Source: Psilocybe cubensis
Taxonomy: Eukaryota
Length of the DNA stretch: 64,000 bases
Assembly: GCA_017499595.2 (NCBI GenBank)
Contig: CM039009.1
Span: 2,046,001-2,110,000, forward strand
Direction of reading: 5' to 3'
The notes beneath the pieces are model-generated. The model was not told the origin of the DNA. It ran no database searches and was given only the letters and a program-made list of their open reading frames with translations. Positions 1 through 64,000 of the stretch are shown piece by piece. The translations under genes were made by a program, and so were the position numbers. Within the stretch, counting starts at the first letter, position 1; every line of letters begins with the position of its first letter.

Positions 1-132
1 ATTAAAAAGTCCTGAACAGTTCCATCAACTCACCGGGATAAAGCCAGTGGTCATATCTAGTACATAAAAAAAACCAAAACCACCAACACGCTCAGAAAGC
101 AACCCATACAACCACAAATTCAGGTAGAACAC

Positions 133-1638
133 TCACAACTCCAACTGGACATTCACTTCTAACGCTTTCATCTCCAACTGGCGATTCACCGCCCTCCTCA
201 ACGCTTCCCTCCACGGGACCGTAGGCGAATCTTCATCCAAGTCATCCAACTCATATACATCCAAAGCCATACCGAGTCTCAAAACAACCTTGTCCACCCG
301 TTCAAAGCCCGGTCTGCTCAGAAACGCATTCATCCTATCCAGACTGAGCCCCCTGACATATCTCTCCGCCTCATTGACACCATACGAGAGCCCCTTGCGC
401 ATCTCTATCTGCGCCTCGATGCCGATCTCCGACAAGCTCTTAGGGGGCTCATTGTGAGCGAATAAACACTCAAGGATTTCTATCTGCTTGTACGGCATGC
501 GCGTGCCGAGTGTGATGGACCGCAGCCTGGTGAGGTGGGTGTAGCGCAGAGGCAGCACATGGTGCGCTGGCCATATCATCACTTCTGCAATAAAAAAGAG
601 GTCACCCCCAAAAACGAATTAGATAAGGGACCTACTCTAGTGAACACACTCACGAAGTTTATCCCCGTTGTCTACAAATAACTCTTCAAGGAGCGGCGCA
701 TTCAAGAGGAACTCATTGGCCACAACGTTGAACTCCCTCGTGTGGATATACCTATAGTGCAACTTGAGCCGCGTAAGACACGGAAACATCACACCGTCCA
801 GAATTCTCTGGCGCCCAACACCCTGGAAAAGCGCGGTGTGTTCAGCCAGCGTCAAACACAGGTCAGTTTCCAAGGACTCCAACGGACACAGCACATTCTG
901 CCTTTCAGCTTCTTCTTCCTTGACAAACGTATTATCATCCAAATCTGATTCTGCTGCCGCCAGAGCACGATATAACACAAGGTGTCTGATACCGCTTCCC
1001 GAGAGAAATCCGCTCTGTAGTCCATGCACGTTACACAGAAACAGACGATTAACCTTTGACAACTCTGACCGCATCAAATCCCTAATAGATTGCATCACCC
1101 CAGAGGACCGTATCAGCGGATACCGCAAGCTCAAAACAAATGAGCACCTCTCCTGGGTAGAAGTAGTAGATCCGCCAACCTCCTCCTTCTTGTCCTCCAG
1201 CAACACCCTCCGCAAAATGAACCGCAGCTCACTATCCCCAAAAGACCTCTCAACCTCCTCATTCCCCCTCCAATCCCCAATCCTCAGCACAAACTCCCTC
1301 ACAAACCCACACACACCTGGAAAAGCAGTCCCGCTACCCAAATCATCTTCAGCGCGAATCAGCTGTGCAAACGAAGCCATTCTCCTCTCCAAGTCCAAAT
1401 CCTGCCCCGGGACACTAGCGCTGCTCGGATCCACAAGAGTCCCCACATTTAGACCAATGCCGGTGCCAATACGCACAGTCGCGAACCGCGAGACGTTTAC
1501 GCGCATATGGCATCGGCGGGATGTGAGCGCAAGTGCCGAATGGGTTTTCAGTCCAAAATATGGTTGGACAGCTATACCAACAATTTCATCTACAAGTTCG
1601 AGAGGGAGAATAACGGAGTTGGACGCAGAATTCGGCAT
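133..1638 (-). CDS. F-box-like/LRR-like hypothetical protein, 2 exons (1638-654, 584-133)
   Basis: N-terminal 'ILPLELVDEIV' motif is typical of basidiomycete F-box-like families. A GTGAGT...TTGCAG intron joins the two ORFs in frame (KL-Q-VMIW). Paralogous to 2267-3909. Confidence 0.7.
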
Positions 1639-2266
1639 GGGTTTGGGGTATGCAGTCTATCTTAAGACAGTTGAAAGGGTTTGTCATTGCGACAGAGTAC
1701 AAATAGATAGGTATGTATCGTATCGGACGCTGATCAGCGTTGGTTCGCACGCCACTATCAAGCTGATCTGGACTAGCGCCCAAGTAGGAGCGCCATAACG
1801 TAATGATACGGATGTCTTTTATGTGGAGGTGTATCATTTGCTGCTAGTGTTCGTTTATTTGGAGCGCAACAATGATAACATGGCCTTGTACCGTATCATT
1901 TCAAACACTAAGTGTCAAATCATCGAACGAGTGTATAATATGTAGCAGTAGCCATGTTCCCGTCTAGAACTCTTGCACTTTATGTTTCTAGTTTTCATCC
2001 CTTTGACAGGTGGGAAGAATATGAATCAGTTATCATCAGCATATCTAACTAGCTCCCACTATTACGGTGTGCAGGAGCGCGAGTCCATGTTGCGTACCAT
2101 AGAACCCATTGCAAGAGACCCATATATGCTAAACATTAAAACGTTCAAAGTCAACTCCCGCTGCCTCTTTGGGATAAAGCCACTGATCATAACTATAGAA
2201 AAATTAAAAACGCCAACGCGGCGTTTAGCGGGGTGTAAACCATCCAAGCACAAATCGGCAAGGTAC

Positions 2267-3909
2267 TCACAACTCCAAATGAACATTCACATCCAGGTGC
2301 CGGACTTTTCTCTCCAACTGGCGGCCCATCGCATCCCTCACGGTATCCCTCAACGAGATCACAGAGCCCTCGACCAAATCTTCTTTCTCCGGTTGGTATA
2401 CATTCATCGCTATACCAAGTCTCACAACGACCTTTTCCACTCGTTTATACCCAGGTTGGCGCAGAAACACGGCTAGTTTATCTAGCTTGAGCATCTTCAT
2501 ATACCGTACCCCTGCTCTGACGCCATGTGCGAGTCCATTGCGCAGATCTATCGCAGACTCTAAAATAATCTCACTCAAGCTCGGGGGAGGGTCGCCCGCA
2601 CAGAGACTCTCAAAAGTCTCTATCTGCTTGCAGGTTGTTATGTGCAAGCCGAGTGAGAAGGACCGGAGTCTAGAGAGATGGCTATATCTCACTGGAGGCA
2701 ACTCATTACGCTCCAAAGCTGGCAAGTACAAAAGGGCTATAATAAACACAAAGGCAAAAAAAAAAAGAAAAATCAGATATAGACCCTCCCGTCTTGATAT
2801 CCCACACTCACGTAGTTTTTTCATGATATATATATACCCAGCTCTTCGAGGACCGGTGTATTCAACAGCATCTCGTTTGCCCTTCTAATGAATATTTGAG
2901 TGGGGGTCCACAGATCATGCAGTCTCAGCTTCCTAAGACGCGGAAACACAAAGGCTCTTGATAGACCGTGTCCAGCACCAGCACCGGAGTGGAATAGCGC
3001 AGCATGCTCCGCCATTGTAATATGCATGTCAGTTTCCAGGGACTCCAACCGACACACCCCAATCTTCCTTTCTTCATCGTCACAATCCAATGCAGGTGCC
3101 CGTATACCGCCCGAACCTCCAACTGACCTTGGCTTTGCCAACGACACATCCGCCCTGTACAACACAAGGTGCTTGATATTGCTCCGCGCAAGCACGCCCT
3201 TCTGCAGCCCGCAGACATTATACAGAGATATAGTGTCAAGCTGCAAGGAATGAATAAACTGCTTGATTGATTGAAACGCCACAGCGGAAGGGGTGTCCAT
3301 ATACCAAAAGCTCAAAGTAAACGCACATCCTCCGAGACCAACAGGCGTAGCAGTGTCACGGTTACCATTTCCAGGGCCAGAAGACGAATCCCTTGTCGGC
3401 ACCCTCCACAACTTCGCACGCACAAACTTGAAATCAGCGCTTTGCAATACCCAATCAAGCTCTGAATCCACAACGCCCGTCCTCACCACCTCAATCCTCA
3501 GCACAACAGACCGCACATGCGCACAAACCCCAAGCAGCCGCTGACGTCAAGTCCACAGCGCATCTCCCGCCCTAATCAGCTCGGCAAATGCCGACACCCG
3601 CTTCTGGAGGTACCGCATTGTCGTGTCCGTACCGCTCTTGCTCTGCCGCCACGATGACATACCATATCTCCCCAAATACACTGTCGAGAACCTGGCCTTG
3701 TTAGCGAGCATACGGCCCCGGCAGGACGTGAGTGCAATAGCCGATTGCGTCTTCGGTCCATAGCAGGGCTGCACAGCCAAGCCGAAGATCTCATCCACAA
3801 TTTCGAGGGGAAGGACTACAGCCTTGATAGACAGCAACATGGGCGGTGAATCGTGCGAGGCACTGGGGTACATTAATATCATCCGGTGCCGATACCACGA
3901 TAAATTCAC
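2267..3909 (-). pseudogene. Tandem paralogue of the F-box-like gene with an in-frame stop and a frameshift
   Basis: Collinear similarity to 133-1638 (LPLEIVDEI, LESLETD, VEKVVVRLG). In-frame TGA at 3549-3547. A frameshift in the (TA)n run at about 2826-2836 puts the splice donor out of frame. Confidence 0.7.
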
Positions 3910-4439
3910 ACGCCACTACTATGAATGCTAACCAAGTAAATTGGTGATGTTTGCGCCCACTTGAATTTCATGAAAGTTAAGCTTTGTTTTAATGTGATTG
4001 AAAGTTCAATGGATAATGCAAGCGTATACCCTTTCCCGAACACGTTCAACGGCAAGGAATAAATGGCAATTAAACGGTAAATTTAATCTCCGCTCAAAGA
4101 ATCATGCCGGTTGATCGCTGCATCACGCAGCATTTCATATAATTGGCAGAACCATCACAGTATAAAACATATAAAATACAAAAGCCTGACTACCATACTA
4201 GTTTTTCTGATCATGAGGCGGAGATACAATAAATGATATGACCACTCGGCGCCCAACTTCATATTGCCACGCATTTTCAACGGAAAATCGTGTCATAGTC
4301 AAACGTTATACGCGAACGTCAAACGCGAACGTTGAGACTGGCAAGGCATGATTAACGATTCATTTCGTATTCATTTCGCTTTCATATTCGTATTCGACGA
4401 ATTAACAATCAACATGCCCATCACATCCCCGTATTACTT

Positions 4440-7400
4440 ACTTCAAACACCATCCCCCAGCTCCGTCTCCGTCTCCGTCTCCGTCTCCGCATCCATCGTC
4501 ATTATCATTCTCTCATTATTCTCGCTTATTACCCTAACCCCCCACCCCCTCCCCACCCCCCTCACTACCCCCCTTCCTCCCTCCCTCCCTCCCCCGCACT
4601 CCAAACCCTACAACCCCCTCCAAACCCTCTCCCCCTCAAAATCCCACCCTTCATCCCCCCTCCCTCCCCCTCCCCCCCTCCCTCCCCCCCTCCCAACCCC
4701 AACCCCAACCCCACCCTCAACTTCCCCCTCAGCACCCCCCTCACCCCCCCTCCACCCCCCCCTCATCGCCTCCCTCACCACCTTCTCCGCATTCCTCATC
4801 GCTTTCTGCGCCGGGCTCAATCCCGCGCTCGAACCCGAGCTGGAGGAGGAGGGGTTGAGCCCGCAAAGCGCAGCTTCGACGCTCCCTCTGACGAGCCCTA
4901 TCCCAACTGCCCCGCCTTTCCCTTTCCCTTTCCTCTTCCCACCACCATAAAAAACGATCTCCTCCGACCCAGACCGAGACCCAGACCCAGACCCAGACCC
5001 AGACCCAGACCCACCCTCAACCGGTACAACCCGCACCTTCTCCTCCATCTCGATCCCCACACCCCTCAACCTCTCCAAAAGCGGTGCGTAGATCCCCTTA
5101 TACGTCGGTCTAAGTACACCGTTGTAGGACGTGTATAGTGGTTTCGCCCCTCCCCCTCCGCCTCCCCCTAAACCACCTCCCCCTCCGAAACCACCAACAC
5201 CCAAAACCATCATCCCCGCCAGCGCCACAGGCAACCCCACCGTCCTTGCCATCGCACTCGCAGGCCTCAACCCTGGAGCGCCGATATGCCAATCATGCAC
5301 GGCGTGGTGGACGAGTGTCGACGTGTGTATTTCTAGTGGTTGTTGTTGTTGTTGTTGTTGTTGTTGTTGGAGTTGTTGAGTTTCGGTTCCGCTATCACCC
5401 AAGTTGCTCGTATTCGTATTCGCCGCACCCGCACCCGCACCCGCACCCGCACCCGCACCCGCACCCGCACCCCCAGCCCGCACAACAACCTCATGCGCCA
5501 GCACAACCATATCCCTTTCCCCCTTCTCATACCTCAACTTGGCCGCCAACAGGAAAGCGAACATGTCAAGTGGCGTGAGGGTTCCTTTCGGTACGGGGGG
5601 CATTGCTGCTGCGCTTAGGCTTAGTTCCCCGGTTGGATTACCATTTCCGGATGAAGTTGCTGGGCCTGGGATGAAGATAGAGATGAGTTTTGAAAGTGAA
5701 GGTGAAGGAAGACAAAGACGAAAGACAAGAAGGACGTAGCACGCACCGCCAACCCCAGGCTCAACAAGCCCCAACCACTCCAACGCATCTCTCAACTCAT
5801 CCACCCTCTCCGGATCCACAACCGGCTCCTCTGCTCCCTCTCCCTCCTCTGCTCCCTCTCCTTCTCCCTCTCCTGCTCCTCCTTTCTTGCCCTTGCCCGG
5901 TTTATAACCGGACGACGCAGAACCATAAGAAAGCAAAGAAGCAAGCGAAATATCCCTCCCCCTCCTCTCGCGCACAATGTTCAAAGATTCGGGTACGAGC
6001 TCGCGCCATGATGAGATTGAGATGCGCGATGTATTCTCGAGCAGGCCCAGAGCGGCAAACGACGACATCAACGACGAAAATCCCGGATGTCTGCGTTGTC
6101 CAAAACATCAAAGCCAAGCGCGTTAGAGTGTGCGTGTGCGTGTGATGCAAACCACAAAACAAACAAACAAACAAACAAAAACGCACCTCAAAGTCCCCCT
6201 AAGACAAGTCCTCAACCCACCCCCCACATCCGGCGTATTAAGCCTATAATGCTTGCGATACGCTAGACTATCTCTATTGGGCAATCCTTCAAGCTTAAAG
6301 GAGGGCGTGATGGGGATGTCTGGCCAGTAGTTTGATAAGAGGCGGGAGCCCGGGATATTGTGGACCTACAAGTCCAAATAATAAGCACACATCAACACAA
6401 AATAACAATAAAATACAAAAAAAAGAGAGAAAGAAACCCCTCACCTTCCCCGCAAGCAAATACACCGCCCCATTCAAAGCAGCACTCAACACACCCTGCG
6501 GCCTCCAACTAAACTTATACCCCAACGGCACCCTCCGCGCCTCCTCCGGCATCGGAATCCCCCCGCAAAAGGACGTGAAGGAAAGAATGTGCTTTTGCTG
6601 GCGTTTGAAGTTGTCGAGGAGGGATGTTGCAGAGATGTGGTCGATGCCTGGGTCGAGGCCTGTTTCGGTTAGGAAGAGGAGGCCTTTGGAGGAGGCGCTG
6701 TGGGTGGGAGGGAGGGTGAGTGGGTTGGGTGGGTGGGTTGGGTGGGGTGGAAGGGTGAGGGGAGGGAGGGTGGGGTGAGTATATGCGCGGGAATATAAAA
6801 TGTAAAACACCTACCGCTCATGCAACTTTGCCATCTCATCCGACATATACGACGCGGTGACCAAATGGGTATTACCATCCAAACACGCCTCTGCAATCGG
6901 CACGTGGAAGTTGACGGGGAGCAGGCTGTCCATACCATCATCAGTGTCGTCCATAAAACAAAACAAAATAAAATAGAATAGAATAAATAAAACAAGGATA
7001 GAAAAGCGGACCTAATGACGACATCGGCATCCGCAACGAGCTTCGCATACGTCCTCCTATCCGCCGCGTTGATAATCCGATACGCAACATGCTGATGCGG
7101 TCCCACAAGCCTCTCCAATTCAATCGCCGAGTCTCCCGCTATCCCAAGTTAAAAGTTAACACTAAGTCAAAAAAAGTAAAATAAAATAAAACACACCAAC
7201 GACCAAATCAATCTCTGGATTCTGCGCGACAATGTCGACAGCGGGGGCAGCAACCATGCCACTACCAAGAATCAACATCCTCTTCTTCTTCAACACCCTC
7301 GTCTCCTTCCTCTGCCCCTTCTCCACCTTCACCGCCACCTCCTTCCCCTCCCCACCAACCCCCCTCCTCTCCCTCGCAATCCCCTCCCACGCCCGATCAA

Positions 7401-9225
7401 CTCCCGCACCCAACCACCTATGCCTCTCCCCCAACCTCCCTCCCTCCGCCACAACAGCACCCCTCAACACCCCCGGCACATCCCCTTTCACACCCGCATG
7501 GAACGCTACGAGCTCGCGCAGCCTCCCAGCGCCCAGTAACGCCTGCGAGAAGTGCACCGACGCGTCGAGCGGGATGGTAGCTGGGAGAATGTCCACTGCC
7601 ATCATTCGTACTTTTGCCTTTGTCGTTCCCGTACCCCCACCCATCCCCCCATTTCCTCCCGCACCCGCACCCACCCCCGCACCGAACCCCCCACCAACAT
7701 CCACCCCAACATCCACACAAGGCTCCGAAACCGTCGTCGCCCTCGGCAAAAACTCAAGCCCCCCATTCACATCACAGCTAATATCACCCACACACATCGC
7801 CCTCGCTCCACCAATATACTGCGCCGTGTTCAGCGCCACCGCAAGCTGCTTCGTTTCCATTAGCCGTGGGAAGCCCGGTGCCCAGCCGGCGCCGTTCAGG
7901 AGTAGCGTTAAATAGGGTGCGACCTGGGAAGTTGTATGATTAGTTTAGTTTAGCTTTTGGGAAAGGGAAAGGGAAAGGGAAAGGGAGATACGCACCCGTT
8001 CAAAAAACACAGATTTATACGACGCAGGCGACCTATAATACCTCTCCCTCTCATACTTGCCTCCCTCAAGCGTAAACAGATAATCCTCCGGTTTCGCATG
8101 GACAACATAAATCTTTCTCAGATCCACCTCCGACGAGCCTGGTCGAGTCAAATCCGAATCATACCCATCGTCAAATCCGAACCATACCCATCGTCAATAA
8201 AAGCGCAATACACGTAGGGAAAAGACACATACGCGCACGCACAATCAACCCAGGCAGCTCCTCCACACTCACCATCTCCACAGGCAGCTCGGAAAGCATC
8301 GACAGGCACCCTTGTGCAACCTGGCCCGTCCTGTTCGCAAAAAATCAAAAAAGGGTCAGCGTGAGTTAAATGCGTCAGTTAATTCAGTCAGCGTGTTAAG
8401 TAAATGTGTCTGCCCGTTCCTCCTCATCGACATCCATCCATCTCGTCTAACAATCCATCCGTCCATCCTTCCGTCCATCCATCCCGTCTAACCAAACAAC
8501 CATCCCGTCCATCCCGTCCATCTCTCCTGTCCCGTCCATCCGTACCTCCGTCCATCCATCCCCCCCACCGCCACCTCTCCCCTCCACACACACACACATC
8601 TCATCTCCCCACACACCGCCACCTCTTCCCTCCACACACACCTCTCTTCCGCCCCACACAGCCGTCTCTCTCCCCCCCCCCAAAAAAAAAAAAAACCCAA
8701 CATCCCAAAAACCCACAACCCTCAACCCCCGCCTCCAACATCCCACAACCCTCTACAACGCAAACGCAAACGCAAACGCAAAAGCCCCAAAAACTCAAAA
8801 AAACCAAAAAATCCAACCCTCAACCCCCCCCCCCCCCTCCAAAAACCAAAACCAAACCAAAAAAAAACCCACCCAGTAACCCCAAAAACAAAAGGCCCCA
8901 ACACCCCGGGCGTCCCTCCCTCCCTAACAAGCCTCCCAATCTCGCGGAGCGACGCGCGGAGGTGGGATAGAGACGGGAGGGTGTGTGGGCGGGGTGTGTA
9001 CTGTTTTTCGTTTTTGTTGTTGGTTGGGGTTTGGGGGAGGGGGGAGGGGAAGGGAAGGGGGAAAGGGGAAGGGGAAGGGGGTCGTCGTCGTCGTCGTCGT
9101 CGTCGGTTGTTGTTGGTTGGGGTGGTTTGGGGCGAAGGCGGAAAGGGCGAAGGCGGAAGGGGCGAAGGGGCGAAGGTGGTGATGGTGGTGATGGTGGTTT
9201 GTCGTGGGTTTGTCGTGGTGGTGAT

Positions 9226-9264
<39 letters not shown>

Positions 9265-12200
9265 GTGCGGGGTGGTGGCGGTGATGGTGATGATAGTGTG
9301 GTAAGGTGCGCGCGGTCGTGGAGTGAGCGGTAAGATTCATTTCGGCCGGTTGGTCGTCGTCGTGTTGATGTTGGTGGTGGTGGTTGGTGGTTGGTGGTTG
9401 GTGTTGTCGTTGGCGTGGGGTGATTTGCGTTGGCGGTGGTGGTCGTGTTGGTGTTGGTGGCACGGCGGTAAAGATTACATTCAATGTACCAAATCAAACA
9501 AATCAAGTACAATCGGAACGTCGGGCGCATCAAGTGTTCCGTGTTCCGTGTTCCGTGTTATCGTAGTCGTAGTTGCGATCGAAGCGAGCAGGACGGACAC
9601 AAGTCGAACACAAGTCGGGCGAACGTCGAGGCGAAAGACAACGGAGAGAAAGGCAAAGCCGACCCAAAAGTGAAAAGTGAAAGAAGGCAAAGTTCAAGGG
9701 TACAATAAGAGCGGTGCAGATGCAGAGTGTATGTGTATCCCCGTATTACACAGCGAACAGCGAACAGCGAGACAGCAAGACAGCGAAACAAGGAAGCACA
9801 AGGACCAAGGACCGCCGACAACGACAATGACAAGAACAGAACAGCCGACAACGACATTAACGACATTAACGACAACGACAAGCGCGACAACGACAAGCGC
9901 GACGACGACGAACCCAAGAAAAACCATGGAAAAGGGGGGAGGGAAGAAATCAAATGAAATCGTCAGAAAAACTGCCCACAAAAAAGAGAGAGAAAGAGAG
10001 AAGAAACGCACCAAAAACGGCGATGCGATCCCCAGCTCCAAATGCATCTGCGCCATCGCAGAGAGCGACTCGAGGACACCTGCGACTACATTTATTATAA
10101 AAAATCCCGTTCAGTTAGTCAGTTAGTTAGTTATTTAGGTATTCAGGTACATGATAAAACCCAAAACCCCCAAAATCTCAACCCCCCTCCAAAAAAAACG
10201 AAAAGACAAGGAAAGAAAAAAACCAAAAGACGAAGAACTCACCACCCGCAAACCACCCAAACCCAACACTCCTCTTCCCATCCTCACCTCTAATAAGCTC
10301 ATAATCAATCAGACGCGGGTATCCGCCTTGCATCCCCATTCCCATAGCCCCTTGCATCCCCATAGCCCCTTGTACCCCCATCCCTAACCCATCCATCCCT
10401 AACCCAGCAGAACTCAAAGAAGAAGACGAAGGCGCGACATAGCGCGCAAGCAGCGGCATATTATACTCCTGCCCTTTAATCGTATGCGAGAACATCAGAT
10501 GCGTTTCGTGTGCTCGTGCGGTTCTCTCTCCTCCTCCCATTGCCACTCCCTGTTTCTCTCCCGGTCCCTGGTTATAGTTACCACCACCAGACACCTGCCC
10601 CTGCCCATGCCCATAATTAAACCCCACAGACGACGCGAGCGGGCGCGTAAGCGCGCGCGGGCCAATGGGCGGTTCTTTGATGCCGAGGATTATATCGGGG
10701 TCTGTGAGTGCTGGGACGATCGTTGCGCCTGCCTGTGTTCGTGTGTGCGTGTGCGTGTGTGCGTGGGCGTGTGTGGGCGTGTGTTTTGGGGTGGGTTGGC
10801 GTGTGTGGGTGTGTGTACAAGGAAAGGAGGAAGGGTGAGGGTGAGAGGGAAGACAGGGAAGACAGGGAAACAAGGGATACAGGGAAGAGAGGGAAAAGGG
10901 AAGAAAATTAGTCAGTACACCGTGTATTTCATAATATAAGGAATGAACAAGAATATGAATATGAGTAGAAATACGAATGCCAGTTTAGAACGAGAGCGCG
11001 AGCGAGAACGAGAATACGAACGACAACGACAACGAGAATAGGAATGCGAACGAAAATGCGAATAAAAGAAAGAAAATCAAAGTAATGGCGATAGCGAGAA
11101 CCAGAACCAGAACCAAATCCAAATCCAGGAATATGACTAGGACTACGAACAACGACCGCGCGAACACGAACGTAGACGCAAATCCCTGGACAAGGACCAG
11201 GACAAGGACACCCCGCACGATCCAGCCGCGCAATCCAGACAGCACACCAGCAGACCAGCGCGTCCGCAGTATAACGCCGTCGTTCCACAGCACGGCGCAC
11301 TGCGACGCGACGTGACGCGAATGCGAACGCACAGAGCCGAACCGCACACAGACGCGTGTCGCGTCCAAGCATCCATGCGTCCATGCGTCCATGCGTCCAA
11401 GGCAGCACCAGCACCAGCATCCAAATACACCAGCACCAGGACCAGCAAACGCCCGAACCCGACCCCGCCCCGACCTCGACCTCGAACAGAACCAGCCAAC
11501 ACCATCCCACAATACACGACACACAACACAATGTACAATGTACAATGTACAACGTCCAATGCACAACTCATCAAACGCGCGGTATCATGATACCACGCAC
11601 AACAAGCGACTTGTTGGTATCAACGTCTAGCGTCGAGCAGGACCATACAGAATGCAGAGACACCCTCTCCACGGAATCACAAAACCCCCACATAGCCGTT
11701 AAACAGCCAAACCAAAGAGAAGAAAAAAAGAAACCTCGCAAAACCTCCCCCCTCCCCCTCCCCCCCAAGAAAACACCCCAAACCACCAAACAAAAAGACC
11801 CCAGGGCACACCAAACCACCAAAAAATCCATAAAACAAAAGAAAGAAACAAAAAAAAAAATGAAAGAAAAAAAAAGCGCAAGACAAAAAAACAAACAAGA
11901 AAAACCCCAACAAAAACCACACTCACCATCCTATACTCCCCATCCTCAAAGATCCTCTTCGCCGAACTCTCCACCTCCACCTCGACTCTCACACCCAACG
12001 CACCCAGATTCACATTCCCATCCTCTCCTTCCGCACTGTTCACGCCGGGATACGCGTTGGCGGACTCGGAGATGAGCGCGTGGACGTCGGCTGGTGTGAG
12101 TGGTGCGCGGCGTTCCCAGACGCGGGAGGGGTCTTCGGCGCTGTGTTGTGGTGTGTTGGGTGTGGGTTTGAGTAGAGAGGGGTCGTCGTTGGGTGTGTGC

Positions 12201-13500
12201 AAAGCGAGCAAGGCACCGGAAGGGGGAAGCCAAGATGGAAGGTGGAGGGGAAAGAGAAGAGTCAGCGACCGTTCATTGTAGTACGCAAAGTAAAGCCAAC
12301 AGAAAAAGGAAAGCAAAACGAAAATACAAAAGCGAAATTCAGTCCAGGTAGGCGTCGGAAAGTAAAGAAAAAGGAAGCCTAAACCGCGAAAAGAACATAC
12401 AAAAATACAGCGAAAAGAATACACGAAAACCACAAAAAGAACACGCGAAAACACAACGCACCGAATCCCAATCTTCACAGACCTCCTTGCACCCGAGCTC
12501 GCTCGCCCGACACCTATACCATGTAGCGCATGCAGCTTTGGCGTCTTTCGCATCTCGTCTTCTCTTCTTCTTCTTCTTCTTCGTTTATGTCTTCGCTTGA
12601 ATGTATGTCTTCAGCCAAGTCGCTGGATCAGCGTGCTTGTCGTATCGTCGATACAAATGTCGTTGTCCTCCGCGTCGTCTGCTAGCGCTAGCGGTGCTTT
12701 AAATAAACACTGATAGACAGCCTTCTCCCCGTCGTCGTGTGTGCTCGTGTGTCTTCTCGCGGGCTCGAAATTAGAAACTCGACACTCGACACTCGAAAAG
12801 TAAGCAGGAAGAGGCAGAGAGCTTATTTGAAAGAGCTTATTCTTCTTCCCCACTCCTGGACCTGACCCGGATCTCGGAAGCGTGAATTCTTGAATTGATA
12901 TACGGGGTATCCCCTTCCTCCTCTCGTCTCGTCACGTCTCTTGGTCCCGTGTTCGCTCGTTGTGTAATTCGGCGCGTCGGTCGCGTAGTGCAGGTGGAGT
13001 AGAGTCGATGTTGTGCAGTACAAATGAAACACTCTTCACGTCGAATTGCGTCCCGCTCAGGTTCACTTCAAAGCAAAGCAAAGCACCCCGGCAATTTGAT
13101 GATAATGGTAGATAGGCAACCCGCAGCGTGCAGCGTGCAACGTGCAACGTGCAACAACAACGATACCGATACCGATACGGGATACGGATAACGTACAACG
13201 ATAACGTGCAACACGCAACGTGGAATGTTCAGCGGAGCTTGAGCTTGAGCCTACTTGAGCTTTCGTCCCTCGTGCCCTGGCCCCTTGACTCTTGACTCTT
13301 GACTCTCTTAACCAATCTTAACCCAAGACCCGTCCCCGTCAAAAAAACAATCGACAAATTGAGATACGGATACGAGAGAACGAAGAACAGAAACAGACCA
13401 CGAAGATCCGAGCCGAGCAGCGCGGAATACGGACACCGATACTATAACAGGCAACGGCGCGTCGCGTCTCTGGGGTTTTCGAAACTTCGGGGCAGGTGGG
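4440..13500. repeat. Extended microsatellite/low-complexity domain covering the AASS-like gene
   Basis: Visible arrays include (CTCCGT)n 4460, (AGACCC)n 4970, (TTG)n 5340, (GCACCC)n 5425, (GTC)n 9081, (GTTGTC)n 9225 and (AATGTAC)n 11530, plus homopolymer runs. Confidence 0.9.
4608..12553 (-). CDS. AASS: Bifunctional lysine-ketoglutarate reductase/saccharopine dehydrogenase (alpha-aminoadipic semialdehyde synthase-like), multi-exon, with many low-complexity insertions
   Basis: Spliced motifs occur in the expected order: IGIR-AEDPSRVWERRAPLTP, DIILGIKEPP, HLMFSHTIKGQEYNMPLL, LIDYEL, FGWFAG-VAG, GDISCDVNGGLEF, MAVDILPATIPLDAS, LILGSGMVA, ETGLDPGIDH, SFTSFCGG, YKFSWRPQGVL, AMARTVGLPVA. GT-AG introns include 12461-12141, 11926-10733, 10011-9001 and 8872-8331. 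Confidence 0.85.
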
Positions 13501-14852
13501 GTTCGACTTCGGGGGTGCAAAATTGGTTGACTTTGGCACCACAACCACGCGTTGCGTTCGTCTAGTAGTGTGTCGGCACGGGCATCATAGGGTCACGAGG
13601 GTGAGTTCAGCTCCGCTCCGCGTAAGCTTGGCTTAGCTAACGCTCGGGCGGGACTTGACTTGAGAGATAGCTAACACTAATACTTCTGGGACCTCAACGT
13701 CACCGCCAACGTTTGGGGTATAAGACGGTTCACGAGTCAGATGCACTATAATTTCCTTAGAAGGAGGCACGGGAACCAAGGGGGAACGAGGTAATTATTG
13801 AAGGGGGTAACGGCAATACAAAAAGTCTCCAGTCTGCAAGCCCCGGCACACCGCGACTCCTAAGATGACTCCGACCCCAAATGAACGCGTCGTCGTCTTC
13901 ATCTTCGGGGTGCTGGTGTGCGGAGGGTGGCGCGTTCTGACAGGCGCGCAACCTATTTTAAATACGATAAGATACGCGTCGTATCCGTGCGCGCACATCG
14001 CGACGCGACGCGCGCGCCGAGACTCCAGATGCTCTGGGCTAGGTTGGCAAGCAGATAACACCACACCACGGCGCTATCGTCTTCGGTACGTGCGTACCTG
14101 TCCGTACTGTTCTGTGCACGATAATAATGACAATGACAACGATATTAACTTCGATAATGATAACGTCGACTTCGATGTTCATTTTGTTTTCGATTTCGAT
14201 TTTGATATTGACGAGCAGAGGCGGACGCAGATGGAACCAGACGGCACATATCCCATCTCCCCATCTTCGCAGTTACACACTACATAGGACTTGTCAGAGT
14301 CCAAAGTAGCTACACTCTCAGTAAAATTCTGATGTCTTTTAGTATCAACCTACCGGATCTTCCAGGCTGATCCTCCCTTCTTTGATTCTCCAACGCCTGA
14401 AAGCTGGCGACTGTCTACCACAGGGGTCATGTACGCACCATCAGTGGTTCTTCCAAAATTCCAACACGCGTCATTCAGCAAGCTTCCAAGTCCAAAGGTC
14501 TTCTGAATAACCAAGCGCCGTACATGTAGCCTCATGCCATTCCTGTCGAGTAGGTCAGGAATAAAAAGTAAATAGGGAATATCACTGGTTTCCACAACTA
14601 ATACAGGCTCAAGTCTGATCTGACAGCGAAAAATTCTAACAGAGTCCAGACCATCCCTTTGTGATTTCATCAGGTCAATCATCGATGACTCAAGAACTCA
14701 TAAATGGGGGAAACGATAGGGCACACTCAAAATGATATATGTATTTTTTAAAAAAGGTTAACGTGGCCACTGGGTTGTACGACAAAGATTCGGTGGGAGA
14801 ATTCATGACTGGCGCCATTGGGGTCAGCCAGAGATGCCTTAGCGCTTAGTGC

Positions 14853-15076
14853 TTAGCACTTGCAGTCTCCGGGCTTGCAGGCGCAGCTATCAGACAAACG
14901 ACGTTAATCGAGTTATTGAAACATCATCGGAACAAGCCTTCTCACCTGGTGTTGCAGCCGCAGGAGTTGCTTCCGCAGCCGTTGTTGTTGACGGGGGTGT
15001 TGGTGATCTGTAGGCACAAAACGACAGTAAGCATCGATATTACACGATAGGCGAAGACAAAGCTCACAGCGATCAT
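14853..15076 (-). CDS. Metallothionein MT-1, 34 aa, MIAITNTPVNNNGCGSNSCGCNTSCACKPGDCKC (exons 15076-15068, 15007-14946, 14886-14853)
   Basis: Two GT-AG introns splice in frame. The C-X-C motifs and CxCKPGxCKC end match Agaricomycete Cu-type metallothioneins. TATAAAA at 15154-15148. Confidence 0.93.
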
Positions 15077-16649
15077 GTTTGCGAGTACGAGAAGAGCTTG
15101 TAGTTGTAGAACAAGTTGTTATTTCGTTGAGTGAGTTTTGGAGACCATTTTATACTTTCTCGACTCTGCAGAGGGCTTCAGACTCACTGATGCCAAGGAC
15201 AATAAAGTTTGGATAAATTGGTGTTAATTGCTGCATCAAACACGTATACAGGCAACGCTTCGCGCATTCGGGCCGCACGGTTTGAGCATTGGCCAAACGC
15301 TAACATGCTCACTGCGAAATAATCGCATGTTAGTCCCCAAGGTAAAGAGTTGTACAGTTTTATATGGTCATATTGAGGGGAGCCTCGTACGCTCTCTACC
15401 CTACGGGTTAATTGTACCGGGCATCGTTTCAACGGCCGACTCGCGCGCTCTATTCCAAGCCGTGTGTTGCGATTTCAGAATCATAGTCAGGAACCTTGGG
15501 ATTAATCCACAAATTGACCTAAAGCCAACAATTCCTGCCAGGGGACTGAAGTGGTAACTCACATGTTTAACATGGGACCCATATTTTACACTGATGGACA
15601 CTGGGGACGTGATTGACCTATTCAAGATCAAGATGACGATAATTGCGAACGCCACAGTTGCGCATGATATCAGCGCCCATGTAGCGCCGTATCTGGGTGG
15701 TAAGGGAATTGGGCATCAATTAGTGGCGGTGGTGCAGCTTCGGTCCCGAATACCGAATAGTTCAGCAACAGACGCTTGTTGAAAATGAAAATTGCTCATT
15801 CTAAACGTTGATCATCATGGCTCAATAAAAACGAGGCAATTTGTGTTGCTGCTTTGCTTCTCCACCAGCTAATTGCTATATGGTACCCAAGGTCCTAATA
15901 AACTTTTGCTGCCGTCCACTTGAACAAATTTGTTCAGTGATTATTTACTAATCCTCAAAGAAAAATCAACATTGCCTGTCCTTACCAGCTTCGCCAACGA
16001 TGGTAAATCAACGACACGTGGATCTCCATAAACCAAGCTCCGTCCGCATGTTTTCCTGACTGTAACCCCCCAACCCGCCAATTCTACACCTCAATTACAT
16101 CAAAAGCAGCAATGGATTATCAGGGTCCTTCTAAATCAGGAAATTTCTTTGCCCTGTTGGGTAGTAAAATCATGATCAATCAGTCTGCGTCGCGTTCCTG
16201 AGCAACTTCGAATTCTTGGACACATCAAAATCATATGTACCTTGCTCTCTGGACTTTAGACTTTGATGCTAAGCAAACATTTTTTGCATAGAATATAGAG
16301 CAATCTTCGCATCCCCGGACCGAACTGCAAGGATCGAGTGCATTCCATGGCAAAAGTCGGGTAAACATTTAGACAGCTGGAGGGAAAGAACGCACGATCA
16401 ATGCTGTACGTTACACAAGAAGCCTTTTCTATAGACTTTTTAGGGAAGATTTGCTATATGTTTGACATACAAACCTGCAAAAAAATCTATAAACGAGAGA
16501 TATTTGTCTACCTTTGCTGCTCTGATTCATATAGTTATAGTATACTGACCGTTACTAGGGGTCTGAGCCTACGGCGGATATCGCCCTGTCGCGTAGATGA
16601 AGATAGGAACGAGACCCCTTACCTGAATAAAACCTCAATTGACTCTCAT

Positions 16650-16717
16650 CTTGTCCTCATGACAGATTCAAAATCATCGAGCTGCAAACACGGGCAAATA
16701 TTCGAGGTAGTATAAAA
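16650..16717 (+). promoter_or_regulatory. MT-2 core promoter: TATA box and a block conserved with the MT-3 promoter
   Basis: TATAAAA at 16711-16717. CTTGTCCTCATGAC and ATCGAGCTGCAAACAYGGGCAAATAT are shared with 32386-32453 on the minus strand. Confidence 0.6.
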
Positions 16718-16783
16718 CGGCCTTCAAATCTCACTCGAAAAAACAGAAACTTGTTCTACAACTACAAGATCATACTCGCAAAC

Positions 16784-17007
16784 ATGTTCTCTGTAAGTTC
16801 TGTTACCACCTCCACCACTATGTCGTGGCTGACTGTCATAACGTGCCCACAGATCACCAACACCCCCGTCAACTGCGCTGGCTGCGGAAGCAACTCCTGC
16901 GGCTGCAGCACTAGGTAAGCAATGGTATCCAGACGTCGATATAAACGTTATCTGATTGTGTCTACTCTGACAGCTGCGCCTGCAAGCCCGGAGACTGCAA
17001 GTGCTAA
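16784..17007 (+). CDS. Metallothionein MT-2, 34 aa, MFSITNTPVNCAGCGSNSCGCSTSCACKPGDCKC (exons 16784-16792, 16853-16914, 16974-17007)
   Basis: GTAAGT...CAG and GTAAGC...CAG introns give the same 9/62/34-nt exon structure as MT-1 and MT-3. It has one extra Cys. Confidence 0.93.
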
Positions 17008-17792
17008 ACGCGTCATCCTCAATGGCATTTCGTTGAAGCCCATTAAAGTCCAAACTCCTGTCGTACAATATTCCAGTGGCCGCGTATCCAACTTGTAAAA
17101 AAACCTAAATAAATACTTATATCGTTTTGAGCGTGCCCTATCATTTGTCCATCTCTTATATCTATGAATGAATGATGAATCATCCCACAACACCACAACG
17201 ACAAAGATATTGCGGAGGGACGCTTACCGAGATCTGACGTCTGATATCGCCTACTAGCGCCTACCTCGCTCCGGATCCAAGCGCTGTGCAGGCGTATGAC
17301 ATCACTGATTAATGGCGCAGCTATGGTCCCAGAGATTCAGGCTTTCACATGTAGAAGCCTATAGTGTGTTCACGATCCCTCTCCGTTTAATTTAGATAAA
17401 TCAATAACTTTTATTGAGTATAAAATGGCTCAGGAATCACTCGTTTCTCCGTTGCAGTTTGTATCCAACTGGTCTGGTATATTTTTCAAGTAATGTACAC
17501 ACCGCAGACTACATCGTCGCATCATTCTGAATCACCATTACAAGCCTGGACCCCTGAGTTGGAAGTAACTGCAACCTCGAGCAATATTCCCTCGTAGCCG
17601 ATATTGATTGTCAATTCAACTGATGGTGCGCTTGAATCGCTGTCTCTAATCGCCTCTATACTAAAGAAGACAGCACACGAGCCGGAAAGCGCCGTGACTG
17701 ATTCGAGATAGAACGATAACCTTGATCAAAGGTACGAGTAATTGAATGTACCATCCGCGTAGCAGACGAATCGCATGCAAACGCTGTCCTCC

Positions 17793-18198
17793 CAGCCTTA
17801 GCTGCTACTTTTATGTATCAAATACTGGCAACTGCCAGTTGGGCCTGATACATGAGGAGAGGCAACTGCCAGTTGCCAGAATTGATGCATCGCGTGTTTG
17901 GTGGGGGGGAGAATGGGGGCGGGCATTGGTCAACACGACCAAACACTGTTGATAACGCGCGGGATCGCTGTACGGGGCCCCGCAGGGCGCGAAAAATGGC
18001 CTTGCTCGTCGTTGGGGCGGCCGTTTTGCGCGCCAAAAAATGGGTTGGGGTCCTCGTGACGAGCGGGATTTAATCCCGCCGTTTGCGCGCTGTTTGGGAC
18101 GATGAGCGGGGTGGATGGGTCGGGGCGACTTTGGATGACGTCCAGGAATAATTGTCGCCCCTTCCCAATTCGGAATTGATCATCAATCCGGATGCAGT
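17793..18198 (+). repeat. Left terminal inverted repeat
   Basis: 17810-18198 (389 bp) is the reverse complement of 30532-30920, with 2 mismatches seen. The outer 17 bp match imperfectly (CAGCCTTAGCTGCTACT vs CACCTCTAGTTGCTGAC). Confidence 0.95.
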
Positions 18199-18466
18199 CG
18201 CACGGATACTGATGCTCCTGGTTCCGTGGGTTCACGTGGTGATTGGATCAGATCCAGACCAACCCTCTAGAATGCGCGTCCAGACCCAATACGGATCCGG
18301 GCACCATTTGAACCGGAACCAACCACGTCGACTTACTAGTTATTAGCCAAGATAAGAGGCCGTTCAAAGGCCATTGAGACTAACATAGAGAAGTGGAAGT
18401 GGAGTTTTCAAGGAACAGACATTAAGGTAGAATACGTAGTGTATTGGTGTTCACAATCAATGTACT

Positions 18467-21400
18467 TTAGTCTAGATCTTCATCTAAATGTAATGCTTCT
18501 TCCACCCCCTCTTCATTAGCAATGAATTCTTCCTCCTCCTCCTCTGCATCACCGTCTTCCTCATCATTGGCATCTTCGTCTTCGTCTTCTTCCTCGCCAT
18601 CATTGTTGTCGTCGATAGCTTCATCAACATCAACTCCTTCTCCAGTGTCTAATGATCCCATCCACAATTTCTTGAAATGTGCAGCTAGGGAATCTTGCAG
18701 GCTGGCTTGTGAGAGCGCATATGCTGAGATTCCCTCCAACAGGGTTGTGCTTGCATCGGGAATAGCCTTCTGATGTGATCGCCACCATTCTGACCTCCAC
18801 TCCAGATACGCAAGAACACGTCGCATCTCTTCTTTGAGCAACAAGACTTCCTCTTCCGCACGCAGTGACCGAGCACGGCTTTTCGCCCATTCAACCCGAA
18901 GAATGTCATCGCTGTCATCATCTCCTGCAGCCTCGGCAATGCCACCATTGGTCCAAATCCACGACAGGGTTCGGCGTGTTTGACCAGAACCATCCCTTCG
19001 TGTCCGATCTTCTCCAAACAGCACAAACTCCCCTTCTTCCTGAGGCGCAGATGTCATACCAGCAGCAATTTGGTCGTCATCCAAAGTGCCTCTTCGTCCT
19101 TCACGTGGTCGAAGACGGTTTGGGTCCTGGTATCCCCGAATATCACCATCATGGAGCTCGCAATATGTCTTTTCCCAATCCCCCGGCCCAACAAGTGCCA
19201 TGTACGAAGTCCGTGCATCTCGATATTTTGCTGCCGAAAACCGTGCCCTCTCGTGAACTCGATCAATGACTGCTGTGGATCTTGTGCCGCCGCGCTGACC
19301 TCGTATGTTTTTGTGCTTGAATAGTATCATTCGGGTCTTCAGTTTGAGAATCTGACGAAGGGAATTCAGAGAGTCGGTCATTTGCGCCTCACGTAGCTGC
19401 GACTCAATCTTTCCAAGGCCAGCAATGCAGATTTTAGACCTATGCGACTCGGGTATCGTTGATGGCAGCCAGATCTTTGTATCCTCAGCATGCCGGGCAA
19501 CTCTTGTAGCCACATTTGCTGAGTTTGATGGCGGTCGAAGCACTCTTGCGTCGGGGTCGGGATGATCGGCTTGGTATTGGAGTAAACCAGGTATATATAT
19601 TGGAAGCAGCAGCTCCCATGCACGGATTCGGGTGATTAAGGCATTTCTTTGCTCAGTTAATGTTCCTTCCTGTCGAGTAGTCATTGTTGTAGACGTGCCT
19701 TTTGCGAGGCGTTGAATTCGACGTCTAATACATTTTTGCTGGTCACAGGCTACAGCATTCAGATAAAGAAAGAGACTTACTGAGTGTCTTCTAAATCTAA
19801 CCCCATACTGATAAAAACTGACGCTGTTGTTTTGTGATGCATTGTTCCACCGTTGGCCATAAATTCGGCCTCTGATTGTGCAAGCATTTTCTTGACTTTA
19901 GCCTCCGATAAGCCTATGAAAAGTTTACAAATTGCTGCCACAGGTCAAAAGAAAGACGGCTTACCAGCGTCTTTCAGAGAGTATGGGTTACTATTTTTCT
20001 TGGGAAAAGGATCTTTCTCCCACTCTATGCACATCTGCTCCCATTTCTCCACAAGCCCTGGGCTTTTTTTCTTCAAATCCTCAGTTAAGCCACGATGACC
20101 CTCCTTCTGTATGTTACGCTGTGCAATGGCATTCTTATAACGTCGAAGTAGCGTGGACCCCATAGAGATGTACTTGAGCCAGTTCCAAAAGCCAAAATGG
20201 TCGTCAAGCGTGTCTTGCCGCGATCCTGGACCCTGTGTCTTGGTTGCATTTGCGATCGCGTTGTGGGGGGCCCAGACTCTCTCGGGGCACTCGCCATCAG
20301 TAAGTCCTCCTCCTGGAATATAGTTGAAGGAGTAAACTTCGTGGTTCTTCTGATTGTGCGCCGGTTCATGCAATTTTGGAATAGCAGGCTGCAGAATGAT
20401 GTCGGAACGGTTTGGCTTCATGTCCTTGGTCCAATCATTCTGCATTCTCTTCAATAGGTTTATAAACCACTGGCATGCAATGTCATAGCTGACTAAGACA
20501 AGACGAACGGCAAGGAGACGCAAAATAGAGGCAAAAATATAGTCCATATTCGAATATCTTTAGTTTTCATTTAGTGTCAATATATGCGCAAAAAAGTGAT
20601 AGACTAACCTCTCTCCTTTTTGTAGATTTCCAACTCCTCGCGGCATAATCATTTCAGAACGTCCGCATACCATCATTCCTAAACCCGTATATCGAAGGCC
20701 AATGGAAAACTTTGTATTTGCCTTTGCGAGTGCTTGAAAGCCGACACAGGTACTAATCTAGCTGTCTATGAGAACGTGCCATGGATAAGGACTGAAGGTT
20801 TTACATACATCTTTGTCATTAGCATGATTTAGAACATACTTCTCATATGGTTTTCGTGCAACCATATAAGCCCAACCAATTCCTAAGCCTGGGTCTTGGG
20901 AGTAATTTGACACCAGTTGGTTTTTCAGCCGGAAGTTTGCGTCCATGCATACTATCATTGCATATAAAAATCTTCTTGGGGATTAGATTGAGCGAAATTA
21001 GGAGTAGTACAAACTCACTTCATGTTGTCTGGGGCGTCTTCCCAGTTAGATGGAAGATTAATCCCTGGATGCGGGCAGGACGGGCACACTAATCCCAGCT
21101 CTCCTTCTGACGTGCCATCAACGCCGGTAGAATCATGCCCCCTACCCGCCCATTTGAGCATCTGAAGGTGTCTCCATTGAAGAACCATTCGAAAAAGAGC
21201 TTGGTATCGATTTTTGGGCACATTCAGCCCAGTATTTGTCGTTGATTTTTCCAGGCATCGATAAAAGTCATAGGTGGATGCCTTGGTCGTTAAGGCGAGT
21301 TTGTGAAGGTGTCGGAGAAGCTCAAATGTTGCACATGTTTCCACTGAAACCTGGGAGGCTGGGTATAGACGACGCCGCAGGAGTTGAAGATGCTGAGGTA

Positions 21401-22257
21401 TTGCGCGCGTGCAATTACAGTAGCGTATATCGACTGAATGTATTCCATTGGTGTGCAACACCAGCATATGTGCATGACAAGGGGTTGGGTTATCGCAGTG
21501 TCCGCCACTGTGGTTAAGCTGCAAAACAGCTCCTAGACTTCTCAATGAGATGTCCTGAAACTTGACGCCATCCCAGTGCTGTATATGAAGCGGTCAATTA
21601 TGTATAAACATCAGACCTAGTCATTTAACTCACTTGAATTCTGTGGAAAGGGTGTTGGCGGTGTCGCTTTACGCAACAAACACGACATACAAGGTCAGGA
21701 GTGAAGCACTCCCGACAACGATATTCTGGGACTTGAGGATCCTCCACTAAGCGAGCCAGACAATCTGGACATGCTGTAAGTCGAAAATCTCCTCGACCTT
21801 CCCATCGAATAATTTCGTCAAGGTAGTCTTGGCGGTGTTTCTTCTTCCACACTACGTGAGGGCGTTTCTAAGCATATATAACTTAAGCAAAAGCAATTGG
21901 GCCAATAACAAAGTCACTTACTGATCTGACACTTCGAGGTCTCTTAGGGGGCAACAGAGTCTCATCTGCCAGGACTATGTCCTCCTCTAATACAAAGTCG
22001 TGTGCATCGCCGTTGGGGTTCAAAGCATATTCAATATCATCCGGAGGGGCCCAAGACGTCACGATTTCCCATGCCCCTGCAGTCCGTTGTGGAGACCTAT
22101 CATGTCGCCGTGTGGCGAGTCGTGAGCCCCCAAAATGTCGAACACTTCCCTCGCTGTGATGAATTAAATCAAAATCTCCTAGGACAGACACCGAGTCATG
22201 GTAGGACGATTGGTTACGAGATGTACGTGGGCGCTTGTTGGGCCTGGACGACGCCAT
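18467..22257 (-). CDS. KDZ transposase with CxC2-like cysteine cluster, 8 exons, reading frame intact
   Basis: Cys cluster CPDC...CREC...CRVC...H...HPFHRIQ and HTNGIHSVDIRYCNC. KDZ core motifs CPSCPHPGINLP, MDANFRLKN, GNLQKGERYSNMDYIF, SYDIACQW, IPKLHEPAH, TDGECPERVW and GPGSRQDTLDDHFGFWNW. All seven introns splice in phase by hand. Confidence 0.92.
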
Positions 22258-22733
22258 ATCGAAGAAAAAATGGTTAGGCTGTACAGACTCGGAGACGCGG
22301 ATTACGACGCGAGTTTCGAGAACGTGATCATGATTGTTTGTTTTTTGATTAACGTGCCCGTGGGAATTACTATTTTCACAATACCCCTCAGCAGATAGGA
22401 TTACAACTATCTTCCGCTGTTCTCTCAGTTACAAGTCCTCTGCCAAGCACCTTGGTGCTTTTTCAACTCTTGCACTTTTCTAATCTCGCTTAGATTGCCT
22501 GTTAAGCACCGGGAGATTTAAAAAAGGTATGTGTTGAATTTGCTTTGGGTGACGTCAATATTCTGTTACCTCGTTCTGTCTCTGAGGGCCGAGAAACGTT
22601 CGGGCACGGACATACACTGGCGCCTTCAGAGATGAGCGAGAGTACAGACTAAGGGATAGACTCCCTTTGTCTGCTTAATTTGTTTACCCACACGTCTTTA
22701 CTGAGGAAACTATGCCAAGGCAACCCATCTACA

Positions 22734-24262
22734 ATGGCAACAGCAGAGTTAACCAGCGTCTGCCGCACTGAGTTTGACCTCCCTTCACAAATGCATGCTG
22801 CGTTTACCGCCCAAGACTCCCATTTTGACCTGGCAGACATTGAGCTCTCGCCCTTTTCTGGCCCACTTACACCACTCACCAGCTCTTGCGAAAATTCCCC
22901 ACGTATTCCAGAGGCGTCAATCCCCTCCCTTTCGTTGCTGGAGTCTTTGTCACCCATCACTTTGGAAGGCTCCTCTGACATCATTCCTGCAGCATTAGTC
23001 GATGATCCCCGGCAGCTCACAATGCCATCGAACGATCGTCGCAGGGCAAGAAAGAACGTCAAGTCAAACATTGCTCGGGCGAAAAAGCGTAAATTGGCGT
23101 CAAGCTCTGTCGACGCATATCTTCATAAGAGAGGAAATCCTCGTAAGGTCAAGAAAGCTCTACCTTTATTGAGCGACCTGCCAACAGAATCCATTCCTGT
23201 TGCGAGCACGGGATACGTTGCACTGGACAGTGGCCCAACTATGCAAAAACAATTCAAACTCGAGGAGCTGGTGGGAGACGATTCAAAGTACAAATTTCGA
23301 TTGCTGAGGGCCCAAACGTATGCTTCATTTTTATCTCAGCTTTGGTAACTGAAGCCCTTGCTCAGCGAGTCGATTCCAATCGTGGATTCTGGTAATAGGA
23401 TTATTGGGGTCGTTGCCAATCACCCCAAAGATGAAAACTGGGACGTACTGTGTCGACAGGCCGCGGATGCACTGGAATCAAATAGAGGCCAATGCGACTT
23501 CACTCCCGAGGACGTCAAGCATAGAAGAGGCAAATTTGCATCGCTGAGCTGCGGTGTATCGCACGGAGGTAGGCAACAAGGTCCAGACAACCTGCACCAC
23601 CGAAAAAAGAATCAAAAGGTGCTCAACGATCTCAATAACATGGAGTGCTTCAAGCGGTTTGCAGGCTTTGCTACATGTGCATCCGTTCCCTTCGTTGATT
23701 TCAGCTCATACCTCTGAATATGGCGGCAGCTGTTATGTTTACGTGGTCGCAGAGGTTATATCAACACTATGCACATACGCTTGGGGAATTGCACAGAAGA
23801 CACAGCCATCTTGTTCGACTATTTGCGTTCAGCATCTTCAGCGCCGTTTCATACAACTTTGGCCCAAGGACGGTCTGCTATCAACATAAAGACTTCGCAA
23901 ATTTGGCCTACGGATGGTGCGCAATCACTGCCCTCGGATATTTCGACCACACCAAGGGGGGGCATTTGATTCTTTGGGACTTGAAGATTGTCATCGAATT
24001 CCCACCTGGCTGTACAATTCTAATCCCTTTGGCTCTCCTAACCCACTCTAATATACCGGTCAGTAAAAATGAACATCGATACTCTTTTGTGCAGTATACT
24101 GCCGGCGGCATTTTTCGCTGGGTGGGGAACAACTGCTCAACGCGGAAGGAATACCTGTCTACATTGTCTGCCCAACAACGAGAAGAAGATGATCAAATGA
24201 ACCGGAACCGATGGAAGTTGGGTTTATCTATGCTATCAGACACTAGCCTACTTTCGTTGTAA
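22734..24262 (+). CDS. TET/JBP-family 2OG-Fe(II) dioxygenase (fungal transposon-associated type), 3 exons
   Basis: HxD (YQHKDFAN), distal His (LLTHSN) and 2OG-binding Arg (RYSFVQY) are present, along with GGHLILWDL and EFPPG. Introns begin after 23317 and at about 23678. The start codon is tentative. Confidence 0.88.
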
Positions 24263-24894
24263 ATAATTCAGCAACAAAATAACTGTTTGTGTGCAATAGA
24301 ACATCTGTGTCTATGTCTTTTGTGCTTTATGGTGATCTCGGGCCACTTTCTGGTGATCTCGGATGAGCGGCTGTTTTGTACTTGTAAAGTGAATTCTGTT
24401 AGATAGGTCTTGTTTCCGAACATATAATTGACATACCTAGATAGCTCTCAGTCGTATCTTTCAAACGGTACCAAATCTGTGGCACATTGTCTAGCTAATC
24501 TTAGGTGATGTGTTGAGTTCTCTTCGAAATATCCCTATAGTTGCAACTTGAAAACCTGACATGAGATAAAAATCGGTCATTATTCAAATTTTTTTTTTCC
24601 GCGGTTTTATGTTCTACAGGATTTTACATGAATTTTAGTCGATGTTTGAGAAAGAATGGGCTTGAATAGCAAGTGCAATGAATTATTCTATCTGGCCGAT
24701 TTGCTTTGACATGCCCTGTTCATTGATAGCGGCAAAGCTTTCCTTTAAAACTCCAATTGAAAGACATGCTTGGACACTCCTTGACGCCTTGTTCATTGAC
24801 CACGGCAAAACTTCCCTTAAAAACTCCGCTTGAAAAACTTGAAAATATTTCAATCCGCTCGTTCCGAGGTTCACTATCCATCTATTACGTTGCA

Positions 24895-25460
24895 ATGCGT
24901 ATACTTAGTCATTCTAGGCTAAGGAATTCTCTGCACACGGCACGTCTGGAGCGAAAACGATTGTATTACGCCGTGTACGTGCTTTTATTAGCTCTTAGGA
25001 TTAAGTACCCTGCCTAACATTCAATGCTTGTAGCAATCGTCAACGTGAGCAGGAGAAATCTTGTATCCGTTCACAAAGGTTTGTGATTTCCTTATCTTAC
25101 ATGGAGTACTTTCGTCAATACTTGATATACAGGCGCAAAGATCTTCCTCCTGCAGAGCTTGAACGGATCAGAGCACAACACCGTGAGGCGCAAGCTCGGT
25201 ATCGAGAGAAGAACCGGCTGAATATAAATCTCAGGTCGAGGAGGTATTACCGGTGAGTTGCTTTCTCCTTGCTGCACTTCATACGTCTTAAAGTCATATA
25301 CATTCTTAGGACCAAAAAGCAAAAGGAAATGGGATTTGAAGAGCCTGATGAGGAGGCCGAATGGATTAGGTTGAGCGCATTGGCGCACGAGATTACAGAA
25401 GAGGAGTGGATCCGGCTCCACGGTACTAACTCGTATAGGGGTGGGTCAAAGAGACGCTGA
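24895..25460 (+). CDS. Small basic alpha-helical protein (transposon cargo), 4 exons
   Basis: Three GT-AG introns splice in phase to give MRILSHSR...RKRLYYAVNRQREQEKSCIRSQRRKDLPPAELERIRAQHREAQARYREKNRLNINLRSRRYYRTKKQKEMG...GGSKRR*. Confidence 0.65.
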
Positions 25461-25849
25461 GTCGCTCCTGCGCGGTTGAATGATTCACACAGGTTACAGA
25501 ATCATTCTTGGATCAATCATATGATTTCTATGTACCTATCTGAAATGCTACACATTGTTGTTCCTGGAATTTTTTGTATTTAAGTTGTTTGGACTCACTA
25601 TCAAGCTGGTTCAGTTTCCTATTTGATTCCAATTTGAAAACACTGGGCAGCTTTTTTGAGTGTATTGGAAATCTGTTGCTATGAACCTTATTACTGATAT
25701 GCAAAGACTGGAGAACATGAGGAAAATTTTTTGTGCCCCCAACGGCAGTAGAGAAACCGGTTTAACAAGATTCAAATTAACAACTTGGCTGCAAAGATAC
25801 TTAGTAGACAGATATGTATATGCTACAAAAACGCTACAAAGTATCAAAA

Positions 25850-27579
25850 CTACTGACTCCCTTGATCAACATCCATCTGACTGTCAGAGATGTCCAACTG
25901 CTGAGTGTTTGTGCGAGAGGCTGAATCCAAGGAAGCAGTAGGCGCCTGACTTGCTTGGTTATTCAAAGAACTGGCTTCCGACAAAGCGCCAAGAGTGGTG
26001 CCAAGGGAAGCCTGAGAGTCTTGAGATTGCAAGGGTCCGGGAAAAGAATCCGACAAGGTCTCGGTCATTGCCTCAGCCCAAGACGGCACAGGATAGGCAT
26101 AGCTAGGACCGACTGGGGAGGTAGTAGGCCAGGTGTCCGACCACAAATAACCCTCGGTGCTCCACGTAGACTCAGCCGCAATTTCCATTGCTTGCGAAAT
26201 ACGACGTTGTTCCGAAGTGTTGAAAGAGTTGACCGTGACCGTGGGATTCTGGTTAGCAGCTAATGGAGCAGAATAAGCCGGAGGCAGAGGAAGAGAAGGA
26301 GTGCTGGGGGATTCAAGTCGGATAGGAGGAGGTGGATTTGCTGCAATCTCCGAAGCTGAGCGGCCAAAATGATAAGTAGGCGGCGGGAGCATACGTTCGA
26401 TGGAGTCCACGGCGTAATAGGTCCATGGGTCGTCTGGGTCTTGAATATAATACTTGCCTCCGGGTGTCAACTTCACGTAGTCGGGTTTACTGAGATCTTC
26501 TTTGATGATTCGAAGTTTACCCTTCCCTTTTCTGGCTGTGGTAGTGATGGAAGCCAAGCGAGGGTCAGACCTTGCCAAGCGGATAGCCCTGCGAGTTCGA
26601 GCGGCGCCAAAACCAACGGGAATCGGATTAGCCTGCGTACCAAAGGGTGCATTTGGGTCCAGCGCAACTGTCGGGGTCGAGACCCGTGCCATTGCCGATG
26701 CCGATGCACATTGTGTCGGTGCAGAGGGTACAGAGGGTACAGGGGGGGGAGGCAATGCAGCAGAAGTGGAACCGGGGGTAGTGGTAGACAATGGGCTTGA
26801 TGCTGACGGAAGTGACGATGCGGGTGGGCCAGGAGTTGAAGACTGTCCAGCTCCTGATAGCGGAGCACCTGCGCCTGATGCCGACAACAGGCCTGCATCT
26901 GGAGCCGATGACGGACCTGCATCCGATGACGGGCCTCCACCTGGGGCCGATGGCGGGGACGTTGGAGATGGTGAACCAGATGGCGGGAAAGGGACAATCC
27001 GGACGCGACCAGCATGGTACTCCTGTGCGTAGAACGCGCGTGCACGGTACCATGTGTAGAACTGACGGACAACAAAACCCGGAACGAGAAATAGTGTAGC
27101 CAAATCAATTTGACTAAATTATGTGTTAGTTATGGGCTAGCAGTCTAATATTTAATAACATACTCTTCTCTATCAAAAATTCCAACGACATGACCGACGG
27201 TGACAACCAGAACCATTAGAGCAGGATGTACAAGCTCTGCAGGGTGTGGAACACGAGTTCCAGAGAAATTGATGCCGAAGTAACGAGAAGGAGTGTTGGT
27301 GAATGGGCCAACAAAAATTGCAGGAACTGGGACTTCATCAACTTGAAACGCCAATTCAAACGGATGAGGCGGATGGACAACAGAAAACGTGGAGCTTGAA
27401 GATGCAGAGCTTGAAGACGCAGGCGTAGTGTCTTCAACAGCAGAGGTAGACGGGATGGAAACCGAGTTGTTGACGTGAGAGGACTCTCCGGCTGAACCTT
27501 GTAAAGGCGTGGCGCGAGATTTTCCCTTCACATCGGTTGGGGGCTGAGAGGGCGGAGGAGGGTCGGGTGGGGGCTCCAT
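25850..27579 (-). CDS. Pro/Ser-rich protein with an RNase H1 N-terminal (caulimovirus viroplasmin/hybrid-binding)-like domain, 2 exons
   Basis: A 50-nt intron at 27163-27114 (GTATGT...CTAAC...TAG) joins the ORFs in frame: LVVTVGHVVGIFDREDQIDLATLFLVPGFVVRQFYTWYRARAFYAQEY. This resembles the 'V..G..PGIY..W......V.G......F....A..Y' pattern. The domain call is by eye. Confidence 0.6.
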
Positions 27580-28030
27580 GGTATGGTAGAGAAAATAAAG
27601 AGGCTTGGAGGAGGCAATATTTATTCAAAATGCGCGTCGAGTATTCCAAATGAGTGAACTTTAATGGAATTTCAAACAACAAATCATCGGGTTGCAGCGG
27701 GTCGCCAACGTATGTTTCCAGATGTTTCTCAAGTACGAACCAGTTCAAGTAGACAATGATAACGTGCCCCTTATTGTAGAAACAGTGTGCAATTCAAATG
27801 TAAACGACGCAACAAAACAAGCATAGCAGGCTTACATGGTCAGGTTCAAGGGCATCGCATTGAAGCACGGTTTGGTTTGTATTTATAGTGCTCGATAGTA
27901 AGAGGCGTTAGCTTATAAAACAAAATTTAGGAGATACTCACCCCAAACATTGTTGCTTTTGTGTTTCCTTCGTTGCCAGCCTATCTGCCATCCCAATACC
28001 TTCTATTGTCCTGAAGCTTTTGTTCCACCA

Positions 28031-30090
28031 ATGCCTAATCCAGGAGCCTTCAAAGGTGCTCGAAAAGACTTCTTGATGTCTCAGAAGCAAACCTATGCCA
28101 CCGCTGTTGCCGAGGACAACATCAAAGAGACTGTGATGTCTATTCAACGACGCTTTTTCAAGCGTTTTCCACTTGACAAACCTGTTACCTATGAACCTAC
28201 AGCAGAAGAGCTTGCCCTTGTGGACGACGATGTGGCCGACGCAGAAACTGTACCTATCGGACCTCTTTCAGAAAGCGACAGGGAGTTAAGCGAGACTAGG
28301 CGTCAATTGGCAGAGTTTCGCAAAGGCGTATGTATTCTGCACAGATTACGGATAGTGCCTTATCTAATCTAATGTGTCTATTTTTAAATGTAGCAAATTG
28401 CACGTTGGCTGGCATATCAGTATGCCCGCGACAATGGCAAGCAGAAGAAGGCAGACGTATCTCTTCTAGACATCCTTCGGCAACTGACAGGGAAGGAAGC
28501 GTGCCGTCCTCGCATGAAGACACCTGCAAACGTCTGGCGAAAAACTCAACGGGATGCCATTGATCGCGAATACGAGAGACAGGCCGCACTTGCAAGACTT
28601 CGAGGCCAGCCTGTTAAGTCAAGCAACAAAGTTGCGGATCGGGATCGCATCGCAAGAGAGATGTATGCGGCATTACCGAAAAGCGAGCAGGAGAGGTGGA
28701 AGAAGGTTGCTAAAGAAGAACATGAGGCAGCCATGGAGATGTATGACGGCGACAACGAGCTTTCAACTGATCCAGCAGATCGACAACGGTGAGCTCTCAT
28801 ACTATTTGCCTGCGACCTGTTTTATATTGATAATGCTTTATTAAATACCAGGGCAATTCAAAGCATCGTAGAGGTTATGCAACCTATCCTTGATCTACTC
28901 TGCGAGGCGACAGGGTGGAAAGCAACATTGTTGGTTGGTGGTCCAGAGCCAGCTAAGGACGGGCTGTTGAATGTAATCAGGTGCATATTGTTATTTGTTT
29001 TACAATAGAAAACCAACTGAAACATACCAGTATTCACTCGGGGGAAACAGCGGGGGAAGTGAAGCTGAATTTTGGCGCCTCCGAGCGAACTTGGTATAAA
29101 AGACAACTTGTTCCAGTCTTCGGGAGTTTCTTGCAAAAATGTTATAGGAAGTTGATAAATATTCTTATTCGAGTTTACTATCTAACTAATTGTTCATATG
29201 TATAGCCCCGGAAGAATGTCGAGCCCGTGCCCTCAGTGCAAACGACCCTCTTCGTGCTGTAAGTTCAATGTTTTCTGCCTACTATGGATGCCTAATTTAT
29301 TTGCATGCACTGTGTTGCAGATTAATAGAGAAAATTCCAGCTCTTCTCAGTATGTTGATGCCTCTATTACGGAGCCTGCATCTGCTGCACCCGGTCCATC
29401 CCAACAAACATCAAACCCGCCACAAACTGCCTTACAGCCCTCGGTACCAACTGAAGTCAGATCTATGCCGCCCGTCCCGCCCACGATGTCAACATCCACG
29501 TCTAACTCGAACCCATTCCCATTTGACTTGCCGGAAAACATGTCGACACACGGATCCCCCGTACCGTCTCCTGTAACCTCTCGATGCGGCACGCCAGTGC
29601 AAGACTTTACTGACAGGACGCCCAATGTTGTGCAACCGCTCAGTGGCACTCAGGAAATTGCGCCTAGATCAATTGTTCACGCGACGGATTCCTTGGCAGC
29701 CACGTCAGCAGATGCCAGTGCTTTACCGCATCGCGAACAAATGCTTGTTCCTTCAACGGGAAAAAAGTCCAAAAAGAAGGGTAAAAAGGCAGGAAAGGCA
29801 ACAACGTCTACAGCGGAGGCTACCAGGACGCGGGAAAAGCGAAAGGCAACTGCACCTCTGCCAGATGCACCAACCGCACCGGCTCCGCCTCCAAGAAAAC
29901 GGGTGAAACATAGGTGTGTGTGTTTGAATGTCGACACAGCGTATATAATTCTCACATTTGCTTTAGCTTCTACTATGAAGATGCTAGAGGAAACCGTGTC
30001 AATAAGTGGGGTATACGTGTAGACAACAATGGTAATCCTTTGCCATTAATTGACGAGCCCGATGGGGCAGATGAGGTGCAGCCACAGTAG
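28031..30090 (+). CDS. KDZ-associated protein with a divergent HMG-box-like segment, multi-exon
   Basis: Starts MPNPGAFKGARKDFL...IQRRFFKRFP. HMG-like stretch TPANVWRK...RDRIAREMYAALPKSEQERWKKVAKEEHEAA. Contains TGWKATLLVGGPEP. The last exon ends ...EVQPQ* at 30090. Confidence 0.7.
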
Positions 30091-30531
30091 TCTAGCTAGA
30101 ACTCGCGGTAAATCTGCTGAATGAAATTGAATGTTTATTATACGCTTTCATCTACGTTCGTATTGCTTGAGTATACTAGTGTTAAATTCTTACTCAAACC
30201 AATAGGCAGTAACATACGGCATATTTGAAGCATTTGTGAAATTTTTCTTATAGTCCCTGCAAAACATTAAATGTATATACTGTCGAAATATGGAAGACAG
30301 CCCTGTATAAAGGTCATCTCTCAAAAAACGGGCGGAAAAGCAAACAAAGCGCGACGAATTCTAATACAGTACCTATCCAGCATGGCGGAAAGCCTAGACC
30401 CATGGGCTGGGCCATGCCTGTGTTCCAACGGAGCCGCAAGCTCGAGGTGTCTGGCTACTGCATCCGCGCTGATGGACATTGATGGACCCAGTCTGGCCCA
30501 AGTCTGGCCACACTTCCTGCCATCAGCAGTA

Positions 30532-30937
30532 ACTGCATCCGGATTGATGATCAATTCCGAATTGGGAAGGGGCGACAATTATTCCTGGACGTCATCCAAA
30601 GTCGCCCCGACCCATCCACCCCGCTCATCGTCCCAAACAGCGCGCAAACGGCGGGATTAAATCCCGCTCGTCACGAGGACCCCAACCCATTTTTTGGCGC
30701 GCAAAACGGCCGCCCCAACGACGAGCAAGGCCATTTTTCGTGCCCTGCGGGGCCCCGTACAGCGATCCCGCGCGTTATCAACAGTGTTTGGTCGTGTTGA
30801 CCAATGCCCGCCCCCATTCTCCCCCCCACCAAACACACGATGCATCAATTCTGGCAACTGGCAGTTGCCTCTCCTCATGTATCAGGCCCAACTGGCAGTT
30901 GCCAGTATTTGATACATAAAGTCAGCAACTAGAGGTG
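30532..30937 (-). repeat. Right terminal inverted repeat
   Basis: Reverse complement of 17793-18198. Confidence 0.95.
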
Positions 30938-32095
30938 GTCCTCCAAATTCACTGATCAAGAAGAGGCATGATTGATCTCGGTCCTCAAAGCGTGTTTGCC
31001 TTTGAGATCTTATGCTCATCAATGTGTTTGATTTTTTTCATTGGATAAGTCGACTAGCGCTTTTACAATCAACTGTCCAGAGCGATGCATACTTGGAAAG
31101 GTAACACCACGAAATCGTAGTATGTGGTGTCCGGAACCCTCCCGTGATGATAAATTCTCCTCGGCTGAAGGAAAAAATGAAGCTTGGCCTTTCAATATGA
31201 CTAAGTGATAAATACGTGTGTGCATCCTCTTTCCCGGAACTGTATGACATGTGTATAATCGTATACAGAGGTTTGCTAGTATACCAGAAACATCGGCTCG
31301 AGGCCGCGAAGCTTCTTCTATAATTCAGGCAGAGTTTGTGCCATTTTCTTCTAATTGCTCGCTTGGCATCAGAGCCTAAATCCCTTGCTTCCTTGTGGAG
31401 GCAAGAACGCTTAACGAAGAAACAACATCCAGTGAGCAAGGTACATAGGACTTTGATCCCTATTCCCAATGCTATGTTCAACTTATTTGCATAACTCCCA
31501 GGAATTCGAGTTGCTCAGGAACACGTTATACACTGAATCGAGCGGTTTGGAAATATGGTCGAACCTCCCTGGCTGGAAGATTTTATGTAAACCACGGAAA
31601 ATACGAAGTCAGCTCAATAAAGACGGTATTGGAAAGCCAGTAGCGTTTGAGATGTCTGAAAAGTTGAGCTTCCTAATAGATGATACGGAGAGTAAATCGA
31701 ATTCACGAGTCAACAATATAATAATCGTGACTGATTTTGAATTCAATAGAAGTGTATGGGTGAAAACAGGATGGCCGGGACCGAAGACTGACCGAAGACG
31801 CGTCACTAATAGGTGATGTTAGATTCTTGCTACACTGGCTAGAACTCCTGGACTCGGCGCGATGAAAGCGATATCAGTCTGGATCTCGGTAAGCGCCTCT
31901 CCGCACTCTCTTTGTAGTATCGTTGGATCCACCCTCATTGATTCACAAACTTATGAAATGGATAGATAGTAGGGCACGCTCAAAAAGATATGTGTATTTA
32001 TTTATTTGTTACAAATGGGATACGCGGCCACTGGAACATTGTACAACAAAGGTTTGAGGTTTGAGTTCGACGCGACGCCGTTGGAGATGACGCGT

Positions 32096-32319
32096 TTAGC
32101 ACTTGCAGTCTCCGGGCTTGCAGGCGCAGCTATCAGACAAAAAACAATGAGTGGGTGTTTGGGACGGTGTCTGGACACTATCTACTCACCCGGTGTTGCA
32201 GCCGCAGGCGTTGCTTCCGCAGCCATTGTTGTTGACGGGGGTGTTGGTGATCTGTGGGCACAAAAGGGCTATCAGCAACAACTTGGTGGGGTGATGAACA
32301 TAGAGCTCACAGCGATCAT
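32096..32319 (-). CDS. Metallothionein MT-3, 34 aa, MIAITNTPVNNNGCGSNACGCNTGCACKPGDCKC (exons 32319-32311, 32251-32190, 32129-32096)
   Basis: Same exon structure as MT-1 and MT-2, with canonical splice sites. TATAAAA at 32392-32386. Confidence 0.93.
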
Positions 32320-32991
32320 GTTTGCGAGTACGAGCTTGTGGTAGTAGAACAAGTTGTTGTTTTTTCGAGCGAGATAGGAAGACTGTTTTATACTCTCTCG
32401 CATATTTGCCCATGTTTGCAGCTCGATGGATCTGCGTCGGTCATGAGGACAAGCAGGGACTTGCTTGAAGCTGTATCTAGTAGCCTCGTTCCTAGCGCAT
32501 TCCTATCTGTTACAGGGCATCATTTCCACCTGAAAGATGCGACGAGGCTCTTGCCCTTCTGAGGCGACCTAATTTGCTTGTCTTCGGTATGTCGGATCGA
32601 TGTTTGTATGCGACAAACATGTATCGGAACATACTCGGATCACAATTCGTGGGAAATAGTATAACCATTTAAACCTCAGTTTCATCCTCCGCCAGTGGAG
32701 AACTTGAACTTCAAGATACTCCTTACGTGGTCCCTGTAAGCATCTCTTTGTATATCGACAAGGTTATGAATCTGTCATTATAAGTGAAGTGTAATTTAGA
32801 GAGAATGACTCACGCAATGCACACATAACAAAGCTATTGACAAGCATATGAAAAGCATAAACAGAGTATTTATCATACTTTTAGTAGGCGAAGCCTGTAA
32901 TAGACGGGCGCTTCAGCTCTCAAGCGATTTTGAAGACATATCAGAGCATGCTTCCATGTAGCTATACGCATCGGGAATCCGAGTACAAAAC

Positions 32992-35900
32992 TCAAATATC
33001 ATCCTCTGGCCCCTCCTCAATCATCTTCGCATAATCCTCATAGCTGGCAAAGGTCGGCAGCGCCTTGCGCTTCTTCCTCTTTTCCCTGCTCATGCTCGGA
33101 TCTTCTTTCCCACCGCGCTTACGCTTCTTGTTCTCAGAACTGATACCTCCCCAGACTTCGTCCTCATCGACCACAGCGCCAGCGTCCGAGTCGGCGTCCG
33201 ATCCGTCGTACTCGATAAGACCCAGTGGGTGTTCCATCCCATCGAGAGGGATAAGATCCTCGTTGTCTGAATCTTCCGCAAGTGACAGGCCGCCTTCCTC
33301 ATCATCATCATCTTCTTCTTCGCCTTCATCTTCGTCGTTTTCACTCCCAACTTCCTCGTCGTCATCGATATCGAGGTCAGACCCGTTCAACTCGCTATCA
33401 TCTCCGAAGTCAACTGACGCATCCTCATCCTCATCGACATCGCTGTCCAGCATAAGATCGTCATCTTCCCCAGCGGCCTTCGGCATCGTCGCCTGCATCA
33501 CCTACAAATATCAAACGGGAATCAATATATTAGAGAACATGAGAATATAAAGTATGTGAAGCACGCACCTTCCAAATCTCTGCCTCGTCAGCGTCACTAT
33601 CTTCCTCGCTGAACTCGCTGGCGGGTTCGTCGGCGTCAGCCTCATCATCCGACGCGACATTCTCATCTTCTTCACCCTCCTCCTCATCTTCTTCGCTTTC
33701 CTCCTCGTCATCTTTCCTCTTGTTAACCTTCGCAGCCTTCGCCTTCTCACGCTCATTCTTCCTCGTGAAGAAATCATGGAAGAACAGCTACACGAAAAAA
33801 ATGAGTGCCTCAGCCGATATTTTGAAAACAGGAAGAACAAACCTGATCAACAGGAACATCCTCCCGCCTCTTCTTCAAAAATGCTGCTTCATTCACCATC
33901 ACCATCCCCGCGGCCGTACGACCCGCCTCTCCCTTCATCAACTTCACGCCGTCAAGGGCGCTCGCCGCCGGCTGCATCGCACTTGCGCCCTTGGCGCCGA
34001 GCACCTCTTCACCCTCCTTCTCCTCGCCCTTATCTTTACCGAGCTTTTTCGGGTTCTTGTACACGAACCGATCGAGGAAGTGCAAAAGCGTGTTCTGCGA
34101 TAGGTCTGCTGATGCCGTGAGCGGCTGTGAGGTGAGCAGCTGGCGCGCATGCAGTGCGACCGCAGGGTGGTAATGGTTCAGCAGAGGCGTCTGTTGGCAC
34201 GCAAAACAGAAAAGGCATAATCAATGAAAATTCGGGACATGGATATGGAAATGTTAAGAGGGCAAAAACGCACCAGTTCCCATAGGGGTAGCGCCGATGC
34301 GTGTGCGAACTGCGGCTCGCGTTTTCTGGGGTCGTACGCCTCCTGTGTAGCAGCATCGTCTCCCTTCTGTGCTTTGGGTTTTTCATTGATCATCGCCCTC
34401 AATCCCGGTATACTACTAAACAGCTAAATGAACCCCAAAAGCAACCACCAATGAGTCCCCAGATTACCGATAAACATTCTGAAACTTGAAATAGACATAC
34501 CTCGCCCAGCAAGAAGAGCCCACCGGCAATAAACTCGGGTGCGCCACCACCTCCACTTACAAGCACCTGGACGAACCGTCGGATGAGCGCCTTGACCCTC
34601 TCCCCCTTCTCGCCCTTTACACTCGCGTCGTCGGTACCGACACCCGCGTCAGCTTTGATGGACTTGAAGAATAGGTTAAGGTACATCGCTTGCTTCGAGG
34701 ACGTCGCGAGCCGTGTGTCGTGGAGCGAAGCGTAGAGGGTACGGTAGTAACGGTCCGTAATGGACTTGGCAGTCGCTGCTGCTGACGAAGAAGATGAAGA
34801 GGATGCGGAGGAAGGGGGTAAGGAAGAGGAGAGCGAGGCTGATATCTGTTGAATGAGAACTAAAGCTTGGAGCGATATGTTGAAAGTGGACTTGTGGGTG
34901 ATGAGGAACAGGGTGTCGATATGTTTGTTGATTCTGTCAAGACGCGCGTTAGCTTAAAATTGAGACGTTATGGAAAAGGAGAGAAGCGCGCACCCGACGT
35001 CGGCTGCGTCAATCTTTGCGAACGGCAGTGCGCGATTGACACCAGTCAAAATGGCAGAAACGAGCTTCGAGTTCGAATCCTCGACCTCTGTAAACCCAGC
35101 TGCGCCCTTGATTTCCATAACCTTTCCTTTTCCCTTTCCTTTGCCCTTTGATCTCTCCATGATCCTTCCTCCTTTGTCCGTCTTGAACTCTTCTTCTTCC
35201 TTCCCTTTCCCCTTTCCTTTACCATGATCCACCTTCTCATCCGCCTCTCCATCCACTTCCTCTCCCAGCCCCTCTCCCAAAAGTTCCTTGAACATCTCAA
35301 AATAAACATCAATCAACTGAAGCGCCACCTCCTTGTCCCCGGGCGTCAACACAATTTGATTGAACGTCACTGTCGCGTAATATCGCGCATGTGAATTGGT
35401 GCTTTTTTTCTCCTTGTCTTTTGATGAAGAACCTTTCGGTGTTGGGGCAGGTTTGGGAGGCTCAGCATCACCGAATCGGATGTGTTTGTTGGCAGAGGCG
35501 GCGGTGCTGGCTGCGGCAGCAGCTACGACAGCGGCTGTGGTAGGAGCTGCGGGACGCAGAACGAGGGAAATGATCTCGCGGACGACGATTGCTTTCATGG
35601 CAGGGTGGCTTTGGAGGAGTTGAAGCAGGTGGTATGAAGCACGCGAGGCGAGTGATTTTTCCGTGTCTCCCTGTTTGTTTAGAAAATGAGAATTTTAAAT
35701 AGGTTGATAGAATGGTACTGACTAGTTTATTGACGAGCAAACGCAACAGATTCTGCTCCTGCTCGGGTTTATCCTTGAGGAGTGTAAATATCAGACTGAT
35801 GGTTTGTGTCCGGACGTAGGGTAGAGGGTCTAGCGAAAGAGTCTGTGTGTGAATCGTCGATTAGAAACTGATGGGTCCTCTTGTGAAGAGTAAAACGAAC

Positions 35901-37076
35901 CTCAAGCACTTGAAGGACCGAGAAAAAGTACTTTTTCAACCAATCTTCGAAGTGCCAGAGCAAAAGATATTCGTCTGTAACACCGGGATGCAGTAAAGGC
36001 TGGTCGCGGAAATATCTAAGGAAAAAAGTCAGAAACGGTCATGAGGAAAAGAAAATACGCACTTGAGTTTGCGATTGGGTGCTCCGCCTCCGACCCACCA
36101 ATCAACGATACACCTCAGCGCCTTCAAGCTCTCTTCCCTGCCACCCTTTCCCTTGCCTCGCTCCGCCATCGTCCTCAATGTCTCCAGCGCCTTGATGTTG
36201 TGAAGAGGGCTACTCTGCACCAAAAGCGTCAGCGCACTGAGCCTGTCCGAGAGTGTACCCGATGAAATGATTTTGGCAAGGAAGCTCGCCTCAGATGAGG
36301 AAGAGTTCGAGGAGGAGGATGTCAGGAAGGTAGAAATGTCTTTTTCATGCAGCTCTGCAGCCTTTTGTGATAGTGATGATAATTGTGCTGGAGTGATTGT
36401 CGTGGAGGCTGAGGAGGAATAATCAAGGGTAGGTAGAGCGTTGTACCATTGCGAAATTGGCTGGAAGACAAATTGCGATTTCGGGTTGAGCGTAACCTTT
36501 GTAGGTAGCACGACTTTCGGACGTTCCTCTACAGGTGCGGTAGTAGTCGATGGTGCAGGTGTTTCTGTCTTTTGAACGTGTTTTTTGTCTTTTTTCGAAG
36601 GTTTTGAGACGGAAGTCGATTCTTGGGGTTCGGCCACAGGCTTCCCTTTCTTTTCATGTGTAGTCTTCGAACCTGAATGAAGCTTTTCTTTCTCTTTTCC
36701 TTTCGCGTTTGGTTTAGATTTCGGGGTGTTGTTTGAGTTCCCACTGCCGATATTAAGTTCGTTCAAAAATTTAGAAACGTCATTTTGCAACGCAGCCTAA
36801 GAAACGAAAGGGATGGATGAGCTGCATCGATATTACATGGGCATTTTGACACACATCATTGACCGTAGACCCCGAACTTATCTCTACATCCTGTTTTACA
36901 CCTTTCAATAACTCCAAATCAGCTTCATCCCCTCCCAATGACGATATCTGGCTTTTCGACAAAGTCCTGGGCGTCTTGTCGTTTTTTAGCGACGTTGTTG
37001 AGCTTTTCGCGTACTCTTTCGATGATGATTGAAGAGCTTTGGAAGAACGACCTTTTTCTTTTCGTATACGGGCCAT
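32992..37076 (-). CDS. MAK21: Ribosome biogenesis protein Mak21/Noc1 (CBF/CEBPZ family), multi-exon
   Basis: Motifs [48 protein letters not shown] and [13 protein letters not shown], and an acidic tail ending [14 protein letters not shown]. Confidence 0.92.
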
Positions 37077-37139
37077 ATTGTCGATGAAACTCGAGTTACC
37101 AACGTGAATGGTTAATGCATCCCTCACCATGGATAATCC

Positions 37140-37165
37140 AAAAATTCTCATAGTTATCACGTGAT
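37140..37165 (-). promoter_or_regulatory. Candidate E-box palindrome (ATCACGTGAT) and RRPE-like element upstream of MAK21
   Basis: Perfect 10-bp palindrome at 37156-37165 and TGAGAATTTTT on the minus strand at 37151-37141, about 65-90 bp upstream of the ATG. Function is inferred only. Confidence 0.35.
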
Positions 37166-37309
37166 CCATAAGCATTTAAGCCAGAGGACGAGGGTCGGCG
37201 CAGCTTGACTTTCCTCTTACACCATCGAAATGTACGAAGAACATTGCCTGGGTGCTGCTTTCCTTCCTATACCCTCTTATTCTCCGCCACGTTGTTAAGC
37301 TTACTTAGA

Positions 37310-37652
37310 GGCGGCGCATCGAAGTACTATGTTACCCGGTCAGCGCATCAAAACCTCAAGCTGCCTTCGGGTCCGAGTCGGCGCATCGAAATTCTAGCTG
37401 CCCTCGGGTCGGCGAATCGAAGTACTCAGATGCATTTGGGTCGGCGAATTGAAGTTTGTTCAGCGTATCAAACCTCAAGCTGCCTTCGGGTCGGCGAATC
37501 GAAATCTGCCTTCGGGTCGGCGCATCGAATTCTAAGCTGCCTCCGGGTCGGCGCATCGACATCTCAAGCTGCCTTTGGGTCGGCGAATCGAAGTACCAAG
37601 CTGCCTTTGGGTGAGCGGATCGCAATTCTATGCTGCCTCTGGGGCGGCGTAT
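37310..37652. repeat. Degenerate minisatellite, about 10 copies of a 27-33-bp unit (AAGCTGCCTTCGGGTCGGCGMATCGAA...)
   Basis: The GCTGCCTYYGGGTCGGCGMATCGA core recurs directly. Confidence 0.85.
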
Positions 37653-38346
37653 GATGCCCTTCCAGTGTACCTAATGTGTGCCATTCCCATGTCTCCTCGT
37701 CACTACCCACATCGACTCAACGCACCAGCAATGAGCTCGCATGTCTCAGTTACCTTTGTTATTTCTGAGACAAAGTCACAAACCCACAGTGGGTTGTGCA
37801 TGTGCTGGCTACAGCGGCCACAGTGTCTCTAAAAGTGATCCACGCCTATCTGTGAGGGACCGATGTGTCACCCCCTCGCAGCGAGGTATCTGAAGCTGCA
37901 GGAAGGCGCAGGTATCCTTTTTAGGGTCCGTAAAACCACTTAGCTACCTAGGGCTACTTGCCTACAATGGGCAATGGCATGGAGGACCATCGATGCCTTT
38001 GTTTCGTGGGCTATACTGATGGTATATTGACACATGCACATGTTTTGCCGTGTAGAAAGTGCGCTGCACAATGTATATAAACGCGCAGCTCTTCCAAGTT
38101 GTCAATTATACACAAGAAGCCTCCTGTTTCTCTCTCAGTGCCATGAGATATTTGATGTTGGTGTAGTTGAGGGAGATCTTCGAGACTCAAAGAGTTAAAA
38201 CTTCGATTACTTGGACTGTGATGGAGCGATGCGTCCTCCCGGCGTCTCTAAATTTCAAGTCTTGGACTCTTGGACTTGCTGGCCCATCCTTCTTAGGGTC
38301 CGTCGTACTGCTTGACTATCTACGTGTTATTTGTACGTGTCATAGA

Positions 38347-39011
38347 CACTGCGGGCGCCGACCGCTGTAAGTTAAACATACAGCAGAAAACTTACATGTC
38401 TTATGTAAGTTTCGCTGTAAGTTCAACATACAGCACACGTGTATGAAAAGCAAACACTCGACAAAGACATATTGTGTTTGGTGGCTGTATGCCGACCAAA
38501 CACAATTGCTGTAAGTAGATTGTAAATAGAATAAACACCTAAATTACACAAATTGTGTTTGTCCGGTGTTAGTAAAACATACACATTTTCTGTAAATGAC
38601 ACAAAAGCACTTTCTGTAAGTAAAATTTACACAGAAAGAACACTATTTGTGTATGTCAGACTTACACCATTAAATGAATTGAATAACTTGTGTAAGTATA
38701 ACATACACAAATTGTTTTCTTTGTGTGTAATTTTTACTTACAGTAAGTGCTGTTTGTATTACTTACAGAAAATGTGTATGTTTTACTAACACCGGACAAA
38801 CACAATTTGTGTAATTTAGGTGTTTATTCTATTTACAGGCTACTTACAGCAATTGTGTTTGGTCGGCATACAGCCACCAAACACAATATGTCTTTGTTAA
38901 ATTTTTGTTTTCCCGACACATATGCTGTAAGTTGAACATACACCTAAACTTACATAAGACATGTAAGTTTACTGCTGTATGTTTAACTTACAGCAGTCGG
39001 CGCCCGTAGTG
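38347..39011. mobile_element. Non-autonomous CACTA/CMC-type foldback MITE, 665 bp
   Basis: Ends are CACTGCGGGCGCCGAC and (reverse complement) CACTACGGGCGCCGAC. A 3-bp AGA repeat flanks both sides (38344-38346, 39012-39014). The arms are inverted almost to the centre. Confidence 0.9.
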
Positions 39012-39163
39012 AGAACAGTTCTGAAAACTTTGACATTGCCCAGTGAAGCCTGAGATCTAGATTCAGAACCATATGTCCTGGGCCTTAAACTTCGTATGCG
39101 AAACAAAATTTCCTCGGATTATCAAGTTTATTGCCCAGCCTCGCGTATGATACACTAACCAAC

Positions 39164-41219
39164 TCAAGGCACAGTAGCCCAGGTCAAATAACGCTCTGGA
39201 AGCCACGAAGGCGGTGTCCAGTCTTCTCTTTGAATCTGGGCAGCAATAATACTCGCCACGGCTTGGGCGCTAAATAATCAAGCATGATTAATTCAGCGGC
39301 ATGTTTAACAAAGGAAACCACTGACCAAGCGTATGCACGAGGCATTCCATGGCCAGAGTACCCGGCCGAAATGTATTGCCCAGCATATGGGTTCTCTATG
39401 CTCTGCGTGTGAGGGGCAGTCTGAATGGGCTGCACAGGACCAACCTAGAAACACGTTAAATTAAAACAGACATCAGCGAGTGTATCACTTACAAACGGAT
39501 CGCCGCTCTTGGTAAATGCCATGATACCGCTCTGAACAAGATGGTAAATAAGCAATAAAAAAAAGAATAATAATAACGCACCCATTCCATCTCCCACTCT
39601 CCATCTTTCGCGAATTGGTCGGGGAACAGGACAGGGAGGTACGTCCGGATCGCGTTCGAGACGCGCGGGTTGAGCACAGAGTCGTCCCACACACCCACCT
39701 CTTTCGTACGTCCCTCCGACGCGTACCTGCCGCCTCCCAGGATGATGAGCGGGTTCTTATGTTCAGTGTCCTGGTATCTCGGGAACCAATACTCATCACC
39801 ACCGTTCCCGCCGTCCCACGATGTCAGCCATCCCAGAGAAGACGCGTTGACAGATGAACGCACAGCGCCGACTTGTCCTCTTGTAGGCTTGATCCCGTAC
39901 GCCCCACGGGGAAGTTGGGACTCCGTCGAGGATAAATCTACGTCCTGAGCACCGGCGACAGACCCAGGCTTCTCATTCAATCCGTACTCGACAATACTTT
40001 CCGCGTCTTCTTCTTCGAGTCCGGCGAGGAAGGGCAGGAGATGCGAGGCGTAGCCGTTAGTGGCGTGTATGACATACTCGCAGTCAATATTCCCTCGGGG
40101 CGTGTGCAAGTTCCAACGACGGCGCGGCTCTTTTGATGATTCCCGCTCGATCTTCGTGATGGCTGTAACAGGGGTCTTGGTGTGCAGCTCAACCGCCACC
40201 TTGGGTGAGGGAGTTTGGGCGTCCTTGAAGAGATGGGTGACGAGTTTGCATGGCCAGAGGTTGTGACCCCGTTGATGAACAGCGGAGTACCCAAGTTTAG
40301 GGTCCACATGGTACTTCTGCGCGCAGGTCGAATCAGATGGAAACGTAACGAGAAAAAGTAGGCTGACCTTGCTCAGCTCCTCGTTGTCTATCCACTCAAC
40401 CTTCGCGTCCGGGCCGACACTCCCTGCACTCTTGACCTTCTCCCAGTCATCCCGAAAGGCCTGCTCTTCTATTTTGTTTCTCAATAATGTCAAATGTCCA
40501 CCCTCGACCAAATCTACTTCATGTTCCAGTCCATTCTGCTTGATGAACTTGACTATCGCGTCGGATGTATGAGCTTCCAACGCAAAGGATTTCAACGCTT
40601 CTGTTGTATTGTAGCGCGCTTGCAGAGCCGAGAAACCGTGGAAGAGAATGGGAGTCAGGTGTCCGCCGTTTCGTCCTAAACTTTGTCATTCGAGCCCATC
40701 CATTATTGAATCTCAAGAATCTTGCCTGTAGCACCCGAGCCTTTGAACGCTCGATTCAAAGGACGACATGACAGACATAAGAACAAGCTCACAGAACTGA
40801 CGCGCTTCAAGAATAACCACACTCCTCTGGCGTTCATATTCTTTGAGAGAGTTGTCCCCGAGTAACTTGGACAAATGCCAGGCGGCACTGACGCCAGTGA
40901 TACCGCTCCCGATTATACAAATATCTGCGTCCGTTGTGAGCTCACCTGTGCTTCCATATTCTGAGAGAGGGTTGGCATCAGGTGTGTCGATCCAGAATGA
41001 CTTGGTTGGATTATCTACGGGTAATGGAATTCGACTGTCGCTGGTGCCTTTGCGCACATCGTTGGGGTCAAATACAACCTGGCAGTCGTGGATAGTAGCA
41101 GTGTGTGCTACGGCATCTGCATTCTCAATTGATGTGTGGGGTTGACTGGTGTCTATCTGTGACCCTCGTGTTGTATGTAGAGTGCATGTCAGAAGCAGTA
41201 GTATGGTGGTTGAAAGCAT
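39164..41219 (-). CDS. FAD-dependent oxidoreductase (DAO/DadA-PuuB-like), multi-exon
   Basis: PTKSFW, ADICIIGSGITGVSAA (Rossmann GxGxxG), VIHATNGY, PTRGQV, MGFTKSGDP-type motif and AGYSGHGMPRA. Confidence 0.88.
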
Positions 41220-41548
41220 ACTGCTGGGCGAGTCAGCTTGGCGTCGACCAACGTTCCAAAGTTGATCCGACCAGCCGACCATTGCCGTAATCTGCATCAC
41301 TGATCTAATATTGCCCCTATGTGGCACACACTCATCACTTATCCTCAGAGAGACTTTAGAAACATCGTTGATATGGTGTTGAAGAGTTGTACAATTTCAG
41401 AGAGATCGAAATGTATATTACAACCACACACTAATTTAACATTAATCACGGAGTGAATACGACTTTATCAACATGGATTGAGGTGTGCAGTGGAAATTTT
41501 ATGGAAATGGCGTTAAACACTGAAGTCTTTCAAAAGGCGGTCGTGCAT

Positions 41549-41905
41549 CTAGCATTTGCATTCCGATGGCTTGCAAGTGCAACTAAAAAACGTTGAGCCA
41601 AAGCAAGCTATATAAGCGTGCTGACTCACGATGTACAATTGCAAGTGGAGCTACCACAGCCGCTAGCTGAAGACTGGGAAACGGGAGTGCCGCAAGTGCA
41701 TCTGCAGAAGATTGTTAGTCGGAACATAGACGCTGAAGCTGAGCAACTTACTTGTCACCGCACTTGCACGACGTACAGGTGCATCCGTTTGAGGCGCAGG
41801 AAACAGGGGTTGTCTGAAAGATTAAATACACAAAACAAGAAAAACAAATGAACAGATGAACATCGTAAAACTGAAAGAAGAAAGGCTTACCATCATTGCT
41901 TTCAT
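41549..41905 (-). CDS. Long metallothionein MT-4, about 60 aa, 14 Cys: MKAMMTTPVSCASNGCTCTSCKCGDKCTCGTPVSQSSASGCGSSTCNCTSCTCKPSECKC (exons 41905-41891, 41813-41752, 41701-41630, 41582-41549)
   Basis: Three canonical GT-AG introns splice in phase. The 34-nt terminal exon CxCKPxxCKC* is equivalent to that of MT-1/2/3. The choice of start Met is uncertain. Confidence 0.9.
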
Positions 41906-42951
41906 TCTTCTGGAGTATGTGATGGTAAGTGGCTTGGATTCTGAGGGCCTCCGCTCCATTCCAGCCTCCCCTTTTATCCCTTGTGCGAGTGTTGTGCTTT
42001 ATTTACATTCTCTGGGCACTTTCTGGGCGAGGCAATTGTGCGACACCAATCATCGACGATTATGGATTGACGATCGCTCGATCACAAAGCAATGATGTAA
42101 CAGAGATACCTGATTGGCTTCAATAAATGCCTCAGTAGCTGATACATCCGGGAAGCAATTATTGTGCAACAGCTTGTACCCAGACACCACATGTTCCATG
42201 GATAGCAAAATTTTTGAAGCCGAAAAAAGATTGGTTAGAGTGGACAATGAGAAAGATTGCACATGGGTAGGGTAACGGGCAGCCGCATATTTGGACGCCA
42301 GAATGGTGCGGAAGTTCAAACCCTCAATCTTCAGGCTTACAAACGTGGCCGTGTGGCGAAATGGCATCGCGTCTGACTACGATTTCAGCATGCGAATCGC
42401 CTGATTACGTAAAATGGAATTTTTTGCATTATTGGGGTCCCGTGAGGGACTATGTGTTTGATTTCGTAGATAACCGCACGTCTGCGGGTCAGACTGTATA
42501 ACAATTTATTTTTGCGTGGGAGATTCTCTGTAAAGTATGAGCAAAGAAAGACAAGAAAGAAGAGAAAACCCACTCATTTATGAAAAATGATGTCTGTCCG
42601 GGCAAAAAATTATCACATTTCTTTTAAAGATGTGAGTTGAAGAAGTAGAAAAATGCCTTTGGTTTGATATCCTGTATCGAGAGTGAGAAAATAGTGGTTA
42701 CATACAATTGAAGACATTTGCCGAAATGCATATGAGGAAGGAGTCTTGCTCTGGCCAGCCACTGGGTTGACCTGAGGGTTAGGTTGGGGCTGTTGGGTAG
42801 ACATGTTGGAGAGCAAGGAATAGAGGGGCGACTTTTAAGTCTGGCCATTACATGCTAGTTGACTTTAGTCTGCACTAATAGGTATGCTAGTTGGTTGCTA
42901 AACCGTTTAGTCTTTGCGCGCGTCAGTTGTTTAAAAATAGACTTGCCAATG

Positions 42952-43225
42952 AACTTTCTCTGAATCGGAGAAAGTTTGGGCTGTCAGAGGAGTGGGCAAG
43001 AAACTTTCTCCGATTCAGAGAAAGTTTTGTCTTGCTTCTTTTGCGTGTTAACCGTTAACTAGTTTTAAATTCGGCTCGCTTCGCTCGCAGGTTTGTTGTG
43101 CAATACTCGTATCGCCTGCCGCCCTTCGGGCTCCCCCCTCTCCTCATATCGCCTGCCGCCCTTCGGGCTCGCCCCCTTTTCTCGTGAGAGAACCAGGGGC
43201 TTTACCCCCGTCGACGCTTCGCGCC
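42952..43225. repeat. Cluster of inverted and direct repeats and TTC-loop mini-hairpins
   Basis: 42952-42976 and 43002-43026 are exact reverse complements. ATCGCCTGCCGCCCTTCGGGCTC occurs twice. GCTTCGC motifs lie at about 43078 and 43216. Confidence 0.7.
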
Positions 43226-43896
43226 TCCTCATTGATATATTATTTCAATTTAATCATTTTAATTTATCCCTTGGTATTCTTTCCCAATATCATACACAAC
43301 CCGTCGGGTAAGGGAACAAATTGCATGCATATTCAGAACTAAATGGACCCGCTCACCTCTGAAACGTTCTCTCTTTCTATAGAGTATAGAATAGATATAG
43401 ATGCCTCAGTAGCTGGTACATCTGGCTGGAGCGCTAAAGGGCTCAGTAGGAATCACGAGCTTGTTAAAAAGATTCGAATGGACTGTAGAATGAAGAGCAC
43501 ATGAAAAATACAGGAAGCAAGTGCATAGGTCTCGTGAATCTTCACGGTCAGCTTTGGTAATATTTCCGCAATCGAGATATTGTAAAGCCTCGCATGCGTA
43601 TGCTGTCTACCATGCAGCTATAATAGTATGAAACAATACTATATATAAAGTTATCGATGGTCTCTTCGCTCAGCGCATAGCACTCGGATATCTGGAGTGT
43701 TGCACATGTATTACCGCATTCCCAAGTAAAATTTAGCGGGGTGGACACACACAAACAAATTACGACCAAATTCTCACTTCAAATCACGTTGTGCAACCAT
43801 GAATATTCTAGAATTGTCTACCAGAACCACTCCGTAATCGTTTCCGGGTTTTTACTGGCTCTGTGGCTGCGCCCCTCGCTTGGTGACTTCGTATAT

Positions 43897-46160
43897 CTAG
43901 GCAATACTGGTCTCCGATTCCGAATCAGGGATGTCAAAAGGTATATGTCGAAAATCGTCAAGGCATGACCACCATTTCTTGGAAAACGGAACTTCGTGGT
44001 AGGCAGATCCTTGAATGACCGGCGACGAGAGTTGTCTTTCTAGTTCCTCGTCTCTCGATCCCTTATCAATGGTCAGAGCCCTGTATTGGAAGAGTGCGCG
44101 TAGTAGTGAATCAAATGAAGATGCCGACTTTGGGAAATGACTGATTATCAGACGACATTCTTCGGCATATAACGCCGAAGTGTAGAAGAGCAAAGTTGGA
44201 ATGCCTGCAGTATCAGATGTGCTGAACGAAGACATTTCCTCCACCAGTTTACGGTTTATGAACACTAAAATATCATCGAAGATTTGTGTTATTCCAGGAT
44301 CCTGACTGAGCAGCGCCAATCCGTGCTGGGAAAGGCTTAATCGCCTACCGAACGAAATCATGTATCCACGAAGAGCATCATTCCTTGCACAGGGCATGTC
44401 GACGAGCATATGTGGCGATTTCTCCCTGCTAATTTGATCGAATAACATCATAACAATTTGAGCAACCTGCCACACAAAACCTGAAAAGGAATACGCGGTA
44501 AATAGATGGAAAGCACATTCAAGATAAATGAACTCGCCGGAATATTGGTCGTAAGGTATAATACCGTCAATTGGATTATAGGTGTATTTGTGGAGTATCA
44601 TACAAAGCGGAAGACGACCCTGTTGCATATCTTCTGGCACTGGGTGTCGGCTTTCATACAAACAGCGCACCAGACGCACTTGTAGTTCTGCTTTGTGCAT
44701 GGACATCCTCTCATTTTCAGGTGAAATCGCGAACAAAAAGTTGAACAAGTTTTGATGCTTCAATAGTAGGGCTGACTGTGGAAATGATAGATAGAAATCA
44801 TTGTAAAAGTCCGTGAGGCAAACATCGCGAACAGCATGTTTCATTTTTGCGGCCACTATATCATGCAAGAAAGAGAGCTGAGGGCAATCTACTGCCAAGC
44901 CACTCCGAATATCCGGAGAGAGCGCTATATCACAGATTTCAGAAAATGCGTGATACGCAGGGGAAATGTCCGGGTGTGTTTTCGAAGTAAGGCCTTGTAA
45001 GATATCCCAGATTGGAAGAGCATTATCGACTTCAGCCTGTTCAGAAAGCCGATACCACTTGAGTGGGCGACAAAATGATGTGCGCATATACCTGTCACGT
45101 ATCGCAAGCCAATTCAGATCTACAGTTGGCCACGCCTTCGCTGATGGATCAATATACACGGGGAACGTGTCATCAGCAGTGTTGTTCATATCTTGGTGCC
45201 AAAGTGACGTCGGGGCCAATCGGCGCATCCTTTGCCATGCAAAACAGATACTTGGGTGCAGTCGACGTAGAAAACCGAACAGCGGACGTGAAATGATACG
45301 AATAGTCTCTGATTGGGGCGATTTATATGGGCACTGAGTTGGGGGTCTGCTTACTCCTCCCGGAGCTGGGAACCTGAAAAAAAGAGAAAGCTCCTGGACA
45401 GTTGGTAGGATCGTGGTCGCAATAAGAAATAAAAGAGTGGTTCCTATCATGAACGTTACAGGTATGGCCACAGAGACATGGCCAAAAGCAAAAAGAAAAT
45501 CAATCATCCCCGTAAAGAACAACACCAGAGCAGATTGAAGGAGGATAGGCATAGCGTTGAATATTCTATGAACATGCCACTTCTTCAGCCCTTCATTCCT
45601 CATGTTGAATACTGCATATTGTTGGCGCGGTGATAAATCCGTGTAGTTTTGGTGCTCCCGTAACCACTGAAGGGAAACCGTCCCTAACAAAACCGTCGTC
45701 AAGCTGAGGATGAGACTCGAGAACCAAAAGACGTTAACTCTAATGGATGATAAAGTGGGAAAGAACTTTGTTGGGAGCAGCGGTAGTGGCGGATGCTGAA
45801 CAGGAACAGTGCTGTTGTGCGGCCCAAGTTGGGACACTATTTGTGAAAGCAGAATAACGATATCGCTTTCTGGGTCCCTCTGGAGGCCCCTGTAAGATTC
45901 GACGATAAATGCTGTTGCGACGGCCGAGAAAAGACCAGCCTTGTGTGTGTTAGCGATGATTCACTCGCGAGGTGGCAGCAGTCTCGACATACAAAGATCA
46001 ACAAATTTTGAACTTCATCTTTCCAAGTGTCACACCGCGCTTTATCTTTCTTCAATAGCGGCTCCAAAAGCAGCAACCAATGGTCTTCGTCAGGTTTTTC
46101 AGGTGCAAACTGAAACTCGTCATCCATCTGCCAGACTTCTCGGACTTTAGGTTCGCACAT
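43897..46160 (-). CDS. DUF6535-like membrane protein (Agaricomycete expanded family); 5' end uncertain
   Basis: CDTWKDEVQNLLIF-(intron)-AGLFSAVATAFIVESY, SIRVNVFWFSSLILSLTTVLLGTVSLQWLRE and CPYKSPQS. Confidence 0.8.
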
Positions 46161-46686
46161 CTGTGGTTCATTCTATTCAGCAAGTGTGTCAGAACTTCGA
46201 ACTAGACAAGCAAATCTGTTAGGGCTTACTTTCGATGAGCGTCTTCCAGATTCTCCTTGAGCAAGGCATACAGAAGAGCGTGAATGGATGGCCATGATGC
46301 AACACTGATACTATGGTTGTCACGGTAAACATCTGAGGTAGATATATAGAGATGTTCACGTTGCTGCTTCAGACAGTGTGAATAGATAGCAATGTGGTCT
46401 TCCTGTTTCTGCGACAGGATCATGATGGAAAGAAGCATCCAATCCAATGAAGTTCGTTGAAACGAAACAAAACTGTAGAGGTACAACCACGAAAGTTGAT
46501 CCTCCCTTCTTGATCGGAAAAAGTCGCATGACGTAGTAGGCCCCTATTTAGCCCCTATCCGATCTTTGTCTTTGTACTTCAAATTCCCACTAAGAAAATT
46601 AAACGCGATTGAATATTTCGGTAGGACAAAGAATGTGGTTATAGTAATTTCAGTACACCCAGAATCAAAACTCTTAGTTGCCTCTA

Positions 46687-48878
46687 CTAAGCTGCCTCAA
46701 GAATTAATTTCTTGATGGCGAAAGACCGCGGAATGAAAGAGCACTCGAATTCACGTTTACGCCTGGAGAAAACCCAAATTTCTTTAGTAATATTCACGGA
46801 AGTTGTTGAGTCATATATAATGACTTACATGAGTAATCCGCTCTCCTCGTAGGACGTATCAACCTCTATCTCATTACCAAGTTTATCTTTGGCCTTCTCA
46901 ATGTTAAAGCATGCGAGCACTGATGCTATTTGAAGCCATAGCTGTGTCATAAATTTCAGTAAACTGATAAATAGAGTTCAACGAGAGAAAATAATCAATC
47001 AAGACTTACCGTGCTACTCGCAATAGATTTTCCAACACAAATCCTTCAGTGTCGAAATCATGAGCATACATGGAATCATAAGAGTCTACAATAGTGGCTC
47101 ACCTGCGTCCAAACCCGTATGCAAGTACTCTATCGTCATCGTTTAGTTTCCCATTCGAGTCAAAGAATCGCTCAGGCTTGAACGAAAACGGGTCTGGATA
47201 CACGTTCTCGTCATGTGTCATGGCCCTTTTGAAGTTCTAGATTAACAATGATTCCTAAAGCATTTAAGGAATCCTTACCATATGTTCGGGTACACGAGGG
47301 TACCTAGGCAAAAACTGTCAGATGGGCGAGTTATAATTCGAATACCGAGAATATAGCGCACCTTTTGGAATAAAATAACCTTTGTAATGATGATCCTCTG
47401 CAGAAAGCGAGTGAGGAACGGCCAAGGGCAATGGCGGCTTAAACCGTAATAACTCTCGGTATATGGCTTCGAGATAGGGCAATGACTTGCGGTCGTCCAA
47501 CGTCGGAAGACGTTTTGAACCTACCACGCGGTCAAGTTCTTCTTGGGCCTTCCTTTGAATCTCGGGATGGAGAGCCATTTGGCAGAAGAACGTCCCAGAT
47601 GAGGAAATTGTCTTTTTGAGGCACTGTAAGCGTCAAGAATTTGTGTTCTGAGATGTTTGACAAACCGTATCTGAAGCGGCTAGTATGTACAAAATGGCAT
47701 ATGAGGCTAGGATTTCCGTTAACATCAACCGTCTTACGTACCACCATATACTGTGTACGCGATATTCTTGATAATGTCTTCTTCTTGTTCTGTCGCACCG
47801 ACAGAGTATTTCTTTTCATAGAAGTCTGTCACTAGGGACGAAGTCGCAGTTCCTTCAGCCTGAGTTTCATGTCAACATGGTTCTTTGCTAGCCAATTCGT
47901 AGAGAGAGAGTATCTCACCAGGCTCTTCTTCACAAACTCTGTAGGAATTCTCATCATTTCTGCGGTGAGATCTTTGACTTCCTTTGCTTCTTTGTGAGAC
48001 GTAGCACCAGGGACCCATGGAGGAATGTGCCGAAGGATGGGAAATATATTAATGAGGCTTCCGCCAGGGGCCATTAAGCGGGAGCCAATGACATTTCCGG
48101 CTTCTGCTACTTCTATAACTCGGTCATGAATGGACTTGATATCATATCCATACATCATGTTCATCGTCAGTGACACCGAAAGCCTAGGAAAAAGGGGCAT
48201 ACATTAGCATGATCAATTATTCTCGGGGTGTGGTCCAATTTAGGATTAGCTTACACTTTGTTATGGGCGTCAAATTGTTCGGGCGTCTCAATAAGGGACT
48301 GAAGGAATCCGCGCACTTTCTCCATCTGAAGCGACTCGTATTTTCGAGCGGTTTGAGGATTGAAATTCTGCTGGCAGACCCTCCGGTGTTGTCTCCATTC
48401 ATCTCCGTAAGGCAGCAAGGCAACATTAAATTCCCATCCCATTCTGTTGAAAAAATATAAATCAGAACTTGGGGGATTTGGCGACATTAGATGCCAGGCT
48501 CACAGTGGAAAAATGGGCATCTGTGGTCTGTCAGAGTACAATTTGGCGTGTTGCTCGAGCAGGGCAATCGCATCTTCGCGACTGTTAAGAATGACTACAT
48601 GATTCCCCAAAGCTTCTGCATGAAGAATGTCACCTGTAGCAGTTTGATTAGAACACGTTTTTTAATTACATGAGAAACGTACTTTTGTACTTCTTCCCCC
48701 ACTCCACATATTCCTGCGCTAGACTACTTGAAGGAAAGTCCAGCATATTTCCGATCAGGGGCAAAGGCTTGGGACCAGGAGGGTATGGCGCCCGTTTCCT
48801 ATTAGAGGCATGGTCTACAAGTCTTTTGACCACCCATAGCGCCAACGCGGCGTAGACGAAAGAGGTTGAGATGGACAT
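46687..48878 (-). CDS. Cytochrome P450 (CYP64-like clan), multi-exon with micro-exons
   Basis: N-terminal TM plus [18 protein letters not shown], ExxR (ELLR), FKPERF and heme motif YGFGRR-ICVG. A 14-nt ASDT micro-exon lies near 47666-47679. Confidence 0.92.
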
Positions 48879-51800
48879 TTGCTATCGCAAAATCACTCTC
48901 GAAGCGCTTGAAGATTAGGTTTCCAACTTTTCATCGTTATCTTTCTCGCTATATATATGTCAGTGTAAAGATCACCCATCTACCGAAGCGTCAAGCGAGC
49001 GTGGAGTATTTAGGATCTGGTAGGGCTTTACGACCAGTACCCTTGTGAATGGACGGCGAATTGAAACGCTGTGAAAGGGTGCGAAAGATAGAAGCGCCGG
49101 AGCTACATACCTGAAAATCATTCCTTCCGCTTGGAAGCAGTTTACAGGTATCCACCTGCCACATTATGATAGGTAACGTCAAGAGCAATAGCTTATTCAT
49201 ACAAAGCCCATCCTTCACTTGTTATTGGGCAAATTTTGAATATTTGGGTTTAATTCATAATAATTTGCCACAAAGAAGTAATTTCGTTACGGATTTGTGC
49301 AAAATTCTGCAATTTTTAACCCTGTTGCTGACGGCTTGCCTAGGACTTGCTTCTTCCCGCCACATGAACCATGACGATCCCCGAAGACAACTGTTCAATG
49401 ATCTCACAAGATGTCAAGGTGTCCGAAGAAAATGCCACGATCCAAGGCAGCGCCAAGTCTCGTTGGCTCACACAGAACTCGACGATTGCTTGAGCTCAGC
49501 AAAAGGCGAACGTCCAGACCACATTGGCATCGGGCCTACGGTTGAATATCCGAATTTCTGTATAAGATGAAGATACAAAGATTCGATAAGAGAATGAGAA
49601 CTATGAAGAAAAGTTACAGTCCATGAAACTTGGCGAAAGTGTTCAAAGAATATCTGTGATGGGGCCGGCACTGGCAGATGGCCATCGACAGTTGTCGACT
49701 GATCGTTCAACAACTCGAAACGTAAGGAGCCCAACGTTAGTACAATGCTCCTGTCCATGATACGTACTTCGGTGTCGTTTAATCAAATACTGCAGTTCAA
49801 TCGCAGATGGCTATCAAATCCAGTTGACAAGTCATAATGCACTAACAAGTCATGATAGTATTGACTCTATAGTAACAATATATACAATTGCGAAAATGAA
49901 GATGCGTACCATTGGAGTACTATATTATAGTGAATGCTATCCATTTTTACATGCAAACTCGCACTCCAAACAGTTGGTGCATATCACTATTATTTCATGA
50001 CATCCACAGTGAGCGCTTTCCGTGAAATTGAATAGTACACAACTCATGATCAGGGTGCTAGCGTAATTAGAACACTATGATTAAAGAGACAGTCATCGGG
50101 TTATGAGGCATAACCAGTGGCGTATCCGAACAAGATATGAAATTGTCATAGAGCGCATAGGACAAAGCACAGGACAATATAGAGCCACAACGAACATTCG
50201 AATAGTACAACAACATTCAAAATCAAGGCAGAGCGCAAACATAGTACAAAGTAACGTCGAAAACAACAAGCAACTAGTGAGTAGGCATAGGAGTATCCAA
50301 TTCAGTGTCAGTGTACACAGCCAAGAAACACCATTTCCGCCCCATTAATCTTACCAACTCAAAGGGTCTGCTTCAGGTACGACACGGCCCTACATCTTCC
50401 CTTCATCAGTCGTGACATTCTTCCCGGCGCTCGAATCGACATCCGTTTCTCCGTCCCTGCTAGCGCTGCTATACGCTGCTTTCAACTGCTCCGCAATGAC
50501 CACACCAGCCCTTTCCACCCCACCCAACGGACTACTCTTAAACCTAGTGCCCTTACTCGTCGTAGGGACAGCGACACGCAAACCCGGAGTGGTAGTACTA
50601 CCCGCATGCACGCCTGCACCAGAAACGTTACCAGCATGTGAAGCGCTTCCACTGACAGCCGCCGTACCCATCATAGACGGAACCGGCGTCACAAGTGGGG
50701 ACGTCGTCGCAGACCCAGGGGCCGATGCAGCAAGGGCGTCCGCGACTCTCAAACCGCCACCTCCCAGCGAAGGCACCGGGCTTGGCGCGATACTCCCAAC
50801 GGGTGTACCAACAGCTGAAGTCTGTGCCTGTCCATGAGCCGCCTGAGCCAACCTGCGCTTGCGATCCAGCAGAATCGCCTCGAGCGGTGCAGGCGACGTG
50901 CTTCTCGAAGGAACTTTATCGATCTTATGCGCAGTGGAAAGATTAGGGCCAACGCTTGTACTCGCACTAACACTGAGTGGCAAAGGGAAAGATGGTTGTG
51001 TCACAGCAGCAGGCGCTGCAGCACCAAGATTTACATGACCACTAGGTGCAGTGGTGGCTTCCGTTGATGGTGAGTTCAAAGTGCTATCAGGCGAAGTAGG
51101 CTTCAACGATGTTAAAACACCAGAGTCTGAAGACGATACGCTGCTGTGTTGCTCAAGTATGACAGACGGGGGACTACGACCTGGACTCCTAATTGGCTTC
51201 GGCATCTGAATAGGGGTAGCCGTATTGTGCATCGGTTCCCTAGCGCCAGAGTTAAGATCAACATGGGCCACTTCTCCAATCCGGACCGATTTGACAGGTG
51301 TTGCGCCCTCCGTCGCGTCAGTACTTCGCTCGGGAGCATCACGCTCCTCACGGGGGACAGGCGGAGCACTCCTGGTTCTAAAAAACCCTAAACCTTTCAA
51401 AGCTGTAGGGATCTGTGCGGTCAAAGTCGAGGGACCTTTCTGATGTGCATGTGTCCGAGCTGCTTCTGCGCCATGGGTAGAACTTGGGAGTCCGTGTTCG
51501 GCTTCAGTTTGAATGACGACCTGGGGAGGAACTTCATATGGGTCTCCGTGAGCACCTTGAGTATCAAATTCGTCATAAATCTCCTCTCCAATAAGCTCTG
51601 CGAGATCCTCGTCAGCCAAGACCTGTCCGAACAACTATGCAAACATACCTTCGAGCACGTCTTCAAGTGTTATAATTCCGAGAGGCATAACAGCAGGATC
51701 GAATCCTTGCAAAAACTACAAACAAAAAAATCCATGAGCCCAGTGTTACCCTAACGTTAATGTTGACACACCTCCGCAGCGCCTTCCTTTGCCAGGACAG

Positions 51801-53065
51801 CATCGGCAGGCATACTCTGTTCCATTGACGACATATTGGTCATACCACCGAGACTAGGTAATTGGAAGCCAGTGATCGTCCTACGAGCCTCTTCGCTTTT
51901 GCGACCTCCCTCCTTCTCTTTGTCGTTACCCTTAACTTCCGTGCCCTTTGGTTTATCGCTCGTTTCTGAATCCTTTGACGTGGCTTTCTCGATGTCGTAT
52001 TGGTGTTTATACATAGCGTCAGGCGTGTCTCCGTCTTGAGTGCTTTCGTCCGAGCTCTTGCGCTTGAGTCCTTGCATTAGTTTGCGACGGCCTCCCAGCT
52101 TCGTAGGGCGAGTGACGTTCTTCTCATCTTCACTTTCCGTGTCAGAATCCGTATCTCCCATCCCGACTCGCTCTCGCAGGCGCTGAGTGAGGCCACGTTT
52201 TACGGCTTTCTTTACTGAAGCAGCCTGTACAATAATCAATTACTTTGAAAGTAACATTGATTAATAAATGCCTTACTTTCTCAACGCTGAACCGACTGAC
52301 AATGGCCATGTGGCTTCGTCCTTCTTGGAATTTATCCAGGATGCCTAACAAAGGTTCGTTGTTCGGAACAAAAGGGACCTTGTTCAACGGTATCTTGCGC
52401 AAGGGAGTAGCCTCTGAAATGTCGATTAATGACCACCGACGACAGTGCGTACTTTGAATCGTACCTTTAGGGTCAAGCAATACACATTGTTTGACAAGTA
52501 GAATGCCGATGATTTTCTTGACCTTCAGAGTTCTCTGCCCTGGTTTGTGGCTATCGTCCTCGATTTCATCGGCGCCAGCAACCACCGATACGGGCACGTC
52601 AACTTCTTCATAAACGGGTACACGACTGTGGCCCGTTTGGCATATCTTCTTCAATAATGCGTAATCGAGCTTTGAGTCAATCGACAGCATGAATACATCC
52701 TTGATGGGGGTCATGGCCTGTAATGAAAGCATTCAATAGACCTCCTATTGCTCATTTCAACCGCTACTCACTTGCTTGACCACCTTTTCTTGAAGGTCTA
52801 GCGTGGCGCCAATGATCGTGACGGTGTCGGTCTTAAGGTCTCCGCCGTGCGTTGCGTGAGACGAATGCATGGCAATAAGCTCTTTAAGCTCTTCATAACG
52901 AAACCTATTCAATACCAATCTATCTTTTATGAAAACGAAAGTTTACTGACCTGCTCGGCGGTAGATGATGCCGTGATGGGGCCCGAGTACAAGTTCAACA
53001 GAGACAATGTCCAGTTCCAGTTATCAGAGCGTCTTCATTAGAAAAAAATTCGAACATAAACACAC

Positions 53066-53131
53066 CTGCAGTTTGTGTCAATGAGCTCACAGCAAATTTA
53101 CTTGCAGAATAATGTGCGAAGAAGGGTACGC
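53066..53131 (-). pseudogene. Orphan catalytic exon of SDR-A (GVPFFAHYSASKFAVSSLTQTA)
   Basis: 66-nt exon with TAG acceptor and GTGTGT donor. It carries the YxxxK motif and is phase-compatible with the exon starting at 55116. Confidence 0.85.
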
Positions 53132-53190
53132 CTAGAGAAAAAGAAGAACCAATTTCCACCGTCAGTCAATCCCCCAGGGGGTGTGAGTGG

Positions 53191-54343
53191 TAATCCTCCG
53201 ATGTCTTCCGGAGTTCCATTAAATCCTAGAGCTGTTGCGATTCCTGGCTGTCATCAAAGATGTGTCAGATTGCGCATAAGCATAAATCATCTGGTTCAAT
53301 GCCTGACAATTTCCCCGGTTTGATTTGGGACTAATTCTCTCAATGCCTTTCTCACTACATTGAAGAACAATATCCAACTTAGCCGTTTGGTCGCTAACTA
53401 AAATTTCCAGTGACCTACTCATATCAGTTTCGATTGGCCCGGGAGCATAGGCATTGACTGTGATGCCATACTTTGCCCATTCTCGAGCCCCAGTTTGAGT
53501 CAGAGAGGTGACAGCAAACTTGCTCGCGGAGTAAGAGCAAGAATTGGGTAGTCCTGAGGGGTTATATTACGTTAAGTGATACCGAAGCCCATATAAGGAC
53601 ACAAATTAATATGATCACCTTGCTTTCCCGCCAGAGAGGACGCGCCGATGATCCTCCCTCCTCTTTTTTGCTTTATCATTTGCTCTGCAGCATATTTGTA
53701 GCACAGAAATGTTCCGCGACCGTTGACACCCAATACGTTTTCCCAATCATTTGTGGTGGCTGCCATTCAAATCGTTTCGGAAATCTATGAGAGGGAAGCA
53801 AAAATATGCTGGAGAACGTACTGTCGAGTATTGATTTGTAAACAGCTATCCCAGCGTTTGCGACCATCTAGGTATAGGTTTTAAGCTTGATACCAAATTG
53901 AGGAATCCATTGGATCGTCGACTTACAACATCAACGCTTCCAAGTACATCCACAGCACCATCCACGACACGCCTCACGTCTATATCTAACGATACATCAC
54001 CTGTGAGAGCGACAGCCTTCCTCCCCATCTCCTCTCGGATCGTTTTACATAGCTCGTTTACTGACGACGCCATGGAGTGTATGTCATTGACAGCAATGTC
54101 GTACCCATCGTGTGCAAGTTGAAGTGCGACTGCCCTCCCTATTCCTTTCCCCGCACCAGTCACCACTGCCACTCGATGAAGGCTTGGCAAATTTCGAAGT
54201 GTAGAATATGCAGCCGCAGTATGTGTACTTTGGAACGAATTTGGTCGGCACTTGCCATCGAGTTTTCCAAGCTGACGTGCAGTTCGAATGGAGAGCCGGG
54301 AAATAGGTTTGCCTATCATCAAGTGTATTTGAGAGGTGGACAT
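53191..54343 (-). pseudogene. SDR-B (acetoin/diacetyl reductase-like short-chain dehydrogenase), 3'-truncated after GTPEDIGGL
   Basis: TGAGKGIG, MVANAGI, GRIIGASSLAGKQG, YSASKFAV and VNAYAPGPIETDM are present. The expected VSYL...TGQ...DGG C-terminus is absent. Confidence 0.85.
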
Positions 54344-54643
54344 GCTATGCACCGTAGCTGGTTAGGTTGAAGAATCGGTGGGGTGAGAAGTAGCTTGGTA
54401 ACTTGGATTCTGAAATGTTATATGTCTTATCTCGAGGAGTTCTCATGTGTCTGTGCAGATGTTCTCGAAGCTGAATGCCAAAGATATTTGAGGAACGTGA
54501 GCACTGAGCAATCTTGGGATTAATTTTAGGTCTGGAAGATGCTATCCACCGACGCCACAACATCTCTCTTTGCCATCAGAATAGCTACACTTGCACCGGG
54601 ATTCGTCGGTTCTCATGCATAAGTGTTCATTTCAGACTTTACA

Positions 54644-55116
54644 TCAACGGAAAATGACACCACCGTCAATTGTAAGCTATACAATCCGGTTGATTGAGAG
54701 AATGGTGGAGAATAGTCAGAAATTTATGAAAGAACAAAGCGCTGAAAGGATTTAGCACTTACAACTTGTCCAGTCATAAACCGCGCTCGATCCGAAACGA
54801 GGTAAGAGACCACTCCTGCAACATCTTCTGGCGTTCCTATAAATCCAACCGCAGTGGCAGAGGCGGAGGCAGGCTAGAAACATTATTAGTAAATGAGCAC
54901 GTATAATGCACCGAGGCATAGACAAATTTCAAATCTTACAACATCTTTGTTATAGTCAGGATTTATCTCTGCAAAAGTTGCAGCCTCTCTAGCTAAAGAA
55001 GTCCAATGTCAGGAAACAATCCCTTGATATATAAATCCTTTACTTACTCAAGTCGGTGTCAATAGGACCTGGAGCGTATGCATTGACATTAATACTGTAT
55101 TTTGCCCACTCTTGCG
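54644..55116 (-). pseudogene. SDR-A 3' half (4 exons), 5'-truncated
   Basis: AQEWAKYSINVNAYAPGPIDTDL, GTPEDVAGVVSYLVSDRARFMTGQV and LTIDGGVIFR*, with GT-AG introns. Confidence 0.85.
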
Positions 55117-56493
55117 CTGAATGAGCAATTTCGCAACTGGCCAAGCAATAATGGTCTGTGTAATAATTTCAGCGAAACGGGCCAAGTCAAAGAGACAATA
55201 TACGTTACCATTGCATAGATCAAGTATCTAGTAAAACCTGCCATTTTGGCACCCAAATATAAGCCATGGCGGGTGAAGAGAGACTGAGGAATGATTTCCG
55301 CGAATCTAAATCACATATCATAAGTATTTTAGTAATTAAATGGGCTTGATGGCATAAAAGCCTCAACCCAAGCATCTCATGGGGACGGGCAGGCCAAGAC
55401 GGATCGACCATGAGGTAGTCGCGTGACGTCATTAACTACACATTAAGAGGGAATAGAAAGTGTAACTTTGGTTTAGCGTCCAGAGATTATCGGCGTAGAA
55501 TCAAATTTTGATCCTCTCTTCTCCTAGCCGTTCCACCGACGGGGACAATGGCGACAATGGCAGACGTTGTGTCCAACAAGCAAGAAACTCACATGACGAT
55601 CAACACGGTGGATACGACGACACTCTGCACTCCACCCCCAAGGACAGGGTCTGCAATAACAGGCAGAGACTCGTTGACAATCATGTTGGCCAATAGCAGA
55701 GTAACGAGAAGGAGGTGCCCATTTTTGCGTATTGGCATAATCTTGTTGGCATACTTTCGCTGCTCACTAGAGTGCAATACCGTCAGTTCCCGGAAAGGGG
55801 TGTAGAGCGGATGTGACACGTACGGGGTTCCGCTAATACTGAGTACGTTGAGCTGAGTCTCATCAAGACTCATATAGCCCAATGTCAAACCGGCAAACAA
55901 ACCCGACAACAAAACAAGGATAGGGATGAGGACGACAAAGACAATATCTTTGGTTTGGTGCGGGTCGAACTTCTCGCGCTTGGCGAGCACAGCATTGCTG
56001 AGCTCGCCACTGGAGCGATGAAAGAAACGTGGCGCATGTTGTGCTGCAAGTGAGAATAGAATATATACAAGTCGGGAAGAATGGGAATTGCGCGCAGAGA
56101 TGGGAACAGGAACCATTCACGTTGGTGGGGAAAGAGGTGACAAGTGGCACTGCCCCAGGACTTCTCTAACCCATATACGTATCCACTTGTGCTGACAAAT
56201 AGAAATTGTCCCACAGTCATTGCCGTGCCACACGCGGAAAACAGACATAGCACAACATGTTCTACACGCCCTCGAGAGAAGAAAAGAACTCCAGTATGTA
56301 CAGTGATCTGGTAGGGGATCATTATAGAACCAGTTGGTTGAGATCCTCGATTGGAACTTCCCAAATCGGCGTGCTCCAAAGGAATTAGCTATGCGGATAT
56401 AGTACGGGACCCAAATGGTAGAGTTTGCAATGTAGTAGGCGCTCATCGCTCTAACGTTGAATGACCAAGCTAAAATATATACAAAGTACAAAA

Positions 56494-56588
56494 TACATCG
56501 GAGGGGAATCGAACCCCTGCCGCTTGCTGAGACAGGATTGAACATCCCAACTGGAAGGCAAGCATGATAACCACTTCACCACCGATGT
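56494..56588 (-). tRNA. tRNA-Gly(TCC) with 23-nt intron (56551-56529)
   Basis: Acceptor stem ACATCGG/CCGATGT, anticodon stem CTTGC/GCAAG with CT-TCC-A, T-loop GGTTCGATTCC and a downstream T-run. Confidence 0.92.
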
Positions 56589-56767
56589 GTTACGGTACAC
56601 GTTTCTATACACTAAATCTTCGCCCATGTGGTATGGAGTTCCCTTGGCGGGTTCTTAAAGCGCTTAATTCGGAAATTTTTCGTAAAATAGGCATGATACG
56701 ACAAGCCAAGGTACTCCTCTTGGCAGCAGTTCGATCATTATTCCGGAAGCAAATTGCCTTTACAAGT

Positions 56768-57936
56768 CTACACACATGACAACAATGCATTGTAGGTCCC
56801 ATCGATGTTGTCTTGCATAGGCTGTCAATTGTGGATAAGTTTGGATGGTACATGCCATTGCCAAAAACTTACAAAATGATTAGCTCCAGCCATGCTCTTC
56901 ACTATGACAGGCACTCCCGCCTTTTCAGTGATCGCTTCTATCTCCCACCCGGCCCAAACAATAGGCCAAGGGGTTTCTTCTCCATAGAGGACACTAAATA
57001 ATGTGTTCCCCCACTCCCGCCTGGTCTCCTCATTTAAGAACGTACGATCAAATAAAATTCTGCCAGGTTGGAAGGCCGGACCACCTGTTAGAGCATCGTC
57101 CCCACTTGGCCCACCTGTAACGTCGATTTTACTGAGCAATTGCTCCACTGAGAAATCGCTGTATGTCGCGGGCTTCAGTTGAGTGGTATTTTGATATATC
57201 AGCCTGGTACAATCCCGCTTGTGCAAGTCGGGATGAGGGAAGTATTGTGTTACCCATCCCACGAATGCCTGACCTCGCTGCTCCAGCGGTATCTCCTCGT
57301 CGTGAAGTAATACCCATCCTCCGGATGGTGGGTCTGGAAGTCCATGGTTCTGCGCGGGCAGATCTAAACGTCTTATGAGCCAGCTTTGCATTTCCAATTC
57401 CGATAATACGTACCCCACCAAATTAACCCTTTAATATGACGAACCAGTCGCGCCTTTGCGTCCACAGGAAATGTCGACATGGAACAAACCATTGCGCTCA
57501 GAAACGCTGCTCCCATTGACCATCCAGTGACGATGACCTCTTTCAGGTCGTGTTGTTGTATCATTTTGTCCACAAATGAGAGCAAATACTCTCCCTGCTT
57601 TAAATACGCTCCCACAACATCTGCAGGCGAGTCCGACTTAAACGCTTGTGTCTCCTCGATAGTATATGGAGTCGAGCCCGGATAAAGGCGACGGTCCGGC
57701 GCGATAAACCGGCATCCGAGTGACGATGCCGCTTCGACCATTGGAAGAAAGATCGCTACTCAAGTTTGTACATGAATTACACATGCATTTTGGCCAAAAT
57801 CAAGCTCACCGCTGTGAAATGTGTGGCCATGGATGGCGATGATGGTAATGTAGTTGGTCTTGCTCGCAGGCGCTCCTGAATCACGGTACGCAAACTCGAC
57901 ACCGTCGGCTATACGTGTTGTATACATAGAACTCAT
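56768..57936 (-). CDS. Alpha/beta-hydrolase fold protein, copy 1, 4 exons
   Basis: FAYRDSGAP, IHGHTFHS, APDRRLYPGST, nucleophile elbow GWSMG and GANHF. Confidence 0.85.
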
Positions 57937-58307
57937 TGAAGATGCACAATATCCAAAGAACAGAAGCTGAAGAAACAAACGGCTTAGCTGCACTACTGAC
58001 TCCTTATCTTATAAGGTTTTCAAAGGCATGTCGACGATTTTTGGTTGCCGGCTGTTATTTACGTCAATGTCAATGCTGATGCTGCGCCATACTCGCATAA
58101 ATATCTTCCGAGAAAGGGTCTAAATTGTATACAGTGTCAACACAATTTAGGGGGCTATTTAGCTTTGCAACGCGATAACGAAAGGAAAATTTGATCAGCT
58201 GCAAGGCACATATTCGTGTTACTAAGAGCAGTGTCATGGTCGGATCCTCCTCGAAATATTGTTCTTTTAGGCATCTCCATAGTATCTAAATTGACCAGAA
58301 ATATACG

Positions 58308-59512
58308 TCATACACGACCCTTGTCCATGCTTGCTTGTATACACTGTATGAAAGCATCGTATGTCCCAGCAACGTTATCCTGCATAGTCTGTAAATTGCG
58401 CATGAGATTAAACGGCATGAAGATATTTGCCAAAACCTTACAAAATGATTGGCTCCAGCAATGCTTTTGAAATAAACGGGCAATTCGGCCTTTTCAGTCA
58501 GCCTTTCAATCTCCCACACCGCCCACACAACATTCCAAGGGGATTCTTCTCCGTATAGAACACTGAACTGTATGTCCCCCCACTCCTTTCTCGTTTCCTT
58601 GTCCAAGAAAGTCCGCTCAAATAAAATTCGTCCAGGGACAAAATCCGAGGAACCAGAGACAGTATTATCGCCTCTTTGCCCAGCCGTAATGTCTATTTTG
58701 CCAAGAACTTCCTCAAAGGAAAAATTGCTGTATGTCGCAGGCTTTGTCTGTGTTGTGTTCTTGTAGATCAAATTGCTGCAGTCCTTCTCTTTGAGGTTGG
58801 CATGGGGGAAATACTGCATCACCCATTCCGCGAATACTTTCCCTCGAAGCTCTGGCGGAAGGTTCTGATCGAGAAGTGGTAGCCATCCTCCAGAGGGAGG
58901 ATCTCGAATCCCGTGAATTTGTGAAGGTGGATCTAAACTTGGAATTAGTAGAAATATTCCTATTATTATTATTGCAAATAGTGCGTACCCCACCAAATCA
59001 ATCCCTTGACGTGGCGACGAAGTCGAGCTTTTGCATCTGCAGCGAATGTCGGCATAGAACACACCGTTGCGCTTAGGAATCCTGAACCCATTGACCACCC
59101 AATAAGAATGACTTCATTGAGATCGTGTTCCTGTATCATGTTATCCACAAACGACAACAAATATCCTCCTTGCTGAGTCCAGGCCCTCTCTATCTCGTCT
59201 GGTGTCCCCGATTCCAAAGCTTCTACCTCTTGCTTTGTGTATGTTGTAGATCCTGGATAAAGGCGTCGGTTTGGTGCTATAACGCGATAGCCAACTGAAT
59301 GTGCAGCTTCTATCATAGGAAGGAATACAGCTGTTTGTAAAATGACTATTAGCGCTCTTCGTGGAAATGGATATGAGATACTCACCGCTGTGGAACGTGT
59401 GTCCGTGAATTATGATGCAGGTGCAGTAATCTTGTTTGTTTGGAGGTGCTCCAGAATCGCGGTATGCAAAGTCGACTCCATCGGCTACACGCGTCGTATA
59501 TGCTAAACTCAT
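58308..59512 (-). CDS. Alpha/beta-hydrolase fold protein, copy 2 (tandem paralogue), 4 exons
   Basis: Same motifs (GWSMG, GANHF) and intron positions as copy 1. Confidence 0.85.
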
Positions 59513-60353
59513 CGTCTTCTTGAAGTTAAATCAATCACCAGAGAGTGCTGTTTTTATACGCCTCAGGTGATCGGTAGGTGGGTAAGAAACCTTGATTTGC
59601 TCTGCTTCTTTTCAAAGGCTCTTGTTGATCATCAACGTCAACCCTGGATTGTATGATTAATATTCACGTCGGAAGCATTGAACAACACCATCGCTTACGC
59701 ACCCGTGCATGTAAAGGTATATATTACGGAAAACAATGCGTTCTTATTTGAATAACATATGGCGTTTCAAAAACATGGAACTGTTCGGTGGTTAGAATGC
59801 AGCAAAAGGGCTGATCGCTGTTATCTTACTCTATAAAGGTAAGTTTAAAACCTTCTCAGCAACAGAAGTCACCAATCATATCTTGTATTACAATCCCGGA
59901 TAAAAGCCAGTCGTTTTGTGGTGTGAGGTCCCGTCAACGCACGGAATTATCTGAAAGCCGGGTGCTATGGCTAGTTATTAATAGTGCACTCAGAGAGTGA
60001 GCTGTGTTTTTATGGAACGAATTTAGCAAAAAGTCTATGCACAACCTCGACGCATGTATATACCCCGTATAGAAGAAGTTCTGCAGCAATTATGACACCT
60101 CGCCAGCTTCATCTCGGAGTTGCCAAGTCGATGATTATCTGCTTGGATAGTTAGGGCGCTTCGGCCGCAGCAGACTTGTTGATGCTGTTGATTTCATGAG
60201 ATACACTAGAAGCCAAAACATTTGAAGCATAAACTTTCAAACGAGTCGAGCAAAAACCAGCACTGCATCACCAGAAGATCTCCAAAAACTCTAACAGTGT
60301 CAGGCATTATTTGCAAGTAGGATATGTAACGTTAAGTTCGCACGATTGACATG

Positions 60354-60472
60354 GGTGAGATGGCCGAGCGGTCTAAGGCGCCAGACTAAGGTACGACCAG
60401 GACATTTGATGTCCTCGCAGCTTCTGCGTAATCTGGTCTTTCGGGGCGTGGGTTCGAATCCCACTCTCATCA
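60354..60472 (+). tRNA. tRNA-Leu(AAG) with 39-nt intron (60392-60430)
   Basis: Acceptor GGTGAGA/TCTCATC, D arm TGGCCGAGCGGTCTAAGGC, anticodon stem CCAGA/TCTGG, long variable arm, GGTTCGAATCC and a T-run terminator. Confidence 0.93.
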
Positions 60473-60989
60473 TATCTTTTTCACATTTTCATCACTTGTT
60501 TTCAGTGTTATATCGGTCGTTTTAATCCATAAGCAGACTGGGTTTTCAGACATCTTTTATTTGCCAGTAATTTGAATTGCTGCGCAACATGAGGCTCATT
60601 TACTCATTGTTTGTGCTGCGCGCCTATCCTTCTTTTGTGTGGATTGATCAGTCGTGACGCCCGAATATAACATTTCATGGCTGTAAGCATCATAGCTTAG
60701 AGACAGGAAGCAGATATTTCTTGGTGATGCCAGTGAAATAACGTCGAATAGCTGCGCATCCGCAGGAAGAGTCGGGTATCTAAGGACTAGCCTGTGGACA
60801 AAAAATCAGTGATTATCTGGCAGTGATACTATAAAAGCGCAGCTAATCTATTAGGACTGGAAAACGCCTCTCTTAATCTTTCCCAGTTTCTGAGCTAAAA
60901 ACTTCTGTACGATGCCTTTTGCAAGAAAATTGAAAAACGGGACACTGATTGGTTTGGCCTCATGCTTCCCAGGTCCCTCAACTTTAGTT

Positions 60990-61517
60990 ATGTCTGTGTT
61001 TCCACCGCCCTCACTAGCACCTGAGGATAGAATCAACACAGGAGCCACCGTCGAGCCTCAAACCTCCGGTCAGCACCAACAAGACCGTAAATACGAAACC
61101 GACAGCCAACCACCAATACCAGCCACTCCTCCTCAAATATCACCGAGACTATTTGGTTCACCTGAATACTCACCACGCACAGGCGAAGGGCCCATCCACC
61201 TCGCACCCGACGTAGACGAAGAAAGGGGGCAAGCAGGAGCCCACAGCCGCTTCCGCTTCTGGCCCACTACCGGGCGGTTCGCCCTCCCTGATGCCCTGCG
61301 AACGGAGCCAGAAGATCGCGGTGCACTGGATAACATGCGCCGCGGTGCGGTGACGATCATTATCACACCCATAGCGTTCATAGGAATAGCGCTGTATTCG
61401 TGTGGGGTGATTATTGAGGGCGTGGCATTGTTGTTGAAAGGGTTTGGTGCACTGGGCGGAAGGATGCTTGCGCGTAGGCGCCAGCGATCCCAGGCTGGCG
61501 AGCCGCTTTGGGTCTAA
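60990..61517 (+). CDS. Hypothetical protein with C-terminal hydrophobic helix
   Basis: Single ORF with TATAAAA at about 60830 upstream and a hydrophobic segment IIITPIAFIGIALYSCGVIIEGVALLL. The start may be 60912. Confidence 0.55.
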   Translation: MSVFPPPSLAPEDRINTGATVEPQTSGQHQQDRKYETDSQPPIPATPPQISPRLFGSPEYSPRTGEGPIHLAPDVDEERGQAGAHSRFRFWPTTGRFALPDALRTEPEDRGALDNMRRGAVTIIITPIAFIGIALYSCGVIIEGVALLLKGFGALGGRMLARRRQRSQAGEPLWV

Positions 61518-61815
61518 CAGGCTGCAATAGTGTTGGTGTTTGAAGAGGTGTATTAGGATTCTACAGATTGTTTGGAGCCTACATTCAACGCTCGTTATTG
61601 ATTTGGAATCGCGCGCAGAATATTGCAACTCACAAGAAGGGATAAAAATGAGTTGCAATAGACTGGATGAACATAACTAGTACCAAGGAAAGGAGAACAA
61701 CAGACAATCAGACAATAAGGGTCACATTCGGAGACTAGCCTGCACGGACTATTTGAAAACTAGAAAACATAATCTTTCAAAAGTCTGGCGATATTTTACA
61801 ACAGTTGCATGATTA

Positions 61816-62879
61816 TCACTGTGTCTGAGCTCCATATCCTCTGATACCTTCGGCAAACGACCAAGAAGTCTCAAGATGCTTTGATTCCGAGATAGAGACT
61901 CCTGCGGCCGTAATGGTGGCCACTTGATACTGAAAAAAAGCATGAGAATTGAGTCGCAGATTGGAACTGAAAGAAGCACACCTTGTTCAAGCTACGAGCG
62001 TCGCGGTAGAAGAGAACCCTCATGCTGTTCTCGATGATAGCAAGAGCTTGCTCCTCCGTCAAAGTATCCTCGCGTCCTTCAACAGCTTCACGGAGTAAAG
62101 GTTGGGCGATATGACCACCGTAACCGGTTGCGAGTGTGGAAGCGGAATAGGTGGTGCCCAAAAGGTCAACATAAGAAAGGAATCTATTGAGAAAGAGTCA
62201 GAACAGAAATGTATTATATAGTGAAGTAACGCACTTCTTTCCATCCTTGACGCCTCCCACGAGGATTGAATTCCACAGCGGGTTCATCTTTGATCGTCGG
62301 GCGTACATCACTTGGGCGAGGTATTCATGGATTTCTGCAGGTCCAAGGCTATGACCATCTTGAGCGGTAAATTCGGAGATGGTGAGTTCGTCGAGAATGG
62401 TTTGCAGGTATTGGAAATCGGACATGTCCCCTCCAGCACCGATGACAGTGTGATCTCCAACAGGGTGAAGACGTCGCACGTCCTTGAAACGGGCCAGGGA
62501 TCCGTACGACGCTATATCACATGGGTCAGCATCTTTTTGACCCAATACAACTCACAGACGCACCAAGGTTGTCTGCTGCCATCATGATACCATCTTTATA
62601 CTTGATAGCCAAAACACTCGTTCCCGTTACGATTGGCTGCCTTAAACGTTTTTTGGTCATGAAAGCGAGTTGAAACAGTGTCAGAAGTCATACTGTGTTC
62701 GCTGTACACCCGCCGAAAATGCATCTTGGTCGTTTTTTGGCCGCGAGTGGATAGGATATGTTCCATACGCGTCAATGGCATCGTTACGCTGAACGAATCA
62801 TTACTTGTGAGAGTTTGACTCCATTATGACTTGTATGGATACTTACAGGTCGACCCCAGTTTGTTGGAAAGTGATCCAT
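61816..62879 (-). CDS. PRE4: 20S proteasome subunit beta-7, multi-exon
   Basis: QPIVTGTSVL, ASYGSLARFKDV, GDMSDFQ, MYARRSKMNPLWN, LATGYGGHIAQPLLR, VLFYRDARSLN and WSFAEGIRGYGAQTQ*. Confidence 0.95.
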
Positions 62880-63261
62880 GGGATAGAATTACGGATTTGA
62901 GATGAAAGGATTGTGAAGTCGTTGAAGAGGTCAATACAGAATCCAGGAGAACGCGCAAGCAGGACGCGTACTCCCAGTAGCTGACGTAACAGAGTCACGC
63001 ACAGATCGCTGACTCGATCTAATCTTATCAGTTGAACCACCTCCAACCACCTCCCAAGTCAAATCCCAAGATTCCCGGAGTTCACGGTGCGTAATGGCAA
63101 ATAACTACAGTAAATGTAAAATGGAACGATATTTAACTGGGAGAAGTCTTCTCGAATTTTTTCTTCCAGTGGCATAACTTGTGTAGTCAAAAACAGTATT
63201 TATGCAAGAAATGCGATAACTCTGATACAAGAAGAAAAATAGTAGGTATATCGAGCTTATT

Positions 63262-64000
63262 TCAGGTTGCCTTGTGCATCAAGGTTGCATTTCTGTCTTC
63301 GTACTCCTGGCAACTTCGGTAGAGATTCTCTGCATCCGCTTTCAATGCCGCTAATTTGACTATTTTTATAAAACATTAGTTGGTCAACGGCAAGACTGTA
63401 ATGTAATTGCTTGAAGCACAAACCTTGCTCAATAAGCTGCGGTTTAAGAACCTTGTTCGTTATCTCTCTTTGAATATCCTCAAATAACTCGGCAAGTGTC
63501 CAATAGCTCGACAGCTGCATGATATCTAGAACATGTTCAATCGGAAGACTTTCAACGTCTGGGTGGGTTCCCTTGTAGATGTAGTCTACTCATTATTAAT
63601 TAGACATAAATGTATCTAAATGGTGACTATAATTTAAAGACATACCTAGAACCGCACGAACACAGTCTGCGGAATAATCCGAAACGTCACACAGAATTGG
63701 TTCTTCAGAGGATGCAGCCTTAGCTTCCTTGAATCCTCCGCAGAAGCGATCGTTGAAGTATTCGCTGCAAACAGCCAAAAAGCTTCTGTGGCCTACTAAA
63801 CGTTCCGCGCTGGGATCACTAAGATCTCCAATGACGAATACGACATCAAACAGCTTGCTATCCTCTCTTAATTTTTGGAACCCCGCGCGAAGCAGTTCCA
63901 ACTTGGAGCTAGAGCTGGCGGGTGTCTGACTCGACGGATATTGTGGATGGAAAACATCCACCGCCCCTGCGGCGCGTAGCAGTTCTTCATACGGAAGGAG
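63262..64000 (-). CDS. Protein with C-terminal BTB/POZ domain (5' part outside the window)
   Basis: FDVVFVI...GHRSFLAVCSEYFNDRFCGGFKEA...VRAVL-EYIYKG, with spliced 3' exons to the stop at 63264-63262. Confidence 0.8.

Follow-up and report, generated by a model that had tools for sequence, protein, structure and literature searches.

Known cases of circle reinsertion

It has been widely suggested that circles derived from chromosomes can reinsert and in this way give rise to structural variation, shuffle exons and disrupt genes. To our knowledge, few natural examples have been resolved at base level. The available sources name region B of wine yeast, KIT in cattle, vasa in tilapia and some primate duplications (PMC3053389, PMC9694575, bioRxiv 10.1101/2022.06.22.497135). 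Region B of wine Saccharomyces cerevisiae is a 17-kb segment from Zygosaccharomyces bailii, the footprint of which was read as integration of a circle by non-homologous end joining (NHEJ) with 2–3 nt of microhomology (Galeote et al. 2011, PMC3053389). In case of cattle, serial translocation of KIT by circular intermediates was described by Durkin et al. (2012, as summarised in PMC9694575 and bioRxiv 10.1101/2022.06.22.497135). For Magnaporthe oryzae, the circularome is described to contain small circles with genes or gene fragments, formed without transposon machinery, and a screen for reinsertion that picked up the wine-yeast case detected no instance among 306 M. oryzae genomes (Joubert & Krasileva 2022, PMC9694575). 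Our literature searches for circle reinsertion in a filamentous fungus retrieved no case.

The interrupted MAM3 exon and its empty site

On the minus strand of the 64-kb window (the whole stretch of DNA that was analysed), a 79-nt exon of a CNNM/MAM3 gene is cut in two between 55124 and 52997. The 5' part (32 nt, 55124–55155, ...TIIAWPVAKL) and the 3' part (47 nt, 52951–52997, LELVLGPHHGIIYRRA) are delimited by RNA joints 55155/55209 and 52890/52951, respectively, and connected to each other by RNA joint 52997/55124. The reading ...TIIAWPVAKLL extends to 55124 and is picked up at 52997 with ELVLGPHHGIIYRRA; removal of 52998–55123 by coordinates yields a single open frame, as the sequence-only reading had claimed. 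The 5' exons (55592–56116) match the CNNM (DUF21) transmembrane domain of Pfam, PF01595 (E 1.2e-13, 51.6 bits vs. a cut-off of 28.4). Pfam gave no match to the CBS-pair domain that would follow it on ORF 52142–52732, which reads through introns, and assigned no family to this ORF or to ORFs 50390–51634, 51757–52239, 56825–57430 and 58286–59113. The interrupted allele is predicted to run out of frame past ...WPVAKLL and to reach a stop 24 codons on; MAM3 function would presumably be covered by the intact allele in the same sample. The 2.1-kb block was also considered as an intron and rejected, since its borders have no GT/GC...AG at or near them and the block is absent from RNA and DNA of other strains.

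Read evidence was drawn from four (X1, X8, X10 and X13) of the 14 public runs listed, X10 representing spliced RNA as shown by its many GT..AG-type skips, and 31 letters on each side were required for support of a junction. The empty site, i.e., 52997 directly joined to 55124 ('skips 2126'), is present in all four runs: in a 7,274-nt contig of X8 (depth 13.1, side 255), in a spliced RNA contig of X10 (depth 133.1), in 29 raw reads with 22 starts of X13, and at depth 4.1 in X1. The uninterrupted MAM3 allele sought was thus found in the DNA of two other strains (X8, X13), in RNA (X10) and, at low depth, in X1 itself.

The three novel junctions were detected in X1 only among these four runs. Three separate contigs, spanning 52969–53028 (depth 9.7), 53163–53220 (9.1) and 55094–55153 (6.21) between flanks at depths of 16.4 and 15.4, cover the joints 52998/52997, 53191/53192 and 55124/55123, respectively, indicating that the junctions are real; each contig comprises only 58–60 nt, which is too short for the 31 letters required on both sides. 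X1 is likely the source sample of the assembly, and its evidence is not independent for this reason.

Architecture of the insert

The donor-derived part of the insert comprises 2,125 nt (52999–55123, minus strand) in circularly permuted order, with a joint from 55123 to 52999 ('goes back 2125') in all three DNA runs. Read on the minus strand, it begins with the final 7 nt (55117–55123) of an SDR-A intron, here termed intron Y, which measures 75 nt in the donor. There follow the SDR-A 3' exons (55116–55048, 54992–54940, 54873–54763 and 54676–54644, with the stop codon at 54646–54644), the borders of which agree with RNA joints 54992/55048, 54873/54940 and 54676/54763 of X10 as well as with the translation; the exon at 54763–54873 matches Pfam adh_short_C2 (E 1.4e-6). 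The next ~300 nt (54344–54643) contain the SDR-A 3' UTR, which an RNA contig (X10 record 10, 54502–54676) follows down to 54502, and, judged from sequence, a short spacer with the presumed SDR-B promoter.

SDR-B extends from its ATG at 54343 to ...GTPEDIGGL at 53191 and lacks its 3' end; it is recognised by two Pfam adh_short matches (E 1.9e-13 and 2.4e-14) and by its landmarks. Its exons are predicted at 54343–53927, 53867–53822, 53759–53619, 53553–53419, 53354–53308 and 53247–53191, with borders placed from GT/AG and paralogy only and not from RNA. Beyond the internal joint lie the 3' part of a preceding SDR-A intron (intron X, 53132–53190), whose acceptor precedes 53131 and which is delimited by the loose end of X13 reads behind 53192, the SDR-A exon with the catalytic YSASK motif (VPFFAHYSASKFAVSSLTQTA, 53066–53131), identified by translation and linked to 55116 by an RNA contig, and the first 67 nt of intron Y (52999–53065), placed by RNA joint 55116→53066 and DNA joint 55123→52999. 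The claimed order of pieces (SDR-A 3' exons, intergenic DNA, SDR-B from its start to ...GGL, earlier SDR-A exon) is thereby borne out by translation and Pfam. The window contains no second copy of the insert.

From their sequence, both sets of pieces are assigned to the classical short-chain dehydrogenases (SDR): SDR-B exon 1 contains TGAGKGIG (Rossmann motif TGxxxGxG), and YSASK (YxxxK) occurs in both paralogues. The top partial match in NCBIfam is acetoin reductase, far below the cut-off and obtained with queries that are fragments only. As inserted, SDR-B is predicted to retain its promoter while being 3'-truncated, and the SDR-A 3' half to be without a promoter.

Donor locus and internal joint

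The donor was reconstructed from reads and contigs aligned to the window. In the DNA of X1, X8 and X13, the last and first bases of the insert are neighbours inside an intact 75-nt SDR-A intron, separated by one base; continuity from 55123 to 52999 via this single letter has depth 6.4 in X1 and 11.4 (side 63) in X8, and is present in 28 reads with 22 starts of X13. That the normal SDR-A gene has its YSASK exon upstream of the 55116 exon, as had been supposed, is evident from an X10 RNA contig (depth 29.2) that splices 53066 to 55116 as well as from the joining of 52999 to 55123 in the three DNA runs. The SDR-A donor gene is expressed. The 75-nt intron that had been rebuilt from the insert's two ends has the right length, but its base at the position of 52998 differs from that of the donor in all three DNA runs. 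Accordingly, the insert consists of 2,125 donor-derived nt and one further base (52998, to which X1 record 1 continues) that equals target base 55124 (both A on the plus strand), representing an apparent target duplication or filler.

The internal joint exists as proposed, but it is positioned at 53191/53192 rather than at about 53191/53190, with 2 nt (TA, minus strand) common to SDR-B and SDR-A intron X. Reads of X13 have loose ends here: 26 reads leave the window on the 53191 side, where SDR-B goes on in frame to VSYLASDRGR, and 22 reads on the 53192 side pass into the 5' end of intron X (GT start) and the preceding exon, the donor intron having 23 further bases upstream of the part found in the insert. 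Records 3 and 5 of X1 meet at this position, and the 58-nt contig named above spans it. In X8 and X13, contigs and reads diverge or stop at 53191/53192 and no such joint is evident (joint-spanning reads were not counted separately), so that no tandem duplication of the interval is apparent in these two runs. In X1, no other letters occur over 52999–55123, where common contigs represent both the insert and the donor; the two are therefore identical in this sample, and the event is recent.

Proposed mode of insertion

The permuted order, an internal joint fusing the ends of the donor interval, outer ends that abut in the donor and an empty site were all found in the reads, in agreement with the footprint of an extrachromosomal circle that had been proposed from sequence. 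The insertion thus probably goes back to a 2,126-bp circle with its closing joint at TA, which reopened and was then taken up at a break. The following course is our inference as regards the existence of a circle, the succession of breaks and the mode of repair. A fragment of 2,126 bp would be freed by one break in SDR-A intron X, 23 nt from its start (25 nt if the common TA is included), and another behind the GGL codons of SDR-B; its ends would be joined at the 2-nt TA microhomology. The resulting circle would later be broken within SDR-A intron Y with loss of one base, and NHEJ would then insert the opened circle into the MAM3 exon where this had suffered a double-strand break, duplicating one base of the target. 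Microhomology amounts to TA at the internal joint and 0–1 nt at the outer joints. The reopening site is imperfectly kept, with one base lost and one gained, which speaks against the circle reading. The claimed absence of a target duplication holds to within 1 nt, the exception being the doubled base (52998 = 55124), and the reciprocal recombination originally envisaged is not sustained: the loss of one base from the circle and the doubling of one in the target are better explained by end joining. Most likely, the insertion sits in one allele or one nuclear type and is of recent, transposon-independent origin from a tandem pair of paralogous SDR-A/SDR-B genes elsewhere in the genome.

Alternative explanations

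Helitrons have 5'-TC...CTRR-3' ends with a 3' hairpin and insert between A and T, and some transposable elements move via circular intermediates, a property that could lend plausibility to capture by a Helitron, Crypton or Pack-type DNA element, or to retroposition. The insert ends at 52998 and 55123 display no terminal inverted or direct repeats, LTRs or hairpins; a 20-nt match of 75 % between 53000–53019 and 55191–55210 was judged to be due to chance. On the minus strand the ends read CATTCAG...CTCTG(T) at a T|T site and have no terminal structure, contrasting those of Helitrons. Neither the absence of introns nor the poly-A and target duplication expected of a retroposed copy apply, since the introns are kept and match RNA splice joints and no poly-A is present; no transposase or recombinase is encoded in the insert according to its ORFs and Pfam. 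The statement of the sequence-only reading that introns are retained and that TIR, LTR, poly-A and Helitron ends are lacking is accordingly upheld by sequence, repeat search and RNA splice joints. Since the insert ends moreover adjoin in X1, X8, X10 and X13 within what is a normal intron of an expressed gene, involvement of a transposable element is exceedingly improbable. Nearly as improbable is a chimeric contig arising from assembly or sequencing: junction support from one sample, maybe that of the assembly, and the shortness of the junction contigs would agree with an artefact, but the three separate junctions have k-mer depths of 6–10, about half of the flanks (15–16), beside empty-site and donor contigs in the same run, and an assembler error would not set a permuted unit into a unique exon while leaving the flanking sequence complete.

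Two explanations without a transposable element accept the junctions as genuine. In a circle-free shuffle with three donor breaks (in intron X, intron Y and SDR-B), two adjacent linear fragments would be co-captured at the MAM3 break with swapped order and kept orientation, as in a chromothripsis-like event or a multi-fragment templated insertion. The same four breaks and three ligations in another time order would leave an identical footprint and every junction fits; breaks in yeast are documented to take up foreign fragments (PMC12214859, PMC11724301), and the donor sides in X1 at about half of the flank depth (7.76 vs. ~16) would fit donor loss from insertion-carrying nuclei. This shuffle is nonetheless unlikely, given that end-to-end joining of one 2.1-kb fragment is simpler than the joining of two fragments in one particular order and orientation, that nearly nothing is lost at six ends, and that the insert contains no further fragments or rearrangements. 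Less probable still is an origin by replicative template switching (MMBIR/FoSTeS), or from an SDR interval that was already duplicated in tandem and of which one unit was copied. The very short microhomologies resemble those at template switches, but the final exit within one base of the first entry would then be a coincidence, while it is automatic for a circle, and the tandem duplication needed for copying is not evident in X8 and X13.

Depth pattern in X1

Contigs restricted to the donor reach only about half of the flank depth in X1 (2,797-nt SDR-A upstream contig, 7.76; go-back joint, 6.4; flanks, ~16), and the 1,933-nt contig shared by insert and donor has depth 14, corresponding to about a single copy. 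This half-depth, which remains unexplained, is not what would be expected if the insert were simply copied from a donor locus that both haplotypes possess. The depths of the shared contig (14), of donor-only sequence (6.4–7.8), of the junctions (6.2–9.7) and of the flanks (15–16) would allow the segment to have been moved rather than copied, with the donor SDR region gone from insertion-carrying nuclei and the sample being a heterokaryon or mosaic midway through a cut-and-paste 'circle transposition'; we regard such a relocation as conceivable but doubtful. If true, there would be a living strain of a filamentous fungus in which a native gene fragment could be followed directly from its excision through the circular stage to reinsertion.

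Comparison with known systems

The reported insertions at yeast breaks (PMC12214859, PMC11724301) resemble the present case in that end joining places native DNA into a break and transposon features are lacking, but they are given as ~10–1000 bp in length, and circular permutation of the donor interval is not evident from their descriptions. The relation to M. oryzae is inverse: there, circles were observed but no reinsertion (PMC9694575), whereas here the reinsertion product is observed and the circle inferred. As in cattle KIT, an interval is found again at another site with its head and tail exchanged, which in KIT was read as circle excision and reinsertion; the summarised KIT segments are much larger (492 and 575 kb), are germline-fixed as breed alleles and act on regulation, in contrast to a 2.1-kb insert disrupting an exon (PMC9694575, bioRxiv 10.1101/2022.06.22.497135).

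Significance of the locus lies in the combination of an intact expressed donor, a closing joint with 2-nt microhomology, a reopening point, and a target exon of which the same sample also contains the empty allele, at zero divergence between insert and donor. It implies that a piece as small as 2.1 kb, spanning parts of two genes, can be relocated without a transposon and is able to knock out a gene, and X1 provides a strain in which the circle can be sought directly. With region B, as described in PMC3053389, the insertion shares circularly permuted copies, non-homologous recombination with 0–3 nt of microhomology, occasional base changes at junctions, breakpoints without repeats, and a circle deduced from its footprint. 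Region B differs in being 17 kb in size, foreign (horizontally acquired), multi-copy and equipped with a working ARS, whereas the present insert is 2.1 kb, native and at a single site, cuts genes into fragments and has no yeast ACS motif (PMC3053389) on either strand, the latter being of little weight outside Saccharomyces. Unlike for region B, base-level sequence is available here for the donor, for the joint that closes the circle and for the empty allele. On the best reading, the MAM3 insertion would join wine-yeast region B and cattle KIT among the known cases of circle reinsertion.

Interrupted exon of MAM3 and make-up of the inserted block

A CNNM/MAM3-type gene on the minus strand (MAM3), with 5' exons assigned to Pfam CNNM (PF01595; E 1.2e-13), reads ...TIIAWPVAKLL up to 55124 and resumes at 52997 with ELVLGPHHGIIYRRA. 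Excision of 52998-55123 by coordinates yields a single open frame. A spliced contig from run X10 (RNA) delimits the interrupted exon as 52951-52997 plus 55124-55155 (79 nt), and no base of the target was lost at insertion. An interpretation of the 2,126-base block as an intron was rejected, since GT/GC...AG-like ends are absent at or near its borders. The insertion allele is predicted from the sequence to encode ...WPVAKLL followed by 24 out-of-frame codons and a stop.

In the MAM3 reading direction (minus strand), the block consists of pieces of two paralogous, tandem short-chain dehydrogenase genes (SDR-A and SDR-B): (i) the last 7 nt of an SDR-A intron (55123-55117), (ii) four 3' exons of SDR-A (55116-55048, 54992-54940, 54873-54763 and, with the stop, 54676-54644), (iii) 3' UTR and spacer of about 300 nt between the SDR-A stop and the SDR-B ATG, (iv) SDR-B from the ATG to ...GTPEDIGGL (54343 to 53191), (v) 59 nt ending in an acceptor site (53190-53132), (vi) the SDR-A exon VPFFAHYSASKFAVSSLTQTA (YSASK exon, 53131-53066), and (vii) 67 nt starting with a donor site (53065-52999). 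The two genes share about 73% DNA identity over a common 135 nt (98/135; 71-77% by another comparison). Their pieces belong to Pfam adh_short/adh_short_C2, and the best partial NCBIfam match, acetoin reductase, stayed below the cut-off because only fragments were submitted. Neither terminal inverted or direct repeats, LTRs or poly-A at the block nor a second copy of it in the remainder of the 64-kb window was found. The SDR-B copy is predicted to keep its upstream region and to end in a 30-residue foreign tail, while the SDR-A part would be without its own promoter.

Empty site and insertion junctions in public sequencing runs

Public sequencing runs were searched with 52400-55800 (14 runs, 11 with part of the stretch), and four of the 14 were compared with window positions 52000-56200 at 90% likeness: X1 (contigs, possibly from the source sample of the window), X8 (contigs, different organism label), X10 (contigs, initially guessed to be RNA and identified as such by a contig that also skips the adjacent MAM3 introns with GT..AG-type ends), and X13 (raw Illumina reads of a separate study). 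The empty site, i.e., 52997 joined directly to 55124 (skip of 2126), is present in all four: in X8 on a 7,274-nt contig (depth 13.1, shorter side 255 letters), in X10 on the spliced contig (depth 133.1), in X13 in 29 reads with 22 distinct starts, supplemented by 8 short loose ends, and in X1 on a short contig (depth 4.1). The X13 reads account for approximately the full flank depth, and therefore no room is seen for an insertion allele in this run.

Contigs across the three insertion junctions occur only in X1: 52997/52998 (contig 52969-53028, depth 9.7), the internal joint (53163-53220, depth 9.1) and 55123/55124 (55094-55153, depth 6.21). Their length of 58-60 nt is the size that short words yield at a fork, and they thus fall below the rule of 31 letters per side. 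They represent support from reads rather than from the assembler; X1 is possibly the assembly's own sample, so this support is not independent. Among the four runs compared, the insertion is confined to X1, and its occurrence there together with the empty allele agrees with the presence of two nuclear types or of a mosaic.

Donor locus, internal joint and outer junctions

In all three DNA runs (X1, X8 and X13), sequence of the donor, the ordinary SDR locus elsewhere, leads from 55123 back to 52999 via one extra letter (X1, depth 6.4; X8, depth 11.4, side 63; X13, 28 reads, 22 starts, side 75), and the insert's first and last bases therefore adjoin in the ordinary locus. An X10 RNA contig (depth 29.2) is spliced from 53066 to 55116, with further splices at 54992/55048, 54873/54940 and 54676/54763, so that in expressed SDR-A the YSASK exon immediately precedes the 55116 exon. 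The sequence-only reading had assigned this order to SDR-A, and the splice removes the competing possibility that the YSASK exon stems from a third SDR gene downstream of SDR-B. The intron between both exons measures 67 + 1 + 7 = 75 nt.

At the internal joint, 26 X13 reads diverge from the window at 53191 and translate in frame to VSYLASDRGR, as SDR-B would be expected to continue judging by VVSYLVSDRAR of SDR-A. A further 22 reads leave at 53192 and continue into 23 nt of intron beginning with GT, preceded by an exon end. The dinucleotide at 53192-53191 (TA, minus strand) is common to the SDR-B and SDR-A intron continuations, and the X1 joint contig, being 58 nt long, is consistent with a 2-nt overlap. 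An 11-nt palindrome (53171-53181; C5-A-G5, plus strand), located 10 nt from this putative circle-closing joint within the kept part of the SDR-A intron preceding the YSASK exon, might be a fragile spot.

The donor letter between 55123 and 52999 is identical in X1, X8 and X13 and differs from the window letter at 52998; hence, 2,125 nt (52999-55123) are donor-derived. On the plus strand, 52998 and 55124 are both A, and the X1 MAM3 contig extends to 52998. The insert is one base short of the 2,126-bp unit, and a target base was doubled or a filler added. The outer junctions look like end joining with minimal processing rather than reciprocal crossing-over, as has likewise been proposed for junctions in wine yeasts (PMC3053389).

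No X10 contig spans SDR-B (53269-54396) except short paralogous bits, while the spliced SDR-A contig is present; this hints at different expression of the two genes, although contigs cannot show silence. Over the SDR interval (53000-55100), X13 depth is about 40-57 (both directions summed), i.e., 1.5-1.8x the value at the MAM3 flanks (about 25-32), and some variants are carried by between a quarter and a half of the reads; the X13 locus may be heterozygous or carry extra copies.

Age and zygosity of the insertion

X1 displays no differing letters across the insert, and insert and donor share common contigs (52999-53192 and 53191-55123), so that both are identical there, bearing in mind that contigs can drop rare variants. 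X13 and X8 by contrast differ from the window at many positions of the insert interval (over 100 listed or counted). The event is therefore recent. Contig depths in X1, which are not copy numbers, amount to 16.4 and 15.4 for the MAM3 flanks, 14 and 21.4 for the common contigs (1,933 and 194 nt, respectively), and about half of the flanks for donor-only sequence (2,797-nt SDR-A upstream contig, 7.76; go-back joint, 6.4). Read literally, these depths would place the insert-identical SDR allele in no more than about half of the X1 genomes; the other haplotype would then be too divergent or missing, or else the genomes that gained the insert lost the donor region. The X1 donor locus looks hemizygous, or lost from insert-carrying nuclei.

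Other features of the window

Two tandem paralogous genes (56858-57936 and 58427-59512) share 72-76% DNA identity; one ORF (57373-57759, minus strand) shows weak similarity to alpha/beta-hydrolases, short of the Pfam cut-off (E 7.8e-5). A 407-nt inverted repeat (17792-18198/30532-30938, 98% complementary) brackets 12.3 kb, and nearby short segments (14853-15162, 16627-17201, 31909-32476) are repeated directly and inverted (75-100%); the arrangement suggests an inverted segmental duplication that includes a small multi-copy unit. The foldback at 38347-39011 (259-nt arms, 92% complementary, 147 nt apart, with an extra 76-nt arm pair abutting centrally) may be a MITE or other hairpin element. A short array at 37374-37626 consists of about 32-nt units ending ...GGGTCGGCG[AC]ATCGA (64-84% alike), and long C-rich low-complexity tracts with many overlapping imperfect repeats extend over 4525-8834 (plus strand).

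Origin of the inserted block

The block probably arose from a 2,126-bp circle, which would have closed at TA and been recaptured at a break. This is favoured because a circle automatically produces both the coincidence of outer ends separated by a single base in the donor and an internal joint at which the far ends of the interval are fused. A three-break shuffle would involve identical breaks and ligations, differently ordered and never passing through a circle; it would fit donor loss, yet is judged unlikely. Template switching or a tandem-duplication origin would require the one-base coincidence and has left no trace in X8 or X13, rendering it rather improbable. That the arrangement is an assembly artefact is very doubtful, being hard to reconcile with three half-depth junctions beside donor and empty-site contigs, and transposon capture, contradicted by the ends, repeats, introns and coding content, is scarcely credible.

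Comparison with known cases

Circular intermediates have been deduced from such a footprint for region B of wine yeasts (17 kb; PMC3053389) as well as for cattle KIT and tilapia vasa (both summarised in bioRxiv 10.1101/2022.06.22.497135 and cited in PMC9694575); the footprint of the MAM3 insert is of this kind. Joubert and Krasileva devised a pipeline for exactly such a pattern, which recovered the yeast case and yielded no case in 306 M. oryzae genomes (PMC9694575). Literature searches returned no example of circle reinsertion from a filamentous fungus; one of them yielded 15 papers, mostly unrelated ones on mushrooms, none of which showed the phrase 'eccDNA-mediated translocation'. The MAM3 insertion is a small, native, base-resolved, recent and heterozygous case of an already known footprint and, while not a new principle, offers a real, clean and useful test system.
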